The notes beneath the pieces were generated by a model. The model was not told the DNA's origin. It ran no database searches and saw only the letters and a list, made by a program, of their open reading frames with translations. From a virus, in IMG/VR virus record IMGVR_UViG_3300042197_002946, positions 86,337-150,336 of that record: 64,000 nt of DNA, one strand, 5' to 3'. The position numbers were made by a program, and so were the translations under genes. Of this stretch, positions 1 through 64,000 are shown piece after piece. Numbering within the stretch: position 1 is the first letter of the stretch; every line of letters starts with the position of its first letter.

Positions 1-2538
1 TTTACAGGATCAACCACTACTCCCAGATTTACTGATAAGATTACTAACATATATCGCTCAGCAGCGCTGGGTCAAAATCATATGTTGTTGGTCAACGCTT
101 CGGGAGTTTTAGAGGGTTATGGTGTTAATACACTAAGTCAATCTCTAGGAACCAACACCACAAATATAGTTAAAGTTGCAACAAAATATAATCATAATTT
201 AGCGATTAAAAAAGAAACAGTAGGATCTTCTACAATAGACAGGTTATATTCTTGGGGGGCCAACTTATATGGTCAGTGCGGCCAAGGAACAACATCAGCA
301 TCAATAAATTCAGTAACAGCCATAACTAGCGATAGTAATTCTTATATTGATATTGCTACCGGAGAAAATCATAGTTTAGCTGTTAGATCCAATGGTATGA
401 TGGTAGCTTGTGGGAGAAATGACTTTGGTCAATTAGGCTTAGGCAATACTAATAATCAAACGTCTTTTGTTACTGTGAGTGGCAATATATCTAGTGTTGC
501 TTGTGGGCAATCTCATTCTGCTGCTATTGCTACTGATGGTAAATTGTATACATGGGGCAATAATGGGGTTGGCCAATTAGGTCGAGACCCATCAGTCAGT
601 CCCACAGATACTAATCCAATTGCTGTAAGTGGTTCATCATGGGTCAAAGTTGTTTGTGGCCAGAATTTCACAGCAGCATTAAACAATAGCAACGAGGTAT
701 ACACATGGGGAGATAATACTGTAGGACAATTGGGTAGGAGCGCCTTGGGATCATCTGCTTATACTCCAACTAAAATTAGTGGAGTATGGAATGATATTAG
801 CGCTGGCAATTTGCATATGATAGGAATACAAACAGATGGCACTTTATGGGCTTGGGGATCTAATGTACAATCTCAAGTAGGAGATGGTACCTCTGTTAAT
901 AAAACATCTCCGGTACAGATTGGAGCATATCCTGATAATCAGTGGGAAAGAGTGTTTGCTGGAGGAAATAGTTCGGCGGCCACTAGATCAGGAGCAGTTA
1001 TTGTTATAACATCTCAACCAGCCAACATTGTTGAGTCCAATGATGGTTCTGCTTCTTTCACGATTACTGCTACTATTACTGGTGGAGGATTATTATCATA
1101 TCAGTGGCAAAGAAGCGTTGATGCTGGGCTAACGTTCTCTAATATTGCTGGAGCAACAAACTCAACACTTAGTCTTACCGGACTTAATAATAGTTTTGAT
1201 AACTATAGATATCGTTGTTTAATTACGGGTACCGAAGGTGCATATCCAGTAACATCATCTGCTGCCGTACTCATCGAAAAGAGTGCTTCAGTATACTTTA
1301 GGGGCTTCCAAGCTGCTGATGGGGCAATACCATATAGCATTGGTTCACCTTGGGTTGAGTGGAACGTTGCTAATGACTCATGGAACTATAATTCCACCTC
1401 TGTGCGTAGATCCGGGAGCGCCTCTGATGTATTTGCTAAGAATAGCGGAACAACCTTAAAACAAGTAGTAAGATGTGGCCCTTCGACAGTCGCATTCTTA
1501 TCTTCTGACGGGAGGGTTTGGGTCACAACAACTGGCAACCAATATAACATTTTAACCGCAAGCTATAGTTTCGTAGCAACTATCAACAATCCAGCCGGGG
1601 AGACTATAGTAAAACTAATTGGTAACTATGGCATTTATAGCAGTGCTAGCATATTTGGTAGGGCTTTTTTATGGGGAATAAGCGCTAGTGGTAAACTATA
1701 CGGAATTACCTCCCAATGGCCAGGATCGACTTCGGGATGGAACAGAATAGGTAATGATCTGGTAGTTACTGATGCTGCTGCTTGTCAATATAATGGAACG
1801 CATTATCCAACTGTATATGCTATTTCTGCTATTGATGGAACTTTGTGGGCATGGGGAGACAATAGGCTAATAAACAGCACAACAACGCCTTCTGCTATAC
1901 AAAATGCTACAACTCAGCCAGTTAGAGTAAGTACTGATACATGGTCAGCTGTAGCGGGTAATATTGGAGGCTTCTTTGGTATCAAGAGTGATGGTGCGGT
2001 GTATCGTATAGTAGGACAATGGGGTGGAGGAACAGTGAGCGGACGTAATGGTAGCAATACTACCTCTTTTAATAGCGGAACCCTTGGACTGACTAGCAAT
2101 ACTGTTGTGCCAGTATTAGTAGATAATAGTGTTGCTTATAGCAAGTTAGCTGCTAATAATAGTCTATTGATTGGCTATGATGTTAATAATAAATTACATA
2201 TTAATCCTAATTTTAATGTTGCAAGAGATCTGCCAGTTGGTTGGAATAATATTAGCGATATTTTATTAGGAACAAATACGGCTACCACTCAAGGAGCAGT
2301 TATATTAACAGACAATTATACCAGTAACACAAATATTGCCATGATGCTCACTATTGCAACCTTAACATCTTCCGCCACATACTACCAGTATGGTGCCAAT
2401 AATGCCAACATTTTATGGACCTCAAATACAACAACACCTTGGGGCAACGGAACAACAGCACCAGTAAATGTTAGAGCAGAATTTAAAAATGTAATTCCAG
2501 ACTTTCCAGGTTACTGGCTAGCCATAAAGGATGACTAA
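1..2538 (+). CDS. RCC1-repeat beta-propeller protein with a central Ig-like domain, probable tail/receptor-binding protein (5' truncated by the window)
   Basis: Frame 1 is open from base 1. Multiple RCC1 repeats ([34 protein letters not shown]). Ig-like segment ITSQP...SYQWQRS...YRYRC at ~1003-1275, then a second, degenerate RCC1 region. Confidence 0.8.
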
Positions 2539-5500
2539 TGAGAATAGCAGTAAATTATAATGATCTTATACAATATCCATTAACTATTTATAGAGTTGGT
2601 GGAGAATTTACACTAAGAAATGTATCTAATGGTACATTAATTACTCTACCTATAGGATACTCAGATAATTTATCTATTTCTAGTCCTATACTGGTTGGTA
2701 CCGTAGAAGACACATTTAATAATTTTACATATTCCTACGAAGATATTATTGAAAAAGCTCAATTTGAGCATCCTGGCTATACTCAATTAGTATATGCTAG
2801 CTTAGAGTTGGTAATGTTAGATGCTTACTATAAGGTTGTTGCTTATTTAACAACCAATAATACCGGAGCATATGCTCCCACACTTATAGGTCCAGGATAT
2901 CGTGCAACCATCGAATTCGGTAACTTACCACAGATAGATAGCTGTTATGGTCCTGATGACTATTGGGTAATAGGAAAAAAAGATGACAGTAGTGTTTTTA
3001 ATAATATTACGCCATATTCGGTTATAGAACCTGTTTTATTGGTTACGCCCACGCCCACTCCCAGTGCTACCCCCACACTAACGCCAACGATTACACAAAC
3101 CACAACACCTACTTTAACTGCTACTAGTACTCAGACTCCTACGCGAACTCCGGGACCTACCAGATCTCCTACAACAACACCGACAGCATCTATTACTCCA
3201 ACTCGCACTCAAACCACAACGCCCACATCTACTAGTACAGTTACTCCCACCCCAACTACTACAACTACATTAACTCAGTCCAGCACCCCGACTCTCACAC
3301 CAACGCCAACATCCACAACCACACTTACTGCAACACAAACTACCACACCAACACCGACTACCACACCCACATTAACTCCTAGTTTAACTGCTACATCTAC
3401 TCCTACTCCTAGTATTACCACTACTCACACACCCACACAAACTCGTACACCTACTGTTACTCCCACTCCAACAGCATTAGAATCTAACGTACTAGTATGG
3501 GGAGATAATTCTTATAGTCAATTAGGTATGGGGTATTTGCTCAACGATAGGTTTATTGATCCTCCACGCTTAGGAGAACAAACTAATAATAGACTAGCCA
3601 ACTATCAGAATATTTTGAATTATAGAGAAGACGGCACAGATAGTGTTGTTTATTTTAATGCAGTATCCGCGGGTTCTAATTTTAGCGTAGGCATAGATGT
3701 CAGCGGTTCTTTGCATAGCGTTGGGGTTAATGCATGGGGGCAATTAGGATTAGGTAACTTTGAAAGCAAATCAATGTTTACTCGTATCTCCGACCCTTCA
3801 CTTAATGGTGTAGTATTCAAACAAATTAGTTTAGGTAATATGCACGCCATAGCATTAGATTCTGATGGTAATGCATGGTCATGGGGTCGTAATTCCGATG
3901 GTCAATTAGGTAATCATTATTTACCAAGACCAATTAACTCTATGACTACTATTGATTCGGATATTAATTTGTATGATTTTGTAATCAGCTACGATGTAAC
4001 AGATGAGTTTTCATTAAATGACGAAGTTCTGATTGATTATTATAGCGGATCCATACATAAAACTAGTGTTGGTAGAGTATGGACATCTCCTACCTTCAGC
4101 AATAATGAAACAACGATTAGAGTACAGTGGGAAAATTATGAATCTATAGATTTCAGTATAGTCCCTACATTATTATCAAAAACCAAAGTAGATATTGATC
4201 CTGGTTTATTGGCCAACCCTACTCCTAGAAAAATATATGCTTATAAAGAATACAGATATTGCATAGATAATGATACTGTATTTTTTGCTACTCCAACACC
4301 CACACCCACCGTTAGTTACACTACAACAACCACCCCCACCATAACAGCAACGACTACTCCGTCCACAACCACGACGCTTACAGCTACTCCTACCAATACT
4401 TCCACCAATACTCTAACTCCAACTCCTACAGTTAGTCAATCTCCTTCACCGTCGGCATCTCCTGGTCAAACACCCACACCAACGGCCACGCCTACTTCTA
4501 CAACAACTTTGACAGCTACTCCTACAGCTACTTTGACTCTTAGTGCTACTCGTACACAAACCCCCACCAATAGTCCCACGCCGTCTACAACAGTCAGTGT
4601 TACTCCAACAAGCTCAGTAACTCCCACAAATACATCGACTGTTACTCCAACGATGACGGTTACTCCGACCAAGGAAGCTTTCCCTGTGTTAACAATATAT
4701 GGAGACATTAGATCTATTTTAACTAATAGCAATAAATCTACTGTCATGTTGAATGTATACGATGAAAATTCTAGTCCTGCATTGTTATATAAAGCTAAAA
4801 TTCTGGATGTTGAGTGGTTATCAAATTTTGGAATAACCAAAGTTCGTATCGATCATCCAATGATATCAACTATTGATCCCAAAAAGATGAAATATGTTTC
4901 TATTGTTCGCTTTAATAATGGATCCTCTTACGAATACGAATCTTTTGCTAGAGTACATGCCGGAGAGTCACACTCCATGGCTCTTGATACTAATGGCCGT
5001 TTGTTTGTATGCGGTAGTAACAAGTATGGGCAGCTGGGTCTTGGTTTAATTCAAGAGCTAGACGACGCTAGAGAACTACGCCTAGTGAATGGCAAACCAG
5101 TAGTTCGTATTGGATTAACTACAACAATGAAATTAGTGAATCCTCCTCCTGGACGAGGCTATTGTTATAATAGAGGATTTAAATGGAAAAAGATATCCTT
5201 GGGTCGTTTTCATACGCTAGCTTTAGATGCTTTAGGTCAATTATGGGTCTGGGGAGACAATGATTTCGGACAGCTAGGCTTGGGAGACTCTACAACACTA
5301 TTAGCCAAGGCTATTGTGGTACAGGAAAATTATCCTTCTATTGGAAGCATAGGAGAAAGAGACTTGCCAGATAGAGCTAATGTTGTTATTCCATATTCTC
5401 CATTACCATTTAAAATTTATGTATTGCAAGACAACTATTCTGATGTACAAAACCAAAGCATTGAAACAGACTATTGGTTGGATATTGCTGCAGGAGCTTA

Positions 5501-6062
5501 TCATAATCTAGCTATTAAGAAAGAATTTTCTAGTATAACATCTTACGGTTCATTATGGGCGTGGGGCGATAATACTTTTGGTCAATTAGCTAGAGTAAAT
5601 ACTTCTCCCAAGATTGTAGCTACCAACGCTAACGAAATAGATATATCTCAAGTAGATTTCGGTTTTGTTAACAACGATAATAGTCGTAACTATTGGAAGA
5701 GGGTTTATGCTGGTCGTATAACATCATTTGCTTTGAAATCAACTGATGGTAAACTATATTCTTGGGGCGAAAGTAATCTAGGTCAAACCGGTAATGTTAC
5801 ATCTAGAGCAGCTTTAGCTAGTTCTATACGTAATATTCCATCGGTTGTGAATCTGCCAAGAATACCTTTTGAATTACCCACCAGCGCTAGCGGCCCATGG
5901 GGTATTATTAATGTAAGCAATGATGTGGATCAAATAGATAATATTGGTATAGGACATTTGGCTAATCATATATTAGTGATACCAAATAGATTATTTCCCA
6001 CGCCAACACCGACGCCTAGTGTGACGGCATCGATCACGCCCACGCCGTCATCTAGTGGATAG
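2538..6062 (+). CDS. RCC1-repeat protein with mucin-like Thr/Pro-rich tracts, probable virion surface protein
   Basis: RCC1 motifs ([34 protein letters not shown]). Two long TPT-rich tracts and a TP-rich C-terminus. TAATG overlap with the upstream gene. Confidence 0.8.
3045..3473 (+). repeat. Thr/Pro-rich low-complexity coding repeat (TPTPT...)
   Basis: About 140 codons almost entirely T/P/S, with degenerate codon usage. Confidence 0.9.
4290..4670 (+). repeat. Second Thr/Pro-rich low-complexity coding repeat
   Basis: About 125 codons of T/P/S/V inserted between RCC1 repeats. Confidence 0.9.
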
Positions 6063-6097
6063 TATATAATTTACAAATTATTATATAGGATATAATT

Positions 6098-8164
6098 ATG
6101 GGAGTAAAGATATGGTATGATGGAGTAGATCTGAGTAAGTTCGGACCTACACCATTTATCAACATGAGTAAAACAACCAATAGAGATAGTGCTAATGTAC
6201 ATATCTTATCAGAGACTATTAATATTACCATAGAGGGTAAAATCACTGCTTATAAAAAAGGAGTAAGTGAAGCGAGCCATAAGCCAGGAATAGATCGATT
6301 ATTAGAAGATGAAAAACAATTACGTCATTTATTTAGTAGAGATGGGGTTTTGGTGGTCTCGTGCGCTCCTGATAATACAACTCAAACTTTTGCTACCGCT
6401 TTTTCTGCTGGAAAATTTGGATTTAATTGGGATGACCAAGTTCGTTCTGCTACTGGTGCTATTGGCAAAGGTTTAGTATGCAAGGTTACCAACTATCAAA
6501 TATCTAAAACAGAAGACAATTGGGTACAGAGTATTGATTATTCTATTGAATTACAATGTAGTCATTCTAAAAACGCCACTCTACCACATGCTCTCAGCTA
6601 TACTATTAGTAGTTATAGTGACGAATGGACGATAGAGCCAATAGAAGACACTTCTTACTATCATTTACAAGTACTCAACAATAACCCTAATACTGCCACA
6701 TCCGCACCTAATTGGCCAGCAGGAGTTAATAAATTGGATAATTTAATTCAGTTTAGAATAAGTCATAGATTAAGTGCTCAGGGCTTGTCTGCTCCTACTG
6801 GACAATATTCGGCCGGAAATGCTCCTGGTTCGACTAGCAACCACAACGAATCTGCCTGGTATAATGCAAAAAGATTTATCGAAGAACATTTAAAAATGCC
6901 CCATAATAATATTAATCATGTATTTTTGGCATATAACAATGGAGGATTTGGTCAACATAGCTATACTACAGAGGGAAATGTTACAGGTGGCAAATCGCAA
7001 GCTGAAGAAATATATTTATATAATCATGTAAGAGCTGTAAATGTAAGCGAATCTAACGGAACTTATGACTTAACAGATACGTGGTTAGCGCTAAGTAAGC
7101 CAACACACTATTTAGAAGATTATAGTGTTGAGGTTACGCAAGACACTAATTTTAATGTTACTGCTAGAATTAATGGTAGTGTACAAGGATTGGAAATTAA
7201 AAAAGCAGGATATCAACAGGGAGCACCTATGGGACAGACAACTAATCATAATGGCTATAATGGTAGCACTACATTAGGATTAGATTTTAGTAAAATTGAT
7301 TTACAAAACATGAATGAGGGTGCTATCTATGCAACTAAATATACTAATGCTTTGGAAGCTTGGAGAAATTATGTGGAACCATTATTATATGCTAGAACTA
7401 ATAGTTTAGCTATGTATATGGTTCAGGGGCATACTACGACTGTTCCTGCTGGTAGTAATGATATAGGTAATACAAAGACCCCATTGGCAAGGAGCGTATG
7501 GAATGGAGCTACTGCTGCGGTGACTGATGGAGGTACCTTTCAGATTAGATATCCTCAGAATAATGCTGGTACGTGTGATTATATAGACAAAAAAGAAAAT
7601 ATTATTCTAGATACGCGATTTGTTAATAAAACTATAGGTAGCGATCCTAGTCGAGGCACCATAACATATAGTTGTGAATTTAATAATAGACGAGGAGCTA
7701 ACCAGCTCAAAGGAGCTACTATTTTATCTATGAGTATCCAAGACAGTAAACCGGCTGATGTTGTGGCAGAAATGTTTGTGTTAGGACGCAAAAGAGGGCC
7801 AATATTACAAGATACAGGAAGTAAAACAGCCAAAACACGACAAGTAAGTATTGAAGTACAAACACCAATACCAAGAAATATGGCAGAATTTGATATGAGA
7901 TATAGTGCTTGTCCAATGTGGACAGGAGGTATTGTTTATAAAGATCTTATGAATATTATAGATATGTTAAGACCAGTATTACCGGATACATGGACCCCTG
8001 TTAAATTAGAGGAACTAGCAGCAAAAGAGGCTGCTGCCGGTAGGTCTATTGCTTTGATTAATGGCTCGTATGCCGGACAGGTGTATATTAAATCAGACGA
8101 TGAAACATGGAACCCAATTGAAGGACGTTTTTCCAAGAATATTACTTGGGTTTATGATGCTTAA
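6098..8164 (+). CDS. Putative virion structural (tail/baseplate-region) protein
   Basis: 688 aa ORF with an AGGA RBS and beta-rich character, inside the structural block. No diagnostic motif recognised. Confidence 0.5.
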   Translation: MGVKIWYDGVDLSKFGPTPFINMSKTTNRDSANVHILSETINITIEGKITAYKKGVSEASHKPGIDRLLEDEKQLRHLFSRDGVLVVSCAPDNTTQTFATAFSAGKFGFNWDDQVRSATGAIGKGLVCKVTNYQISKTEDNWVQSIDYSIELQCSHSKNATLPHALSYTISSYSDEWTIEPIEDTSYYHLQVLNNNPNTATSAPNWPAGVNKLDNLIQFRISHRLSAQGLSAPTGQYSAGNAPGSTSNHNESAWYNAKRFIEEHLKMPHNNINHVFLAYNNGGFGQHSYTTEGNVTGGKSQAEEIYLYNHVRAVNVSESNGTYDLTDTWLALSKPTHYLEDYSVEVTQDTNFNVTARINGSVQGLEIKKAGYQQGAPMGQTTNHNGYNGSTTLGLDFSKIDLQNMNEGAIYATKYTNALEAWRNYVEPLLYARTNSLAMYMVQGHTTTVPAGSNDIGNTKTPLARSVWNGATAAVTDGGTFQIRYPQNNAGTCDYIDKKENIILDTRFVNKTIGSDPSRGTITYSCEFNNRRGANQLKGATILSMSIQDSKPADVVAEMFVLGRKRGPILQDTGSKTAKTRQVSIEVQTPIPRNMAEFDMRYSACPMWTGGIVYKDLMNIIDMLRPVLPDTWTPVKLEELAAKEAAAGRSIALINGSYAGQVYIKSDDETWNPIEGRFSKNITWVYDA

Positions 8165-8178
8165 TAAAAGGACAAGAC

Positions 8179-11100
8179 ATGACCTATGTGCCTCCGCCAG
8201 ATCCTCAGTGTAGCCCTGTTCCTTTAGGGGTACAACAGCCAGGACCTAATAACAATTATAGAACACATATTAGTAATTTTATGGCACCAGAAGGTGTTGA
8301 TCGGGTAACTCCTACGAAAACACCTGCCGTCCCCGCTCCTACGCCTACGCCAGGATCGCGCACTGCTCTAAATTTATGGGGTAATAATCCTAAACCACCT
8401 ATTGTTACTAAAACAGCAACTCAGACAGCTACTGCTTCTAATCCTATTAATCCTGTTGATGATCCAGCATCTATTGTTCCGCGAGGCAATATTGATACTG
8501 GCTTAGCTCTACCTAGTAATATATATGGGCCATATCCTCAAACTTTATTTTTAGGATGCAGCGTGGCTAGTTTTAATGTGAGTTTAGGTTGGGGTAATCA
8601 ACCATCCCAACTATCTGTAACACTGGTAGAAGACCCAAGTCCTCATTATACGATGACATACGATGGTGGCATATACCGTACAGCAGCAATAGCTCAGCAG
8701 TCTTCCGTAAATCACTACTATCAAACACTAAAACCATTAAGAAATGCTCAAGGAGTAGTCATAGAAGATGCTAAGGCTTATAAAACTAGAATAGCTTCTT
8801 TTTTAGACACAAATGGAAATGTAATAATTCCTGGCAAATTATTTTATCATTATAATACTACTTTAGGAAAAATCGAACAAAAATATTGGTTAGGACCAGA
8901 CCCAGGATTTATCGGTGGTCGTAATAAATTTCGTCGTGAAAACAGAGTAGTTACTGGTACAGATCCTATCACTGGTCAAACAAATGTTGAACTTGGCGAA
9001 ACTGTGGATATTATAGGATGTCCAGTATACTTTCAATTAGATGACTTCGTTTTTTGTGGCATTATTAAATCATGGAAGAGTATTAATTCTGGAACAGGTG
9101 GACGATCTTATACCGTAGATATAGAAGGTGCTAATGATATTGTTAATCAAGCTCAATTAATACTTAGTAATTATGCTGGTGGAGTATTTGTAAAAAGCAA
9201 TGATTCTCCACCTGCAGATGGAGATAGTAGACCCGCTATATCTGGACCATCTAACGATTTTTGGAATAGTGACGTAGATTTGGATACAGCTTTTCAGGGA
9301 AATGTGGGCTTGGATGGCAATATTCCTAATATTATAAATATATATGGCTTTTTGGAGGCTATGGCTCCAGGGGGTTTTGGAGGAGCAAATATTAATGATA
9401 GTGGAATTAAAACTAATAGTGTGATATATGCTTTAAATTATCTATTGGGTATACCCGTCACTTCGACCAATAAACCAGGAGAAACTACTCGCAGTGTGTT
9501 TAGTCCTTTTGGAGCTTTGGTTGGTCGTAGTCCAATGAGTGCTACGCCACGAGAAACTCCGGTTGATACTTTGCCCATGGTCATTTATACTACTAGCGGA
9601 GATGTGCCCAAGGCGAGAAACTCTATTCATCCCGTTAACCTTGGTCCTACTGGTAGCGCCCTAAGCTTTCCTCAAAGTAGAGTTAGAGAATCCTCTGCAA
9701 CAGGCAAATCTGTAGCTGGTACAGTATCGGGCTTTTTAGAGATCGGAGATGATGGCACAGTTTATAGAAACAGTGCTCCAGTTTCCGCAGACAATAGCGG
9801 TATAGAATATAACATTTTCGATTTTGGTCTTATACCGCCAGACGATATTAGTGCCACTATTCCTGTTGGCGGTAATAATGCTATTGTTAATCAGCAATAT
9901 AAACAATTATATTATTTGGATCTAGGGGAGCTACCTGTTGTACCCACGCAATTACGTACCGATTGTTCTCAGTCAGTTATAGATTTGAACTCTTTTATTA
10001 CTGAAATTTGTGATAAGTCTGGAGTGGACTTTTTTTATGAAATGTTATTTTTAAAGGTCTACAACAATTATCCTGCAATTAAAATTATCAAGCTACGCAC
10101 AGTATCTCGTAGGGTACAACCTTCGGATAGGAAGATATCTGATTATATAGCTAGACTAAGAGAGCAGAAGGTTGCTGTTAGTTCGGTGAGTTTAGGCAAA
10201 GAATACAATTCCTCCGCTAAGCCACGCACCATGTTAATAGGAGCTAAACAACAACGATTATTTCAAACCAAAAATTATGGATTGGCTTATAGAGCTAGTA
10301 ATTATCTATATGACACTATCAACAAAAGATTTATCAGCTACTCTGATAATGTTCGCAGTCATCCTCATGGTAAATTGCGTAACTATTATAGGATACCCAA
10401 TCCATCTTCTGTTCGAGATCCATTAGCCTTAAACAGAACCACAACAATCACTAGGTCTAATGAGAGACCAGTATCTAATTTTTATCTACAAGAGTCTTCT
10501 TGGAATTCTATTGATGGAGACAACGATATTTTTCCCGCTCGTGGCAATTATTATTTATCGAATTCTAATATTAGCACAACAACTACAGATACTTCAAATA
10601 TACCAACTAAATTAACTCTATCCAGCATAAAATACTCTGATGTGTTTATAGAACACATAGCTAAAACACTATTCTCATGGGCGCACTCCTCTTTCGTAAG
10701 CTCCTCACAGGATCATACTCTGACCCGTACTCTTCATCAGGCCCTAGCTTTTTGGATTACCTCATATACCGGAGCTAGTCCGTTCGAAACATCATCATCC
10801 AATAATAGTCGTAATGCTGGAACAGAAGCTACTATTTTATCTAACTTTGCTCGCGCCATAGCAGAAATAGGATATAATGTTTGGAATACTAGAAATAACA
10901 GTCATTATTTTAAAAATAGACTACAGTATTTAGTTAATAAAGATGTGCCATGGTTTAGAGATGATGGATTTACCAGATTCTTCCCTATTATGTATAATAG
11001 TATTTGTCCATATTTTGGCACTGTGGATTATATCGATAAAACCAAAACCCAATACGTTACTGTTGATAAAACGCGCAAGCCTCGTCCAGTTTGGTTTGAT

Positions 11101-12288
11101 ACTTGGCTTAATGGATTAGTGATAGAATTTAATGTTAAAGAATTACCTATTACGCGATTAGAACTACAAGGTATTTATAATGGTGGTACTTTTATAGTGC
11201 ATGAAACTGAGATCAGGGCGGCAATGGCTGGTTATGATAATTGGATGGCTTATTTAAGTATGAGAATTCATGATCCTCATATAAAACAAATGGTAAAAAA
11301 TGCCGTTTGTGGGAATGGAAACATTCCTCCTGTTCCCAAAAAAGAACGACAAGCAACTAGAAGGAATGAACCATCTGCTCCTGGAGCGGCAGATGTAGGG
11401 GACACTTCTACTAATTTTGGAGGACAAGGAGCAAACAAGCCACAGCAAAAAGATACTCGCTCAGATTGGCAAACCACATCAGACAATGACTGGGATGCTT
11501 GTGCTATTTTTTGTGCATTATTTAATATACAAACATCTCTGAATAACAAAACTAAAAGTGCTAATGCTGGAGCAGCTACTCCTAAGAATAGGAGATCTGG
11601 TTTACAAAGCGCTCTATATGACGACCTCAATACTCTTCATTCTTTTTTTAAGAAAATCGGTGACGAGTACTATGGCAAAAAATTTATGGTAAGATTACCC
11701 ATGATATTATCATATAGAGATAGAGACACTATGATTAATATGGATCCAAGACCAACGCCAACACCCGCTCCTAATGCAGCTAATACCGGATCTACTACCC
11801 CTCCTTCTGGCGGCCCAAATCCGGGAACAAGTAATCCTGGCAGCGATCCATCATCTAATCCTAATGCTGGTTCGATTCCATCTGCAAACTATACTTATAT
11901 TAATATTGGATCATCGGAGAATCCAAGATATATCACAGAAGGTAGTGGCAAAGTGTACTCCAATTATAACATTAGTCCAGAAGGAGCTTGGGAAGAGTAT
12001 GGCAATAGTATAGACGATTGTATCATGGTTGGAGGATATGCCGCTTCTATTTTTACAGATGATAGTGGCAGAATAAAACCCATACTTGGCTATCCGGCTG
12101 ATGATAAGTTTGATCACGAAGCATTTTGGTGTTGTGAATGGGTACGAGATAATGTATGCAAATTAGTAAATGGCCCAAATATGTTTTACTATTATGATAT
12201 ACTTAAAAGATCTAATGCTCTATCCAATGCTTCTAGATATACAGACTTTCCTGGAAATGATGATAACAACTCTAATGCTTGCACTTAA
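8179..12288 (+). CDS. Large putative structural protein (tail/baseplate hub-like)
   Basis: 1369 aa with an AAGGA RBS and P/T-rich low-complexity insertions. Role inferred from context only. Confidence 0.5.
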   Translation: MTYVPPPDPQCSPVPLGVQQPGPNNNYRTHISNFMAPEGVDRVTPTKTPAVPAPTPTPGSRTALNLWGNNPKPPIVTKTATQTATASNPINPVDDPASIVPRGNIDTGLALPSNIYGPYPQTLFLGCSVASFNVSLGWGNQPSQLSVTLVEDPSPHYTMTYDGGIYRTAAIAQQSSVNHYYQTLKPLRNAQGVVIEDAKAYKTRIASFLDTNGNVIIPGKLFYHYNTTLGKIEQKYWLGPDPGFIGGRNKFRRENRVVTGTDPITGQTNVELGETVDIIGCPVYFQLDDFVFCGIIKSWKSINSGTGGRSYTVDIEGANDIVNQAQLILSNYAGGVFVKSNDSPPADGDSRPAISGPSNDFWNSDVDLDTAFQGNVGLDGNIPNIINIYGFLEAMAPGGFGGANINDSGIKTNSVIYALNYLLGIPVTSTNKPGETTRSVFSPFGALVGRSPMSATPRETPVDTLPMVIYTTSGDVPKARNSIHPVNLGPTGSALSFPQSRVRESSATGKSVAGTVSGFLEIGDDGTVYRNSAPVSADNSGIEYNIFDFGLIPPDDISATIPVGGNNAIVNQQYKQLYYLDLGELPVVPTQLRTDCSQSVIDLNSFITEICDKSGVDFFYEMLFLKVYNNYPAIKIIKLRTVSRRVQPSDRKISDYIARLREQKVAVSSVSLGKEYNSSAKPRTMLIGAKQQRLFQTKNYGLAYRASNYLYDTINKRFISYSDNVRSHPHGKLRNYYRIPNPSSVRDPLALNRTTTITRSNERPVSNFYLQESSWNSIDGDNDIFPARGNYYLSNSNISTTTTDTSNIPTKLTLSSIKYSDVFIEHIAKTLFSWAHSSFVSSSQDHTLTRTLHQALAFWITSYTGASPFETSSSNNSRNAGTEATILSNFARAIAEIGYNVWNTRNNSHYFKNRLQYLVNKDVPWFRDDGFTRFFPIMYNSICPYFGTVDYIDKTKTQYVTVDKTRKPRPVWFDTWLNGLVIEFNVKELPITRLELQGIYNGGTFIVHETEIRAAMAGYDNWMAYLSMRIHDPHIKQMVKNAVCGNGNIPPVPKKERQATRRNEPSAPGAADVGDTSTNFGGQGANKPQQKDTRSDWQTTSDNDWDACAIFCALFNIQTSLNNKTKSANAGAATPKNRRSGLQSALYDDLNTLHSFFKKIGDEYYGKKFMVRLPMILSYRDRDTMINMDPRPTPTPAPNAANTGSTTPPSGGPNPGTSNPGSDPSSNPNAGSIPSANYTYINIGSSENPRYITEGSGKVYSNYNISPEGAWEEYGNSIDDCIMVGGYAASIFTDDSGRIKPILGYPADDKFDHEAFWCCEWVRDNVCKLVNGPNMFYYYDILKRSNALSNASRYTDFPGNDDNNSNACT

Positions 12289-12304
12289 AAGGCGATAAAA
12301 TATT

Positions 12305-15300
12305 ATGGCAGATCCTAGACCTACTGACGAAACAGGCGGCGCATCGGGAACAAATTCTCCGCCACAAGATACTACTCCACCAACGCCAGATGCTGACACT
12401 CCGGTTGATGAAGCGTCTGGGTCATCAGCAAGCCCACAAGGAGACAAATCAAGTGAAGCCAATACCCCTCCTCCGACTAATAGGAAAATTGCAAAAATAA
12501 AGTGCAACAAACAAGAGTTCTTTTATCCTGCTTTAAAATATCAATTTGGCCCCACAGAGGCTATTCTTATTGAGACTCCGGACCAGTCTGCATATGTAGA
12601 TGCTTTTGGTCTGGTAACCACGGATTATAACGAAGAGTCTAATAGTGGTAAAGTTATTAATAGAATGCGTAAACTATTTGTTAATGCTGATGTTGAAGAT
12701 GATATGGTTTATATGGATCCTGCTAATCTTGGAGATGCGAGAGCTATTTTATATATTAATAGTGTAGTAGCCCTGAATGACACGGGTAGTATGGGCGGAG
12801 ATTCCAATACCAGCCCGTCTTCTAAACTAGTTCCTGTAGCTGCTGCTGAGGAATTTGCTTTATTTACACGAGCAGGAGCATATGGCACTGCTGCTGGACC
12901 AGCATCTGGACTATTAGACATTCTTCTAAAATTAATGTCTCCTCTACAACAGTCTTTTTTAAAAATCGGAAATCAATATATACAAAATAATAGTAATAGT
13001 GCTCCTAATCTAGGTTCTACATCTAGTGTTTTTGATGCTGGTGGTAGAGTTACCCCATCCGATGAGCCCAAAACCCTTGCTGAACAAATTACTCAAAGTT
13101 TTCATACCTCTAAAAACTTATCTTTATCACCTAAGTCCGCTCTGCCAGGATTTGCAGCCGTACCATTAGTATCAAATCAACACGTTTATGGTCCATGGAT
13201 TAATTATCCAGACAAGCAAAAACAAACTATTTTTCCATTTTTGATTAATGATACTAATCGTAATGTTGCTATAGAAAATATGATTGGTCCAATCAATATA
13301 GAAGTTGATAATGATTTAGCTCCTTGGAATTATGGTGGTATGTATGCTCTAGATGTTGCGGTAGAGTTAAAAATACAAGAAAAATCGACCTATCAGCAGT
13401 TTTTAGAAACTGGACAAATTAGTGTACCAGGATATCCTATATTTAGTTTGGGAGATGTATTAACAGAAAGCACTAGTACTATTTTTAATTATCAACCACT
13501 CACCAATTCGTTGGGTGGGGTTAATAGCATCACTATCAATAGAAATCCTAATTTCCAATCACCATCATCTAGTAATATTTCTAATATTCAAGTGAATATT
13601 GGTACACAAAGCGAAACTACATATACTTTTAGAACATATCAATCTAAATTATCGTTATTTAATAAAGACAATTCCGACAGGTTAAAGAAACTCATTGTAG
13701 AATCTAGAAAAAGACAAAAAGAACAACATCAATTAAGCATTGCTCTTTATGATAGGATGAAGAAAAAAAATGATTTAACTTTTAAAACTTCCTTTAGAGA
13801 TTATTTATATGACAGCTTAACTGGTGGTAATAGTCCTGTAGAAATAATGGTAGGGTCTTTTGCTGCATTCGGCAAACAAATTAATACAGATGCATCATCT
13901 GGGAAAGTATCTCCATCAGCAGCGGGGTTGTCGGCCAAGGACAGAACCATAGAAGCTCATCGAGGACAGGTGGGTATTTTCGACGCTAAAGAAATATCGC
14001 GAGAACTAAATAATGCCTATTCGTCTAAATCTATGATGAGCCTGGACGGGTTCTTTTCTCCTGTTTCGTTCTACCCAACACCCCATTCATCAACCATCAG
14101 CTATGTCAAATATGATAGAAAATTCTGTCCTATTTGTAAAGGTAATGGAGTTTATGATAAAGAAGTTAGTCCTACCATGGGCTATCAAAATCAGGTATTT
14201 AAAATAAGATGTGAATACTGCGAAGACAAAAGTAAGCTCCCAGATCTTAAAAACTTCAGCATTGCTGAAAGTTCTCCTCCTTATATTCTTGCTTCTGGTC
14301 TTAGATTAGCGATTCGGGAGCCTACAGGAAATACCACCAATACAGATACTATTATATATGAATATATTAGTGATAAAAGCTTAGTCAACAATCCTAAAAA
14401 ATATTTAGAAGTTTTTGGCAAACGCAATATTAATCTATATAATTTAAATCCTATTATTGTTGCGTCCGGCGAGTTTAGAAATGTTAATGCTTTAGATAAT
14501 GATATGAGTGGGCACGGTATAGAAGTTGTGGCCCGAGGAATGATTGCTCCCAAAAACGCCTTAGATATTGTAGACAATATTGTAGCTGGAGAAGTTATTG
14601 TTAATAATGTTAATGGTAATGTGTTGCACGTATGGAATGATGCTCAAGGAAAGTATGTGCCCAATACCTCGATATTTCCTAATAGGCTTTTAGCCAAAGA
14701 CTTTTTGGATTTAGATTATGAGTTTCGTCGATCATATAATCAAAACGGAGGAGCTGCTGATGCCGGTAATCCTCAACTACCATTATTGAATCAAAGATTT
14801 ATGAGTTTCAGAGGACCAATGGTTGTACATGGCTGGGGTTATGACACCGAAGGTTTCCCCGTACCCAATGCTTCTGGCGAACCCAAGATGGTAGACAGCT
14901 TTGGTCGTCCACACAGAACAAAAGATTTAAAAACATATGGCTCTTTCGATCCTCAAAGTATTGATGCTGGGGATATTATTATTGGTAGAAATCAAGTTTG
15001 GGACGCTGTCAAAAGAGAGTGGTCTAAGCCATACAAAGAAATGGCGTTTTTAGAAAAATGGGGCCAAACTCCGGAAAAATGGCCTGTTGGTCCTATTGAT
15101 TTAAGATGGGATGCTGATAGAAGAGTATGGGTTGCTCCACAGCCCCCAAAAAATGTTTATGTTATTCTAGAAGAAGATTTGGTCCTAGAACGCAATTCTA
15201 GATCAACCTATCCGGCCAGAGGCTTTTTGGACGATATACAATTTTCTAAAGATCCTTTACCAGTAGGCTTAAGGAGAGTGGTCTTTGTAAAGGATTACTC

Positions 15301-15592
15301 AGGATATACTGCTCCACGAGGAGCCAAGCTATATTGTAAATATAACGGAGACACTGGATTTTATGAGCCCATTTCAAAGCCTCAAATTATTGCTTCCGGA
15401 GTTATCCAGCAAGGCTTTAATGCTACTATTTATTCGACATACGCAGTACCTAATAATACAAGAACTCAGGACGTTACCAAAATTAATATACAGTTCGTTA
15501 ATCATTTGAATTTAGAAGCCAAGCCCAATCATAGAGCCCTGTTTATCTATATGGAGGGAGCCTGGAGTTTAATGACTGTAGGAAGACCATGA
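12305..15592 (+). CDS. Large putative structural protein with a CxxCxGxG...CxxC zinc-finger-like insertion
   Basis: 1095 aa. CPICKGNG...CEYC at ~14126-14221. Low-complexity N-terminus. Confidence 0.5.
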   Translation: MADPRPTDETGGASGTNSPPQDTTPPTPDADTPVDEASGSSASPQGDKSSEANTPPPTNRKIAKIKCNKQEFFYPALKYQFGPTEAILIETPDQSAYVDAFGLVTTDYNEESNSGKVINRMRKLFVNADVEDDMVYMDPANLGDARAILYINSVVALNDTGSMGGDSNTSPSSKLVPVAAAEEFALFTRAGAYGTAAGPASGLLDILLKLMSPLQQSFLKIGNQYIQNNSNSAPNLGSTSSVFDAGGRVTPSDEPKTLAEQITQSFHTSKNLSLSPKSALPGFAAVPLVSNQHVYGPWINYPDKQKQTIFPFLINDTNRNVAIENMIGPINIEVDNDLAPWNYGGMYALDVAVELKIQEKSTYQQFLETGQISVPGYPIFSLGDVLTESTSTIFNYQPLTNSLGGVNSITINRNPNFQSPSSSNISNIQVNIGTQSETTYTFRTYQSKLSLFNKDNSDRLKKLIVESRKRQKEQHQLSIALYDRMKKKNDLTFKTSFRDYLYDSLTGGNSPVEIMVGSFAAFGKQINTDASSGKVSPSAAGLSAKDRTIEAHRGQVGIFDAKEISRELNNAYSSKSMMSLDGFFSPVSFYPTPHSSTISYVKYDRKFCPICKGNGVYDKEVSPTMGYQNQVFKIRCEYCEDKSKLPDLKNFSIAESSPPYILASGLRLAIREPTGNTTNTDTIIYEYISDKSLVNNPKKYLEVFGKRNINLYNLNPIIVASGEFRNVNALDNDMSGHGIEVVARGMIAPKNALDIVDNIVAGEVIVNNVNGNVLHVWNDAQGKYVPNTSIFPNRLLAKDFLDLDYEFRRSYNQNGGAADAGNPQLPLLNQRFMSFRGPMVVHGWGYDTEGFPVPNASGEPKMVDSFGRPHRTKDLKTYGSFDPQSIDAGDIIIGRNQVWDAVKREWSKPYKEMAFLEKWGQTPEKWPVGPIDLRWDADRRVWVAPQPPKNVYVILEEDLVLERNSRSTYPARGFLDDIQFSKDPLPVGLRRVVFVKDYSGYTAPRGAKLYCKYNGDTGFYEPISKPQIIASGVIQQGFNATIYSTYAVPNNTRTQDVTKINIQFVNHLNLEAKPNHRALFIYMEGAWSLMTVGRP

Positions 15593-15972
15593 TAGAGAAT
15601 ATAGAATCTATAGCTTATGATAATGTAGAACTATTAAATGATAGTGCTTTTATTATTGAAGCTCATAGATTAATAGATAATCATATTGAAAATATCAAAC
15701 AGCAACTTATTACTGCTATAGCAATTCAAACCAATAAAACTCAAAAATTAGAGTTCAGAGATTTGGTTATATCCGAAACAGAAAATTTCTTGGAACAATT
15801 TAAAAACGAATTCAAACAAGCCATAGCCGTGTTATCTCACTTATCTGATGTAGAGAATAAAGCTAATTTAGCGACTGCTATGGATTGGTATAAAAATATT
15901 AATGAAAAAATCACCAATGAATTGTATCAGGTGCTTACTATATTATTGAATAAAATAAATACGCTGGAATAA
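15589..15972 (+). CDS. Hypothetical helical protein
   Basis: 127 aa; ATGA overlap with the upstream gene. Confidence 0.6.
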   Translation: MIENIESIAYDNVELLNDSAFIIEAHRLIDNHIENIKQQLITAIAIQTNKTQKLEFRDLVISETENFLEQFKNEFKQAIAVLSHLSDVENKANLATAMDWYKNINEKITNELYQVLTILLNKINTLE

Positions 15973-15974
15973 TT

Positions 15975-18900
15975 ATGGCTACTAACCCCGTCAGATTTGA
16001 AGCTACAGCATTTGTTGCTACCGCACAACAATTACTTTCTATAGCCGCACAAAATGTTTATAACTCTTATCCACCATATAATTTAGACATATACAATAGC
16101 TATATTCAGCAAACCAGATTGCCAGCTCCTCCTAGGTTTATTCCTAGACCTATTCCATCTCCTTTATCAGCCGATCAGACTATCCCCATTTTGAAGCCCA
16201 ATATTCAAAATAAAATTGAAGGAGATATGTTATCATATGGGAATCATCATTGTGATATTTTTGCATCAGATTGGGACTATGATCTAGATTGGGATTCTTT
16301 ACAAGAGAATCAAATTACTATTAATCAACTATTACAATCACAAATTACCCAATATAGTCCAGCTATTAGCGGTATATGGAGACCATTCTTTTTATATGTT
16401 GATGCTCAAAATAAATCTATTAAAAATACTTTTGTAACCCGTTCGGCTTCTGCTCAGGAAGATACCTATGAGGCTGGATTAAAATGGGAAAATTTTATTA
16501 CTATACAAAATCCGACATTAAAAAACTGGTTATTAAGCGGAGGCACAACATTTAAGATAGACTGGAAAATAGATAAAGATAATTTTTTAACTGCACCAGT
16601 ATTAGGGCTATTATTTTGGTATAGATATTATGATGTTAATAGAGAGACTAATATTAAAAAAACATATGAAATTAAACCGTATACAGAAACAGTATCTCAG
16701 TTAGATCTACCAGGCATTAGATATAATAATATAGATTATGTAGCACAAACTGGTTTAACAGAATATGCGAATACAGCTTCTCATGTGAATGTAGAAAGAT
16801 ACGGTTTACATTCTGAACTAGTCAGCGGTGACAGAGTATTGATCAAAGAGGCTGGCAAAGATTATATTTATGAAGTTAATGAGGGCTATTGGGAAAATTT
16901 AGGAGAAAAACGATTTATTAACGGGGTGGACATTTATGTTCCGGAAGATCAGTTTACTGTATACTTTGAGAGCGTAGCCGATAAGGACGACTGGTTCGGA
17001 GGAAAACCTGATGAGATAAGTAGTTTTTCCTATCCTAAGACTAGTCTAAAAACAAAAGATATAGATAAATACTCTAATATGCTTAATAAATTATTAAACT
17101 TTGAAGATAATATTGGTTTACAAAATTTATTTCAATTATCTCCAGCAGGCCCAGAAAATGATTCTACAAGCTCTGATGATGACGAAGATGAGGAAGAACC
17201 ATCTTTTATTGCGGGTATTTATTTGGATAAACAACAACAAGCTGATTACATAGCAGTTAAAAACTTAGCAAGATTTTTATGTACAGCACCTGTTGCTAAC
17301 TCAGAATATATTAAAGCTACAACTATTAATCTTAGTAATCTAAATTTTAAAAACTTTGCCAATATTTATGCTGTCAAAACCGACTTAGAAAATATTTTTG
17401 GATACAATATATCTCAACCTTCTGTTACTGTGGGTGATCGTATCACACAACCTATGCTGGGGAATGTTCCCATGAAAGCAGGTAGTGCTGCCCCAAGCAT
17501 TATGACCTCTGAATATACTGCAAATATCAAAGCCCAAAATGGATTATTGAAATCTTTTGATCAAAATTTCATCTATACAAAAAAAGACTTGCTAAGAGCA
17601 TTATTCCAAAAGAATAAAAAGAATAGATTTATAGAATTTCCTAAAGGACAAAAAACCAAACTAGTATCTAAATTTAACATAAACGAGCCTCATTTGCGCA
17701 TCGTAATGGATTTTCAGGATGTCAAAACATTAGGAGTAAGAAACTTCCAGACAGGTGACACGGTAGACGGTGATGGTCTTGGTGGGGTGTGGTACAAACA
17801 AAGAATCAATGTTGCTGGATTAGAATTATATACCAGATTAAAATTTCCTGACGAAAGCGCTCTTGGACCTAATGAAAAAGAAGCGTTGGTGCTGAAATAT
17901 ATAGACAAAAATAATCAGGATGACAATAAAACAGAAGTGCCGATTATTATGGCTAGCGATACTATCAATAGCTCTAAAGAATATTATAATCAAGTTATTA
18001 ATAGCGTATACGAAAAATTTGGTATAGCTAGACTATTTCAACAAAAATATAATTTGGAAAATAGCTTATTAATAAGCGATAATTCTGGTGAGTATTATGA
18101 TGTATTGTTAACTAATAATAATGGTCAATCTCTCAAAATATTTAAAAATACCACTTACCAAGAAAACCAAACTTTTGATAATGCTGTTCGTTTTTTTAAA
18201 TACACAATCGACGAATATGCTAAAAATGTTCCCAAATTTGAAGAGACGAATAGGCTGGTGGAGCAAAGATTCAACGAAAGAGCCACTGGATCCAAAGGCG
18301 GAATATTACCAAATATTAAAGAAGTATACATGCATAGGATTGGTGGGTTTTATTTACAAGATATTTCTTTTTTAACTGTAGGAGTAAATAAATTTTGGAG
18401 GTCTAGGACAGCCCCTGCGCCCATAGGACAAGCACAATACTTTTTACCCAAAAGCATCAGAGCAGACATCGCTGCAAAACCTCTTGATAGTAAAAACATT
18501 ACCATAGAATTTGAATGTGGTAAAGACACAACAATAGAATTATATGGAATTAATGTTACTAGCCTTAGGGACGACACCTTGGAAAGAGCCTCTTGCAGAC
18601 CATTTCCTAATAAAATTCCAGTTTATGGTGATGAGATTAGCGTTTACAATGCTGCCATAGGTTTTGATTTTAATGAATCTAGTCATTTATTAAGCACACA
18701 ATTTGCACCACCCATAGTAGCATACGGTGGACATAGATCGGAAGATATTGATGTGCTAGGATTAAATATACCAGGACATCCCAAACCAATTAGTGCCACT
18801 AACAGTAACTATTTGATCAAACAAGAAAATATTCTACCACAAGCCGCTAAAAATTCATCCTACTATAATCGCAATCAAGATCAATTAACTACAGCGGCTA

Positions 18901-21900
18901 GATCTATTGGTAGAAGTGTTTTGAGAGATAAATCTTTAGTAAAATGTTTTTTAACACCAACCAATTTTACTAACGAAATTACATTTAGAAAAGGTTTTTT
19001 TCATCCAAATAAAGGATGGATCGACTATACCGTACTTCCGCCTGATTTGCAAAATAAAACTGCAGCCAAGAGCATAAGCGATTCTCCTTGTAGGATATAT
19101 ACTGGCGCAGGAGCTTTGTTTAGAGAATTAACTCTGACCGTAGCAGACGACAATGCTAAACCAGACATTCCTACGAAAGGTAAAGACTACAGTATTATTA
19201 CTAGAGACCCTATGGAAATATACGGCGATGGAAATAGGGCTGCGAGAGCTTTTCCTAATATATTGACTATAGATCTTGATCCAAATACTAATTTTATTAC
19301 ACATATAAGCGCTACGCTTAAAAATTTAACACATCCTGTACCCAAAGAATTAAAAATTGCATTATTTGATTCTCTGGAACAACGATGGATAGCTTTCAAT
19401 TATATTAAGGCTGAGTTAGAAGCTAGAATGAATAATAAGGCTGCTCAAGAAGATCCAAACTTTCAGGCCAAAATACAAAAACAAATTGCCAGAGAAAAAA
19501 ACGCATGGATCGGATCATGGGAAACTAAGCCTCGAACATCTCCTAGGCATTTATTATTTCATTCGTCTCTATTAAATTATAGTAGTAATTTTAATGCATT
19601 CTTTACTAATTTTTCACGCAAAAATATAGATTATGCTTTTAGTAATGATTTTATAGCCCCGGCACAAAGTTTAGACTATTATATTGGTACTAGCGCTACA
19701 TATACTGGTTTTTGGAATTATGATGGGCCAATCCCTGATGGAATTAACCCTGATGATATAGATGCAGGAACGCCGCCTCCTGAAGCCCCTCCATTTGTAG
19801 GAGAACCCTCCACAGAGGTAGGTAAAACATGGGGTATATCTGCATCCGATATGGGAGCCGAGGACGAAGGCGGTTCGTGTTTGGACTTACAAGTATGTAC
19901 CGGATGTCCTGTGGCTGGATATACTCAATCTTATATTTTTAATCGTTTTCATTACAATAATGAAACATTTAATATGGGTTATCCTGCTGGATATAATTTT
20001 ATTGCTAATTTTAGAAATAAAAAACATCTGTTACCACCCATCAATTTAGATGCTCCATACACTACTATAAATCCAGAATACCCAAAACAGAATGTTGGAT
20101 CTTCTTCAGCTTATGGAGTGCAATTAGGATGTATCCCACAACCGGATCCTCCTAGGCCACGAGAAACTGTTTTACCAGAATTTAAGCCAGAGCCTATTTT
20201 TGTACCTCCCTTTCATCCATCTATTGTTGGACTCTTAACCTATATGGGTATCGCAAATGCTCTACAGGCTCAAGGCTATGGCTGGGATTTGGGTTTTTTA
20301 ACTGGTGTATTTTTTCCAAGCCCATTTTATTTTGGTACTACCAGAAGAGAAAAATTGGGCAGATATATGGAGAATAAGGGATATCTTCAAATCGAAGGAT
20401 CGACAGACGATGCTAAACAGCTTTTTGGCTTTCAGGTTCGTGATATAGGCTTGTACGACGATGCTCCATTTGGCCAAGCAGACAAAGTTCAGCTAGAAAT
20501 CAAACATCCTAATGGATTATGGTATAATGTAGAAGCTGATATATTTAAGTATTCTTCTCATTGTTCCCCGGTATTGGAGAATACTAAATTCAATTATTTG
20601 AAACATAATAAATATTTAACAGAGGATGAGTCCGAAGACCAGAATTTTACCAAACCATTGAGTTATCCAGGCTTTGATTTTCATGTTAATTCTATGCTTA
20701 ATACTGACAGAATGAGTATAGATGGAGTAAGAGCATATTATAGTTTTATGAAGGGAGAGGTAGTGGAGCTGAACTACAAAACTATTTATACTGCTATTAC
20801 ATCGCAAGATCAAGGGAATTGTGTTGAATGTAAGAAAACCGAGAAGATAGAATCTCATAAAATTAATATTACTATTAAAGATATTTATATTGAAACTATT
20901 AATAATCCATGGTATAAGGAAACAGAGATTAAAGTACAAGACCCTTCTGTAATAGAAGTTAGCTTAAAACCACCAGAAATACTATATCCTGACGACTTCA
21001 TTGATGAAACATCTAATGTTTCTAAAATTGTCAATCCTAGAGTTATTATTCAATTTGAACCACCTATAGATTTAACCAATAATGATCCTAATTCCGTTGG
21101 ACCAAAAGCCTATTTAGAAGGGGTTATTCACAAAGCTGCTACAGGGAGTCAATGTACGTCCTTTTTATTATTTGACCCTATCGTGACAGATGGTAAAATT
21201 GCACCTAGTGGAAACATTAATTATAAAAGAGGAGAAAACGATACTTCTGAACCATTTATGTATGCTGGAGACAAAGAAATTGGAGGGCTAACATATAGCA
21301 ATAATGCTGATATAGTCAACTTTGGTAAATGGTCAAATGTTAGGGACAGGAATTTGGGCACTTTTACATCATCATATATTTTTGATCAATTATATGCTGA
21401 GGGAGGACTAGGCTGGGGTACTAATTTAATCAAACCGGAGTCTTTACCAGTCATAGGGAATCAAGAAAAATATCCTACATTATTAGATTTAGATTATCAC
21501 TATAGCAAAACAAATTATTGTGGTAGGGTTAAATTTACAAAAGGCTATGACCCAACAAAAACACATACAGGATATGTTAAATTTAATCCTAGATTAGTAT
21601 ACAACGGTATGGCTAAGCACCCATATACTCAAACCAGAGAAGATAATTTAATTTCATTTACTGGCTATCCTAGACCTCTGGATATTATTCCTAATAGAAT
21701 TTATGCGCATAATGTTTTAAATATATCTGAACAAAATGCTTCTGTTTTAAATATAGATGCTGGAGAAATGCATCAAAGATATAAGTATAATCCAGAAACA
21801 TTAGATTATTATCTACCTTTCTATGACTTAACTTTAGACAATCAGATTTTAGACGAGGATTTGGCATCTCAGAAACCAGCCAAACAAGGACAGATATCAG

Positions 21901-22700
21901 CATCTAGCGGTATTATACAAATAGAAAATATATTTAATAATAAAAAAGCTATAATTTATGATAATAATTATTATTGGATTAGTATTCCTGCTGAAGCCAC
22001 CGGAGTTATTAGTGGATCATCTAAAATACCAGTAGCTGTGATACAAAAATGTTTTCATTCTAAAGCCACATTCTCTTTCTGTTCAAATATGTGTAATACC
22101 GAAGGTCGTGGTCCTGTATGGCCTGATTTTGATAAAACAGATACCAATTCACATGAAAGTATTTATAAACTTCCAAGCGAGTCCGTACCAAGAGCCACAG
22201 ACGTTACATACGAAGAAAGACAAACCAAACAAACCTACTACGTTGGTTGTGGAGAGACATCTAACGATTCTCTGGTTAGAATGGATGTTATACAGGTCTA
22301 TGAGGTTCCTGTGCAGAGCCATACATATGTGCCGGTTTCTGAGCTATTAGCCGAACCCAATGAGATCACTGTAAGATTTAAATATTTGCCACGTAAAATA
22401 CCAACAGATTTTAAGGTTACATTAGGCAATAATATTGTTAATCAAAGCCAGCTATATTTATGGGAATGTCATAAAACTAATGTCAGACACTTGTATAATT
22501 CTACAACAATTACCAATACTCCTCCGTTCTATCAGATTCTTAATGAGATGATTTTTCGATCATGGTTTGGAGAAAGACAAAAAATATCATTACAAGAAAC
22601 CTATGATAGACAAATTTTTATGACACAGAACCATTACAAATGGGTTCCTTACGATTATGATGATAGTGGAAAGTTTACCAGTGAGAGAAATATTCAATGA
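15975..22700 (+). CDS. Very large putative tail/virion protein with a P-proprotein-like domain
   Basis: 2241 aa. LVSGDRVLIKE...YEV..GYW resembles a phage tail-fibre motif. ITHISATLKNLTH...LKIAL and GKTWGISASD...DEGG resemble the two halves of a proprotein-convertase P domain. Confidence 0.55.
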   Translation: MATNPVRFEATAFVATAQQLLSIAAQNVYNSYPPYNLDIYNSYIQQTRLPAPPRFIPRPIPSPLSADQTIPILKPNIQNKIEGDMLSYGNHHCDIFASDWDYDLDWDSLQENQITINQLLQSQITQYSPAISGIWRPFFLYVDAQNKSIKNTFVTRSASAQEDTYEAGLKWENFITIQNPTLKNWLLSGGTTFKIDWKIDKDNFLTAPVLGLLFWYRYYDVNRETNIKKTYEIKPYTETVSQLDLPGIRYNNIDYVAQTGLTEYANTASHVNVERYGLHSELVSGDRVLIKEAGKDYIYEVNEGYWENLGEKRFINGVDIYVPEDQFTVYFESVADKDDWFGGKPDEISSFSYPKTSLKTKDIDKYSNMLNKLLNFEDNIGLQNLFQLSPAGPENDSTSSDDDEDEEEPSFIAGIYLDKQQQADYIAVKNLARFLCTAPVANSEYIKATTINLSNLNFKNFANIYAVKTDLENIFGYNISQPSVTVGDRITQPMLGNVPMKAGSAAPSIMTSEYTANIKAQNGLLKSFDQNFIYTKKDLLRALFQKNKKNRFIEFPKGQKTKLVSKFNINEPHLRIVMDFQDVKTLGVRNFQTGDTVDGDGLGGVWYKQRINVAGLELYTRLKFPDESALGPNEKEALVLKYIDKNNQDDNKTEVPIIMASDTINSSKEYYNQVINSVYEKFGIARLFQQKYNLENSLLISDNSGEYYDVLLTNNNGQSLKIFKNTTYQENQTFDNAVRFFKYTIDEYAKNVPKFEETNRLVEQRFNERATGSKGGILPNIKEVYMHRIGGFYLQDISFLTVGVNKFWRSRTAPAPIGQAQYFLPKSIRADIAAKPLDSKNITIEFECGKDTTIELYGINVTSLRDDTLERASCRPFPNKIPVYGDEISVYNAAIGFDFNESSHLLSTQFAPPIVAYGGHRSEDIDVLGLNIPGHPKPISATNSNYLIKQENILPQAAKNSSYYNRNQDQLTTAARSIGRSVLRDKSLVKCFLTPTNFTNEITFRKGFFHPNKGWIDYTVLPPDLQNKTAAKSISDSPCRIYTGAGALFRELTLTVADDNAKPDIPTKGKDYSIITRDPMEIYGDGNRAARAFPNILTIDLDPNTNFITHISATLKNLTHPVPKELKIALFDSLEQRWIAFNYIKAELEARMNNKAAQEDPNFQAKIQKQIAREKNAWIGSWETKPRTSPRHLLFHSSLLNYSSNFNAFFTNFSRKNIDYAFSNDFIAPAQSLDYYIGTSATYTGFWNYDGPIPDGINPDDIDAGTPPPEAPPFVGEPSTEVGKTWGISASDMGAEDEGGSCLDLQVCTGCPVAGYTQSYIFNRFHYNNETFNMGYPAGYNFIANFRNKKHLLPPINLDAPYTTINPEYPKQNVGSSSAYGVQLGCIPQPDPPRPRETVLPEFKPEPIFVPPFHPSIVGLLTYMGIANALQAQGYGWDLGFLTGVFFPSPFYFGTTRREKLGRYMENKGYLQIEGSTDDAKQLFGFQVRDIGLYDDAPFGQADKVQLEIKHPNGLWYNVEADIFKYSSHCSPVLENTKFNYLKHNKYLTEDESEDQNFTKPLSYPGFDFHVNSMLNTDRMSIDGVRAYYSFMKGEVVELNYKTIYTAITSQDQGNCVECKKTEKIESHKINITIKDIYIETINNPWYKETEIKVQDPSVIEVSLKPPEILYPDDFIDETSNVSKIVNPRVIIQFEPPIDLTNNDPNSVGPKAYLEGVIHKAATGSQCTSFLLFDPIVTDGKIAPSGNINYKRGENDTSEPFMYAGDKEIGGLTYSNNADIVNFGKWSNVRDRNLGTFTSSYIFDQLYAEGGLGWGTNLIKPESLPVIGNQEKYPTLLDLDYHYSKTNYCGRVKFTKGYDPTKTHTGYVKFNPRLVYNGMAKHPYTQTREDNLISFTGYPRPLDIIPNRIYAHNVLNISEQNASVLNIDAGEMHQRYKYNPETLDYYLPFYDLTLDNQILDEDLASQKPAKQGQISASSGIIQIENIFNNKKAIIYDNNYYWISIPAEATGVISGSSKIPVAVIQKCFHSKATFSFCSNMCNTEGRGPVWPDFDKTDTNSHESIYKLPSESVPRATDVTYEERQTKQTYYVGCGETSNDSLVRMDVIQVYEVPVQSHTYVPVSELLAEPNEITVRFKYLPRKIPTDFKVTLGNNIVNQSQLYLWECHKTNVRHLYNSTTITNTPPFYQILNEMIFRSWFGERQKISLQETYDRQIFMTQNHYKWVPYDYDDSGKFTSERNIQ

Positions 22701-23110
22701 ATGTATATGATTTAATGTGTGAATTTATTAGAATAGAACAATTTAAATACAAGTGTAGACTATGCGGATCTGTTGCTATGAGTTTTGATCCTCTGGAGTA
22801 TCCATCTATTATATGTTCAAAAAAAATAGAGCTATTTCCTCCTGATCAATATGGTATTCAATTCAAACCCATAGATCCCGAAATGAGTACAGAAACCCAA
22901 ATAAAAGAGGATCAGGCTATAGATGATATAAAGAAATGTTTAACAGAAGAAATAGAACATAGATTTACCATATGTTCTAGTTGTGAATATTATAAAAATA
23001 GTACTTGTGAAAAATGTGGATGCTATGCTGTTAGAGATAAAATATATATGAATAAACTTGCATGGAAAGATCAGGAGTGTCCCATTGGTAAGTGGAAAAA
23101 ACTGATCTAA
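22697..23110 (+). CDS. Cys-rich protein with a DUF6171-like C-terminus
   Basis: RFTICSSC...CEKCGC...KLAW...CPIGKW pattern; N-terminal CRLC. Confidence 0.6.
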   Translation: MNVYDLMCEFIRIEQFKYKCRLCGSVAMSFDPLEYPSIICSKKIELFPPDQYGIQFKPIDPEMSTETQIKEDQAIDDIKKCLTEEIEHRFTICSSCEYYKNSTCEKCGCYAVRDKIYMNKLAWKDQECPIGKWKKLI

Positions 23111-23808
23111 ATATATTTTGGATTTTGTTGTATTAGGGCTGGCATCAGCCAATATGATTTAATTTGAGGATATTTACTTAGCAAATAATTAAATTCCCAA
23201 TCTATCGGCAAGCCTATTTTATGTTCAACTAGTTTGTCTTGTAAAAATTTAGCAGTATCTCTTTTAAGTAGGATGCAGTCTGTGTATCTTGATTTTTGAA
23301 TATGGAAAAATCTAGTATTGACACACTCTAGTGGGGTGGGACTATCGTATCCACAAACATCACGATAAGTACAATCTAGCGGTTTTTTTCCAGTAGACAC
23401 CCATACGATATCAGCATCGTGCGGTATTTCATTAATCATAACAGCAAACTCTGTATCGAAGCTATCTTTGTTTGGAATATAGATATCATCTTCACATATC
23501 AAAGACCAATTGTTGTCATTATTGTTTGAGATACGAGATAGACAAGATAAATGATTTAAGCATAAAGAAAATTGCTTTTTATTTATCATTATATTACCTT
23601 CATTCCAACCAGTTACGGATATTCTCTCATCTGGCCATGTCCAAAAAGAATAGTAGTGATCATCAGAGATGTTTTTTGTATGATATGGATATCTGTATCG
23701 TATTTTATCTGGGCTAGAAACAAAACGAGCTAGACAAGCTAGCTCGCTCTGTAAATCTTGATATCTGTCTGACAATGTGTCAGCAATAATATAGATATTC
23801 TCTAACAT
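23107..23808 (-). CDS. Glycosyltransferase family 25-like protein
   Basis: CLNH...LICEDD...PIDW motifs typical of GT25. Confidence 0.65.
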   Translation of the reverse strand: MLENIYIIADTLSDRYQDLQSELACLARFVSSPDKIRYRYPYHTKNISDDHYYSFWTWPDERISVTGWNEGNIMINKKQFSLCLNHLSCLSRISNNNDNNWSLICEDDIYIPNKDSFDTEFAVMINEIPHDADIVWVSTGKKPLDCTYRDVCGYDSPTPLECVNTRFFHIQKSRYTDCILLKRDTAKFLQDKLVEHKIGLPIDWEFNYLLSKYPQIKSYWLMPALIQQNPKYI

Positions 23809-24155
23809 TACTTTTTCTTGGTGTCTTTTTCAGACTTATCGTCCTTTGCCCACTTATGCCAACCTTTATTCGGCAAATAATTGCCGTCATCATCCTTACG
23901 CTTAGGAAATAGCGTTCCGCCCTTTTTGTGTTGTCCGAATGATAGTATTGCACCACAGTCGGCACATCGGAGTTCGAAATAATCGTTACCATCCACATTA
24001 CGTACTATAAACTTAATATTAGTACTTCCGCATAGTCCGCACTTTTCTTCACCGAAAATTTCTTGTATCGAAGCAAGTTCCTTAAAAACTTCCTTCTGAC
24101 CAGCGCCCTCAACTTCAAACTCTAATCTATCGCCAACTTTATATCTTAATTTCAT
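23808..24155 (-). CDS. Zinc-ribbon protein
   Basis: CGLC...CADC. Confidence 0.6.
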   Translation of the reverse strand: MKLRYKVGDRLEFEVEGAGQKEVFKELASIQEIFGEEKCGLCGSTNIKFIVRNVDGNDYFELRCADCGAILSFGQHKKGGTLFPKRKDDDGNYLPNKGWHKWAKDDKSEKDTKKK

Positions 24156-24874
24156 GATTCACCTTTCCATGTATCGGAGTAGCCTTTTAGTTCTGACGGA
24201 ATCGTGTCAAGGTTTTGTTGTAACTTTGACAACTCCCTAATAATAGAGATACCATGAGAATAGTCAATATTCTTGATATTCTTTTCCTCTATTCCCAAAC
24301 TAGCCACCACCCTTAATGGATTAATATCTATTCTTTTAGCTATAACATCAATAAAATTAATCTGATTAGAAGTAATCTTAGATACAGTATCTCCATCAGG
24401 ATCGTCCTCAATAGTTGACGATATTTCCTCGGCTGCTACAACTTTACGTAGTTTTAGGGCTCGTCTTAGGGCTCGTCCTTCTGCCCGCGTTTCTGCAACA
24501 GCCACAGGATGATTACGATAAATCTTATCGCAGTTACCCCAATAAACGTCCGCAGAGCCATCCACAGTCTGGATATTAAAACCTTCTGGGTCAGGCTTGT
24601 CTGGATTTAAACGATAGGTGAGAGAATGAACCACCGTGGCTCTTTTCTCATTGTCAGGACTAGGAGACTGAGCTACCGTGGAAGTTGATGACATTAATCT
24701 ACAATTTAAAGCCACCTCGAAAATACGTCTTAAACCATCTGTGGTTGGATTGCCGGCTATTTTTTCATCATCAGATAGTAGAGTGAGTACATAATCTGTC
24801 CATTCCAAATCATGAGGACTTGGTACAGCCGTGCTTTCTGCAACAGTTTCTGTGGGCGCTTTATTTTTAGCCAT
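24152..24874 (-). CDS. Putative Rad52/ERF-like single-strand annealing protein
   Basis: AETRAEGRALRRAL helix after a beta-beta-beta core, acidic linker and ITxNQ C-terminal domain, resembling phage SSAPs. Confidence 0.45.
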   Translation of the reverse strand: MAKNKAPTETVAESTAVPSPHDLEWTDYVLTLLSDDEKIAGNPTTDGLRRIFEVALNCRLMSSTSTVAQSPSPDNEKRATVVHSLTYRLNPDKPDPEGFNIQTVDGSADVYWGNCDKIYRNHPVAVAETRAEGRALRRALKLRKVVAAEEISSTIEDDPDGDTVSKITSNQINFIDVIAKRIDINPLRVVASLGIEEKNIKNIDYSHGISIIRELSKLQQNLDTIPSELKGYSDTWKGES

Positions 24875-24879
24875 AAACT

Positions 24880-25668
24880 TTAATCTCCTATTTCTATAAT
24901 ATTGTCTTGGTTATTAGCTGTGTCCTGTATAATCTTAATTAGATTATTTACTATGATAGATGCTCTAGCTTTTGAAAAATCATGTTTCTGAGTAATCCTG
25001 ATAAGCTTGATCCCTTTACCGATAAGTAATCCTGTTTTTTTGGAATCATAGGCTATATTCCTCTGTAAAGCATCATTTCCCCAAACCGGTTCAAAATGAG
25101 ACGGACCGTCAACTTCTATAGCTATGTTATGCTGTGGCAGAAAGATGTCGAGCTGTAATTTTGTATTTGACAAGAATTGTTCTTTGTGAAAGTCAACCTT
25201 GTATCCAGCATTTAATAGTCCTGACAGTATAAATTTTTCTAATTTGGAACCCTCCTTACTAGATCTTCTTACGGCATCAATAGCCTTTTTTTGCATAGTA
25301 TGTTTTTGATCTTCAGACAAATTTTCCCATTGCTGTTTAGCATTAGCTGATCTGGCCTGTTTTTCCTGCTTACTCAGATCCTCCCAACTCTGCATAACGC
25401 CTAATCCTATTTTCATAGCAGTATCAGCATCTCTTTTTGTTCCTTTGGTTGGATGCTTATGCTTCCCTGTTCTCAAAGCATTTTTTTGCGCTGTGCTTTT
25501 GTCCCTAAGAGGAATATTAAATTTTTTAGCATCCCTACGTACCTTATTGGGGTAGGTCTGAAGCTTTTCTGCCACATCTCCTAAACTCATATTTTTTTGA
25601 ATATATAATTCTTTAATAATTTGTTTTTTTTGAGCTTCTGATAATTGACTATAGTTTAATGTGCTCAT
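24880..25668 (-). CDS. HTH + DUF559/Vsr-like endonuclease (possible homing endonuclease)
   Basis: N-terminal HTH (SLGDVAEKL...NKVRR), NUMOD-like basic repeats, C-terminal LDIFLP..NIAIEVDGPSH...D. Confidence 0.7.
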   Translation of the reverse strand: MSTLNYSQLSEAQKKQIIKELYIQKNMSLGDVAEKLQTYPNKVRRDAKKFNIPLRDKSTAQKNALRTGKHKHPTKGTKRDADTAMKIGLGVMQSWEDLSKQEKQARSANAKQQWENLSEDQKHTMQKKAIDAVRRSSKEGSKLEKFILSGLLNAGYKVDFHKEQFLSNTKLQLDIFLPQHNIAIEVDGPSHFEPVWGNDALQRNIAYDSKKTGLLIGKGIKLIRITQKHDFSKARASIIVNNLIKIIQDTANNQDNIIEIGD

Positions 25669-26146
25669 ATATAGCCTCTGGGTGTTCTGATGATAATAAA
25701 ACAGACGGTTTCCAACAAATATCCAACAAAGGCTTAAACTCTGGAATGGTAGTACATAATAGATCGTTATTGTTGTTGTAATACCTGCTGAGTTCTTGGT
25801 ATTTAGTAAGATTTAAACTTTGACGATCTGATGGTTGTTGATTGATAAAAGAAGTCCATTCATTTGTATTGCAAAGAAAGATTTTTTGTTTAGATATACA
25901 GCTAGATAAAAAAATCATATCCTGTAAAGAGAAACAAATAATTGGTCCTTTAAAATATTTAGCTTCATTAATGTGTAAGGTAGCAAAATAATTAAAAGAT
26001 GTTATATTGCTAAAATAATAACTGTTAAATAGAATATGATCTAAAAAGGGAGCTGCTAGGCTTAGTCTATTTATGGTATCTAGCACCAATTTAGACTGTT
26101 CATTATTTTCTATATTAAGAGCTAAAAAGCCTACTGTTTTATTCAT
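25649..26146 (-). CDS. Hypothetical protein, possible degenerate glycosyltransferase fragment
   Basis: 165 aa, in an overlapping gene chain within the GT block. Confidence 0.4.
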   Translation of the reverse strand: MNKTVGFLALNIENNEQSKLVLDTINRLSLAAPFLDHILFNSYYFSNITSFNYFATLHINEAKYFKGPIICFSLQDMIFLSSCISKQKIFLCNTNEWTSFINQQPSDRQSLNLTKYQELSRYYNNNNDLLCTTIPEFKPLLDICWKPSVLLSSEHPEAIYEHIKL

Positions 26147-26943
26147 AGTAAGTGTTTTTCTATAAAGTTTTTGTATGAACTTTGTTTAATATCCTGAATA
26201 CTGAGTGACGGTTTAGGTAATTGATCAATATTAGTTAATGTCTCCTTGGATATTGTGCTCTTTTTCATCCAATTGTTGCCTTCAACACACAACACAGGTT
26301 TTCCCAAAATAAGAGCATAGGGTACAAATGTATTGTTTAATGCTAATAGCATTTGACAGTTGTTGACCAACTCCATAAAAAAAGGATCGTCTATATAACC
26401 TATATTTTGAGGATGATCTATATACAGACCATCAAATAATTTGATATTAAGATTAGTATTGGGATATAGTACATTGATTAATTCTACAGGCAGTTTTTCT
26501 ACTCCACTAAGATGAGCTACAATGTCAATGTGGTCTATTTTCTTCTTTTTATCAAAAGAATTCAACAGATATTCGCTATAATAGTTGTCCATCTTGATAG
26601 TAGAAGGTTTGATATTTTTTATTCCGATTAAGTCTTTGGCTTGGACTAGACAACGGATATTTCTTTTAGTAGCATCATTATATAGACTTTTGTTCATTCT
26701 ATCAAAGTATAAAAAGATATTTTGTGGGTACTCTGTTTCTTGCATAAAACCAATAGTTTCAGAATTGATAGAAGAAGCACAGAATATATACTTATGATTT
26801 TTTCTAGTATTGTCGTCGTCTTGATAATATTGATCAAATAAATAGCTAGCCATGTACGGTGCAATTTCTCCATACGCAACCAGATCGTATGCTAGGTGCT
26901 GTATCGTTTTTGTTAGCGATGTAAATTCTAAAGTAAATTTCAT
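26143..26943 (-). CDS. Degenerate GT-B-fold-like protein
   Basis: C-terminal ELVNNCQML...YALILGKPVL resembles the GT-B donor-binding end (EA...GxPV). Confidence 0.4.
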   Translation of the reverse strand: MKFTLEFTSLTKTIQHLAYDLVAYGEIAPYMASYLFDQYYQDDDNTRKNHKYIFCASSINSETIGFMQETEYPQNIFLYFDRMNKSLYNDATKRNIRCLVQAKDLIGIKNIKPSTIKMDNYYSEYLLNSFDKKKKIDHIDIVAHLSGVEKLPVELINVLYPNTNLNIKLFDGLYIDHPQNIGYIDDPFFMELVNNCQMLLALNNTFVPYALILGKPVLCVEGNNWMKKSTISKETLTNIDQLPKPSLSIQDIKQSSYKNFIEKHLL

Positions 26944-26944
26944 A

Positions 26945-27622
26945 TTATTTATGGTTGACTGTAATAAGTGAGTTATTATAAATATAATTATTTATTGTAG
27001 GAAATAGAGGCAGTAACATATTGATACTTTCAAAAAATAACATATTATTATTTGTATCTATGATTGATTCTAATAATGTTTTACTGTTGGCTTGTAGCAT
27101 AAAAATTTCTGACCATTTGGGAGTAAGTTCATAGCATAAGTATTCGACTTGTCCATCGTTGTGTGTGCATCCAATTTTAAAAAATTTATTCGTACAATTT
27201 TTGATACAGAAAATGTGGTTCGAGTTGTTGTTGCATTGTTGAAAAATATTTTTCCGTAGTATAGTATAATTACTAATTATAATCGTTGGATAGTTATTGT
27301 CAATTTGTTTAAGGGCTAAACCTATAGCATATGACTGCCCATAGTCTTCATAATGATCATTTTCTATAACTTTAACATCATTACCAAAATGAATTTTTTT
27401 CTTTAGCTTATCTCTGTCAAACCCTAAAACAACACTAATCGAAGCTATTTTCTTTACGTATTTACGAATACTTGCTAGCTGATGTTTGATAACTGCGTCA
27501 TTATGATTATCTATCTTTATAGACATCAAGCTCTTAGATCCTACCGATTTCATGCCTTTAGTAATTTCGTATGCTAATAAAATTACATTATAATAATTAT
27601 ATGTAGACGACGTTCTTTTCAT
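26945..27622 (-). CDS. Sugar/choline nucleotidyltransferase-like (LicC/NTP_transf) protein, degenerate
   Basis: VILLA...GMKSVGSKSL, VVLGF, IEN.HY...GQSYAI.LAL follow the NTP-transferase layout, but the GxGxR loop is absent. Confidence 0.55.
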   Translation of the reverse strand: MKRTSSTYNYYNVILLAYEITKGMKSVGSKSLMSIKIDNHNDAVIKHQLASIRKYVKKIASISVVLGFDRDKLKKKIHFGNDVKVIENDHYEDYGQSYAIGLALKQIDNNYPTIIISNYTILRKNIFQQCNNNSNHIFCIKNCTNKFFKIGCTHNDGQVEYLCYELTPKWSEIFMLQANSKTLLESIIDTNNNMLFFESINMLLPLFPTINNYIYNNSLITVNHK

Positions 27623-28127
27623 TTTCTACTAATTTGTTAATAAGTGGTTCGTGATTGTTCTTATTAAGAATCATATGTGTAGAAAAAGGTATAACTAGAC
27701 CATTATAAGGATCATTCTGTTTCATAATAGCATCTACATTACGTACTGATTTAAAAATAGGATCTATTTGTGAGATGTAATTAGCGTGGCAATCTATTAT
27801 GTTATCATAAACAATATAATGTGTTGTTTTATTTTTTCTAATGTTAGTATCCAAAACAATGTCAATGCTCTCTGTCAACGGATAATGAGGCAATGTTATC
27901 TCGTGTAGCTTCCATTCATATTTTTTATCTAGCCCCTTAACATATGCAAGCAAATCAGTAAATGCATAACTGTATTCTGGCTTATATATCAAAGAACAAA
28001 ATCCAATAGGTCCATCATGATTTAGTAGCTCATATATTTTGTCTTTATCAAATGTGTCTACAAACACTATATAATAGTATTTATTGCTGTAATCTTTGGA
28101 CTGTAAGCTTAGTGATGTTTCCGTCAT
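27597..28127 (-). CDS. Hypothetical protein (possible degenerate GT-A fold)
   Basis: 176 aa, in the overlapping chain. Confidence 0.35.
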   Translation of the reverse strand: MTETSLSLQSKDYSNKYYYIVFVDTFDKDKIYELLNHDGPIGFCSLIYKPEYSYAFTDLLAYVKGLDKKYEWKLHEITLPHYPLTESIDIVLDTNIRKNKTTHYIVYDNIIDCHANYISQIDPIFKSVRNVDAIMKQNDPYNGLVIPFSTHMILNKNNHEPLINKLVENEKNVVYI

Positions 28128-28497
28128 ATATAACCTGTTTAATAGAAATATTATGTTTACTGATTATCTCACCAAGATCTTTATCAAAAAAATAACAAGA
28201 CTTGTCGGCCAATGCATGGTTTAATTCGTTAATAGATATCTTATTATATGTTATATCGTTGTATATTTTATCAAAATTTAAAAACTCCAAGCACATCATA
28301 CCAGAATTAAGTTTAATTTTTCTGCTCAGGCCCGTAATAATAGCCTCTAGCTGAGCATATGGAGCATTATTCAATTCGTTAAATGATAATACATCGCACG
28401 AGCCATTGGGAATGTGGTTGATTTGTTCTAGCTGAACATTATTAGCTCCTTGTATTTTTTTACTATCGCTAATATATGCGTGGATATGTTTACTCAT
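28081..28497 (-). CDS. Hypothetical protein, possible truncated SAM-methyltransferase-like fold
   Basis: IPNGSCDVL...RKIK.NSGM resembles methyltransferase motifs II/III; no SAM-binding glycine loop. Confidence 0.35.
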   Translation of the reverse strand: MSKHIHAYISDSKKIQGANNVQLEQINHIPNGSCDVLSFNELNNAPYAQLEAIITGLSRKIKLNSGMMCLEFLNFDKIYNDITYNKISINELNHALADKSCYFFDKDLGEIISKHNISIKQVIYDGNITKLTVQRLQQ

Positions 28498-29411
28498 TTG
28501 ATTGCTTTCTGTGTTACTATAGATATAATATTATGTAATTGTGATCGTGCCTGGGTAAAATTATTATCCAATAACAATTTATTTTTTTCCATATTAAGCT
28601 TAGAAAAAACTTGTTGATAGTTAGACAATAGCGGCCCCACACCCTGTATAATTTGCTCTATATTAGAAACCTGATAAACCAACCCAGGATATTGTATCGT
28701 ACGATTATCGCTAGTAAAAATCAAACAGCCAAAACACATAGCATATTTGGCTTCTATAATTGAAGCGGGCTCTGTTGTCAAAATAATTTTAGTTTGAGAT
28801 AGGTAATTCTGAATGCTAGTATTATTTGCATCAGGTGGGATAATATTAGTAACTATATCTGGTAAAGATGTTTGTATAGTAGAAATAATTTGTTCAATTT
28901 TTGAGATATCGTTTGAGTTTTGCAAAATAGCTATATCTACTGTTTTTTGTTTCTCAGATATATTACTAGAAATAAAGTTATCTTGTAATGCAGGACTAAT
29001 TAGGTATGCTTTGGTAATACCTAGTTCTTTTGTGAGTCTCTCATGAGTAATAGCATCATAACATATAAACGTCATATGTCTACATTTTTGTAGTATCTGG
29101 GCATTCATGGTTAGTAAATTATCCACACTAATAATACCCGGCATATGCATTGGATCTAGATGTTGGGCAATAGCTGTGGACCCTATCCAGCAATCATAAT
29201 ACAATGGGGGTGATTCCATTTCTGGTATCACCATAACAGTATCTGGTCTAGACCCATTATCATTGGCTGGCATAACAGCAATAATATCTTCTTGATCTAA
29301 AAGATTAGTAAGAAAATTGTCTACAATACTGTTGTATGGCTGTAAAGCAATGTGTGTATTTTTTGATACTGATCGTTGTATAGTAGATCCTACATTATAC
29401 CCAAAGAACAT
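28494..29411 (-). CDS. Degenerate GT-B-fold-like protein
   Basis: YLSQTKII...IIEAKYAMCFGC resembles the GT4 C-terminal E-x7-E / EAMxxG region. Confidence 0.4.
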   Translation of the reverse strand: MFFGYNVGSTIQRSVSKNTHIALQPYNSIVDNFLTNLLDQEDIIAVMPANDNGSRPDTVMVIPEMESPPLYYDCWIGSTAIAQHLDPMHMPGIISVDNLLTMNAQILQKCRHMTFICYDAITHERLTKELGITKAYLISPALQDNFISSNISEKQKTVDIAILQNSNDISKIEQIISTIQTSLPDIVTNIIPPDANNTSIQNYLSQTKIILTTEPASIIEAKYAMCFGCLIFTSDNRTIQYPGLVYQVSNIEQIIQGVGPLLSNYQQVFSKLNMEKNKLLLDNNFTQARSQLHNIISIVTQKAIK

Positions 29412-30556
29412 AGCTTGTCTCCTATATGCTCAATAGAAAATGTTATGCCATATGAACGTAACTTGTCAGACATGTCTTGTTTCTGTGTTAAAGATAAATT
29501 ATTCTGTATATTATATGCTTTTCTTAAGGTAGCTCTAATATCTAATATAGTAGGTTCGGAAGATATCTCTAATTCGCATTCATGATCTAAACTATTATTA
29601 GCTGGATTTGGTTCTGACATCTCAAATCTGGATGGAATAATCAAACCTCCAACCGATTTATCAATTAGCTCGGCAGCTCCTGTGTTTTGTACGGCTATGG
29701 GCATCTTCCCCATAACAATGGCTTCTGCCAGAGGTCTACAAAAAGCCTCTCCTTTAGATGGACAAACAAATACATCGCAAGCTTCGTGCAGTCTTAATAG
29801 GTTTTGTCTATCCAAAGAATCTGCGATAAAGACCAAATTTGGATTGAGGGTTTTATTGTATTTATTCCTACCAATAGTCTCATTAATGTTTTGAATAATA
29901 GCTTCTCTTTTTTTATTATCCATTTTATCAGTTTTAATTATCAACATAGCGTTCTCTCTATGTTGAAATTCATAATGAAATGCCAAAATTAAATTAACAA
30001 TATTTTTTCTAGGAATAAAAGAGCCAATAAAATAAAACTTAACATAGTCTTTATACTTAGATTTTAGATGTAAAAAATCAACGTCTTCTTTTTTAATAAC
30101 GTCAGACAAAACAGATATCTCATTGGTATTAATGGGTTGAGAAATATTATGGATCGGAGTAGATATACCGCTATCAGTTAGTGTTTGTTTTTCTAACATA
30201 GAAGGTACACAGACATGATCCATGCGACCAAAAACCTGTTTGATATATGAAGAATGAGACAAGTTGCCCTGCTCAAAAACACACAAAGCAATATTTTTAT
30301 ATGGAAATACAGGACAAATAGCTTGAGGTAGAGCTTTCTGAATAATCACATCTATATTTGATAAATTAGTTTCTTCATAAATTTTTAGGTCTTCATCTAG
30401 AGTACGATCTACGCTATTAGATAAAAAAATTGGCCTTGCTTGTATTTTATGCCCTAGTTTATCAGCAGCATATGCCAATGATCTTAGGTAGTCTTTGGAA
30501 GCGGCTCCCCACCCATCATTTTGTCTATATGGAGCAACATATAGAATATTACTCAT
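29390..30556 (-). CDS. Glycosyltransferase family 4 (GT-B)
   Basis: FIGSFIPRKN and CDVFVCPSKGEAFCRPLAEA. Confidence 0.85.
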   Translation of the reverse strand: MSNILYVAPYRQNDGWGAASKDYLRSLAYAADKLGHKIQARPIFLSNSVDRTLDEDLKIYEETNLSNIDVIIQKALPQAICPVFPYKNIALCVFEQGNLSHSSYIKQVFGRMDHVCVPSMLEKQTLTDSGISTPIHNISQPINTNEISVLSDVIKKEDVDFLHLKSKYKDYVKFYFIGSFIPRKNIVNLILAFHYEFQHRENAMLIIKTDKMDNKKREAIIQNINETIGRNKYNKTLNPNLVFIADSLDRQNLLRLHEACDVFVCPSKGEAFCRPLAEAIVMGKMPIAVQNTGAAELIDKSVGGLIIPSRFEMSEPNPANNSLDHECELEISSEPTILDIRATLRKAYNIQNNLSLTQKQDMSDKLRSYGITFSIEHIGDKLCSLGIM

Positions 30557-32217
30557 GAGCGCTGCCTTTCATTAGCGTATCGGATATAGTCCTCATTGTT
30601 AAGTACTGTTCTGTTTGACATAGCATACTTAATTAGATTTTGATTTTCCATATACTTATTATATATGTCTACTACATTTTGAAAACCAAATTTTTTGATA
30701 TTCATACCATTCATAGTATATCCATAATCGCTGTACTTTAGTAGATTAAGCGTCATCATATTATTGAGTAGATCTTGACTACCTATTCTGTCTTCACAGA
30801 TATATCTCATAGCCTCGTAAGATTTGTTGAACTTTTTGAATTCATTAATATCTAATTTATTGAGGTAATTTGACGATATCTGCGACCAGTGACGCCTGTT
30901 AGGATTGGCCAGCACCTCATCGAATACTCTCATCCATGTGTTGGCTGTAGCATCCCAATTGAAATGTTTTTCTGTTAATTCTCTAACCTTAATTCTAAGC
31001 TTATGGTGCTCTTCTCTGTCTAAATGTAACAGGTTCCATAGGTGGAATATTAGCTGGTCGTTATTGGGGTATACTCGATACGCTTCGGTCTCCATTTCTT
31101 TGAAGAATGTTTGCGGCTGTACAGGACAGCCATCCAAAAGATGTACAATATCAGACATAGCGCTATAATTAACAGATACGATAGGTATACCACAAGCGCC
31201 AGCCTCTACTTGAGGCATACCAAAGCCTTCACATATAGCATATTGTACATATATATCAAACGTATTATAAACACTATTAAGCTGATCTGTAGATATCCCA
31301 TCAGAGACTGAAGGAAATGTTGCTGTTTTTTGACCGCAATGTGGACAATGTTTGACAGCATGATTAAAAGTATGGGCATGAATTTGTGAACAGTTCTTGC
31401 AAAAATAGGTAAATAGAACTCTTTTACCCATATTGTTTTCTTTAAGAACATTTGGTAAATTCCATCCAGCATCAGGATAGCTGGTGTGAAGATATAGATA
31501 GGTATTTTCACCTAGTTTTTTATCTTGTGTTTCTAGTTTGTCTAATAAAATTCTCATAGATTGTATCAGTTCTGGTATGAGTTTTCTTTTTTGGTTTCTC
31601 ATGACCGAACCGATAATTTTCATAGAATTGGGTAGGTTAAGTTTTTCTCTGGCCGCTTCTAACCCGATTGGTCTGAAGGTCGTCAAGTCTACTGCTGGGG
31701 AAGCAGAGCCTTTATGTCTGATACGATTGTTGGTTTGATCCATCAAAACCTTACCACCCCAATCAGAGTATGATAATACTGCATCGGCATTCATATAAAC
31801 ATCTAGCCATTCTTCTTGTTGAGGCTGAGAATCTACTGTCGGCATCACCACCCAACTGTAAAAAGGTCTTAATACAGAAAATCTTTGATATGCATTCATC
31901 CAAAAATCTCTGATATCGAACACTATATCTGGCATAAAATCCAATAATACTCTTTCAAATCTCCATTTGCCAAATGCATTCTCTCCATTACTATTATATT
32001 CGTTAAATCTTGGATCAGTCTCTTTAACAGCATTAGGATAATATTTCCATGGAATGTTTTTATCTCTAGAGTCTCCTATGACTCCATAAGAGGCAAATTC
32101 GGCCAGTTCATACTTATCTGAAGCATATAGTCTGTTAAGAACTTCTTTAGCGTATGTGCTATATCCAGAATGAAGAAAGCTAGCTTCTGAACACATTAGA
32201 ATTTTTGGTTTTGGCAT
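30553..32217 (-). CDS. Glycosyltransferase family 4 with a zinc-ribbon insertion
   Basis: VMRNQKRK, FDIYV...EGFGMPQVEA.ACG.P, internal CKNC...CPHC. Start moved to the ATG at 32217 because the TTG start in the ORF track lies within the terminator. Confidence 0.85.
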   Translation of the reverse strand: MPKPKILMCSEASFLHSGYSTYAKEVLNRLYASDKYELAEFASYGVIGDSRDKNIPWKYYPNAVKETDPRFNEYNSNGENAFGKWRFERVLLDFMPDIVFDIRDFWMNAYQRFSVLRPFYSWVVMPTVDSQPQQEEWLDVYMNADAVLSYSDWGGKVLMDQTNNRIRHKGSASPAVDLTTFRPIGLEAAREKLNLPNSMKIIGSVMRNQKRKLIPELIQSMRILLDKLETQDKKLGENTYLYLHTSYPDAGWNLPNVLKENNMGKRVLFTYFCKNCSQIHAHTFNHAVKHCPHCGQKTATFPSVSDGISTDQLNSVYNTFDIYVQYAICEGFGMPQVEAGACGIPIVSVNYSAMSDIVHLLDGCPVQPQTFFKEMETEAYRVYPNNDQLIFHLWNLLHLDREEHHKLRIKVRELTEKHFNWDATANTWMRVFDEVLANPNRRHWSQISSNYLNKLDINEFKKFNKSYEAMRYICEDRIGSQDLLNNMMTLNLLKYSDYGYTMNGMNIKKFGFQNVVDIYNKYMENQNLIKYAMSNRTVLNNEDYIRYANERQRS

Positions 32218-32232
32218 AAGACCTGTCCGTGA

Positions 32233-32273
32233 TAAAAACAAGCAGGAAAGGGGGACAAGCCCCCATTCCTACT
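32233..32273 (-). terminator. Rho-independent terminator downstream of ssb
   Basis: Minus strand reads GTAGGAATGGGGG-CTTGT-CCCCCTTTCCTGC followed by TTGTTTTT. Confidence 0.8.
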
Positions 32274-32293
32274 TTATGAACTAAAACTAAAAA

Positions 32294-32674
32294 TCAGAAC
32301 GCAACAGTTTCTTCTTCCTCAGAAGTTGACGCTGCTGCCTTCTTGGAAATCTTTGTGATCTTAGAAAAATTATTAACTCTAACCTTGAGTGTGCTATGCT
32401 TCACACCGTCCTTTTCCCAAGAATCATTGCGCAGAGTACCTTCCACTAATACCAGGTCACCCTTCTTGAATGATGAGGCAATTGTTTCTGCGCCGCTATC
32501 CCACGCTTCACAAGAGATGAAAGACGTAACTTTATCCTTGCTTCCATTGGCCCTGCTAAACTCTCTAGAAACAGCAACCGTAAAGTTGACAACAGCTGTC
32601 TTTTTATCCGACGCTGTGATATATCTTAGCTCGGGATCTCTTGTTAGATTTCCTCTCAAAATGACAATATTCAT
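32294..32674 (-). CDS. ssb: Single-stranded DNA-binding protein
   Basis: MNIVILRGNLTRDPELRY, VLVEGTL, acidic tail ending in AF. AGGAG RBS before the ATG at 32674. Confidence 0.95.
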   Translation of the reverse strand: MNIVILRGNLTRDPELRYITASDKKTAVVNFTVAVSREFSRANGSKDKVTSFISCEAWDSGAETIASSFKKGDLVLVEGTLRNDSWEKDGVKHSTLKVRVNNFSKITKISKKAAASTSEEEETVAF

Positions 32675-32717
32675 ATGCAATCTCCTAAAGTCAAAAAGTT
32701 AAATCGACCACTGGCTT

Positions 32718-32745
32718 ATTATAAGAATGAGGCGTCGAGTGTCAA
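32718..32745 (-). promoter_or_regulatory. Sigma70-type promoter for ssb
   Basis: Perfect TTGACA-N16-TATAAT on the minus strand. Confidence 0.8.
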
Positions 32746-34367
32746 GATTCTGGTATAAAACACTTTTCCACAATCAAACCGCTGCCAGCCTTTTTAGATT
32801 TGGTACCTATAAATACCAACACTTCGTTTTCTTTTAATAGATCTTTAAACTCACCATATTGTTCTGGAAACATTACTACAGAATCCAAACCTCCTGAGCT
32901 ATCAAAAATCTCCAGAAAGGACATATTCGCCCCTTTATTTTTTCCTTGTTTGGTTTTGATCACACTTAACCTACTAATCTCTCCCATGATAGCAACCTTT
33001 TTTCCTCCAGTTACTCCTTGAAAGTCTTTGCAAGATATCAAATTAGACTCATAATTTTGCATATAACAATCTGTTTTAGTGCATGTCAAAGGAATACCTA
33101 ATAATGCTGCTTCGGTCTCTGCTATCCACTGCATATTATCTTTTAATGAATATGGTGGATGGTCTATGCTATTGATAAATTCTTGTATTAGTACTTGTCT
33201 CTTTTTTGTTACTTTACATGTGGTTAATAGTTTGATAAAAACATCTTTAAATTTGATGCTTGTGATATCTATATTATTAGTTGTGATTTGTTCTAATTCT
33301 TTTTTAGTTAGCTTATTAAGCATTTCTAAATAAAATAGTAGCTCTGTTCTAGGTATTTTATAGTCATCGAAAGCCCCTACGGAAACAATCGCCTTTGCTG
33401 CTGCACTATTAACATTGGTCAATAATCTACAAAACGTTGGTATTATTCCAGTTATATTTTTATTTATTAAATCCAAATGCAACTTTTCAATTGCTTCGTA
33501 TACCGATTCCCCCACTCCTTTAATATTAGTAAGTCCAAAATAAATTTTATTATCAATAATAGTAAATTCTTTGTTCATAAATTTAAATTTAGGTAATAAA
33601 ACCTCTATATTCATGGAACTAGCATTGTGTACCAACTCTTTAATTTCTTGATGTGGGTCTATTTTATCTTTAGCAAATCTTAGGTAGGAGACAAAAAAGA
33701 TCTGTGGAAAATGTGCCTTAGCATATGCTGATAAATAACCATTGATAGCATAGCTAATAGCATGACTTTTATTAAAAGAATATCTTTGGCTTTTTTCAAT
33801 CCATCCGAAAATTTCTTCTGCCTCATGAGCATTAACGATACCCTTAGTATTACAGCCATTGATAAAAACTGTTTTCAACTTGGCCATCTCTTCTGGTTTT
33901 TTCTTACCAATGGCTTTTCTTAACATGTCGGCTTCTTGTAAATCAAACCCAGCCAACTCCTGTGCTATTTGCATACTTTGTTCTTGATAAACCATTTCTC
34001 CATATGTGGTTTCGAGAATATTTTTTAGACTGGGGTTATAATAGTCTATACTCTCTTGTCCATTTTTTCTATCAATGAAATGATTACTAACGCTCTTGCC
34101 TTCTCGAATAGCCTCTAGACATCCTGGTCTCATAATGCTAATCAAGCCAGCCAGTTGCTCTATATTTTCTGGCTTTAGCTTTTTCGCCATGCTCTGACCT
34201 AGTCTAGACTCTAATTGAAAACATCCCTTAGTATTACCATCGGATATTAATTCCCAAGTTCTAGAACAGTCTAGAGGAATAGAGTTTACGTCAAACTCTA
34301 ACAATTCTGTATTTTCGCTGTCTACAGGAAACTTACAGCCACAATCAAACTGATAATATTTTGTCAT
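32742..34367 (-). CDS. dnaE: DNA polymerase III alpha subunit, C-terminal half (fingers, HhH, OB fold)
   Basis: IPLD...GCFQLES, RPG, ETTYG..VYQEQ.M, AD.LRKAIGKK, YSFNKSHA, GLTNIKGVG, C-terminal OB fold. Confidence 0.92.
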   Translation of the reverse strand: MTKYYQFDCGCKFPVDSENTELLEFDVNSIPLDCSRTWELISDGNTKGCFQLESRLGQSMAKKLKPENIEQLAGLISIMRPGCLEAIREGKSVSNHFIDRKNGQESIDYYNPSLKNILETTYGEMVYQEQSMQIAQELAGFDLQEADMLRKAIGKKKPEEMAKLKTVFINGCNTKGIVNAHEAEEIFGWIEKSQRYSFNKSHAISYAINGYLSAYAKAHFPQIFFVSYLRFAKDKIDPHQEIKELVHNASSMNIEVLLPKFKFMNKEFTIIDNKIYFGLTNIKGVGESVYEAIEKLHLDLINKNITGIIPTFCRLLTNVNSAAAKAIVSVGAFDDYKIPRTELLFYLEMLNKLTKKELEQITTNNIDITSIKFKDVFIKLLTTCKVTKKRQVLIQEFINSIDHPPYSLKDNMQWIAETEAALLGIPLTCTKTDCYMQNYESNLISCKDFQGVTGGKKVAIMGEISRLSVIKTKQGKNKGANMSFLEIFDSSGGLDSVVMFPEQYGEFKDLLKENEVLVFIGTKSKKAGSGLIVEKCFIPES

Positions 34368-35053
34368 TGCGTTACAAAAGAGTCCCTAAATTTAATCTTC
34401 TTAGATAAGTTTCTGTGCAATCTCATGAATCGAATCAATAATTCTGCACAGTCTTGTACGTCTTTAAGAGCATCATGAGCGCCGGCTTTGCTAATGCCCA
34501 TATAGTCTCTGATATTATCCAGAGATAGGTTCTTAATGTCTCCGTTGCTTTCAAACCAATAGAATAATAGATTCATCATATCAAGAGTATCTCGTGGATA
34601 GAATAAGCTTGACCCATTCTCATTGTTTACGTATCCTAATTTTCTACTAAATCTCTCAACTATTTTCATATCAAACCGTATAATGTTATACCCAGAAGCA
34701 ACAGGAGCAGAAAACATGCTTTTTTTGCTTCTATTCAGATGATATATTTCTAAATATTGTGCAAACATTGACCACGCTTGTTGCTGGGACATGGAGTTCT
34801 TCCACGATTCCAGTATTTGCTCTTTAGTAGAGTTTCTGACCTTAGCATGAAACTCTAATATGTCCGAATCGCTGTATGTATGATTAGGGTCATTCTCCAG
34901 TTTTTCTGGCTTGACCTGAATATTAAACTCAGAATCTTTCACAATAGATAGATTGTATGGATCTACTATAATAGCGGCTATTTGAACAGGACTACAGGTC
35001 TCTGTATCAATACCGTCTGTTTCAAAATCAAAAACGCATATTTTATTTTTCAT
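34364..35053 (-). CDS. DEDDh 3'-5' exonuclease (DnaQ/epsilon-like)
   Basis: VFDFETDG, GYNIIRFD, AHDALKD. Confidence 0.9.
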   Translation of the reverse strand: MKNKICVFDFETDGIDTETCSPVQIAAIIVDPYNLSIVKDSEFNIQVKPEKLENDPNHTYSDSDILEFHAKVRNSTKEQILESWKNSMSQQQAWSMFAQYLEIYHLNRSKKSMFSAPVASGYNIIRFDMKIVERFSRKLGYVNNENGSSLFYPRDTLDMMNLLFYWFESNGDIKNLSLDNIRDYMGISKAGAHDALKDVQDCAELLIRFMRLHRNLSKKIKFRDSFVTQ

Positions 35054-37599
35054 TGTAGGATACTAGTATCGTCCTGTAGGGCTTCCAGAATAGAGAATGT
35101 ATTATTATAGTATATTTGTAAATCTAACTTAGGTCCGCATACTATCCCGGAATCTGTGCGAACCCTCACACATCCTATAAGATAGTTGGCAGACATGGGT
35201 CTGTCCAGAGTAATTTTTGTAATATTAAGTATTGGATCGTAGACTACTCTTGTCGCATTAAGAGTAGCTGTTTGTTGATAAATATTGTCTATTTCTTCTT
35301 TTGTAGGATCTGGATTAGCTGATCTGAGCCAATAACTAACTTTAACAGCACCAGGCAAAATTTTACCCGTAACATTATATGGAACAATCAATGTTCGCCT
35401 ATCTGGTTTGTATTCATATTTAAATTGATTATTTATAGTGGGAACCAATTCTCTACTAAAATACGTATAGCACACTATCCTATCAATTGGAATATAAATA
35501 TAATGACTACTATCAACTATAGTTACAGAACCGCCGCGATTAGACACATAATTGCGTATAGGATTATACATTTTGATATAACTATCAGTAGATTTAGTGC
35601 TAGCAGAAGTTTTTAATAGAGGGGTGTTAGATTTAGCGTCAAAATATATTTTACCCTGTAGTTGAGTATTAAAAATATCTCTTAAAAAACGAAAAGAATC
35701 GCCGGTAACTTTTTCATATTTAACTGTTTGGGGAGCATTAGGTATATGACCAACACCATCTTCATCAGGAATACCTGTGATAATGGCTTGATATAGCTCA
35801 TCTAATTCTATTTTGGTAATGCCAAAAAATTGTTTAGTTAATTCTGGATTGGTTTTTTCTGCTAAAAAATATTCTATGAGCTGCTTAGCATAAGTACCGA
35901 CATTATATGTGATATATCTACGACCACTCGCGGCAAAATCATCAACAACTACATAACATGCATACAGCCATTCTGTTAAAGACGCATCAATCGGAGGCTC
36001 TTTATTCCACCCATTACAAGTTGGAATCGGATCTTCTGGCTGTTGGGCTCTGATACGAATATAAGGATCAACAAAATTTTGAGCAAATGCACTGCTACCT
36101 TGAGATAACTCGTATCTGATAAGATACGGCTCTGTTAAAAATAAATCTTCGATGATAACTCGGTTGTTTTCGTCTACTGGCCAATTAACAGTCTGGTAAA
36201 CTATCTGTGGATCAGTGGCATCTTTAGGATTGGTCTTAGTATGAAAAAACCCTTTACCAGGAGCCATAAATAAATCAAAAATATTACTTTCTAAAGTATT
36301 AAATGACTCACACAAACCTTGATATAGCCAAAATTTATTAGCAGTACTATATTTGATAGGTTCTTGTTTGTCATTGACTCTGAAAAAGTATAACGGAGCA
36401 CTTCTATCGTACGAATTGACAGGTGGAGGGTTATCGGGATATGTTATAGTACCGCCTCGACCTAGATCTATTCCATGCAAATTAAAAGCATCTCCAGGTA
36501 GCAATTTATATGCACTTATATCTTCAAAATATGATGGAAAAGAAGACTTAGAAAAAATTTCTCTAGCATTTATTTTTTCAACAGGAGTATCTAAGTGTAA
36601 TTCGTCATCCTCATTGTCTGTAAAATGCAAGCCTCCGAACAAGATAATATCTAATAGATTTCTTTTATTTGTAGCCAACATCATACCTTTTAAGGTAAAT
36701 GGGTCTAGCTTATTAGGATACGATGAACCCAAATAGTCTATACCTGCCAGAGCTGAATTAAAAGCAAAGCTTGTCCCATATTGCTCTTGAGCAGATAGTA
36801 CGTTTGGCCTATTATCGGACAATAAGTCTCCTATAGTAAATGTATCTATAGAGGGATATGTGGCCTCTACCTCGCTTAAAAGTTCTTTATATTTTCTATG
36901 CATACACAATGCATTTACTGGACAACAACCAGGAGCTATTTGATATGTGTCTACTTTTTTATAAAGCAGCCTGTCTCTATTGAAGGGGTCGTAAAGGGTA
37001 AAGTAATCTCCTATTGCTAGTCTGCCAAAAGTAGTAAACTCTCTCGGCACTAAATCACCAGACCAATCGGTATAAACTTGCACACCGCTACTAATCCTGG
37101 CGATAATAGTTTTAGGCCCAGTATCGACTGTTAAAAAAAGCTCTCCTTCGGGGTCTTGATAAGACAGAGGGGTGATTTGGCGATATGTTTCAACAAAGTC
37201 TGACCCCAAATTTTGAAAAGTTCCCACGCCGTATGTTTTTTCGCTAGTTTGTGATATTAATGTAAAATATAAACCAATATTAATATCTATATTTTTACTT
37301 GTATTTATTGGAAAATTTATTTGTGTCGGCATTGTTAAATATAGAGTTTCTGCTGGCATAGCCATTTGGCCCTCTACATTAGACCCCCACATCCATATAC
37401 TCTTATCTTGCTTAAGTGCTACTGAATGATTGGCACCAACCTTAGCTTCTATCCAAGGTATAGCATCATATTGAGGGATACCAGTAATAACCTTATAAGT
37501 TTCTGCGGTGTCTTTAACATTTCCTATGCCCAACTGACCATACTGATTATCTCCAGACGAATATAGAATACCTTCTTCTATATACAGAATATGTCCCAT
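35050..37599 (-). CDS. Mosaic protein: N-terminal RCC1 repeats plus unknown domains
   Basis: YSSGDNQYGQLG, VGANHSVAL, WMWGSNVEGQ. Contains an internal copy of the neighbouring 60-aa protein motif. Confidence 0.65.
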   Translation of the reverse strand: MGHILYIEEGILYSSGDNQYGQLGIGNVKDTAETYKVITGIPQYDAIPWIEAKVGANHSVALKQDKSIWMWGSNVEGQMAMPAETLYLTMPTQINFPINTSKNIDINIGLYFTLISQTSEKTYGVGTFQNLGSDFVETYRQITPLSYQDPEGELFLTVDTGPKTIIARISSGVQVYTDWSGDLVPREFTTFGRLAIGDYFTLYDPFNRDRLLYKKVDTYQIAPGCCPVNALCMHRKYKELLSEVEATYPSIDTFTIGDLLSDNRPNVLSAQEQYGTSFAFNSALAGIDYLGSSYPNKLDPFTLKGMMLATNKRNLLDIILFGGLHFTDNEDDELHLDTPVEKINAREIFSKSSFPSYFEDISAYKLLPGDAFNLHGIDLGRGGTITYPDNPPPVNSYDRSAPLYFFRVNDKQEPIKYSTANKFWLYQGLCESFNTLESNIFDLFMAPGKGFFHTKTNPKDATDPQIVYQTVNWPVDENNRVIIEDLFLTEPYLIRYELSQGSSAFAQNFVDPYIRIRAQQPEDPIPTCNGWNKEPPIDASLTEWLYACYVVVDDFAASGRRYITYNVGTYAKQLIEYFLAEKTNPELTKQFFGITKIELDELYQAIITGIPDEDGVGHIPNAPQTVKYEKVTGDSFRFLRDIFNTQLQGKIYFDAKSNTPLLKTSASTKSTDSYIKMYNPIRNYVSNRGGSVTIVDSSHYIYIPIDRIVCYTYFSRELVPTINNQFKYEYKPDRRTLIVPYNVTGKILPGAVKVSYWLRSANPDPTKEEIDNIYQQTATLNATRVVYDPILNITKITLDRPMSANYLIGCVRVRTDSGIVCGPKLDLQIYYNNTFSILEALQDDTSILQ

Positions 37600-37628
37600 A
37601 AGCTGTCCTACTTACTAAATGCTACAAG

Positions 37629-37811
37629 CTATTTTATTGTGACAGTAGCATTGTCCGGAATAAAAGTCTTTTCTCCGCTACTCACAACAACAGCATTGAG
37701 CTTTCTACAACAAGATACTCTAACTTCTGGTGTTTTTCTGTATTCAGTATTGTTGTGAATAAAGACGGTGTCTATAGTAATATTAGCAAATGTTGTTTGA
37801 TGTTCCGACAT
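37629..37811 (-). CDS. Small hypothetical protein with a CC motif
   Basis: 60 aa with a GGGA RBS; overlaps the end of dnaE-N; motif TTF...YxK...CC..NA. Confidence 0.7.
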   Translation of the reverse strand: MSEHQTTFANITIDTVFIHNNTEYRKTPEVRVSCCRKLNAVVVSSGEKTFIPDNATVTIK

Positions 37812-39657
37812 AGTTATTTCCCTTTAATAAAGATTGAATACACATAATTTTATCTAACATACCAATACCTAGAATGTCAAACTTTACTATACCAAGAGAT
37901 TCTAAATCTTGCATTTCCATACCTGCAATACTATTTCCGGTCTTAGAATCATACACCATTGGACATATTCCATCTAGATTATGGGCTGATATCGCAATAC
38001 CGGCTGCGTGTTTAGATTGATTTGATTTGGTTCCTTCTAATCTAATAGCTTGCTCAAAGCGTTTTGCAAACAAGCCCGATATTGAGCCGTCATCATTAAT
38101 TTGGCACCAATCTTTAAATTTATCTGGAGTATTCTCTAAGGCCCATTGAATAATGGAAGATTCTCCTCTATCTTCTTTCATTTCTTGAAGATCATCCGCT
38201 ATCTTCGCTTCGTCCGGAATGTTTTTAGTAATTTGATTCATTTCCTCATAAGATAAACCTCCATATACTCTCAACACCTCTTTTAAGGCGCCTCTTCCTT
38301 TCATAGTATTAAATGTAATCATCTGAGATACCTTATGAGTCCCATACTTATTTTTAATATAGCCAATAACATTATCTCTTGTTGTCATAGGCACATCGAT
38401 ATCAATATCTGGCATAGATATTCTATCAGTAGAATTTCTTCCAGCATTATAGAATCTCTCAAAAAGCAAATCATATTTAATAGGATCTATATTGGTAATT
38501 TCTAATAAATAAGATACCAAACAACCAGCAGCACTTCCTCGACCCGGACCAGGAAGCCAAGAATTTGTTCTAATATAATTTACAATGTCTTGAACGATTA
38601 AAAAATATCCAGACAAGTTAGCCCCTTGTAATACAGATAGTTCCTGTTTGATCCTGTCTGCATAAATTTTTTGGTCTTCTTCGGATATTTTGGTAAAACC
38701 ACGTTTTCTCCATCCATCTCTACATAATTGTCTTAAGTATTCATCCTCATTATCTATAAATTGTGGTAGTTGAGGTCTATTAAGAATATTGTATTCTTCA
38801 CACATATCAGCTACTAAATTAGTATTACGCAATTCTTCTTCTGTGTGTAAATTTCTCATTTCCTCATCAGACAAAATATAGAAATTATCGGACTTAAAAA
38901 AGCAGCCAAGAGGCACATCTTCATTATTAATAATCTTTTTATTAATTTCTGGGAAAGTGGTTTTAAGAGTATTACAAAGCAGAACTCTTTGATCTATAGC
39001 GTCCTCTTTGTTGGCATAGTGGGCATCGGGAGTGGCTACTACTTTTAATTGGTGCTTTTTAGCTAAGCTGCGAATAATATCTGTCAGAGTAATTTGGAAT
39101 GGTAAATGATCTTTATCCATTAATTGGGCTTCTAAAAATAATCCGTCAGACCCAAAAATAGACTTTAATTGATCTATTAATAAACTAGCTGGATTCAAAT
39201 CTGATCCATTATTTATGATATCGGCCAAGTTAGAGCCCATGTGACCAGTAATACAGATCAGTCCGGACGTATCCAGGTCTTCGAGTTCGTTTATGCTGAT
39301 CCTGGGCTTTCTATAAAATCTGCTTGGGTCGTTTGATGCAGAAACTAAACTGATAAGGTTTTTCCAGCCTTGGATGTTTTTTGCCAGCACCAACATGTGA
39401 GATAATTGACCGTTATCTTTGTGCTGATTTGTGGACTTGTCTTTACAAATATATAATTCGCACCCTAGAATAGGCTTAATTCCTTGCTTTTTCATAGCCT
39501 GATAAAATGACACAGCTCCAGAGATAGAGCCGTGATCTGTAATAGCACAGGCTGATGACCCTATGTCAGCGCATCTTTTAGCGATCTGTTCGGGCTTACT
39601 GAGTCCGTCTAATAATGAGTAGTGGGAGTGTGTATGAAGAGAGATATATGATGACAT
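37783..39657 (-). CDS. dnaE: DNA polymerase III alpha subunit, N-terminal half (PHP + catalytic palm/thumb)
   Basis: HTHSHYSLLDG, TDHG, GCE, DAHY, GPGRGSAAG, FERF.N, PDIDID, HAAG, KFDILG. Ends about 25 aa after KFD. Confidence 0.95.
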   Translation of the reverse strand: MSSYISLHTHSHYSLLDGLSKPEQIAKRCADIGSSACAITDHGSISGAVSFYQAMKKQGIKPILGCELYICKDKSTNQHKDNGQLSHMLVLAKNIQGWKNLISLVSASNDPSRFYRKPRISINELEDLDTSGLICITGHMGSNLADIINNGSDLNPASLLIDQLKSIFGSDGLFLEAQLMDKDHLPFQITLTDIIRSLAKKHQLKVVATPDAHYANKEDAIDQRVLLCNTLKTTFPEINKKIINNEDVPLGCFFKSDNFYILSDEEMRNLHTEEELRNTNLVADMCEEYNILNRPQLPQFIDNEDEYLRQLCRDGWRKRGFTKISEEDQKIYADRIKQELSVLQGANLSGYFLIVQDIVNYIRTNSWLPGPGRGSAAGCLVSYLLEITNIDPIKYDLLFERFYNAGRNSTDRISMPDIDIDVPMTTRDNVIGYIKNKYGTHKVSQMITFNTMKGRGALKEVLRVYGGLSYEEMNQITKNIPDEAKIADDLQEMKEDRGESSIIQWALENTPDKFKDWCQINDDGSISGLFAKRFEQAIRLEGTKSNQSKHAAGIAISAHNLDGICPMVYDSKTGNSIAGMEMQDLESLGIVKFDILGIGMLDKIMCIQSLLKGNNYVGTSNNIC

Positions 39658-39669
39658 AAAGTTCCAAAG

Positions 39670-40713
39670 TTATTCTGTGCTTCCGGGAGCCTTGTAGTGC
39701 CCTATATTATGACCTGGGGCGGAGTATTCGTCAATCACCATATCCATACCTTTCAACTCTATGTCGTGCTTTACTTGCTCACACTTGGTCATATTGGTAT
39801 GCTTAGCACATGTTTGGTTATCTCTATACTCTTCTAATGGATAAACATGAGTGTTATCAAATGTGGTTTTCCCAAAATGACATAATTTATTGCACATCCA
39901 ACTCTTTTTTAAAGTTGGTTTACGACTCTTTTTGATAATCTCAAATTTATCTTTAAGCATTTTTTCGGTTTGCGGAATATCTGACTTATCAAATAAAATA
40001 CTAAACGGACCACCATCATTAATAAAAAATATCGTAACTATAATGTGATCATAATCTGGATACAGTTGTTGTACAGCATAGTGATAGATTCTTAATTGAG
40101 GGTCGTTCTCTAATTTTTCCTGAGTTTTTTCTTGTCCTGTCGCCCAGTCCAGTCTTCGTCCGGTTTTCCAATCCACTATCTCTAGGGTATTGTCATCTAT
40201 TTTAGTAATAAGATCTATAGTGCCTTTTAGGGCCAGCGTACCACTAAGATTATTGCCATTAATATTATAATTGTATTCAGCCCACTTTTTGTCGATAGTA
40301 ATATCAAAATGTTGTTCTGGACACATAATATTACGATTGCGAGGATCAAACATCCCATTATTAAATTCAATAGCCTTATAGACCCACTTACGGCAATCAT
40401 CAAAGTCTCTTTCAGTCCATTTGTGATGATGACATTTGGTAATATAGTAGTCATAGACATTTTTTATAATCTGCTCCAAATCATATCCATGCGTGGGTAG
40501 TTCTCCAAGGATATCATCATCTATAGACTTTTCTTTGTTCTGCTCTGCTTGTTTAATTACAGCCAGTATTTCTAATACCTTATGGACTATAGTGCCTTTG
40601 TCTGCCTTTTGACCAGACGGACTTCTCCATCCCAGAACATATTCCATAAAGTATTGCTGTTCACACATGGAATGAGTATTATATGACGAGCTTCTAAAAT
40701 ATGTGATTATAAT
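39670..40713 (-). CDS. PD-(D/E)XK RecB/Cas4-like exonuclease (probable ATT/ATA start)
   Basis: GTIVHKVLE, GTIDLI, IVDWKTG, QLRIY, N- and C-terminal Cys (Fe-S-like). The family's N-terminal SxS...C motif lies upstream of the first ATG (40668). Confidence 0.85.
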   Translation of the reverse strand: MIITYFRSSSYNTHSMCEQQYFMEYVLGWRSPSGQKADKGTIVHKVLEILAVIKQAEQNKEKSIDDDILGELPTHGYDLEQIIKNVYDYYITKCHHHKWTERDFDDCRKWVYKAIEFNNGMFDPRNRNIMCPEQHFDITIDKKWAEYNYNINGNNLSGTLALKGTIDLITKIDDNTLEIVDWKTGRRLDWATGQEKTQEKLENDPQLRIYHYAVQQLYPDYDHIIVTIFFINDGGPFSILFDKSDIPQTEKMLKDKFEIIKKSRKPTLKKSWMCNKLCHFGKTTFDNTHVYPLEEYRDNQTCAKHTNMTKCEQVKHDIELKGMDMVIDEYSAPGHNIGHYKAPGSTE

Positions 40714-41459
40714 AATTCACCTCGTTCGAATATTGATTGAAAAAGATTAAAGAGATACATCGATTGATCATATATTGACATATTTTCATTATCAATAACG
40801 TGATCAAAATTTGACCAATCATATCTGTTCTTATCTAAAATTACTTCGCTTATATGGTCAGAAGAATTGTGTTTATCTCTTGTTAATCGAATAACCAAAC
40901 CACCAGCGCTATGTATGGCTTCAACCTCGTTAGGGAATCGACAATCAGTAATCAGGGCCAATTCTGTATTGTCATCTAGAATTTTACTAATAGTAGCTTC
41001 TGGCCATATATTTGGCTTCATGGATCTGAAAATATCAGTACCAACTACCTGCATTACTTCTCTGGCTGTTAAGTATTTATTTTGCCAGTAAACGTTGGTT
41101 ATATCATTTTTATCCATATCGGATCCATAGCATTGATTGTATGTCAATCCTAGCAAATCCATGCAAATATTTTTTTTGAGTATATCAGCAAAGCTATATA
41201 ATTTAATATATGGATTGAGTTGTTTAACTATCTCAGCCACGTCTTTATCTAATATATTGTTATGATTATTTAAATAATATTGATTAATATCTACAGTAAT
41301 AGACGCTCCATTATGTTTTAAAATGTCTATTGTACCTTGATCATTAATCTTAGCTTTTTGGCATAGGTTTTGATCTGCCAAATAGAGACTATAAATAAAA
41401 TTAGCTGATGTATTTTTGCCAGATTGTTTTTTTCCAGAAAATCCTATAATTTTAGTCAT
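40707..41459 (-). CDS. Deoxynucleoside monophosphate kinase
   Basis: GFSGKKQSGKNT P-loop, SFAD.LK, REVMQVVGT, ITDCRFPNE, HISE. Confidence 0.85.
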   Translation of the reverse strand: MTKIIGFSGKKQSGKNTSANFIYSLYLADQNLCQKAKINDQGTIDILKHNGASITVDINQYYLNNHNNILDKDVAEIVKQLNPYIKLYSFADILKKNICMDLLGLTYNQCYGSDMDKNDITNVYWQNKYLTAREVMQVVGTDIFRSMKPNIWPEATISKILDDNTELALITDCRFPNEVEAIHSAGGLVIRLTRDKHNSSDHISEVILDKNRYDWSNFDHVIDNENMSIYDQSMYLFNLFQSIFERGELL

Positions 41460-42610
41460 TCAAACCTCTCTGTTAATTTCGATAACTCAGATATGATCAC
41501 ATCCTTGTTCATATCCGCTATATCTGTTGTGACAAAATTGGGGGTGTATACATTGTATGTTCTGGAGCATTTCTTAGATATTACTGACGTAGCCTTGTGT
41601 CCAGCTTCGTCGTTATCTAGAAGCAAAACCATTTGCATAGCTCCACTGGTATCGATAAGCATTTTCTGAGTATCAGACATAGACGAGCCAAAAATAGCAA
41701 CACTATTTCTAAAACCACATTCTTCTAGTTTCCAAACATTGCCAGGACTTTCCACTACTATAATAGTTTTGGAGTCTCTGATATAGTCTTTGGCATACCA
41801 CATATTGTATAGATGGTTCTGGGTTTTGAAGCCAAAATTATGTTTCCATTTAGAATATTTCCATTTGTGATCTTCTGATGGACATTCTTCTTCTGAATTG
41901 TGATAGCTACTGCATCGTATGCATTTATCCTGAACACTACGACCAGTACAACCTACCATATACTTATGCTCTAAATCATAAATAGGGGCTACAGCTCTAC
42001 CGTACATTTCTTTACCTATCTTATCACATAAGCCTACATCATACTTATCTAGTATAGCAGCACTAAATCCTCTATCTAAGAAATAAGTCGCTGGAATATT
42101 TAAGCTTTGCCTAATGCTATGTCGAGATACCTTCGGAATATCTTCATTAGTTGTCGTGGTAATGTTAGAAACAAATGAAGTAAAAGTATTTTTTTCTACA
42201 GCCTGTTTAGAAATCTGTATATTATCAAAATTATCTTTAAGCATTTTTTTAGCAAAAGCTAGGGCGGCTGAGAATGTTACCGTAGGATCACCATCTTTGA
42301 CCCATCCCATATGATTATGAGATAGAACGCCACGAATAAAACCAATGATAGAAGATTTAAAGGTTTGTTCGCATCCATGTGTGCGACATTTCCAATTACC
42401 TCTGTAATGGTCTCCGTCCGGATATAAATTCAAGGCAGAGTGATTGTCTCCACCATGAATAGGACAAGCCATCGATATCATTTTAGAGGTTTGTTTGTAC
42501 TCTATATCCAAAGCTCCAAGTACGGCCTCTATATTATCACACAAATGATCACAAATTACTTTGAGTTCATTTTGATTATACGAAACTGATTTCTTCATCA
42601 TTGTTTTCAT
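41456..42610 (-). CDS. dnaG: DnaG-type DNA primase
   Basis: CPIH...CRTHGC zinc finger and TOPRIM motifs IVVES / LLLDNDEAG. True start may be 42601 or 42598. Confidence 0.88.
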   Translation of the reverse strand: MKTMMKKSVSYNQNELKVICDHLCDNIEAVLGALDIEYKQTSKMISMACPIHGGDNHSALNLYPDGDHYRGNWKCRTHGCEQTFKSSIIGFIRGVLSHNHMGWVKDGDPTVTFSAALAFAKKMLKDNFDNIQISKQAVEKNTFTSFVSNITTTTNEDIPKVSRHSIRQSLNIPATYFLDRGFSAAILDKYDVGLCDKIGKEMYGRAVAPIYDLEHKYMVGCTGRSVQDKCIRCSSYHNSEEECPSEDHKWKYSKWKHNFGFKTQNHLYNMWYAKDYIRDSKTIIVVESPGNVWKLEECGFRNSVAIFGSSMSDTQKMLIDTSGAMQMVLLLDNDEAGHKATSVISKKCSRTYNVYTPNFVTTDIADMNKDVIISELSKLTERFE

Positions 42611-44042
42611 CTATAATAAATCCATTTGACGGTTTTTCTTTACTTCCATTACTAATGAGTTCTAATCTAGTCTTGCCTTCTGTAATTTTAGCACACCAGC
42701 CCTTCATATGACAATTAATATAGTCATTATCATCTAATCCTCCACCGTGCCTGCTAATTAGAGGAACGAGCTTTCTATTACCATTACTAGGACCGTCTTC
42801 AGCAATTTCTTCATCTGACTTCCGCTTAAAGATTGTAAAGTTACTACACAACCAAATAATTCTATCTGATCCTGATGCAGTATCCGTGCTTTCTTTGGTA
42901 ATTCCATCTCGGTTCAACTGCACAAAAGCAACAATAGGTACTTTATATTTTGTTGCAAAATTATGGAGGGAGGTCATCATAAATCCTAGAACTTGATATT
43001 CTTTCATGTCCTGAGAGATACCAGCAGAGTCCATTAGTTTCAGATAGTCGTAGAATATTACGCAATCCTTGGCGGTTCCATCATCATTCAGTCCCACCTC
43101 TTTCATAACCCATCGTCGCATAATAGCCAATTGCTCCTCAAATGACTTACCTGCTATGGATTTATAATATAGTTTGGTTTGTTTTAACTTTTCTACAGCT
43201 TCCGTAATCTTAGTCTTTTTGTCTATTGTTTCAGCAAAAGCTCCTGTTTCGATAGTATTGATTTCTATTTCAGTCATCATGGCCATGACTCTGTGTAGAT
43301 GGTCTTCTTTGGTCATTTCAGTATCCATATTCAATACTGGTATACCATTACTAGCTATATGAAATCCCATGTTGTCCGATAACAAGGTTTTACCAACCTT
43401 TGGCCTAGCAGCAATCACATTTACTGTACTCTTACGCAATCCTCCGCCAATAGCTTGATCATAAATTTTAAATCCAGTAGAAATACCAACCTGATCAATT
43501 TTGTGCTCTTCTAGGTATTTGATATATTCGTCTAGATTGGTACCAATAGATTCTGGACCACTTTCGCTATCGTTGAGCCTATTAGTAAAATCAAAAACAA
43601 CATCCTCTGCGATGCTTAGGATAGAAGTAACAGTTTCTGAACCATTAATATCTAATATTTTGTCTTGGGCAATTTTAAGCTGTTTATGAAGCAGACGCGC
43701 TATATCTAGTTTCTTGATTTTGGCAGCAAATTTACGAATATTGTCAAGGCTAACTGGAAAATCCATAATAGCTTTGAGATGCTGCGCCTCTTCTTTTTTA
43801 GACAAAACGTGTGCTAGATCTAATTCTTGAGCAGATGAGATTATGGAGGCTATGTCTATCTCTGTGGAGTGCCCCTTATCAAATAGGTGTTTGAGACACT
43901 TATAGATAATTATATTACTATCAATAGTAAAACAAGTTTCCGATAAGATGTCCGAGACTTCGTAAAACGCCTTATCAGAATACGCACAAATACCAGCCAG
44001 TACAGCTCTTTCTGCTGCCGGATCACACAGGATCATACTCAA
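42576..44042 (-). CDS. dnaB: Replicative DNA helicase
   Basis: AERAVLA N-terminal domain, GISTG, AARPKVGKT Walker A, TEM, FYDYL, QLNR. Confidence 0.93.
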   Translation of the reverse strand: MSMILCDPAAERAVLAGICAYSDKAFYEVSDILSETCFTIDSNIIIYKCLKHLFDKGHSTEIDIASIISSAQELDLAHVLSKKEEAQHLKAIMDFPVSLDNIRKFAAKIKKLDIARLLHKQLKIAQDKILDINGSETVTSILSIAEDVVFDFTNRLNDSESGPESIGTNLDEYIKYLEEHKIDQVGISTGFKIYDQAIGGGLRKSTVNVIAARPKVGKTLLSDNMGFHIASNGIPVLNMDTEMTKEDHLHRVMAMMTEIEINTIETGAFAETIDKKTKITEAVEKLKQTKLYYKSIAGKSFEEQLAIMRRWVMKEVGLNDDGTAKDCVIFYDYLKLMDSAGISQDMKEYQVLGFMMTSLHNFATKYKVPIVAFVQLNRDGITKESTDTASGSDRIIWLCSNFTIFKRKSDEEIAEDGPSNGNRKLVPLISRHGGGLDDNDYINCHMKGWCAKITEGKTRLELISNGSKEKPSNGFIIDENNDEEISFV

Positions 44043-44470
44043 TTTATTACTTCCTTTGCAGTGTTTTCAAGTGTTGATGTAAATTTTCTAAAAAATGCTT
44101 CTATATATTCTTTGATTTCATTTTGATTAGCTAGTGGTACATGATAGGTCTTGATAAATAATTCATTATGATTAACTATTTCTCCCGAATTATTTTTCTC
44201 AAATACAGAACAATTTACATTAAATACCAATTCCACGGGACTATCCAATAGAGAGCCGCCGTTTTGTATTTCATCATATTGATGAATAGCTTCATACTCT
44301 ATGTGCTCTATGGTCTCATCTACCGAAGGATTGGTTTGTCCCTCATGGTAGTGTATATCGTCAGTTCCCTGAAGTTTATTGTATTCGGCTTCTGTAATTT
44401 TAGCATAGAGCTTGAGAAGCAGTAGTCTTTCGTCTTCTGATAATGATGATATTAATTTGTCGTCGATCAT
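44039..44470 (-). CDS. Hypothetical protein
   Basis: Likely start at ATG 44470 (AGGA RBS), avoiding overlap with the upstream gene. Confidence 0.55.
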   Translation of the reverse strand: MIDDKLISSLSEDERLLLLKLYAKITEAEYNKLQGTDDIHYHEGQTNPSVDETIEHIEYEAIHQYDEIQNGGSLLDSPVELVFNVNCSVFEKNNSGEIVNHNELFIKTYHVPLANQNEIKEYIEAFFRKFTSTLENTAKEVIN

Positions 44471-44474
44471 TGGG

Positions 44475-44861
44475 TTATCCTGCGTTAGTAGAACATGTAT
44501 TACACTTATATCGACCTCGACTCTCTGAGGCAAGTGACGCTGCCACTGTTTCTTGTTTTCCGCAAACTCTGCAAGTAACGCTGATTAGATTGGCGTCTCT
44601 CTGTCTTGCTGTGGGAGGATGAACCTGTAAAAGCTTATCTATTTGAGTATCTTCTTTATGCATCTTGGCTTCTGGCATGCTTAGAAACTTATTGACAAAA
44701 GTTTTCTTGTTTTGTTTAGCTTTTTTGGTTTTAATTGCGTTCTCTGGCACATCATACTCACCATCTTCGGGCTGGGAGGATTGAGAGGGTAGGAGAGAGC
44801 TTAGTAGATTAATTAATGCTTTTATTTGATCAGGATTTTTTGCTAATTCGTTAAGATCCAT
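44475..44861 (-). CDS. Hypothetical protein with a C-terminal zinc ribbon
   Basis: CRVC...CNTC. Confidence 0.6.
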   Translation of the reverse strand: MDLNELAKNPDQIKALINLLSSLLPSQSSQPEDGEYDVPENAIKTKKAKQNKKTFVNKFLSMPEAKMHKEDTQIDKLLQVHPPTARQRDANLISVTCRVCGKQETVAASLASESRGRYKCNTCSTNAG

Positions 44862-45333
44862 GTTTCACCTTTGTTTTTTGCACTGATAGTAGGATATCTG
44901 AAAGATTCTTAATATTGGTGGCCAAATAAGACAGTCTATCACTTCTTTGTTTAGCGTATTTCTTTATTTTATTAAGTGACGATGCTTTATCATTATGTTT
45001 TATTGCTTGTAGAGATTTTTCTATATACCCATAGCCTTTATAATTATTGATATCATCAGCTATTGTTTCCTTAATAGACTCATCTGCCCAATTATATCTT
45101 GCAAGCTCTCGATTAATGGTGCGTTGAATATGGAAAGCAAACTGCCCAAGCCTATATGATATTTGCGCACAGTCTTCGGGAGTCAATTTTTCTATATGAT
45201 CTCTATTCATAGAAAAGTATAAATTTAATTCCTCCTCTGGAATAATTTGAGCACTATACTTGCCCAAACCAATACTAGACTCGTATTCATCTAGCACCTT
45301 ATCCCATTCTTCAACTTGATTTTTTGTGTTCAT
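44851..45333 (-). CDS. Coiled-coil protein, possibly a UvsY-like recombination mediator
   Basis: All-helical, near recA. Function is inference only. Confidence 0.35.
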   Translation of the reverse strand: MNTKNQVEEWDKVLDEYESSIGLGKYSAQIIPEEELNLYFSMNRDHIEKLTPEDCAQISYRLGQFAFHIQRTINRELARYNWADESIKETIADDINNYKGYGYIEKSLQAIKHNDKASSLNKIKKYAKQRSDRLSYLATNIKNLSDILLSVQKTKVKHGS

Positions 45334-45736
45334 GTCCTTTAATCCTTGCTATCCATTCCTCGTCTGTTTCATTATATGGCAATGCTATGTATTGGATATT
45401 ATTGATTTTGCACCATTCAGCTTTCTCTCTATCTCTACGCTGATGTTTGAGAAAGCCTAATTTAGTGTGATGATAATGACCTATAAATTTATAGTGCTGT
45501 TCACCATGAGTTTCTATGCATGTTTTTTTAAGAGGCAAATAAAAATCTAGGTACAGTGTCTCTGATCTACGCAAAGGAATAGAAATTTCTTCCAATACTT
45601 GCAGTGTTGGATAAAGTTGACCTATTAGAGTCCTTGCTCTTAAATGCAAAGATGATTTATTTTGCTGTTTAGCATGAGCAATATTGCCAACTAAAGTCCA
45701 ATTATGTTCATTATTGTCTAAGTCTACTATTAACAT
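45311..45736 (-). CDS. DUF559/Vsr-like endonuclease
   Basis: LYLDFYLP...IETHGEQHY...RD..K..WC. Confidence 0.75.
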   Translation of the reverse strand: MLIVDLDNNEHNWTLVGNIAHAKQQNKSSLHLRARTLIGQLYPTLQVLEEISIPLRRSETLYLDFYLPLKKTCIETHGEQHYKFIGHYHHTKLGFLKHQRRDREKAEWCKINNIQYIALPYNETDEEWIARIKGHEHKKSS

Positions 45737-46752
45737 TTGATACCGATAGTGTTTTTAACGTCTTGGTAGAGCTTATCATAAGCTTGGGGATTATCTAATA
45801 AATATTGTCTAACTTTTTCCGTGCCTTGCAACTTAGGCTTATCTCCATCAATAAAATCCAGAGTATACCACGCCCCTCCTTTATTTATAAGACCCATATC
45901 ACACGCCAAGGTAATGAGTTCCATATGTTTATCTATACCATAGCCATATCTTATATAGCTAGTAATATTTCCGCCAGGAGGACCTAAGGCGGAACATAGT
46001 ACTTGCCATTCTACTTCCTGTCCTATCTGTGTTGCTTCTGTTCCCACTGTCCACGGCTTGAATGATTTGGCTCGTAGCTTAATGTCTGTCTGATAGGCTA
46101 TAGCCTGCCCACTTTTTTCTTTAAATTCTGCTCCGTATCCTGTGGGATTACCCATAAGATGAGTAATACCTATTACGATGTTCCTATTCACAGGAATAAC
46201 ATTAGCTACCTTACGACAGAATTTTGCCAACAGCTTGGCTCCATCTGCTCGTTGCATTTTGTCCATATCACTAGTAATTTCAGCCTCTGTACATAAAGCA
46301 GAATATGAATCTATTATTAATACAGATCCTGGTTCTTCGTTGATGATTCTTTCTGCAATCTGAAGATATTCTTCTGCATGTAAAATTTTCCCTTCTTGAG
46401 AGCCTATTACACTAAAGCGAGTTAGATCTAGATTGGGTATTCCCTCTAGGTCTCTCTTCTTTAATCTTCCTTCTATATTTAGATAATAAACATGTCTGGG
46501 TTTTTTAAGATCTCCTTTGTATAGTTCATTTTGTGCTGTAGCAGAAAAAGTTAATGCAGAGGTTGTTTTACCGCATTTCGGCTGACCAGTAAAGACTACA
46601 AAACTACCCTCTGGAATACCTCCACTTAAGATCATATCCAAGGCAGGACTTACTGGTATAACGATGGACTCTTTGTCTACAATAGCATTACCAGATAGAA
46701 TTACATTAGAACCAAAAGTCTTTGCTATATCTTCTTTAAGTGCCATCATCAA
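45730..46752 (-). CDS. recA: RecA/UvsX-like recombinase
   Basis: LD..LSGGIP.G, GQPKCGKTT Walker A, IIDS Walker B, GAWY. Confidence 0.88.
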   Translation of the reverse strand: MMMALKEDIAKTFGSNVILSGNAIVDKESIVIPVSPALDMILSGGIPEGSFVVFTGQPKCGKTTSALTFSATAQNELYKGDLKKPRHVYYLNIEGRLKKRDLEGIPNLDLTRFSVIGSQEGKILHAEEYLQIAERIINEEPGSVLIIDSYSALCTEAEITSDMDKMQRADGAKLLAKFCRKVANVIPVNRNIVIGITHLMGNPTGYGAEFKEKSGQAIAYQTDIKLRAKSFKPWTVGTEATQIGQEVEWQVLCSALGPPGGNITSYIRYGYGIDKHMELITLACDMGLINKGGAWYTLDFIDGDKPKLQGTEKVRQYLLDNPQAYDKLYQDVKNTIGIKC

Positions 46753-47164
46753 TATCCTTTAATTTAGAAAGAAGCGAGTTGGAGGTGTTTCTTATTTGTC
46801 TATAGGTATTTTTATCTGACCTATCCAAAGGTCTGGAGATCTCTTTATTTTCGGTTTGCAATTTCTGGTCTTCTTGCTCTATAATACTTAGTAAATGAGG
46901 TGCTCGCAGGGAATATATTTTTGCAGCTTTCGAGCTATTCAGAGCCCTTACTATGGCTCTAGCGTCGTATTTCTTTACTAATTTATTAGCAGTAGCAATT
47001 TGGTTACGATAATATGCAGACCATTTTTTACTTAGCCAAAATCGCGCATGTAAATCTTCTTTGGATAGTTTAGCTTTTTTCTCACATATTAGTTCTGTAA
47101 TATATTGAGCAGCTGATACTGTTTTTCCATTGGAGTACTTGGACGGAAACTGATTGTTATTCAT
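46736..47164 (-). CDS. Hypothetical basic protein
   Basis: 142 aa, in the overlapping chain. Confidence 0.6.
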   Translation of the reverse strand: MNNNQFPSKYSNGKTVSAAQYITELICEKKAKLSKEDLHARFWLSKKWSAYYRNQIATANKLVKKYDARAIVRALNSSKAAKIYSLRAPHLLSIIEQEDQKLQTENKEISRPLDRSDKNTYRQIRNTSNSLLSKLKDIDDGT

Positions 47165-47502
47165 TGGTCTCTGTTTGGTCGAAACACACCCTTCATTTCC
47201 TTGTTCTTGGGCACTAGTTTAGATCTGGCGGCATCATGTACCTCTGACGCCTCTTTAGTCATAATAGCAACAGACTTGCTTTTCTTGGCTGAGGTCTGAT
47301 TAATCATAAGGTTAGGATACTTCCCTACCTTAGATGTTGCAACAGGGATATTTGTATCGGATCCTGCACTAGCTTGTTTTTCTATAACAGACGATACTTG
47401 TTTAGTAGTTATGCCTAACTCTTTAGCTATTTGTTCAATCGATTGTCCCTGGCTATTAAGCCAATGTACCGCATAAGTATTTGATTTGCTCAGCTTGGCC
47501 AT
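47161..47502 (-). CDS. HTH-domain protein
   Basis: GQSIEQIAKELGITTKQVSSVI. Confidence 0.65.
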   Translation of the reverse strand: MAKLSKSNTYAVHWLNSQGQSIEQIAKELGITTKQVSSVIEKQASAGSDTNIPVATSKVGKYPNLMINQTSAKKSKSVAIMTKEASEVHDAARSKLVPKNKEMKGVFRPNRDQ

Positions 47503-47891
47503 TATTGCATCTCTCTTTCTGTATTAAGTAACCATGAAACATTTTTTGTGCGTAAAAAGTTCAAATAGGCGTTAAACGCATTTTGGTTAACGGTAATAAA
47601 TTTAGATGTGGGTCTAGTTTGATCTTTTCCTCTATATGCTGCCCTGTCTCCATATACTGATGCTGGATTGTATGGCTTATACATATGATCAACTCTAATC
47701 ATTAGCTTTTTTGTAGAGTCTTCTCTATACAATACTTTGGCTAGAGTTTTAGCGCTATCTTCACTGTCTGATCGATAGTTATGACTATCGTCAACAAAAT
47801 CATGCTCATCGATAAACGCATAATATTCATTCTCATTGGCTGAGACAGCCTTAGCTCTTTGAAAAATAAAATTGTTTACTTTCTTACTCAT
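47502..47891 (-). CDS. Hypothetical protein, paralogue of 47888-48286
   Basis: Shares KP.NP.S and KFI.VNQ..F..YL.FL.TKN..WL...ERE with its neighbour. Start moved to ATG 47891 (ATGA overlap). Confidence 0.65.
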   Translation of the reverse strand: MSKKVNNFIFQRAKAVSANENEYYAFIDEHDFVDDSHNYRSDSEDSAKTLAKVLYREDSTKKLMIRVDHMYKPYNPASVYGDRAAYRGKDQTRPTSKFITVNQNAFNAYLNFLRTKNVSWLLNTEREMQ

Positions 47892-48286
47892 ATCACTTCT
47901 CTTTCTAGGTCTACTAGCCATCTAGTGTTTTTTGTCTTCAAGAATTCTAAATATTTTTGAAATACGGCTTGATTAACCTCTATAAATTTGGATCCTCCCT
48001 TGCATACCTTATTTACAAATTTATTAGGCTCAGGTATGGTTTCATTACTAATAGGATTGAATGGCTTATTGGATGCATTGACGCAGATATAAAATCTAAA
48101 TTGACTATTGGCTCCAAATGTTTTGGTTAATTTATTACGCAAACACTTGGCATATACTTTGTCAGAATTGTGATTGTTAACCCTTGGAAATCCATCTTCA
48201 TCCAAAAAATCATGATTACCATTTAGAGTATAATATTCACTAATACCATCAGTATTAGAAATATTATGAATTGCGTTTTTTCTCAT
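47888..48286 (-). CDS. Hypothetical protein, paralogue of 47502-47891
   Basis: Same shared motifs; start moved to ATG 48286. Confidence 0.65.
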   Translation of the reverse strand: MRKNAIHNISNTDGISEYYTLNGNHDFLDEDGFPRVNNHNSDKVYAKCLRNKLTKTFGANSQFRFYICVNASNKPFNPISNETIPEPNKFVNKVCKGGSKFIEVNQAVFQKYLEFLKTKNTRWLVDLEREVI

Positions 48287-48662
48287 GAAGTTTTCTTTTC
48301 TTTTTAATAGGCTTATCAGTCCATTTGGTTTTAACACCCCGTTGTATCCGCGACATTCCTTTTGGTAATTCTACATTAGGTTCAGAATCTTTGTAGGAAT
48401 TATGCTTATTATATAAAGCTAGTTTTTCATCATCTGATAACTTATCTCTATTCCTATTTGCGAGATCTCCTATGGTTCTTAGTTCTGAGTCCGATTTTTT
48501 AACACTAGTGTTGATAGTCATAGCATCTTCTACATACAGTCTACGGGTATGCTTGTTGTGACTGCATTCGTCGCATTTAGGAGATTCTTCATATTTTGAG
48601 TAGGTAAAAAATAACTCAAATTTATGCTTGCACTTGTCACATATATAAGAATAGACAGGCAT
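48264..48662 (-). CDS. FmdB-family zinc-ribbon protein
   Basis: MPVYSYICDKC.H.FE...CDEC. Start at ATG 48662 (TAATG overlap). Confidence 0.8.
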   Translation of the reverse strand: MPVYSYICDKCKHKFELFFTYSKYEESPKCDECSHNKHTRRLYVEDAMTINTSVKKSDSELRTIGDLANRNRDKLSDDEKLALYNKHNSYKDSEPNVELPKGMSRIQRGVKTKWTDKPIKKKRKLHEKKRNS

Positions 48663-49243
48663 TACTGATACGATCCTGGTATGTAGTAAATCCATTCAGA
48701 GGGAATATCGTTCTTTATCTTAGAGAGATAGGACACTATTGGCAAGTAGGTTTCGTTTTTTTTAGGTACGATTGGTAGATTTTTAATAGGCATTCCTGCT
48801 TGCGTAGGTGTTTTATTGCCCTTTTTTCTATTGCACTTAATACAAGCCGTGACTATATTGGTCCAGCATGTTGGAGATGATCTATCGTCCGACCACCTAG
48901 ATTTAGGTATAACATGGTCATATGTTAAATCTGCTAGATCTTTTTTATATCCACAATATTGGCATGTAAAATTATCTCTGATAAAAAGATTTTTTCTAGA
49001 AAATTTAACCTCATGATGAAAAATTTTGAGATATCTTACAGTCCGAGCTACTGCTGGAATAGGATGTTTTTTATTGTTAGTCCCTAGTATATGATCATCT
49101 TTATAAAAGTCTAGTATCTCTATTCCTATCTTGGAATTATAAAGATTCCTGGTAGATAAGACTATAGCTCTCTGCCAACCAATGACAGTTAGCAGAGAGT
49201 AGTCTGAATTAAGAATTAAACAATGCTTATGATCCGTGTCCAT
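48662..49243 (-). CDS. HNH endonuclease (McrA-like)
   Basis: RDNFTCQYCG...TYDHVIPKS...NIVTACIKCNRKKG. Confidence 0.9.
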   Translation of the reverse strand: MDTDHKHCLILNSDYSLLTVIGWQRAIVLSTRNLYNSKIGIEILDFYKDDHILGTNNKKHPIPAVARTVRYLKIFHHEVKFSRKNLFIRDNFTCQYCGYKKDLADLTYDHVIPKSRWSDDRSSPTCWTNIVTACIKCNRKKGNKTPTQAGMPIKNLPIVPKKNETYLPIVSYLSKIKNDIPSEWIYYIPGSYQ

Positions 49244-49964
49244 TTTGTTCTATCGCATCAAGCCTATACAAAATCTTTTCGATAATAGGATTTCTTACAA
49301 TATCACTATAATCTAACTGTGCTATCCCTACCCCAGCTATATCCGTTAATGCATTGGTGATCGTAGCAAAACCTCCACGAGCATTTCTTAATAAGTCCGA
49401 TTGACTAGTGTCCCCCGTTAAAACCATTTTACTATCCAAACCAATTCTGGTTAATAACATTTTAAGCTGATCATACGAAGCATTTTGGCATTCATCTGCT
49501 ACAATAAAGGTATTATGAAAATTGCGACCTCTCATTAGTCCTAGAGGCACAACTTCTATACGATTATTAGTTTTATGAGCATTATACTCACCAGAGGAAA
49601 TAAAATAGTTGATTTCATCTAGAATAGGCAGTAGGTACGGATGCAGTTTTTCTTCCGCTGTTCCTGGTAAATATCCAATCTTTTCTCCTGACTCTACTAC
49701 TGGTCTAGTGATTACAATTTTTTTTACTTTTTCATCTGATAAGTATTCCAATGCCATGCCTATAGCAATATGCGTCTTACCGCTTCCTGCTACGCCATGA
49801 CACAATGTTATACTATTTTCTGCTATGGTTCTAATATATTCTTGCTGATTTTTACTTCTTGGTTTTAGTCGGTTTCTAAATCCATAAGTAATAGCCGGGG
49901 CATCTATGGGGTTTGTTAAGTCTATAGCACCTCTACGCTTTTTTGTGTTTTTATTTTTTCTCAA
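49227..49964 (-). CDS. phoH: PhoH-like ATPase
   Basis: GVAGSGKT, ITRP.VE.GE.IGYLPG, MRGR, DECQN, LTRIG, GDTSQSD. TTG start with a GAGG RBS. Confidence 0.93.
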   Translation of the reverse strand: MRKNKNTKKRRGAIDLTNPIDAPAITYGFRNRLKPRSKNQQEYIRTIAENSITLCHGVAGSGKTHIAIGMALEYLSDEKVKKIVITRPVVESGEKIGYLPGTAEEKLHPYLLPILDEINYFISSGEYNAHKTNNRIEVVPLGLMRGRNFHNTFIVADECQNASYDQLKMLLTRIGLDSKMVLTGDTSQSDLLRNARGGFATITNALTDIAGVGIAQLDYSDIVRNPIIEKILYRLDAIEQNGHGS

Positions 49965-49989
49965 CGTATTTACCTCTAGGAGTAAGAAA

Positions 49990-52182
49990 TTAAATTAGAC
50001 ATGCGCCGCCAGCACAACTAATTTCCTCAATTCCTAGTGTATTATCCTCTGTTTCCAGTAGTTGTGTATAATCTACTTTATTGAAACCGTTAAATAAATC
50101 GCAGTAAACTTTCCAATTATATACATCCTTCATACAGTATGTTAGTCTTTTAACATCACTATCGAAATATTTGCCAGCAAAATTTTTCATTTTGGTAACA
50201 AATTTGAGTTTATCTTGATGATCCGTCTCTTTTGCTTGGTTCATAGAAACATAATCACAAGCCGCCCACAGATTATTGTCAAAAGCATTAATACCAAGCT
50301 CGATCAATCCAGAACACCATAATGCAGCGTCTCCGTACTCTTTAACTATTTCTCTACTAGTATAAACAGTAGTAAATGGAGCCTGAGGATAGTCCTTATC
50401 TCCACTTTGAGGGATGAGAGATATACCAGCAAAATATTTGCGATTCTGATAAATATATTTCTTAACTTCATCCCATTCATCAGGCTTCACGGTTACTGTA
50501 TTACTAACATTATGACTTAGATACTGTTGAGTACATAACGATCTATTCTTTCCAGAATAAACCCAGTTCTTCTGGGTGTCTTTTACAATAGCTAACATTT
50601 CTATAGCTGGTAATTGATTCTTTAGCTTTGCCCCGTCTGGTACTTCTATGGGGAATTTAATAACCTCATCGGTATTGTTGGCAGACCATGAGGATTTTTC
50701 ACAAGCCTGAGGGTTTACTTTCTTAAAGTGCTGATAGGGGGCTTCTAATACGTTGGCTTGTACATGGCGTATATATCGTTTGGCATGATGGGGATGGATG
50801 CCTGAGCTTGTGCCTAGCATACTCGAAGAGGTTCCTTCCGGTTTGAGACACGTGACCCTAGCCGCTTGATTAATGTTAAGCTTGGCAGCAAACTCTTTAT
50901 TGGTTTCTACCGCAATTTTAGCTCCATTTTTCAAAACCTTTTCTGTTAATACAAGATCATGCTTTTCCATAATACCCGTTAGAGATACTCCTAGCAGAGC
51001 TTCTCTTTCAAAGATTTTTTTACTAATATCTCCCAGATAATCAAGATCTGTAAAGCCTGCTTGTAAAGTTCCAATAATTGCAGCTGCTCTACATCTTTCA
51101 TAGAAATCTTCTTCGTCTACAACACTAGAACAATTAATAGTCGAAAGATTGCAACCTTGCCAACCGCTCTTACCGCTTTCTTCGTCAACAGGCCACATAC
51201 CTACTTCTACACATGGATTAAAAGTCATCTCTGTAGAATCGCTCCAAATAAATCCAGGTTCTCCGAATTCTTTGACGCTTTCCATCAATTGAGAAAATTC
51301 TTCAAATGTTGTTTCTTCTTTGAGTAGTAATGCTGAATTATTACTACGAGCCCTTTGCGGATTTTCTATGTACCAGTTACCTGTTTTGGCTTTGGCCATC
51401 TCATCATCGTCAGCACTAAATAGTGCAAGGGATGCGCTTCTACGAACTCCCCCAGATAATACTGCATCACTACTAAACATCACAATATCATAGGCATCTA
51501 TAGGCCGTAGTTTCTTTTGACCATTAGAGATGCAGCGATCCAATAGGGCTCTAATTTTTTCCAGACCTTTAGCTAATGGCTCAAAACCTGGGGCCTTGCC
51601 CACGCCAGAGCTTAGAGAAGACCCCTTAGTTCTAATTTGAGAATAATCGAAGACTACATAAGAGTTTTTATATTGTTTAAATTCTTCTATCGGTTTACTA
51701 AAATATGAGCTTAATAGCACTCCCAATGCATCCGACCAACCCTCGATACTATCCTCTACGATATATTTTTGACCTTCTTCTGCTGGAGGATCGTGTTCTA
51801 GGGTGGGAAGTTTGGCTACGTGATGCTTTTGAACACTGAAGCCAGTACCACTGCCACATAATAATAACCAAAAACACTCTTGGAAAAAGCGTAAACGATC
51901 ACAATATGAGCTAGTACAATTATAGATTTTAGCATGGCGCTTGAGAATTGGTTCGCCGCCAAATTGCAAAGCCCTTTGACTCCCCAATACTTTCTTTTTA
52001 TGCATTATATCATAGGCCCAATCAATATCCCCAGACACCCCAAAAGCATCATACTTGATATGCATCATATTGCGCACTCTATCAACCGCTTCTTTCCATG
52101 TTTCTCTGCGATTTTTGTCTTCTAGCCAACGAGCATATTTACTAACAAAAGTATAATTCTGTAATTCTTGCAGAGCGGACAT
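49990..52182 (-). CDS. nrdJ: Class II (adenosylcobalamin-dependent) ribonucleotide reductase
   Basis: YNC, G.GTGFSV, GGVRRSA, NPCVE, CNL, KPEGT, HNVS.TV, C-terminal CAGGAC. No beta subunit nearby. Confidence 0.9.
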   Translation of the reverse strand: MSALQELQNYTFVSKYARWLEDKNRRETWKEAVDRVRNMMHIKYDAFGVSGDIDWAYDIMHKKKVLGSQRALQFGGEPILKRHAKIYNCTSSYCDRLRFFQECFWLLLCGSGTGFSVQKHHVAKLPTLEHDPPAEEGQKYIVEDSIEGWSDALGVLLSSYFSKPIEEFKQYKNSYVVFDYSQIRTKGSSLSSGVGKAPGFEPLAKGLEKIRALLDRCISNGQKKLRPIDAYDIVMFSSDAVLSGGVRRSASLALFSADDDEMAKAKTGNWYIENPQRARSNNSALLLKEETTFEEFSQLMESVKEFGEPGFIWSDSTEMTFNPCVEVGMWPVDEESGKSGWQGCNLSTINCSSVVDEEDFYERCRAAAIIGTLQAGFTDLDYLGDISKKIFEREALLGVSLTGIMEKHDLVLTEKVLKNGAKIAVETNKEFAAKLNINQAARVTCLKPEGTSSSMLGTSSGIHPHHAKRYIRHVQANVLEAPYQHFKKVNPQACEKSSWSANNTDEVIKFPIEVPDGAKLKNQLPAIEMLAIVKDTQKNWVYSGKNRSLCTQQYLSHNVSNTVTVKPDEWDEVKKYIYQNRKYFAGISLIPQSGDKDYPQAPFTTVYTSREIVKEYGDAALWCSGLIELGINAFDNNLWAACDYVSMNQAKETDHQDKLKFVTKMKNFAGKYFDSDVKRLTYCMKDVYNWKVYCDLFNGFNKVDYTQLLETEDNTLGIEEISCAGGACLI

Positions 52183-52307
52183 ATTTTCTCCTTGATATTA
52201 ATACTATTAGAAGCTGACGATCATCGTGATAAGGGCATCAGCGGTAAAAAGAATGGTATACATACGATATTGATAATGATTGAGTATCAATTGATTTTTC
52301 AGATGCT

Positions 52308-52775
52308 CTATAATACACCAGACAGGGTATCTAGCCAAGATAGATCTGGTTGAATTTTTTCTATTTCTATACAACTCATCTTCACAAATAAATCAAATCT
52401 TTTCTTGGCTTCGTCATCGAATAAATGTGTTCCATGTTGATCAGACATAACTACTTTCGTCACTCCTTCTTGCCACAAGGCCATAATACAATCATTACAA
52501 CTCTGCCCTGTTACATAAGCTATTCCATTATCTGGTCGAACCACACAATTACTTAAAGCATTTCTTTCAGCATGAATCATCCAAGGATATTTTTCTGGTC
52601 GCGAAGTTGGTAGTTGAGTATCATCCAATCCTCGCGGAAAACCGTTATACCCCACACCCAGAATACGATTGTGTCGATCTGTTATAATGCAGCCGTGTTG
52701 GGTGTGTATGTCGTGACTTCTTTTAGAAACGGCTTTGGCTAATCCTAAGAAATAATTATTCCATGAAGGGCGCAT
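52308..52775 (-). CDS. dCMP deaminase
   Basis: RP.W..YF, GYNG.P.G, HAE.NA, CNDC. Confidence 0.9.
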   Translation of the reverse strand: MRPSWNNYFLGLAKAVSKRSHDIHTQHGCIITDRHNRILGVGYNGFPRGLDDTQLPTSRPEKYPWMIHAERNALSNCVVRPDNGIAYVTGQSCNDCIMALWQEGVTKVVMSDQHGTHLFDDEAKKRFDLFVKMSCIEIEKIQPDLSWLDTLSGVL

Positions 52776-52811
52776 AAAATCCTTAATGTTCGACTACAAC
52801 GTGACGATATC

Positions 52812-52840
52812 ATTGTAACCTAGACTTCACGACTAGTCAA
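52812..52840 (-). promoter_or_regulatory. Sigma70-type promoter for the nucleotide-metabolism/replication operon
   Basis: TTGACT-N17-TACAAT on the minus strand, upstream of the dCMP deaminase. Confidence 0.7.
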
Positions 52841-52848
52841 GACACTGT

Positions 52849-53136
52849 TTAATCTTTGTATGGAATCCAGTGTTTTCGCACAAAAACCATATTGATAAAA
52901 AACCCACAAAAGGCGCTCAAAACATTGCTGACTATTGGCTGAGTCGTATCCTGTAATGGGTTTAACCAAATACTTAACAACAGACTAATCCAGAAACTAG
53001 CACACTCATGGCACAACAAAGGAGTTCGGACGTATGCTATTTTAGCAATAAGGTTACGTAAGGGTCTACTTGCTTCGGTATCACCCCAAGCATAAGACAA
53101 TCCCAAAGAACAAAAAAGATAGATTAAAAAAATCAT
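52849..53136 (-). CDS. Small membrane protein with CxxC (DUF1360-like)
   Basis: Three hydrophobic segments; LLCHECASFW. Confidence 0.6.
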   Translation of the reverse strand: MIFLIYLFCSLGLSYAWGDTEASRPLRNLIAKIAYVRTPLLCHECASFWISLLLSIWLNPLQDTTQPIVSNVLSAFCGFFINMVFVRKHWIPYKD

Positions 53137-53375
53137 TATATAGGCTCGCAGGCAAAGCAGTACATAGTATTATCAGTCGGCGTAATGGTTGGAGTGCCCG
53201 CCGGAACCCCATATCCTGGAGAACAATAATTAGCTACAAATTCCCAAGAACTTCCACCACCACACGGACAACTACTTGGCCCATGATAAAAGTATTTGTA
53301 AATATTACTACTATTACAATCAGCTTTAGTAGTTAACATACTATAAATTGGACCATCACTATTATTATAAGTCAT
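53136..53375 (-). CDS. Cys-rich peptide A (79 aa, 6 Cys) with DGPIYSMLTTK leader motif
   Basis: Shared N-terminal motif; TAATG coupling to the CxxC membrane protein. Confidence 0.75.
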   Translation of the reverse strand: MTYNNSDGPIYSMLTTKADCNSSNIYKYFYHGPSSCPCGGGSSWEFVANYCSPGYGVPAGTPTITPTDNTMYCFACEPI

Positions 53376-53406
53376 AGGTGATATCTCTTTAGTTGGTGTC
53401 TAATAA

Positions 53407-53811
53407 CTATAAGAAATACACCACGACTCCATCATCTCGTTCTACAATGCTAAACATTCTAAACATCTTTCCTGGCAAAGTTGAGGCAAAATTCTGCCAA
53501 GATTCCTCACCTTTTGGAATAACAAACATTCGACCAGCATAATTATTGTTTTGTCTTTCTGCTTTAATTTTATCCATTTCTGTTTTTAAAGCATTAGGAT
53601 CCTTAACGTATTTATTCATTACTAAAGGATCTTTTTCTAGCTGTTCTGTAAAAAATTTGATTACTCGTCCTCGACATGTGCAGTTGGGATTATTTTTAAA
53701 TGTTACCAGATCAGCTAATATTGTTGAAAAATCATTTTGTAGTTGATTAAAAACACTGTCATCTTTAATAATAAAAGATAATGCGTCTCCTAATTGATCC
53801 ATAGAAATCAT
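53407..53811 (-). CDS. Hypothetical protein with an NPNCxC motif
   Basis: 134 aa with a GAGG RBS. Confidence 0.65.
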   Translation of the reverse strand: MISMDQLGDALSFIIKDDSVFNQLQNDFSTILADLVTFKNNPNCTCRGRVIKFFTEQLEKDPLVMNKYVKDPNALKTEMDKIKAERQNNNYAGRMFVIPKGEESWQNFASTLPGKMFRMFSIVERDDGVVVYFL

Positions 53812-53945
53812 AAATAAAATCCTCTTATAAGAATGTTAATGGTCACATCACCTAGAACTATTATATGTGTCTGTGTACCGAACACAAGCGGTATCTTTAA
53901 TTATGAGTTTCTGTATTAGTTCCGTTCTTAATTAAATGGTAAAAA

Positions 53946-54260
53946 TTAGCATGGAGCAGAAGGACAAGTCCCGTTACAGCACCCTGTGCGTATATTCGTT
54001 CCCCCCAGACCATAACAATAAGAACTATAATCCTCTTCTTCAGTCAAAAGGACATATGAATAGGTTTCTGGGGTACACGCAAAATATTTTCCGTCCTCGC
54101 GACTAAAATCTGCTCCAGTGTTTATGTACCCTGGCGGACAAGGATAATCAGCAAACCATTCAACTAAATATATAAAATTAGATGCGGAACTAGCAAGAAA
54201 AATATTAATTTTAGGCATTCCTGATTTTGAATAATTAACAACCACATACCACTGTTGCAT
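53946..54260 (-). CDS. Cys-rich peptide B (104 aa, 7 Cys), leaderless paralogue
   Basis: FADYPCPPGY...YFACTP matches FVANYCSPGY...YCFACEP of peptide A. Confidence 0.65.
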   Translation of the reverse strand: MQQWYVVVNYSKSGMPKINIFLASSASNFIYLVEWFADYPCPPGYINTGADFSREDGKYFACTPETYSYVLLTEEEDYSSYCYGLGGTNIRTGCCNGTCPSAPC

Positions 54261-54272
54261 TCCCCCCGCCCG

Positions 54273-54452
54273 CTATTGGGGGCAGGCGCAGCAATACTCT
54301 GCGGCAAGATGATCCATGGCCTCGCTGACCCAAAAATTATAGCACTGTTGGTACGACGCGAAGGCCTGCGGCGCATTCGGATCCGTTGGCCAGTAAGAGC
54401 AGGAATACTGGCACTTCGCATCCAAATTACTAAAAATTGGTTCATCACTCAT
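54273..54452 (-). CDS. Cys-rich peptide C (59 aa, 6 Cys), not in the ORF track: MSDEPIFSNLDAKCQYSCSYWPTDPNAPQAFASYQQCYNFWVSEAMDHLAAEYCCACPQ
   Basis: Translated by hand. GGAGG RBS 6 nt before the ATG; shares the DEPIFSxLxxK motif and the C-terminal YCxAC. Confidence 0.8.
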   Translation of the reverse strand: MSDEPIFSNLDAKCQYSCSYWPTDPNAPQAFASYQQCYNFWVSEAMDHLAAEYCCACPQ

Positions 54453-54476
54453 AAAATACCTCCATTATATGTACGT

Positions 54477-54517
54477 AATAATATTTACTAAATTTACCAA
54501 ATAATATTTTCACTAAA
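54477..54517. promoter_or_regulatory. Imperfect direct repeat in the divergent intergenic region, candidate operator
   Basis: AATAATATTTACTAAA (54477-54492) and AATAATATTTTCACTAAA (54500-54517). Confidence 0.4.
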
Positions 54518-54612
54518 CATTTATCCTAAACTCAGAATAAATAAAAATAATTTCTCAGTATAATCGTATAACAATGTCAGCAATTGAGACTGACTAACCC
54601 ACGGATGAAAAC

Positions 54613-54876
54613 ATGAAAACCATCACTTGTAAAGAACTGGCTAAGGGTCTTGGCTGCAACTACGTTATCGCCGCCGGAATCATGAACCTACTCGTCAAAA
54701 CAGGACAAGCAAAAGTCGTAGCCAAAGTTTTTCACGAAAGCGGACGCGGAAAGCCAACTAGAATCTATATGCTCCCCAAACAAGTCAAACTCAACATTCC
54801 CACCACTAAACCCAGCCCAGTCTATAAACTCGTAGGAAATAAACTCATCCAAGCAAAATACCGAAAAACAGCCTAA
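54613..54876 (+). CDS. Winged-helix DNA-binding protein
   Basis: TCKELAKGLG HTH, LVKTG, wing GRGKPTRIY; has its own terminator. Confidence 0.7.
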   Translation: MKTITCKELAKGLGCNYVIAAGIMNLLVKTGQAKVVAKVFHESGRGKPTRIYMLPKQVKLNIPTTKPSPVYKLVGNKLIQAKYRKTA

Positions 54877-54887
54877 ATAACCCAAAC

Positions 54888-54915
54888 CTCTCCCTATCTG
54901 TAGGGAGAGTTTTTT
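54888..54915 (+). terminator. Rho-independent terminator after the wHTH gene
   Basis: CTCTCCCTA-TCTG-TAGGGAGAG-TTTTTT, a perfect 9-bp stem. Confidence 0.85.
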
Positions 54916-55324
54916 ATACAGGAGTAAAAGTCAAACTTATACTCTGACTACCGCCGCCACAAGCAGAAATATTATTATTAGAACAGTCTGCTGAATAGCC
55001 CCATGTTTGCCAGCCACTTGAAGGAGGTGGAGAGTCTGGAGAACCAGAAACAAATGCTGCTGGGCCATATCCGCCCCAAAAAAACCATCCACTGATCAAA
55101 GGATAGATGCCACAATTACAAGGCCAATCTGTGAGATAAATAAAATAATAGTCTCCATAATCATTATCGCACCAACTCCCCCCAGGACAATAGCCATATG
55201 TATTATAAGTTAGATTGTTTGGATTGGTACTTTGAAGTTGATTCCAACCACTAGGAATCCCAGTCGCCACAAATCCATTAGGATATTTCCCACTCAAAAC
55301 GCTAAAAATTGGTTCGTTATTCAT
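54914..55324 (-). CDS. Cys-rich peptide D (136 aa, 6 Cys) with NEPIFSVLSGK leader motif
   Basis: Shared motif; G/S/W/Y-rich; start overlaps the end of the adenylating-enzyme gene by 8 nt. Confidence 0.75.
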   Translation of the reverse strand: MNNEPIFSVLSGKYPNGFVATGIPSGWNQLQSTNPNNLTYNTYGYCPGGSWCDNDYGDYYFIYLTDWPCNCGIYPLISGWFFWGGYGPAAFVSGSPDSPPPSSGWQTWGYSADCSNNNISACGGGSQSISLTFTPV

Positions 55325-56519
55325 AAAAATTTATCTTATAATCTTGTACAATATGTTGTAAAGTCTGTTTTTCATCATCACTCAGCTTGTCTTTTATATA
55401 GATATTGGCACTCAAATTTTCAAACTGAACTTGGTCAATTTTACCTTTATACTCTAATACACCTATTTGTTTTTTTATTTCAGTTAGTTTTGTTGGCCCT
55501 TTTAGCGCAAATGGGCGATTTGCTAACATTTTGAACGGTCTATAATATCTTCCACATTCACACAATTTATAGTTGTTTTCTATCTCACATAGATCTCCGT
55601 TCCAATAGTTGATAAATGGAGCGCTCATATTGAAATAGTCTGTACTAATCATTTTATTATCTGGTCCTTGAGTTACCCAGCTTAAATTATCTAATAAATG
55701 ATATGTATGATATTTACATGTAAAGAATGTTGCTCCTCCATCCCAACACCTCATGTGATCACAAACATAATTAGCATATCCTCCATCCAGCATAATCTGT
55801 CGATCAGACTGTCTCATAAACTCACCAGTTTGACTAAATAAATAGCCTATTTTCATTTGTATATTATGTTTAACTAAATAATGAGATAAAAAACTCATAA
55901 TAGGACCAGTGATCATAACAATATCAAACGGCACCAAATCCCGTATATGTAACAATAATTTTTCTATCCATTGACTAGGATTTTCCATGTAATCATCAAA
56001 TCTCACAAAATATCTGGTACTATCTATACTTTTATGAGTATGTAGAGTGTATGGAGATGGTTCTTTTTGTTCATATATAAAATCTACATGATGTGGGTTA
56101 TATGCTAATTTTTTTAATATCAGTATGCGAGGATTCTTTTTTGTAATACCAAATTCGTCTAAGATCATGCCATAATGACACTCATCCTCTAGGAAATCTA
56201 TATGAGGTCTATAAACACCATAACTGAACGGCTCCCCAGAAGAGCTACCACTTGTATGGAAAAGTTGATTGTCTCTTTTTAAAGACTCTACAAACCATAG
56301 CTCTTTTTTCAGATTAGTTCTACTATACATATTTTGTATACTACTATAAACAGGGCTATGGATAGTAGCATAATTTGTTATATTGTGTATTAATTTATTG
56401 GCTATCTGTTTAATAATATCTGGATGATAGAATAATACTTTATTACATATTGCATAATATTGTGGTATTAGGTCGGGGCCGGTGTTGGGTAAAGATAAAA
56501 ATTGAGTAATTTCATTCAT
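55317..56519 (-). CDS. Adenylate-forming enzyme, PaaK/CapK (phenylacetate-CoA ligase-like) family
   Basis: TSGSSSG P-loop; C..H.YH; STD..N...PFINY..GD...CECGR. Confidence 0.8.
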   Translation of the reverse strand: MNEITQFLSLPNTGPDLIPQYYAICNKVLFYHPDIIKQIANKLIHNITNYATIHSPVYSSIQNMYSRTNLKKELWFVESLKRDNQLFHTSGSSSGEPFSYGVYRPHIDFLEDECHYGMILDEFGITKKNPRILILKKLAYNPHHVDFIYEQKEPSPYTLHTHKSIDSTRYFVRFDDYMENPSQWIEKLLLHIRDLVPFDIVMITGPIMSFLSHYLVKHNIQMKIGYLFSQTGEFMRQSDRQIMLDGGYANYVCDHMRCWDGGATFFTCKYHTYHLLDNLSWVTQGPDNKMISTDYFNMSAPFINYWNGDLCEIENNYKLCECGRYYRPFKMLANRPFALKGPTKLTEIKKQIGVLEYKGKIDQVQFENLSANIYIKDKLSDDEKQTLQHIVQDYKINFYE

Positions 56520-57793
56520 AGAACATCTGTCAAGCTATAAGTTTCCCATACCTCTTCTGTATTATTAGATACGTTGGATACGATATTGATAGAGCTAATA
56601 AATAGTCCCAATTCTCTACGATCCAATGGGGCGTCCATGCTTTTAGAACATTCGATACTGATACAGTAAGGGTCGTTATAGCTTAGGGTTTGTTCGCCGG
56701 ACTCTGCTAATTGAGAAATATTTATCAACTGGTTATTAATAAAGATTTCTATATTGCCTATGTCTTGTTGTCTATGTAGAGCCAGCCTTATTTTTTTAAT
56801 ATTATAGCAGTATATTGTTGTGTTGGGGGAGGTCCATAGAACCGTGGCGCTGTCAGGCGTATATTTAGATGATAATACAATAATTGGCTTGTCCTGTTTG
56901 GATATAGAGAGTCTATCTATAAAGAATTGTTTAAGTTGTTGTTGAGTAGATTCTTCGATAGTGTCATATAAATGATCCGCGTTCTGTTCAAAGGATGCAT
57001 TGCTTAAATTAGTTAATAAAGAATATCTATCGGTATAATTTCTATCATTCCAATACCCATGAAATAAATGGGTAATTTGATGATTTGCGTCAAAAGCAAT
57101 GTATGGAGATGTTTGCTGTTTCAAAAACTGATAACCTTTCGAAATATAGTCTATCATATCAGGGATAGTATCCTTTGTTACAGCATTAAACATATTAAAC
57201 GGTATCCCATGCGTACCAATATAAAACGGAGCTATATTGATGACGTCTCCCCCTCCTACAAAACAGCGATCAAAAAACCCTCCAGTATGCTTGAGATATT
57301 CTCTTCTATAAGCAACCAACAAGCCAGGATTACCGCCAGTCATTGTTGAGCTTGTACTACATATATCCACCAATCCATGATCTATTAAATCTATACCAAG
57401 AGTATCTAATAATAAATATTCAATAGTAGAATAGGGTTGCACCGCTACATATGTTGATAGTAGATTACAGGTATCGCTATACCAATTATTATTATTGCAT
57501 ATAATATCATTATCCATAGCTATAATGCCATCGTAGCTTGAAGGGATATTATTTAATAAATAGTTTAATGCAGCTTCTTTATGCCATAGATAGCTGTTAT
57601 TGCGCACTATCCAGTGATTGAAGTTAGAGCCATCAATCATAGACGGCATATTATCTGGCAATACTTCACAAACAAACAAATGTTTTAACAGATTTCGTTG
57701 TCTGAGTGAATATATAAAATGTTGCCAGTTGTTTTGGAAATATGGACTATCTCCATGATTAAATAATGTAGTTATAATCGCAGATCTGTACAT
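56516..57793 (-). CDS. GT-A (GT2-like) glycosyltransferase with a C-terminal beta-sandwich
   Basis: KEAALN, IAMDNDII DxD motif, GGF.D...GGGD, C-terminal DRRELG. Confidence 0.6.
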   Translation of the reverse strand: MYRSAIITTLFNHGDSPYFQNNWQHFIYSLRQRNLLKHLFVCEVLPDNMPSMIDGSNFNHWIVRNNSYLWHKEAALNYLLNNIPSSYDGIIAMDNDIICNNNNWYSDTCNLLSTYVAVQPYSTIEYLLLDTLGIDLIDHGLVDICSTSSTMTGGNPGLLVAYRREYLKHTGGFFDRCFVGGGDVINIAPFYIGTHGIPFNMFNAVTKDTIPDMIDYISKGYQFLKQQTSPYIAFDANHQITHLFHGYWNDRNYTDRYSLLTNLSNASFEQNADHLYDTIEESTQQQLKQFFIDRLSISKQDKPIIVLSSKYTPDSATVLWTSPNTTIYCYNIKKIRLALHRQQDIGNIEIFINNQLINISQLAESGEQTLSYNDPYCISIECSKSMDAPLDRRELGLFISSINIVSNVSNNTEEVWETYSLTDVL

Positions 57794-57796
57794 ATA

Positions 57797-58804
57797 CTAA
57801 TATCTAACGCCTGGATAATAGGGTGGTTTTTGATGAAGAATGGCTGGGTCACACATTTGTTGTATTATTTTAGGATTAAAATCATTATATGTAGTATCAC
57901 TCCAATTAAAAATTAAGCTATTGTATAAATAATGTTTTTTAATATACGACCAAATAATATGATCGGTATCGGTTTTGGATTCGTTGAAATAGTTTTGTAT
58001 CGTCAATAATATAATGTAATCATATGGCAGATCTGAGCCATAATATTTAATATATCTCGGCCACAACTTTTCACATAATGACATAAACTTTTGAAATAGC
58101 ATATGGCCTGTAGCATATAAGGCGGTACCTCCATTAATATGCTGATTTCGCAAATCATCGTAAGGCTTATCGTTAGGACTGTCTGAATGAGAACCGCTAA
58201 TAAGGAAGCTCTGTGTGGAGACATATTGATGTAATCTTTCCATCCAATGTCTGGATAAAAGACAGTCACATTCTAGCAATAAAGACGTATTGTATTCTTT
58301 AATTTGTTTCATGGTCTCAAAAAATACAACGTTAGGACCGTATTTAGAACCATATTTTTCTATCATAGATAGACTTGTTTTTGTTTCTGTCTTGTCGTCA
58401 TAAATGTCGATCTCGTCAGGTATGTCGATAATTAGATAGTCTGCTGTTAAAAATTTATGATTAATACTGTCAGGTATTGTATACTTCTCTATATCTTTAG
58501 ATTTAATAACTAACTTGAAATGTATATTAGATGCTAGTTCGGTATCGGTAGTATCTTCTAGGTGCTGTAAAAATTTTAAGTAAATATCATTTATGTATTC
58601 TTGTCCAGTACATAATAAACAAATACAGTCCCACTGATTGCTAATAGGTTTTATATCATGAATATCTATATCGTATGAAATATCATCCGTGCTCCACTTT
58701 GAGAATCCGTGTAATTGTCTCCAATGAATAATGGCTGATTCGTCTATCAGATTTTCAGGACTATACTTTTCTAAAAATTGTTGTTTTAGTTTTTGTATTT
58801 CCAC
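57797..58804 (-). CDS. Putative GT-A-like protein
   Basis: LLLECDC (DxD-like), HING.ALY, PYD. GTG start. Confidence 0.45.
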   Translation of the reverse strand: MEIQKLKQQFLEKYSPENLIDESAIIHWRQLHGFSKWSTDDISYDIDIHDIKPISNQWDCICLLCTGQEYINDIYLKFLQHLEDTTDTELASNIHFKLVIKSKDIEKYTIPDSINHKFLTADYLIIDIPDEIDIYDDKTETKTSLSMIEKYGSKYGPNVVFFETMKQIKEYNTSLLLECDCLLSRHWMERLHQYVSTQSFLISGSHSDSPNDKPYDDLRNQHINGGTALYATGHMLFQKFMSLCEKLWPRYIKYYGSDLPYDYIILLTIQNYFNESKTDTDHIIWSYIKKHYLYNSLIFNWSDTTYNDFNPKIIQQMCDPAILHQKPPYYPGVRY

Positions 58805-58813
58805 ACTATATCT

Positions 58814-59053
58814 TTATATCAAATTAATATAATACCACTCTGTTACTTTGATATGTTTGGTTGCTCTAATTAGATCAATGGCCTCATCGTTGTCTTCGGT
58901 TATACTAGCTAATAGAAAATACGGCCAAGGTCTGTTGGGACCTAAAGATATGCTTTGTAACAGATACTCTTTTGCTGAATCTATATTGCCACTAAGAATA
59001 CATGCCTCTGCTTTTAGTCCTAGAGCAATCCATTCATTATTGGTATTATCCAT
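58814..59053 (-). CDS. Small TPR-like protein
   Basis: GNIDSAKEYL..SI.L.P....PYF.LA TPR pattern. Confidence 0.6.
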   Translation of the reverse strand: MDNTNNEWIALGLKAEACILSGNIDSAKEYLLQSISLGPNRPWPYFLLASITEDNDEAIDLIRATKHIKVTEWYYINLI

Positions 59054-61211
59054 TATTAAAAATTTCTATATTAGATATTTTAAGCTGTTTCATATTAGCC
59101 AGAAAAATTTGTCTATTAATTTGTTGATATTTTTTAGGTCCAACATTGATATCCGTACCAGACGTTGCTCCTTCGTGATGAATAGCCCAACATCTAGGAT
59201 CATAAATAGTTTTAAGACCATATGCATGAGATCTATATTGCCAATCACTATCCTCATAGTATAGTTTTTCTAGTTTTGTGCTAAAAACACCAATTTTATT
59301 TATTGCATCATGCCTCATATATAATAAACAACCAGAACAATAACCAACATATTTGATTTTGTTAAAGTCTATGTGCGTTGGGTCTTGATATCTACCAATA
59401 TTTCTGCCAGACCCATCAGCATACAATTCGGCTCCTGCTTCTGCCAATCTACCATCTGGATATATCGTTTTGCCTCCAGCAGCAGCAATATAGTCAGCAG
59501 AATATGCACTAGAATATAAATACGATAACCAATATTCATCTTCTATTTCAATATCGTCATTCACTAGTACAAAATCAGAATTCTTATATTTACGTTTTTT
59601 AAATAGTTTGTTGTTGGGTTTTATAAAATAATCATTTGTAGCATTTTTGCGATATATAATTTGACCAGTAGAGATATAGTTTGTATATTTAGATTGAATA
59701 TGTTTTTGGGTTTTATTATTTGTGCCATTATCAGAAATATAAATAGTATAATTAGGATACTTAGTAAGAGATAAAATTTGTTTTAAGCATATATCTAGCT
59801 TTTCTGTTTGGTTATATGTTACTATGCTAATTACGATATGCTGATCTTGAAGTGTGTGTTTTAAAATATTTACTGCTGCTGGTACCGATACTATCTTGGA
59901 TAAATGGTTTTGTCCCGATATGCCGAGAGACCTTTTCTCTTTTTTCGTTAGACTATAAAAATAAATTAGCTGATCAACAAATTCTGTGATAGTATTAGCT
60001 ATTAAAGCATTTGTTTTGTGAATAAAATTAATACCTTCATTGCCAATGTCCGATGTTAATATAGGCATACCACACATACCAGCATCACAAATTTTGCCCT
60101 TTATACCAGCTCCCCAGTTTAATGGACTAATCAACAAATTACTTTTTTGGTATAACGTTTCTATGTTTGGAATATATCCTAAATAATCTATATAATTTAA
60201 GTTTAAAATACGTTGTTGTATATCTGATGCTAGATGCGGACCTGCTATTAATAGCCTTGGTTTTTTACGTAGTTTTTTAAAGAGTTCTGTTTTTTGAAAT
60301 AAACTATGGATTTCTATACAAGATTGTACGGCATCAATATTAGGGCCATGATTAAAATTACCGATAAACATCATATGATCACCAAGCTTGATTTGTTTTT
60401 GTTCGTGAATATTACTCAGAATTTTAATATTGCCCCCATAGCCTATTTCTTGCTGAATATATTCTTTATCTTTTTCAGTAATGGCAAAGACCACATCTGA
60501 TTGATTATAAATATTTTTTTCGATATTTTTTCTAAAATCTAAAGACTCTTGAGGAATATTAAGCTGTCCTGAATCTTTACCTCTTTGTTCTCTTATCCAG
60601 TGAACATCGACGCTATCTGTAATAATTTTAATATCGGGATAAATAGATTTTACGATATGTATATATTGATGACCTATATCATACCAAGAAAAAATAGCGT
60701 TATCAAAATAAATATGATTTTGTTTTGCTTCTTTAAGATATTTGTCTAAATACTCTTGTTTGTCAATATTTGGTAAAAAGACGGATATCCCTAGACTTTT
60801 TAACATATCAATATATTGAATTTTATGTGTTCCATTACAAAGAAACCATATGTTATAACCTAAATCTAATTTGAGAATTTTAAGAATTTGCAGCAACCTA
60901 TTACCACCACTACTATGATCATAGTCTGGGGCCATTGGAGAAAAGTATAATAGGTTTTTCCCATTATTCCAGAATTCGGCCTTGGGTACTGCTTGGGGCT
61001 GGATGGTAGGCACAACTACTTTTTTGTAGAGGCGATTTTCTTTTCGTCCAAATAAGAGATAATGCTCTTTGGCTTTTTGTTCATTGTCTATGCCAGCTGC
61101 AATCAAGTCTGGATGTAATAAAATATATTCCATGGGATGAAAATCACTAGGAATTAAATATTCTAATTGCTTGACTATCTCTACAAAACGATTATCAGAT
61201 ATCCATTTCAT
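59046..61211 (-). CDS. Bifunctional GT4 + GT2 glycosyltransferase
   Basis: FIGNFNH.PN.D and PL..GAGIKGK (GT4); IVTYN, LVNDD, SGCLL, YYEDSDW (GT2). Confidence 0.88.
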   Translation of the reverse strand: MKWISDNRFVEIVKQLEYLIPSDFHPMEYILLHPDLIAAGIDNEQKAKEHYLLFGRKENRLYKKVVVPTIQPQAVPKAEFWNNGKNLLYFSPMAPDYDHSSGGNRLLQILKILKLDLGYNIWFLCNGTHKIQYIDMLKSLGISVFLPNIDKQEYLDKYLKEAKQNHIYFDNAIFSWYDIGHQYIHIVKSIYPDIKIITDSVDVHWIREQRGKDSGQLNIPQESLDFRKNIEKNIYNQSDVVFAITEKDKEYIQQEIGYGGNIKILSNIHEQKQIKLGDHMMFIGNFNHGPNIDAVQSCIEIHSLFQKTELFKKLRKKPRLLIAGPHLASDIQQRILNLNYIDYLGYIPNIETLYQKSNLLISPLNWGAGIKGKICDAGMCGMPILTSDIGNEGINFIHKTNALIANTITEFVDQLIYFYSLTKKEKRSLGISGQNHLSKIVSVPAAVNILKHTLQDQHIVISIVTYNQTEKLDICLKQILSLTKYPNYTIYISDNGTNNKTQKHIQSKYTNYISTGQIIYRKNATNDYFIKPNNKLFKKRKYKNSDFVLVNDDIEIEDEYWLSYLYSSAYSADYIAAAGGKTIYPDGRLAEAGAELYADGSGRNIGRYQDPTHIDFNKIKYVGYCSGCLLYMRHDAINKIGVFSTKLEKLYYEDSDWQYRSHAYGLKTIYDPRCWAIHHEGATSGTDINVGPKKYQQINRQIFLANMKQLKISNIEIFNNG

Positions 61212-61875
61212 AATAGTCTTCTAATAGCTGTATTTCTAATTTAGCTTGATTATGTATAATATTTTTCACTGAATGAGTGATTTCTAGCAACGAGTCTACA
61301 GGAGATGCATTAAGATGATAGTTAGGAATATGTAGTTCAAATGGATTGGTATCATTAAAAATTTCACATAGTTTTTGATCCTCAATCTTAAAGTAAAATT
61401 GATAGTCTTTGATAATAGATTTAGCTAAACTAAATTTTTCATTTAATGACTTGTCTTTATATTTATATGTAGTTAAATAATCTATCGTTAAATGACCATA
61501 TCTGTTTAAATAATTTTTTAAAATAACCGGAGACAAAGAGTCTATATGTCTACCATAAAAAAAATGAATATGACTAATAATACGAGAGACAGGATGTCTG
61601 AGAGTTAATACTCTATAAGCTTCTGATAGATTGATATTAAAATAATCTTCTATACAAAAGGTAGGACTATGATCAATAAATAACAAAGTATTAGGATGAA
61701 TAGCATCAAATAGATGTGGTTGTTCATACAAACAGATATTTGCGTGCGTATATTGAGATATGTAAGCCGGAGATTGCTGAAAATAAGAGTTGCTTTTGAT
61801 GCCTTCATATATAGATTTCCTGAAGCTTGATCCGCCACATCTAGGTATATGATTTAAAATTAAGTATTTATACAT
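61195..61875 (-). CDS. Sulfotransferase family protein
   Basis: HIPRCGGSS (5'-PSB) and LRHPVSRIISH (3'-PB) PAPS-binding motifs. Confidence 0.75.
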   Translation of the reverse strand: MYKYLILNHIPRCGGSSFRKSIYEGIKSNSYFQQSPAYISQYTHANICLYEQPHLFDAIHPNTLLFIDHSPTFCIEDYFNINLSEAYRVLTLRHPVSRIISHIHFFYGRHIDSLSPVILKNYLNRYGHLTIDYLTTYKYKDKSLNEKFSLAKSIIKDYQFYFKIEDQKLCEIFNDTNPFELHIPNYHLNASPVDSLLEITHSVKNIIHNQAKLEIQLLEDYYEMDI

Positions 61876-61876
61876 T

Positions 61877-62123
61877 TTATATCAAATCTATTTCTTTAGA
61901 TAGAATGCTCCAATGTTTATTATTAGTTCTAGTGTTATTGTTGGTGAAGATTGCCGACTGATAATTTTTAACAACAACTTTATCCATTAAATTAATTTCA
62001 TAGTCGGGATTATTTTTTTCTGTATGCCGACAAAACCTTGTAGACTAATTCTAGACCACCGCCATCATCCCAGTAAATGTGTAATTTTTTGATTATATCT
62101 GTAGTGTCTGATAGTTTTGTCAT
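61877..62123 (-). pseudogene. Frameshifted, truncated GT32/capsular-synthesis-type glycosyltransferase remnant
   Basis: IIKKLHIYW...SAYRK, then a one-base shift in an A7 run, then NNPDYEINLMD...KNY. Span is 247 nt (3n+1). Confidence 0.6.
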
Positions 62124-62129
62124 ATATAA

Positions 62130-62915
62130 TTATTTGTAGTAGTTCATTATTTCTGTTTGTTTGTATTTTTCTGGGATATTGGGTATGTATTCTTGAGGTA
62201 TTTTGTTAATCCATAATGGGTTATCATTTTTTGGATCTATGCCAAACATGCTATGCATCCTAGACCCTATACAAATGCCGGTACGACCTATACTATTACA
62301 GTAATCGCATAACAATGCGGCGTATGCTCCACATGATATTATAGCAATATCAAAATCCATAACAACAATTTGTTGTTTTATATTTTCTAAGGTTTCAAAA
62401 AAATTGGAATCTGGGCCGGTATTAAAAAATGAATATGGAGTACGAACATTCTTTATATCGGATACTATTGGGAAATTTGGATCTATCTTGTGTAGATTGC
62501 CGTTCTCATATTGATGTTGCATTAAAGGAGAGAAGCCGTTAACTAGTAGTACTTTTTTGTCTTTTAACACCATATACCAATTTTTATAATCACACCAGTC
62601 AAAGAGGGATGTTGGTTGTAGATATTCGATAAATTCTTTTCTTTTGTGATCAAAATTCGTTTTATGAAATAATGGGCATAGCTTATCTGAATTCTTTAGT
62701 GATTTAGTATACTGTGCTATAAAATTTTTGTAATTTTCAGACTCTAGTATTTTTTTTGTTTCATACTCCCAAAAATAAGATCCTTTAATCTGTTTATCAT
62801 AAAAACCACTGGTGGTGTAGAGCCAGTTTATCCATTCTATTCTTGGTTTGTCTACTTTTAGATATTCACAAAACATTAGGGTTGTTTCGGTATATCCTGG
62901 TCTTTGGTATTTCAT
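62130..62915 (-). CDS. Polysaccharide-locus-associated hypothetical protein (possible glycosyltransferase)
   Basis: KKVLLVN.F, FDIAIISCGAYA...G..GI.IG...FGI. Confidence 0.5.
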   Translation of the reverse strand: MKYQRPGYTETTLMFCEYLKVDKPRIEWINWLYTTSGFYDKQIKGSYFWEYETKKILESENYKNFIAQYTKSLKNSDKLCPLFHKTNFDHKRKEFIEYLQPTSLFDWCDYKNWYMVLKDKKVLLVNGFSPLMQHQYENGNLHKIDPNFPIVSDIKNVRTPYSFFNTGPDSNFFETLENIKQQIVVMDFDIAIISCGAYAALLCDYCNSIGRTGICIGSRMHSMFGIDPKNDNPLWINKIPQEYIPNIPEKYKQTEIMNYYK

Positions 62916-63766
62916 TATAAGTCGTACTCCAACTTGGTAAAATTTATATTTGGATTAAAATCCCAAAAATAGTTTGAATTTTTATTCTGATTTAATTCTC
63001 TTAATTTCTCTCCAGATAAACAATTTGTTTTGAGAAACTGATACAGTTCGTCATGGGTTAAAGGCTTTTCAAATAGCGCATTTTGTCCTTCGTGGGATAT
63101 CTTTTGGAAGCAAGTGGCACTCCATCCATATACTCCTATATGAGCATGACGATTAGTTTCTGGGGCTATAGGGGTCATATTATGATCTTTTAAAACGTTA
63201 TTCAGCATGTGGTCGTTATCTTTGATCGTCCGCATTGGATCGTAGTCTTGTGCGTTTTTTTTCTTCTCTATCCATTTTTTGATAATTTCGAATTTTTGCC
63301 AACAGATTAGTATAGATCTGCTAGAAACTCCGCTTCTAACTATTTTATTTGGATTTCCCTTTGGTTTTTCCCACGCTCCGACATGAAAATATAATATATT
63401 ATCTTCTTTACATAGTGCCGTGTCATGAACTAGCTGCTCACAAAGTCTTAAATAGTCTTTACTAATCAATACATCGTCTTCTATAGTTAAAACATAATTA
63501 TAATTTGTATTATCAAATATGTACTTTACACTATCATACCAAGAGTATTTACCACTATTTTTGGGCCAATTTATTCTATTATACTCATCGGTTATAACCT
63601 TGTCATAATCTGATACTATTCCGTGTTCTGGGTGAGGATCAACAAAAATGTAGGTTTCAAAATTTTCACTATTGGTACTATCTTTCTGATACTCTAAAGA
63701 GAGCTGTAGCATTGCTGATCGGTCATAGTATGTTGGTCTAACTATGCAAATGTTTGTATTTTTCAT
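62915..63766 (-). CDS. GT-A fold glycosyltransferase
   Basis: RP.Y.R, IFVD, VLTIEDDVLIS.DYL, R..HIG..G. Confidence 0.65.
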   Translation of the reverse strand: MKNTNICIVRPTYYDRSAMLQLSLEYQKDSTNSENFETYIFVDPHPEHGIVSDYDKVITDEYNRINWPKNSGKYSWYDSVKYIFDNTNYNYVLTIEDDVLISKDYLRLCEQLVHDTALCKEDNILYFHVGAWEKPKGNPNKIVRSGVSSRSILICWQKFEIIKKWIEKKKNAQDYDPMRTIKDNDHMLNNVLKDHNMTPIAPETNRHAHIGVYGWSATCFQKISHEGQNALFEKPLTHDELYQFLKTNCLSGEKLRELNQNKNSNYFWDFNPNINFTKLEYDL

Positions 63767-64000
63767 AAAAGTTTTTGTACTCGTTTATAATACTTGTTTC
63801 TGGTATATCTGAATCTTCACCCGTCTGAAAAGCCATGGTGCGATCTAGATTAACAGCGTAAAAATTATCTAAAGATTTAAAATATTTTTCTTCTATACAT
63901 AATTTATTCTTGTTATTTAATACCTTATTTATCCCTCTACTATTAAATAGTACAGCATGATTTCCAAACGTCGGAGATAGTAATTTACATAAATTACCAC
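63738..64000 (-). CDS. C-terminal part of a probable GT25-like glycosyltransferase (5' truncated by the window)
   Basis: Open frame ...TFGNHAVLFNSRGINKVL...FYAV...MAFQTGEDSDI...; TAG stop at 63738-63740. Confidence 0.5.
   Translation of the reverse strand, partial: GNLCKLLSPTFGNHAVLFNSRGINKVLNNKNKLCIEEKYFKSLDNFYAVNLDRTMAFQTGEDSDIPETSIINEYKNFYEKYKHLHS

Follow-up and report, generated by a model that had tools for sequence, protein, structure and literature searches.

BirA with its biotin-acceptor peptide (AviTag) and LplA with lipoyl domains are systems in which an adenylating enzyme acts on one acceptor lysine of a short, portable sequence. The internal proteins IPI, IPII and IPIII of phage T4 carry a capsid-targeting sequence that is cut at Leu/Ile-x-Glu by the prohead protease. 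RiPP precursors are typically under about 110 aa and consist of a leader and a small modified core. Glycocins are 37–43 aa long, with two nested Cx6C disulfides, a helix-loop-helix core, an ABC exporter-peptidase and a leader of the double-glycine type; in prophage SPbeta the sublancin operon has the order sunA-sunT-bdbA-sunS-bdbB. Disulfide relays include Mia40 (CPC)/Erv1, DsbA/DsbB and E10R-A2.5L-G4L of poxviruses. The Mia40 ITS/MISS is a nine-residue hydrophobic docking signal next to a cysteine (PMC2806287), poxvirus disulfides are made in a reducing compartment by a viral relay (PMC1318495), and viral cytoplasmic relays have been described (PMC9282662). ClxA forms amide and ester bonds straight from acyl-adenylates, without CoA (PMC12519233, PMC9400959).

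The window analysed here is a stretch of 64,000 nucleotides from a phage genome of 150,336 bp, in which three genes begin with a common short tag. It is also found in many uncultured freshwater phages, next to a single set of putative maturation genes that had not been described before, and the system therefore looks like a new form of tag-guided protein maturation and not like a peptide antibiotic. The ligase encoded beside the tagged genes resembles the benzoxazole PaaK-type ligases ClxA, NatL2 and AjiA1 in its P-loop, Y-x-x-G-D and C-x-C-G motifs, and ClxA and NatL2 are its best structural matches. However, the substrates of these enzymes are small aryl acids rather than proteins, their identity to the phage ligase is 10–17 %, and the phage enzyme has an additional, invariant Cys/His cluster (CDHMRCWDGG...C...H). 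BirA has a class II aaRS-like fold whereas the phage ligase has an ANL fold, and transfer to lysine is a proposal for the phage system, in which no cofactor was identified. Like the T4 capsid-targeting sequence, the tag is a short conserved N-terminus ahead of hypervariable cargo encoded by tandem genes in a plastic region; unlike it, the tag ends in x-G-K, has no Leu/Ile-x-Glu, goes together with a ligase and a membrane protein, and is sometimes internal or carried by giant proteins. The sublancin system is likewise phage-borne and brings together a Cys-rich product, a GT2-type enzyme and accessory proteins for thiol-disulfide chemistry, but glycocin features were not found here, the Cys spacings of the window proteins do not fit nested Cx6C, and the ligase has no sublancin counterpart. 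A short hydrophobic signal by a cysteine, together with CxC and CxxC partner proteins, recalls Mia40/Erv1 and the poxvirus relay, although the 134-aa and 95-aa proteins of the locus have no sequence or fold match to these and their redox role is putative.

Tagged genes of the window and the tag family

The tagged genes all lie on the minus strand (Table 1). An earlier note, made from the sequence of the window, had described three short genes headed by DGPIYSMLTTK (79 aa), DEPIFSNLDAK (59 aa) and NEPIFSVLSGK (136 aa), and each motif was confirmed inside the first 17 residues of its ORF. A six-frame search of the whole 150,336-bp genome with the expression [DNES][EGDNQ]P[IVL][FYW][STA]x[LIVM]xx[KR] returned three matches, which correspond to the three tagged ORFs and all begin 4–14 residues past a stop codon. 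The 14-mer reported to be shared by two of the genes, CTAAAAATTGGTTC, was found at 54430–54443 and 55302–55315 only, where shuffled sequences predict 0 copies, and is simply the codons of E-P-I-F-S.

Table 1. Coordinates of the tagged genes, their neighbours and the variable island (positions in the window)
Feature	Coordinates	Strand	Remarks
Conserved 95-aa membrane protein	52849..53136	-	Three hydrophobic segments; CHEC (C42-C45) and C77 invariant; no known family
Tagged protein, 79 aa	53136..53375	-	Full-length tag, residues 1-17 (53325-53375); 6 Cys
Conserved 134-aa protein, C-x-C	53407..53811	-	C44 and C46 invariant; no known family
Variable island	53907..55285		104-aa ORF, 59-aa tagged gene, plus-strand 87-aa gene, cargo part of 136-aa gene
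104-aa Cys-rich ORF, no tag	53946..54260	-	7 Cys; G-rich Shine-Dalgarno sequence ahead
Tagged protein, 59 aa	54273..54452	-	Tag, residues 1-13 (54414-54452); cargo 6 Cys
Tagged protein, 136 aa	54914..55324	-	Tag, residues 1-13 (55286-55324); cargo 6 Cys
PaaK-family (ANL) adenylate-forming ligase, 400 aa	55317..56519	-	Assigned by AF2, Foldseek and profile
Probable GT-A-fold glycosyltransferase, 425 aa	56516..57793	-	Overlaps ligase start by 4 nt

The start of the 136-aa tagged gene overlaps the ligase stop by 8 nt, and its ortholog P0125 (143 aa) bears the full-length tag. The 59-aa tagged gene has its own ribosome-binding site (GGAGG), while the 79-aa tagged gene sits between the 134-aa and 95-aa genes, its stop overlapping the start of the latter by 1 nt. 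In all three genes an AT-rich leader (GC 0.24–0.33) precedes a GC-richer core (0.41–0.56). Two of the three cargos, those of the 136-aa and 59-aa proteins, are free of both Lys and Arg. The cysteines lie at 46/52/69/71/114/122 in the 136-aa protein, 14/18/37/54/55/57 in the 59-aa protein and 20/36/38/51/73/76 in the 79-aa protein; the description of 'exactly six Cys' thus held for the window but not for the family, in which the count ranges from 2 to 22 across 62 relatives (mode 6).

None of the three tagged peptides had a match in Pfam, PHROGs or NCBIfam, and PDB sequence and profile searches with these peptides and with the 134-aa and 95-aa proteins were blank or at chance level. The motif strings gave chance matches only in the literature, where no paper joining PaaK, bacteriophage and cysteine-rich was found and a search on huge phages returned nothing relevant. 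The region and the ligase had no match among 50,697 phage records (megablast and tblastn). A class II RNR is the only gene with relatives in isolates.

Relatives were sought by a DNA pattern and in a representative protein library. A tag profile matched 66 protein clusters at E<=1e-3 among 1.84 billion representatives, from residue 1 in nearly all, with the family consensus M-x-Y-[DN]-N-x-G-P-I-Y-S-x-L-x-G-K. The tag is N-terminal and 13–17 residues long, with the core P-[IV]-[YF]-S-x-L-x-x-K. The strict motif has three copies in this genome, and the tag has many more in other phages. The tag lysine is present in 62 of 62 tags and is directly followed by Pro in 21 of the 62. Tag codons vary synonymously without any change in the encoded residues (AGY codes for Ser in 22 of 22 copies), indicating protein-level selection on a tag of common descent, and conservation of the tag is far above that of the cargo or the ligase.

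Family cargo is 24–278 aa long, with many members of 40–90 aa; one tagged member has 351 aa (L002), and cargo in the close clade reaches 278–350 aa. The Cys count is even in 57 of 61 relatives (p 5e-13), and the first Cys falls 0–4 residues past the tag lysine in 50 of 62. Some tagged cargo is Cys-poor, with 0–1 Cys (the 277-aa protein of L011 and P0147), and that of L016 is a Pro-Thr repeat. Lys makes up 1.1 % of cargo residues versus 5.8 % genome-wide, and 33 of 63 cargos are Lys-free where about 1.9 would be expected. No signal peptide was seen on tagged cargo, and the cores share no common pattern among family members. The tagged proteins of a distant ligase clade are Cys-rich, carry a degenerate tag (phi-F-S-L-x-D-K) at the N-terminus and are 811 to over 1975 aa long, with a maximum of about 2000 aa; a RiPP reading fits these poorly.

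Neighbouring genes and the PaaK-fold ligase

The 134-aa and 95-aa genes flank tagged genes in L002, L006, L009, L011, L036 and L039, and both are present in L010, though the tagged genes there are about 140 kb distant. The invariance of their CxC and of CHEC plus C77 was observed in five diverse members of each family. Homologues of the 95-aa protein form 231 clusters (51–98 % identity), none of them named, and a Pfam domain was absent from the best 120 of these. Its description as 'DUF1360-like' gained no HMM support, with no match to PF07098 in five members of the family and no Pfam match at E up to 10. By the positive-inside rule, CHEC is predicted to face the cytoplasm. Neither protein matched thioredoxin, Erv/ALR, DsbB or VKOR (Pfam at E up to 10 and PDB profiles), or any PHROGs or NCBIfam entry, and the low-confidence Atlas model available for the 134-aa protein stays under TM 0.4 in every comparison. 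Membership of the CxC proteins of L017 and L027 (111–136 aa) in the 134-aa family was considered, but only 15 columns around P-x-C-x-C aligned, at a probability of 3 %, and homology is not claimed.

The 134-aa protein was found in nine of nine tag-plus-ligase records that were searched successfully versus none of five ligase records without the tag. The tag is thus tracked more tightly by the 134-aa and 95-aa proteins than by the ligase, a point against the ligase-based reading preferred below. In L004 and L005 the ligase is followed by a Cys-rich peptide that bears a Sec/lipoprotein signal, and the tag, 134-aa and 95-aa genes are all missing.

The 425-aa protein had been called 'GT2-like', for which structural and feature leads were obtained but no Pfam match: its Atlas structure has TM 0.60–0.63 to putative glycosyltransferase clusters over residues 1–300, and GT2/GT7C proteins are its feature neighbours, with a score (0.89) short of the lead threshold. 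In L004–L008 the ligase is preceded by an ortholog of the 425-aa gene, and in the distant clade the gene at this position is a true PF00535 GT2 (E 2e-16).

The AF2 model of the ligase has a two-domain ANL fold (pLDDT 88, pTM 0.80), with the motifs TSGSSSGEP (P-loop), YWNGD and CxCGR and a short C-terminal domain. Foldseek matched it to ClxA, BT_0428, PaaK1 and NatL2 at E 5e-15 to 1e-11, and with probability 1.00 to these four and HCL, while the sole significant match in a PDB profile search was ClxA (E 0.0066). Among the curated family HMMs of Pfam and NCBIfam there was no match. Across 24 sequences, residues G91, G95 and D309 do not vary or hardly vary; the P-loop pattern (T/S)SG(S/T)(S/T)GxP and the ribose-binding Asp of YxxGD are both present, with the YWNGD Asp aligning to that of YDLGD in ClxA. 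Judged by its predicted structure, the enzyme is a divergent PaaK/ANL subfamily, and it looks competent, the modelled PaaK fold, P-loop and YxxGD Asp all being kept.

Relatives of the ligase comprise 33 IMG/VR loci and 308 homologues. Tagged genes come after the ligase in L002, L006, L009 and L011–15. In the distant clade (ligases 31–37 % identical) the next gene has phi-[FY]-[SAV]-L-x-x-K at residues 7–17 in nine loci, and this pattern is almost absent from their other genes. Tag length and Lys spacing vary between ligase clades, as for co-evolving partners. Eleven natural fusions with the order ligase-tag-Cys domain-tag-Cys domain were detected, one of which recurs in several samples; some internal fusion tags have no Lys (ILFSLAGDCG and IVFSVFNQEE), which speaks against Lys as acceptor. 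One natural fusion was modelled with AF2: its first tag came out disordered (pLDDT below 50), so the model is silent on docking either way, and its second tag is the first of three strands that form a sheet within that tag's own Cys domain, undocked from the ligase. The tagged gene cluster can be as far as 100–140 kb from the ligase. The tag is missing from five ligase-bearing genomes, two of them complete, indicating that the ligase has another substrate there and perhaps everywhere. Neither ligase nor 134-aa protein was found in five tag-bearing IMG/VR contigs, but these are 29–65 % complete and their lack of both is uninformative.

The PaaK-like ligase, the GT-A-like gene and the small CxxC membrane protein are thus conserved partners of a motif that has many copies and is not the start of one known domain.

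Alternative readings of the tag

The tag is portable, strongly conserved and placed ahead of unrelated cargo. The suggestion of the earlier note that it serves for recognition by an enzyme, or for docking or display, still holds. Our preferred reading, tentative and at a little less than even confidence, is that a co-inherited maturation module uses the tag as its handle. In the likeliest chemical step the ligase would acylate the tag lysine, and the CxC/CxxC pair may form disulfides in the cytoplasm by oxidising the cysteines of the cargo. Varied cargo would be recognised via the common tag by a module consisting of the PaaK-fold adenylating ligase, usually a GT-A/GT2 glycosyltransferase, the 134-aa CxC protein and the 95-aa CxxC membrane protein, and cargo domains, mostly disulfide-rich and Lys-poor, would be swappable behind the tag. 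We infer that the ligase would make an acyl-adenylate and hand the acyl group to the epsilon-amine of the single tag lysine. The outcome would be site-specific lysine acylation or conjugation, BirA-like but by an unrelated enzyme; a first guess at the acyl donor would be a sugar acid or glycan from the neighbouring glycosyltransferases. A fuller version of this pathway is doubtful: in the bacterial cytoplasm, the ligase would join an acyl group or a glycan carboxylate to the tag lysine and a CxC/CxxC membrane relay encoded by the virus would oxidise the cargo, yielding rapidly exchangeable disulfide-rich mini-binders that would probably be displayed or anchored. Depletion of Lys from the cargo weighs less for acylation, since it is equally expected from cleavage after the lysine.

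The most probable of the rival readings, though unlikely, is that the tag serves only to dock cargo for oxidative folding, with the ligase and glycosyltransferase doing, for example, glycan chemistry. The 134-aa CxC protein would then bind the hydrophobic tag and make disulfides, and the 95-aa CxxC protein would re-oxidise it, as in the pairs of Mia40 with Erv1 and DsbA with DsbB or in the poxvirus relay. The invariance of C-x-C and C-H-E-C, the co-occurrence of both proteins with the tag and their absence from ligase genomes without it, the even Cys counts and the position of the first Cys 0–4 residues past the tag are consistent with this. So are the cargo without signal peptide and the Sec/lipoprotein signal that L004 and L005 have instead, where the tag and both proteins are missing, and there are precedents in the nine-residue docking signal (PMC2806287) and the viral relays (PMC1318495, PMC9282662). 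However, models for thioredoxin, Erv and DsbB match neither protein, CHEC is placed in the cytoplasm by a positive-inside prediction, some cargo has 0–1 Cys (277-aa L011 and P0147) or is a Pro-Thr repeat (L016), and docking would leave the invariant Lys, the Lys-poor cargo, the ligase fusions and the translational coupling unexplained. A cleavable targeting propeptide in the style of the T4 internal proteins, with cargo sent to the virion or another site and cut after the lysine, appears less probable still. It would account for the conserved N-terminal 13–17 residues before hypervariable cargo and for tandem genes in a plastic island, Lys-free cargo would escape a Lys-specific protease, and shared tag DNA could drive cassette exchange, in keeping with a strain break at the Lys codon. 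Pro after the lysine in 21 of 62 tags would be a poor site for most Lys-specific proteases, though; there are also internal tags and tags joined to an enzyme, cargo can be about 2000 aa long, the neighbours are glycosyltransferase, ligase and membrane-protein genes rather than head genes, and no protease was seen in the module.

The RiPP framing of the earlier note was not borne out. Precursors of RiPP or glycocin type, with a leader guiding the glycosyltransferase and ligase onto a small disulfide-rich core released as a bioactive peptide, would match the leader-and-variable-core layout, the many members of 40–90 aa and the joint presence of a GT-A/GT2 gene, Cys-rich peptides and putative thiol-redox genes, which recalls the sublancin operon. 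This is nevertheless very improbable, because cargo is too large (up to 278–350 aa, and about 1600–2000 aa in the distant clade) and in some cases Cys-free, ligase fusions contain several internal tags, the cores have no common pattern, and a double-glycine site, peptidase and ABC exporter were not found; between 52.8 and 61.2 kb, a stretch that also encodes unassigned proteins, no leader peptidase or ABC transporter was recognised with Pfam, PHROGs and NCBIfam. The lowest probability of all is given to a tag without outside partner, either as the first beta-strand of small domains or as a recombination scar kept at the DNA level. The AF2 placement of the second fusion tag as strand 1 of its own Cys domain and the strain break at the tag boundary point that way, whereas one tag stands ahead of unrelated cargo that includes a Pro-Thr linker (L016) and a Cys-free 277-aa domain, its residues are fixed while synonymous codons vary, and it is much more conserved than cargo or ligase.

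Possible cassette exchange and implications

A closely related strain ceases to match at both borders of the variable island, and the right border is the last base of the tag Lys codon. Its X3/X4 contigs map to 52200–53906 and 55286–58900, with a further 66–81 letters that do not fit the window. This break exactly at the Lys codon suggests that shared tag DNA could drive cassette exchange. The untagged 104-aa ORF within the island had no relatives in the fetched loci and a weak match, below the cut-off, to the disulphide-bonded subdomain of PBCV-1 P7 (E 0.014); it may be a decayed or different family member.

If the ligase writes on the tag lysine, the system would be a new enzyme-and-tag pair for site-specific protein conjugation and a natural counterpart of the biotin-acceptor tag. 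In that case no PaaK-branch enzyme before the ligase would have been known to act on proteins, nor any ANL enzyme to use a protein substrate in such a way. Should the CxC/CxxC pair prove to be a disulfide relay, machinery for oxidative folding would be carried by phages as it is by poxviruses and giant viruses. Dozens of unrelated cargo domains, all very small, stapled by disulfides and Lys-free, make up a natural library that is of interest as a source of scaffolds. Strains swap this cargo precisely at the edge of the tag, which suggests a rapidly evolving interface with hosts, competitors or grazers.

Tagged genes of the window and their arrangement

The three short ORFs that the earlier note had described as sharing an N-terminal motif are present as claimed, all on the minus strand. 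Six Cys were counted in each protein, and the 14-mer said to be common to two of the genes was found twice against 0 expected, where it comprises the codons for E-P-I-F-S. The motif search was extended to the rest of the 150,336-bp viral genome, of which the window is the last 64 kb. A six-frame scan of this whole genome gave exactly three matches to the strict motif, only at the three known ORFs and each 4–14 residues past a stop codon. None of the three proteins was matched in Pfam, PHROGs or NCBIfam, and a literature search found no paper mentioning the motif.

Transcription in the region runs from right to left. The first operon consists of a 335-aa ORF, a 425-aa GT-A-like protein, a 400-aa ligase and the 136-aa tagged protein, with overlaps of 4 nt between the GT-A-like and ligase genes and 8 nt between the ligase and tagged genes. 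The second run consists of the 59-aa tagged protein, a tagless Cys-rich 104-aa ORF, a 134-aa protein, the 79-aa tagged protein and a 95-aa membrane protein, with the last two genes overlapping by 1 nt. The 104-aa ORF may be a decayed member of the tagged family. Its residues 17–25 (KINIFLASS) faintly echo the short IIFSLAK-type tag of ligase fusions, and it has a weak match, under the cut-off, to the disulphide-bonded subdomain of PBCV-1 P7.

The source is a freshwater metagenome. Contigs of a closely related strain from another study align on 52200–53906 and 55286–58900, differing at about 3–6 % of aligned letters in the long pieces; another 66–81 letters of these contigs fail to match the window. 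In the tag of the 136-aa gene the Lys codon has its final base at position 55286, and this break at the end of the Lys codon is a hint that cargo, the part of a protein beyond its tag, is exchanged exactly at the tag boundary.

Features of the tagged-gene region and of related phage loci (L) and records (G)
Feature	Coordinates	Strand	Remarks
Tagged ORF, 79 aa	53136–53375	−	Starts with the motif of the earlier note
104-aa ORF	53946–54260	−	7 Cys; G-rich Shine–Dalgarno sequence; tagless
Tagged ORF, 59 aa	54273–54452	−	Starts with the motif of the earlier note
87-aa gene	54613–54876	+	Sole + strand gene; within variable island, convergent with ligase operon
Hairpin, 9-bp stem	54888–54909	both directions	Past 136-aa tagged gene; capable of terminating either direction
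Tagged ORF, 136 aa	54914–55324	−	Starts with the motif of the earlier note
L037	G005:258000–274000		Covers G005 tagged cluster
70-aa tagged gene	L038:4241–4453		Between 59–60-aa gene and 307-aa papain-like peptidase gene
143-aa ortholog of 136-aa protein	L040:8001–8432		Same slot as L038 70-aa gene
12-Cys peptides, 59–64 aa	L004:7225–7404; L005:7199–7393		Gene after ligase; no tag
170-aa genes	L011:8895–9407; L037:9712–10224		PAPS-loop-like motif (RSGSYS)
Acyl-carrier-protein-like gene	L010:8159–8374		Near ligase homologue; DSL motif; translation read by eye
CMP-sugar-acid synthetase-like gene	L033:7659–8375		Beside distant ligase homologue; by eye, from N-terminal motif
GDP-mannose dehydratase-like and fucose synthase-like genes	L005:7426–10405		Near ligase; translation read by eye
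GlmS-like gene	L009:4116–5942		Near ligase; translation read by eye

A portable tag and its cargo

The tag defines a genuine and sizeable family. The earlier note had proposed looking for the motif in related large phages and testing its co-occurrence with genes such as the PaaK-like one. Tagged genes follow the ligase in loci L002 (four copies), L006, L009 (two) and L011–L015 (three), with the consensus M-x-Y-[DN]-N-x-G-P-[IV]-Y-S-x-L-x-G-K and wholly divergent sequences beyond it, and natural fusions of tag and ligase also occur. A 37-position tag profile identified 66 clusters (E≤1e-3, among 1.84 billion representatives), nearly all matching from residue 1. Short variants (M-S-D-E-P-I-F-S and M-N-N-E-P-I-F-S) account for two of the window's three copies and are found in the homologues P0163, P0178 and P0154, while P0125, an ortholog of the 136-aa protein, has a full-length tag. 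The predicted 90-aa protein P0173, with five tandem M-F-S-V-L-T-N-K-T-G-P units repeating the tag core, may be an artefact or decoy.

Among 22 distinct DNA copies of the tag, the G, P, I, Y, L, G and K codons vary synonymously while the residues are fixed. The tag Ser is AGT or AGC in all 22 and never TCN (window, L002, L006, L009, L011 and L037–L040), with free third-position variation in the adjoining codons. This pattern favours common descent and selection acting at the peptide level over a DNA-only signal; the tag is portable and under strong protein-level selection.

Cargo is of disulfide type and poor in Lys. It is 24–278 aa long (median 74). Six is the commonest Cys count, and 57 of 61 proteins have an even number (binomial P 5e-13). 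In 50 of 62 the first Cys comes 0–4 residues past the Lys of the tag, and in 46 of 61 the C-terminus is at most 4 residues away from the last Cys. Lys makes up 1.1 % of cargo residues compared with 5.8 % in the ORFs of the window's genome, and 33 of 63 cargos are Lys-free (about 1.9 expected), so that the tag Lys is often the sole Lys of the protein. In the window, the 59-aa and 136-aa proteins have cargo free of both Lys and Arg. A few cargos have 0–1 Cys (P0147 and a 277-aa protein of L011). In two phages, a 170-aa gene directly follows a Cys-free tagged protein of 277–312 aa and may encode a sulfotransferase acting on this cargo or on the Tyr-rich tag.

Tagged genes usually, but not always, adjoin the ligase. 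The 381-kb phage G005, whose two ligase paralogs are those of L010 and L027, has ligases near 54 and 120 kb and a single cluster of at least six tagged genes at 265.7–269.1 kb, among GT-like genes and approximately 140 kb from the nearer ligase; one tagged gene of this cluster is on the opposite strand. In record G004 one more tagged gene is located at 117 kb, and the same slot in a related 192-kb contig carries different cargo. The intergenic slot occupied in both L038 and L040 is a second cargo-exchange site.

The ligase and its co-inherited partners

The ligase has a confidently predicted fold (pLDDT 88, 24-sequence alignment) matching the PaaK-type ANL enzymes ClxA, BT_0428, PaaK1, NatL2 and AjiA1 (E 5e-15 to 1e-11), with a conserved P-loop and Asp of YWNGD. 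No curated HMM matched it, indicating a divergent subfamily. Its profile matched ClxA in the PDB across a shared Y-x-x-G-D ... C-x-C-G region (E 0.0066); ClxA needs no CoA, joining acyl-adenylates straight to amines or phenols (PMC12519233; PMC9400959). There are 33 relatives in IMG/VR, mostly on 40–511 kb contigs, and 308 homologues, nearly all unnamed, in a large protein collection. Two homologues, P0081 (642 aa) and P0120 (629 aa), have an unrelated N-terminal extension of 230–245 residues with no Pfam match in the scan, which did not reproduce a precomputed PF27674 label on one of them.

Coupling and fusion of the tag to this PaaK-fold ligase extend across deep divergence. In loci where ligases are only 31–37 % identical, the order GT2 (PF00535), ligase, next gene is kept, and nine of them have phi-[FY]-[SAV]-L-x-x-K at residues 7–17 of the next gene's product (for example VLFSLSDK, ILFSLTDK, IIFALADK, ILFVMLAK and VVFSLAK). 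A relaxed pattern gave almost no other match in these 13-kb loci. Cargo here is a Pro-Thr repeat (L016), a Cys-rich protein of 180–190 aa or a Cys-rich giant ranging from 811 to >1975 aa; STIG1-like repeats are present in some of the giants. Eleven natural fusions have the layout ligase, tag, conserved 6-Cys domain, tag, variable Cys domains. One recurs in several samples, and some internal tags lack the Lys.

The tag is also co-inherited with the 134-aa protein, which has an invariant C-x-C, and the 95-aa membrane protein, which has an invariant C-H-E-C, placed by the positive-inside rule at the probable cytoplasmic face, and C77. Their genes flank tagged genes in L002, L006, L009, L011–L015, L036 and L039 (the last found via a tagged protein, not via the ligase), are also present in L024 and L026, both distant loci, and adjoin the ligase in L010 even though the tagged genes of that phage are about 140 kb away; the L021 record contains the 134-aa protein. 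The 134-aa protein was absent from five tagless ligase genomes (89, 75, 74, 100 and 100 % complete); the positive controls worked. Both genes were absent from the L004 and L005 records, in which the ligase (49–50 % identical to that of the window) is followed by a peptide with a Sec/lipoprotein-type signal (..LFCIGC..). Thus association with the tag is closer for the two proteins than for the ligase. Neither matched a family or solved structure; the 95-aa family comprises 231 clusters (51–98 % identity), all unnamed.

Function of the tag

The tag may be a handle for the ligase/CxC/CxxC module, with the ligase acylating the tag Lys and the Cys pair possibly oxidizing cargo. This is held tentatively, at somewhat under an even chance, because the ligase occurs without the tag in five genomes, the fused tag was not docked onto the ligase by AF2, and Lys depletion also fits cleavage. 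A docking signal serving folding only is an unlikely alternative. A cleavable targeting propeptide is improbable; cleavage after Lys would fit the Lys-depleted cargo equally well. The RiPP precursor reading of the earlier note, here including glycocins, is very improbable, since giant cargo and ligase fusions with internal tags fit such precursors poorly in size and layout. A tag acting with no trans partner is the most doubtful reading.

Under the favoured reading of a handle for the co-inherited module, the ligase would most likely acylate the single Lys of the tag, by analogy with BirA on its acceptor tag. Judged from neighbouring genes, ligase homologues may sit in a glycan or acyl context, a possible pointer to the donor. 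This donor may be a sugar acid, as glycosyltransferases are usual neighbours and the L033 homologue lies beside a putative CMP-sugar-acid synthetase gene. The CxC/CxxC pair may in turn oxidize the cargo in the cytoplasm.

Follow-up and report, generated by a model that had tools for sequence, protein, structure and literature searches.

A six-cysteine mini-protein gene with an AT-rich N-terminal tag and a GC-rich body in an uncultured phage: a candidate chimera joined within tag-coding DNA

The 59-aa open reading frame (ORF) described here as pepC, which is most probably a real gene that had formerly gone uncalled, couples an AT-rich, conserved N-terminal tag to a six-cysteine body whose GC-rich codons suggest that it came from another phage. 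We regard it as an even prospect that pepC is a chimera, in which the tag is native, the body was derived laterally, and the two were joined in the nucleotide-conserved DNA that encodes the tag. The gene lies in the window, i.e. the whole stretch of DNA analysed in this work, which is the final 64 kb of the viral record IMGVR_UViG_3300042197_002946 (150,336 bp, GC 36.9%, CheckV completeness 100%). The surrounding minus-strand run reads, from upstream to downstream, GT-like 425-aa gene, 400-aa ligase, pepD, HTH gene, pepC, pepB, p134, pepA, p95, dCMP deaminase and class II RNR, and the 87-aa HTH gene is the sole plus-strand gene in the run around pepC. The features of the locus, in window coordinates, are as follows.

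54273..54452, minus strand: pepC, 59-aa tagged six-Cys mini-protein ORF (stop codon 54273-54275), from the ORF list, the sequence and homologue P0001.
54459..54463, minus strand: GGAGG ribosome-binding site (RBS), 6 nt 5' of the pepC ATG, read in the sequence.
54414..54452, minus strand: pepC tag, codons 1-13, M-S-DEPIFSNLDAK, in AT-rich codons (GC3 0.11-0.18), from the consensus of 28 family members.
54430..54443, minus strand: 14-nt block GAACCAATTTTTAG, pepC codons 4-8, a candidate crossover site, from sequence comparison.
54249..54423, no strand: GC-rich island, from maximum-likelihood segmentation.
54914..55324, minus strand: pepD, 136-aa tagged paralogue (NEPIFSVLSGK), GC3 0.27, overlapping the ligase gene by 8 nt.
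53136..53375, minus strand: pepA, 79-aa tagged paralogue (DGPIYSMLTTK), from the tag and codon-usage analysis.
53946..54260, minus strand: pepB, 104-aa Cys-rich protein without the tag, beginning 12 nt past the pepC stop.
55317..56519, minus strand: 400-aa predicted PaaK/CapK-type adenylate-forming ligase, from the AF2 model, Foldseek, and profile and Atlas matches.
53407..53811, minus strand: p134, module partner with an NPNC[ST]C motif, from tblastn conservation.
52849..53136, minus strand: p95, small membrane protein with a CHEC motif, from tblastn conservation.
54516..54877, plus strand: cassette of promoter, stem-loop element and 87-aa HTH gene (54613-54876), laterally acquired as judged by nucleotide identity to L058.
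54888..54909, no strand: bidirectional terminator hairpin separating the HTH gene from pepD.

The initial annotation had counted 94 G or C residues among the 160 nt of 54261-54420 (58.75%) and 16 among the 60 nt of 54421-54480 (26.7%), and had reported a 59-aa ORF with a GGAGG RBS; the counts are exact, and both the ORF and the RBS are reproduced from the sequence. No other 160-nt stretch of the window is as rich in GC as the former segment, which lies approximately 4.3 standard deviations above the mean (0.353, sd 0.055). Maximum-likelihood segmentation delimits an island of GC 0.58 against flanks of 0.32, with support for the left boundary at 54236-54265 and for the right boundary at 54391-54427, so that the island takes in codons ~10 to 59 of pepC, crosses the 12-nt spacer and reaches into the opening codons of pepB. 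Within pepC, GC3 rises from 0.11 to 0.68 past codon 9 (support 7-12); Lys13 (54414) is the last residue of the tag. The switch in composition, which had been noticed near the end of the conserved motif, is thereby located in or at the end of the 13-codon tag. With a value of 5.4, the log-likelihood ratio of the change point is modest, and codons 10-13 by themselves do not suffice to fix the junction to the codon.

The GC excess originates from codon choice. The GC3 of the pepC core is 0.68-0.69, compared with a mean of 0.28 (sd 0.065) for the 99 long ORFs of the phage, and a value of 0.69 is attained by only 0.036% of the 49-codon windows in these ORFs. With genome-typical synonymous codons, the amino acids of the core predict a GC of 0.434 (sd 0.021), whereas 0.565 is observed (P < 1e-5); the maximum reached in 100,000 composition-only simulations is 0.529. 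Amino-acid composition combined with genome-typical GC3, which the initial annotation had named as the outcome that speaks against acquisition, is thus rejected as the origin of the excess. The neighbouring pepA, pepB and pepD have GC3 of 0.25-0.28, and their GC matches the composition-only expectation. In pepA, itself a mosaic, codons 1-55 have a GC3 of 0.13 and codons 56-79 one of 0.54.

The AT-rich start of pepC is also not a generic property of 5' ends. As controls we took 45 untagged genes with high GC3 from this phage and its relatives; in these, GC3 is 0.56 over codons 2-10 and 0.55 over the remainder, with a minimum of 2/9, while the same codons of pepC show 1/9, below all of the controls. 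Since the control genes lack a 5' AT dip, a generic 5' effect is rejected. In terms of codon usage, the core is drawn toward the GC3-rich minority class of the genome with a log-likelihood ratio of +11.5, above all 938 bulk windows, and the tag codons are compositionally neutral or native.

The tag itself, P-[IV]-[FY]-S-x-L-x-x-K, is always located at the extreme N-terminus and heads many differing proteins, ranging from 59 to at least 369 aa. The sequence of pepC conforms to the family motif x-[EG/DN]-P-[IV]-[FY]-S-x-L-x-x-K. Across 28 family members, the Lys is present in 28/28, the Ser is encoded by AGY in 28/28, and the Pro is encoded by CCA in 19/26. The tag DNA is thus conserved at synonymous sites, and its core, CCAATTTWTAG, hardly varies even where the phage has a GC content of 50%. 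The 14-nt block GAACCAATTTTTAG is identical in pepC (54430-54443) and pepD (55302-55315) and nearly invariant in the tags of other phages; the GC3 change point of pepC sits just 3' of this block. The pepD tag further shares a 27-nt match of 96% with L059. We also considered whether pepB bears a decayed tag, and rejected this idea, as its Ser codon is TCA rather than the AGY of all 28 true tags; pepB gives a weak Pfam match to the PBCV-1 P7 disulphide subdomain.

Behind this tag, the bodies are strikingly dissimilar. All-against-all BLASTP resolves 29 tagged bodies into 24 unlinked groups, and one tag, conserved at the nucleotide level, precedes unrelated bodies in at least four phage backbones, one of them of ~50% GC, that show no other detected similarity or differ in local gene content. 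The strict tag heads small Cys-rich domains and LamG domains, the latter resembling LamG of phage baseplate or virion structural proteins. Cys-rich proteins carry the tag in L002, L009, L011, L040, L042, L058 and L059, and in L035, a phage of ~50% GC, it heads several peptides with six to ten cysteines. L036/L037 contain six tagged genes in a short run: a 68-aa six-Cys gene, a 165-aa pepD-like gene, three LamG genes (236-369 aa) and a 284-aa gene. The family to which pepC belongs is undescribed in papers: no paper containing the tag strings was found, and no match was obtained in 50,697 GenBank phage records (searched with the ligase and pepC), nor in Pfam, NCBIfam or PHROGs.

A mechanism that would account for these observations is as follows. 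The promoter, the RBS and the first ~9 codons of pepC would be native AT-rich DNA, while the remainder of the gene, to ~10-35 nt past the stop codon, would bear a foreign GC-rich codon signature. The resident body would have given way to its homologue from a tagged gene of a phage that uses GC-richer codons, with one of the crossovers falling in the tag-coding DNA, whose core is the only sequence common to all family members. In that case, pepC may have been formed by ordinary short-homology phage mosaicism that uses the shared tag, with no active diversification machine. A similar junction is seen in the 312-aa gene of L040, where GC3 changes from 0.06 to 0.50 past codon 18, the tag Lys being residue 16 (log-likelihood ratio 7.0).

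The initial annotation had proposed that the core was swapped in by recombination at or near the tag or recently acquired from a higher-GC donor, as part of a cassette-type diversification mechanism. Acquisition from such a donor is favored by the codon signature, the tag-located discontinuity, the unrelated bodies, the L040 junction and the import of the HTH cassette described below, and the absence of a donor among the searched collections weighs against it. Searches of IMG/VR by protein and by profile, of metagenome contigs and of GTDB genomes yielded neither a donor nor any sequence more closely related to the core; the same was true of 5.8 billion protein clusters, of 1.84 billion representatives in a full HMMER search, and of GenBank phages by DNA and by protein. 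A GTDB match in a Phycisphaeraceae protein was discarded as a spurious 15-residue motif, and a degenerate pattern of the tag DNA returned only L035/L049 and L036 from IMG/VR and metagenome contigs. The argument for transfer is consequently indirect. Phages of ~50% GC that carry DEPIFS-tagged six-Cys peptides could serve as donors. As the compositional signal alone cannot prove transfer, pepC is mainly supporting evidence for the evolution of the larger module.

The remaining parts of that proposal do not hold. The core type is not a novelty at the locus, because a homologue of ordinary GC3, P0001, follows a pepD-like gene in another phage, in the same order as pepD and pepC. As for dedicated diversification, we found neither a second copy of the island or core nor silent cassettes in the genome, no RVT_1 match and hence no reverse transcriptase, no convincing repeats, inverted or direct, on the flanks of the island, and no population variation or alternative cores among three other assemblies, which are all identical. 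Together with the equivalent position in L036/L037, these results point to ordinary replacement by a homologous allele rather than a programmed cassette.

The codon signature might instead have been selected in place, with pepC belonging, like the HTH gene, to a GC3-rich expression class of the phage that uses host-adapted GC-ending codons and the tag being kept AT-rich by nucleotide constraint. The core does fit the minority class, its log-likelihood ratio lying within the class range, and synonymous sites in the tag DNA are under strong conservation. The class consists of small genes at genome 1-9 kb, with a repeated intergenic element between them, and is long-lived: it is GC3-rich in L002, L011 and L058, and it keeps high GC3 in relatives at only 70-74% nucleotide identity, implying that high GC3 can persist without recent transfer. 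Homologues in L011 and L040, with an amino-acid identity of only 50%, likewise both have high GC3. Moreover, pepC has its own upstream region, unique in the genome and AT-rich, which adjoins the regulator gene and has two direct repeats between 14 and 57 nt ahead of the ATG.

Against such selection, the same body type differs in GC3 from phage to phage. The pepC-type body has a GC3 of 0.67 here and only 0.27, the background level, in its ortholog in L036; the 277/312/284-aa body type has values of 0.59, 0.50 and 0.26, and the LamG body type 0.57, 0.47 and 0.30, in different AT-rich phages. Differences of this kind are expected from transfer followed by gradual loss of the donor codon signature, and are not expected from codon selection tied to the gene type. 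Furthermore, where tagged genes elsewhere are richer in GC, the tag mostly goes along with its body (GC3 0.44-0.57) instead of remaining at 0.1, and selection in place would require ~20 synonymous changes in pepC while paralogues 100-900 nt away stay at 0.25-0.28. The phage also has no tRNA genes that might split its codon classes. Taken together, we judge selection in place to be less likely than transfer but still a serious alternative, at perhaps one-fifth of our belief.

A chimeric origin has also to be weighed against import of the whole gene. The HTH cassette beside pepC, with 86% nucleotide identity to L058 across 362 nt, is demonstrably laterally moved DNA by the measure of this sequence match, since L058 otherwise resembles the present genome only in tag-coding DNA and one weak match. 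The upstream 80 nt of the cassette correspond, in L058, to a repeated intergenic promoter and stem-loop element. Because the HTH gene, which is inserted between pepD and pepC, is imported, the locus accepts foreign DNA. It is conceivable, then, that all of pepC including its tag arrived from a GC-richer phage, perhaps with the HTH cassette, in which case the tag and upstream DNA would seem native simply through being AT-rich and conserved in every setting, and no crossover would have taken place in the tag. The HTH gene has a GC3 of 0.46, its homologues (P0002-P0004) occur in other contexts in phages that also carry tagged Cys-rich genes nearby, and the near invariance of the tag core at 50% GC is in accord with this possibility.

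However, the homology to L058 ends at 54516 and excludes pepC, so that we reject the idea that the HTH gene and the pepC core arrived together. The tagged genes of L058 and L059 have GC3 of 0.21-0.35, not 0.69, and tags in GC-rich contexts do not show values as low as that of pepC codons 2-10. In addition, the order of a pepD-like gene followed by a pepC-like gene is common to L036/L037, which have no HTH gene; by tblastx, 20 kb of L037 shares only the tag with the present genome, and yet the pair is present. Import of the entire gene is accordingly somewhat less credible still than selection in place, and a chimera joined at the tag remains our preferred reading.

The initial annotation had used the words leader and core, which would suit a precursor of ribosomally synthesized, post-translationally modified peptides (RiPPs), whose leaders guide maturation enzymes, with cores that would here be diversified by a dedicated cassette mechanism. 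The resemblance to RiPP precursors such as prochlorosins and cyanobactins is evident: the precursors are short, start with a conserved motif and continue into hypervariable, Cys-rich sequence, and several paralogues occur per locus, beside an ATP-dependent ligase and a GT-like gene. The terms are nevertheless misleading. The tag comprises only ~11 residues and also heads LamG proteins of 236-369 aa, and its looser variants, [IV]-[FY]-[SAV]-x-L-x-x-K, head proteins of 180-2198 aa; those of 811-2198 aa include one with 329 Cys and 16 Stig1-like repeats and another with PKD and DUF285. A tag borne by large multidomain proteins is not a RiPP leader, and we infer that it is not cleaved as one. Pfam, NCBIfam and PHROGs searches of the neighbours gave no RiPP enzyme or known maturase, RRE, leader peptidase or exporter, and the lack of silent cassettes, flanking repeats, reverse transcriptase and alternative cores noted above applies here as well. 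A RiPP-like system therefore appears quite improbable.

The weakest alternative, that pepC is a chance ORF on a GC-rich non-coding element (a structured RNA or other DNA site) or part of an assembly chimera, draws on its small size, its omission by gene callers and the several frames that GC-rich DNA leaves open (overlapping ORFs of 94 and 78 aa), but is very hard to reconcile with the coding features of the gene. The ORF has a GGAGG RBS 6 nt before its ATG and the family tag at its N-terminus. Its one homologue, P0001 (68 aa; L036/L037, from another uncultured phage), can be aligned to pepC from end to end at a BLASTP E value of 2e-8, which brings the six Cys of both proteins into register, as well as the motifs DPNAP, CxNF and CCxC. 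GC by codon position is 0.49, 0.51 and 0.69, and this pattern (GC3 > GC1, GC2) fits the annotated frame. Three further assemblies contain an identical 8.4 kb spanning pepC, indicating that the island is neither an assembly artefact nor a chimeric contig, although the ORF is missing from their gene calls as well. No tRNA and no Rfam family overlaps the region, and RNA folding is not significant (z-scores -1.55 and -0.36). The six cysteines fall within the 46-residue body, which is probably disulfide-bonded; its AF2 model is of low confidence (pLDDT 65), and the ESM Atlas gave scores < 0.9 and no lead.

The genomic surroundings indicate what the tag might do. The gene sits in a module of ligase, tagged gene(s), p134 and p95, and the same partners are found in L002, L006, L009, L010, L011, L023, L024 and L026. 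Homologues of the ligase were detected at 33 phage loci, and inspection of ORF lists shows a tag-bearing Cys-rich gene directly downstream of it, often overlapping, in ~14 of 26 distinct loci. Both p134 (15 loci, 44-62% identity by tblastn) and p95 (13 loci, 56-77% identity, the best-conserved module partner) co-occur with the ligase, and the tagged bodies are usually Cys-rich or of extracellular type.

For the 400-aa protein, a PaaK-family AMP ligase fold is established at the level of structure prediction. Its AF2 model (pLDDT 85) retrieves BT_0428, ClxA and PaaK1 (4r1m, 9s45, 2y27) by Foldseek with E values of 1e-14 to 1e-12, a profile match is obtained to ClxA 9s3l and an Atlas structure match with TM 0.73, while no Pfam family is reached. 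PaaK-family AMP ligases, including PaaK1/2, BT_0428, ClxA, NatL2 and AjiA1, form amides or esters. The phage protein shares their fold and a TSGSSSGEP P-loop-like motif, but is only 9-17% identical to them, and we know of no PaaK-family AMP ligase that acts on a protein tag. This predicted ligase is the only biochemical clue to the purpose of the tag. From the gene coupling, we infer that the tag may be a recognition handle for the co-encoded ligase, perhaps for amide formation at the invariant Lys or for mounting of the protein. More speculatively, and with some reservation, the tag may act both as a protein handle, through which the PaaK-type ligase modifies or mounts a variety of binding-type proteins, and, as DNA, as an in-frame recombination joint at which phages differing in lineage and GC content trade bodies, with pepC being a fresh chimera caught before its codons have drifted toward the composition of the phage.

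If the chimeric origin is true, pepC would be a clean natural case in which modules are exchanged in frame at a coding tag that they have in common, and phages could re-equip a tag-and-ligase module with binding or display domains from distant phages. A tag with an invariant lysine and a dedicated ligase is, if validated, a possible protein-tagging tool. The smallest members of the family are missed by gene callers.

Several known systems show partial likeness to this locus. The variable region of diversity-generating retroelements is located at the 3' end of the target gene, and pepC, a small phage gene for a binding-type protein, likewise has an oddly composed stretch of 150-190 nt at that end, although this genome has no reverse transcriptase and no template repeat of the kind that is ~90% identical to the variable region. 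The internal proteins of T4 are diverse apart from a common capsid targeting sequence (CTS) (PMC3012670), and their genes vary among related phages (PMC4122927). The tagged proteins resemble them in placing a short conserved N-terminal sequence on otherwise highly diverse small phage proteins. The present tag, however, is unrelated to the CTS in sequence, has no [LI]xE protease site and ends in Lys, and the tagged bodies, unlike the small proteins inside the T4 head, are Cys-rich, LamG or Stig1-like extracellular-type domains with a PaaK-type ligase as conserved neighbour. In Pfam searches, the S78 prohead protease gave no match; S77 also gave none, but its control was negative in every genome as well.

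Alongside the T4 internal proteins, the closest known analogue is PeSL-mediated shuffling in the hyperplastic regions of T4-type phages, where short sequences common to small non-essential genes act as recombination joints for swapping modules (Arbiol et al. 2010, PMC2839356; Comeau et al. 2014, PMC4122927). The HTH cassette is similar to this arrangement, in that it carries a promoter and stem-loop element repeated in L058, whereas pepC is not flanked by such an element. For pepC, the shared sequence is the coding tag rather than an intergenic promoter-terminator, and the junction would lie within the ORF, yielding an in-frame chimeric protein.

The 79-aa tagged protein pepA (window 53136-53375), a paralogue of the 59-aa six-Cys pepC, is encoded by a compositional mosaic in its own right: GC at third codon positions (GC3) is 0.13 over codons 1-55 and 0.54 over codons 56-79 (log-likelihood ratio 7.2). 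The codons of its last Cys motif are the same as those of pepC (TGC..GCC TGC), whereas TGT encodes every earlier Cys. The GC3 split, taken together with these pepC-like codons at its end, suggests that bodies have exchanged a C-terminal segment. The LamG set of the phage carrying loci L036 and L037 is a further compositional mosaic among tagged genes: the two genes listed below stand above the phage's background GC3 of 0.27-0.32, and a third, adjoining LamG paralogue is at 0.30.

L036:1200-3149 (corresponding to L037:7186-9135): two tagged LamG genes, GC3 0.47 and 0.57

High GC3, set against a bulk value of 0.27, is also found outside the window, at the start of the phage genome.

G000:C1:1-9100 (locus L046): block of small genes, GC3 0.43-0.66

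At least nine copies of a 60-90-nt intergenic element lie between these genes. Since two related loci, L002 and L011, keep both the block and its high GC3 at 70-74% nucleotide identity, the phage has two long-lived codon classes. No tRNA genes were found in the phage genome.

The small partners of the ligase module, and large proteins here and at other phage loci, are as follows.

Window 52849-53136: p95, a small CHEC-motif membrane protein
Window 53407-53811: p134, with an NPNC[ST]C motif, accompanying p95
L023:9266-15862, L024, L026, L018:9210-14060 and L017:9175-11610: giant proteins of 811-2198 aa, immediately 3' of ligase homologues
Window 82-6062: a pair of large proteins (818 and 1174 aa), mostly RCC1-like repeats

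Neither p95 nor p134 has a match in Pfam, NCBIfam or PHROG; p95 is 56-77% identical across loci, a conservation above that of the ligase. The giant proteins contain 66-329 Cys and begin with a tag variant, one carrying 16 Stig1-like repeats and another PKD and DUF285 domains. The RCC1-like pair and the proteins of 688-2241 aa that follow it, the latter with no Pfam match, are presumably virion or fibre proteins.

The following features lie next to pepC or between it and pepD.

Window 54262-54272: G-run spacer CGGGCGGGGGGA, from pepC stop to pepB start
Window 54466-54509: a 21-nt direct repeat in two copies set 23 nt apart, with an overlapping palindrome
Window 54613-54876, + strand: 87-aa HTH gene, preceded by about 97 nt of promoter and stem-loop
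Window 54888-54909: bidirectional terminator, marking the end of the HTH cassette

The spacer G-run is unusual and is able to pair with the C-run at the pepC end; it may couple or gate translation of pepB, whose start one gene caller places 14 codons further downstream.

The repeats and palindrome, 14-57 nt 5' of the pepC start, belong to the region that pepC shares with the divergent HTH gene and are candidate operator sites; the imported HTH protein may thus regulate pepC. At L058, another phage locus, positions 5929-6277 match the HTH gene and its upstream promoter and stem-loop at 86% nucleotide identity; beyond the cassette, the similarity of L058 to the phage genome is limited to DNA coding for the tag and a single weak tblastx match. 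The element upstream of the HTH gene is repeated at no fewer than five intergenic sites in L058. Window 54516-54909 is an inserted mobile regulatory cassette of PeSL-like type, lying between pepD and pepC.
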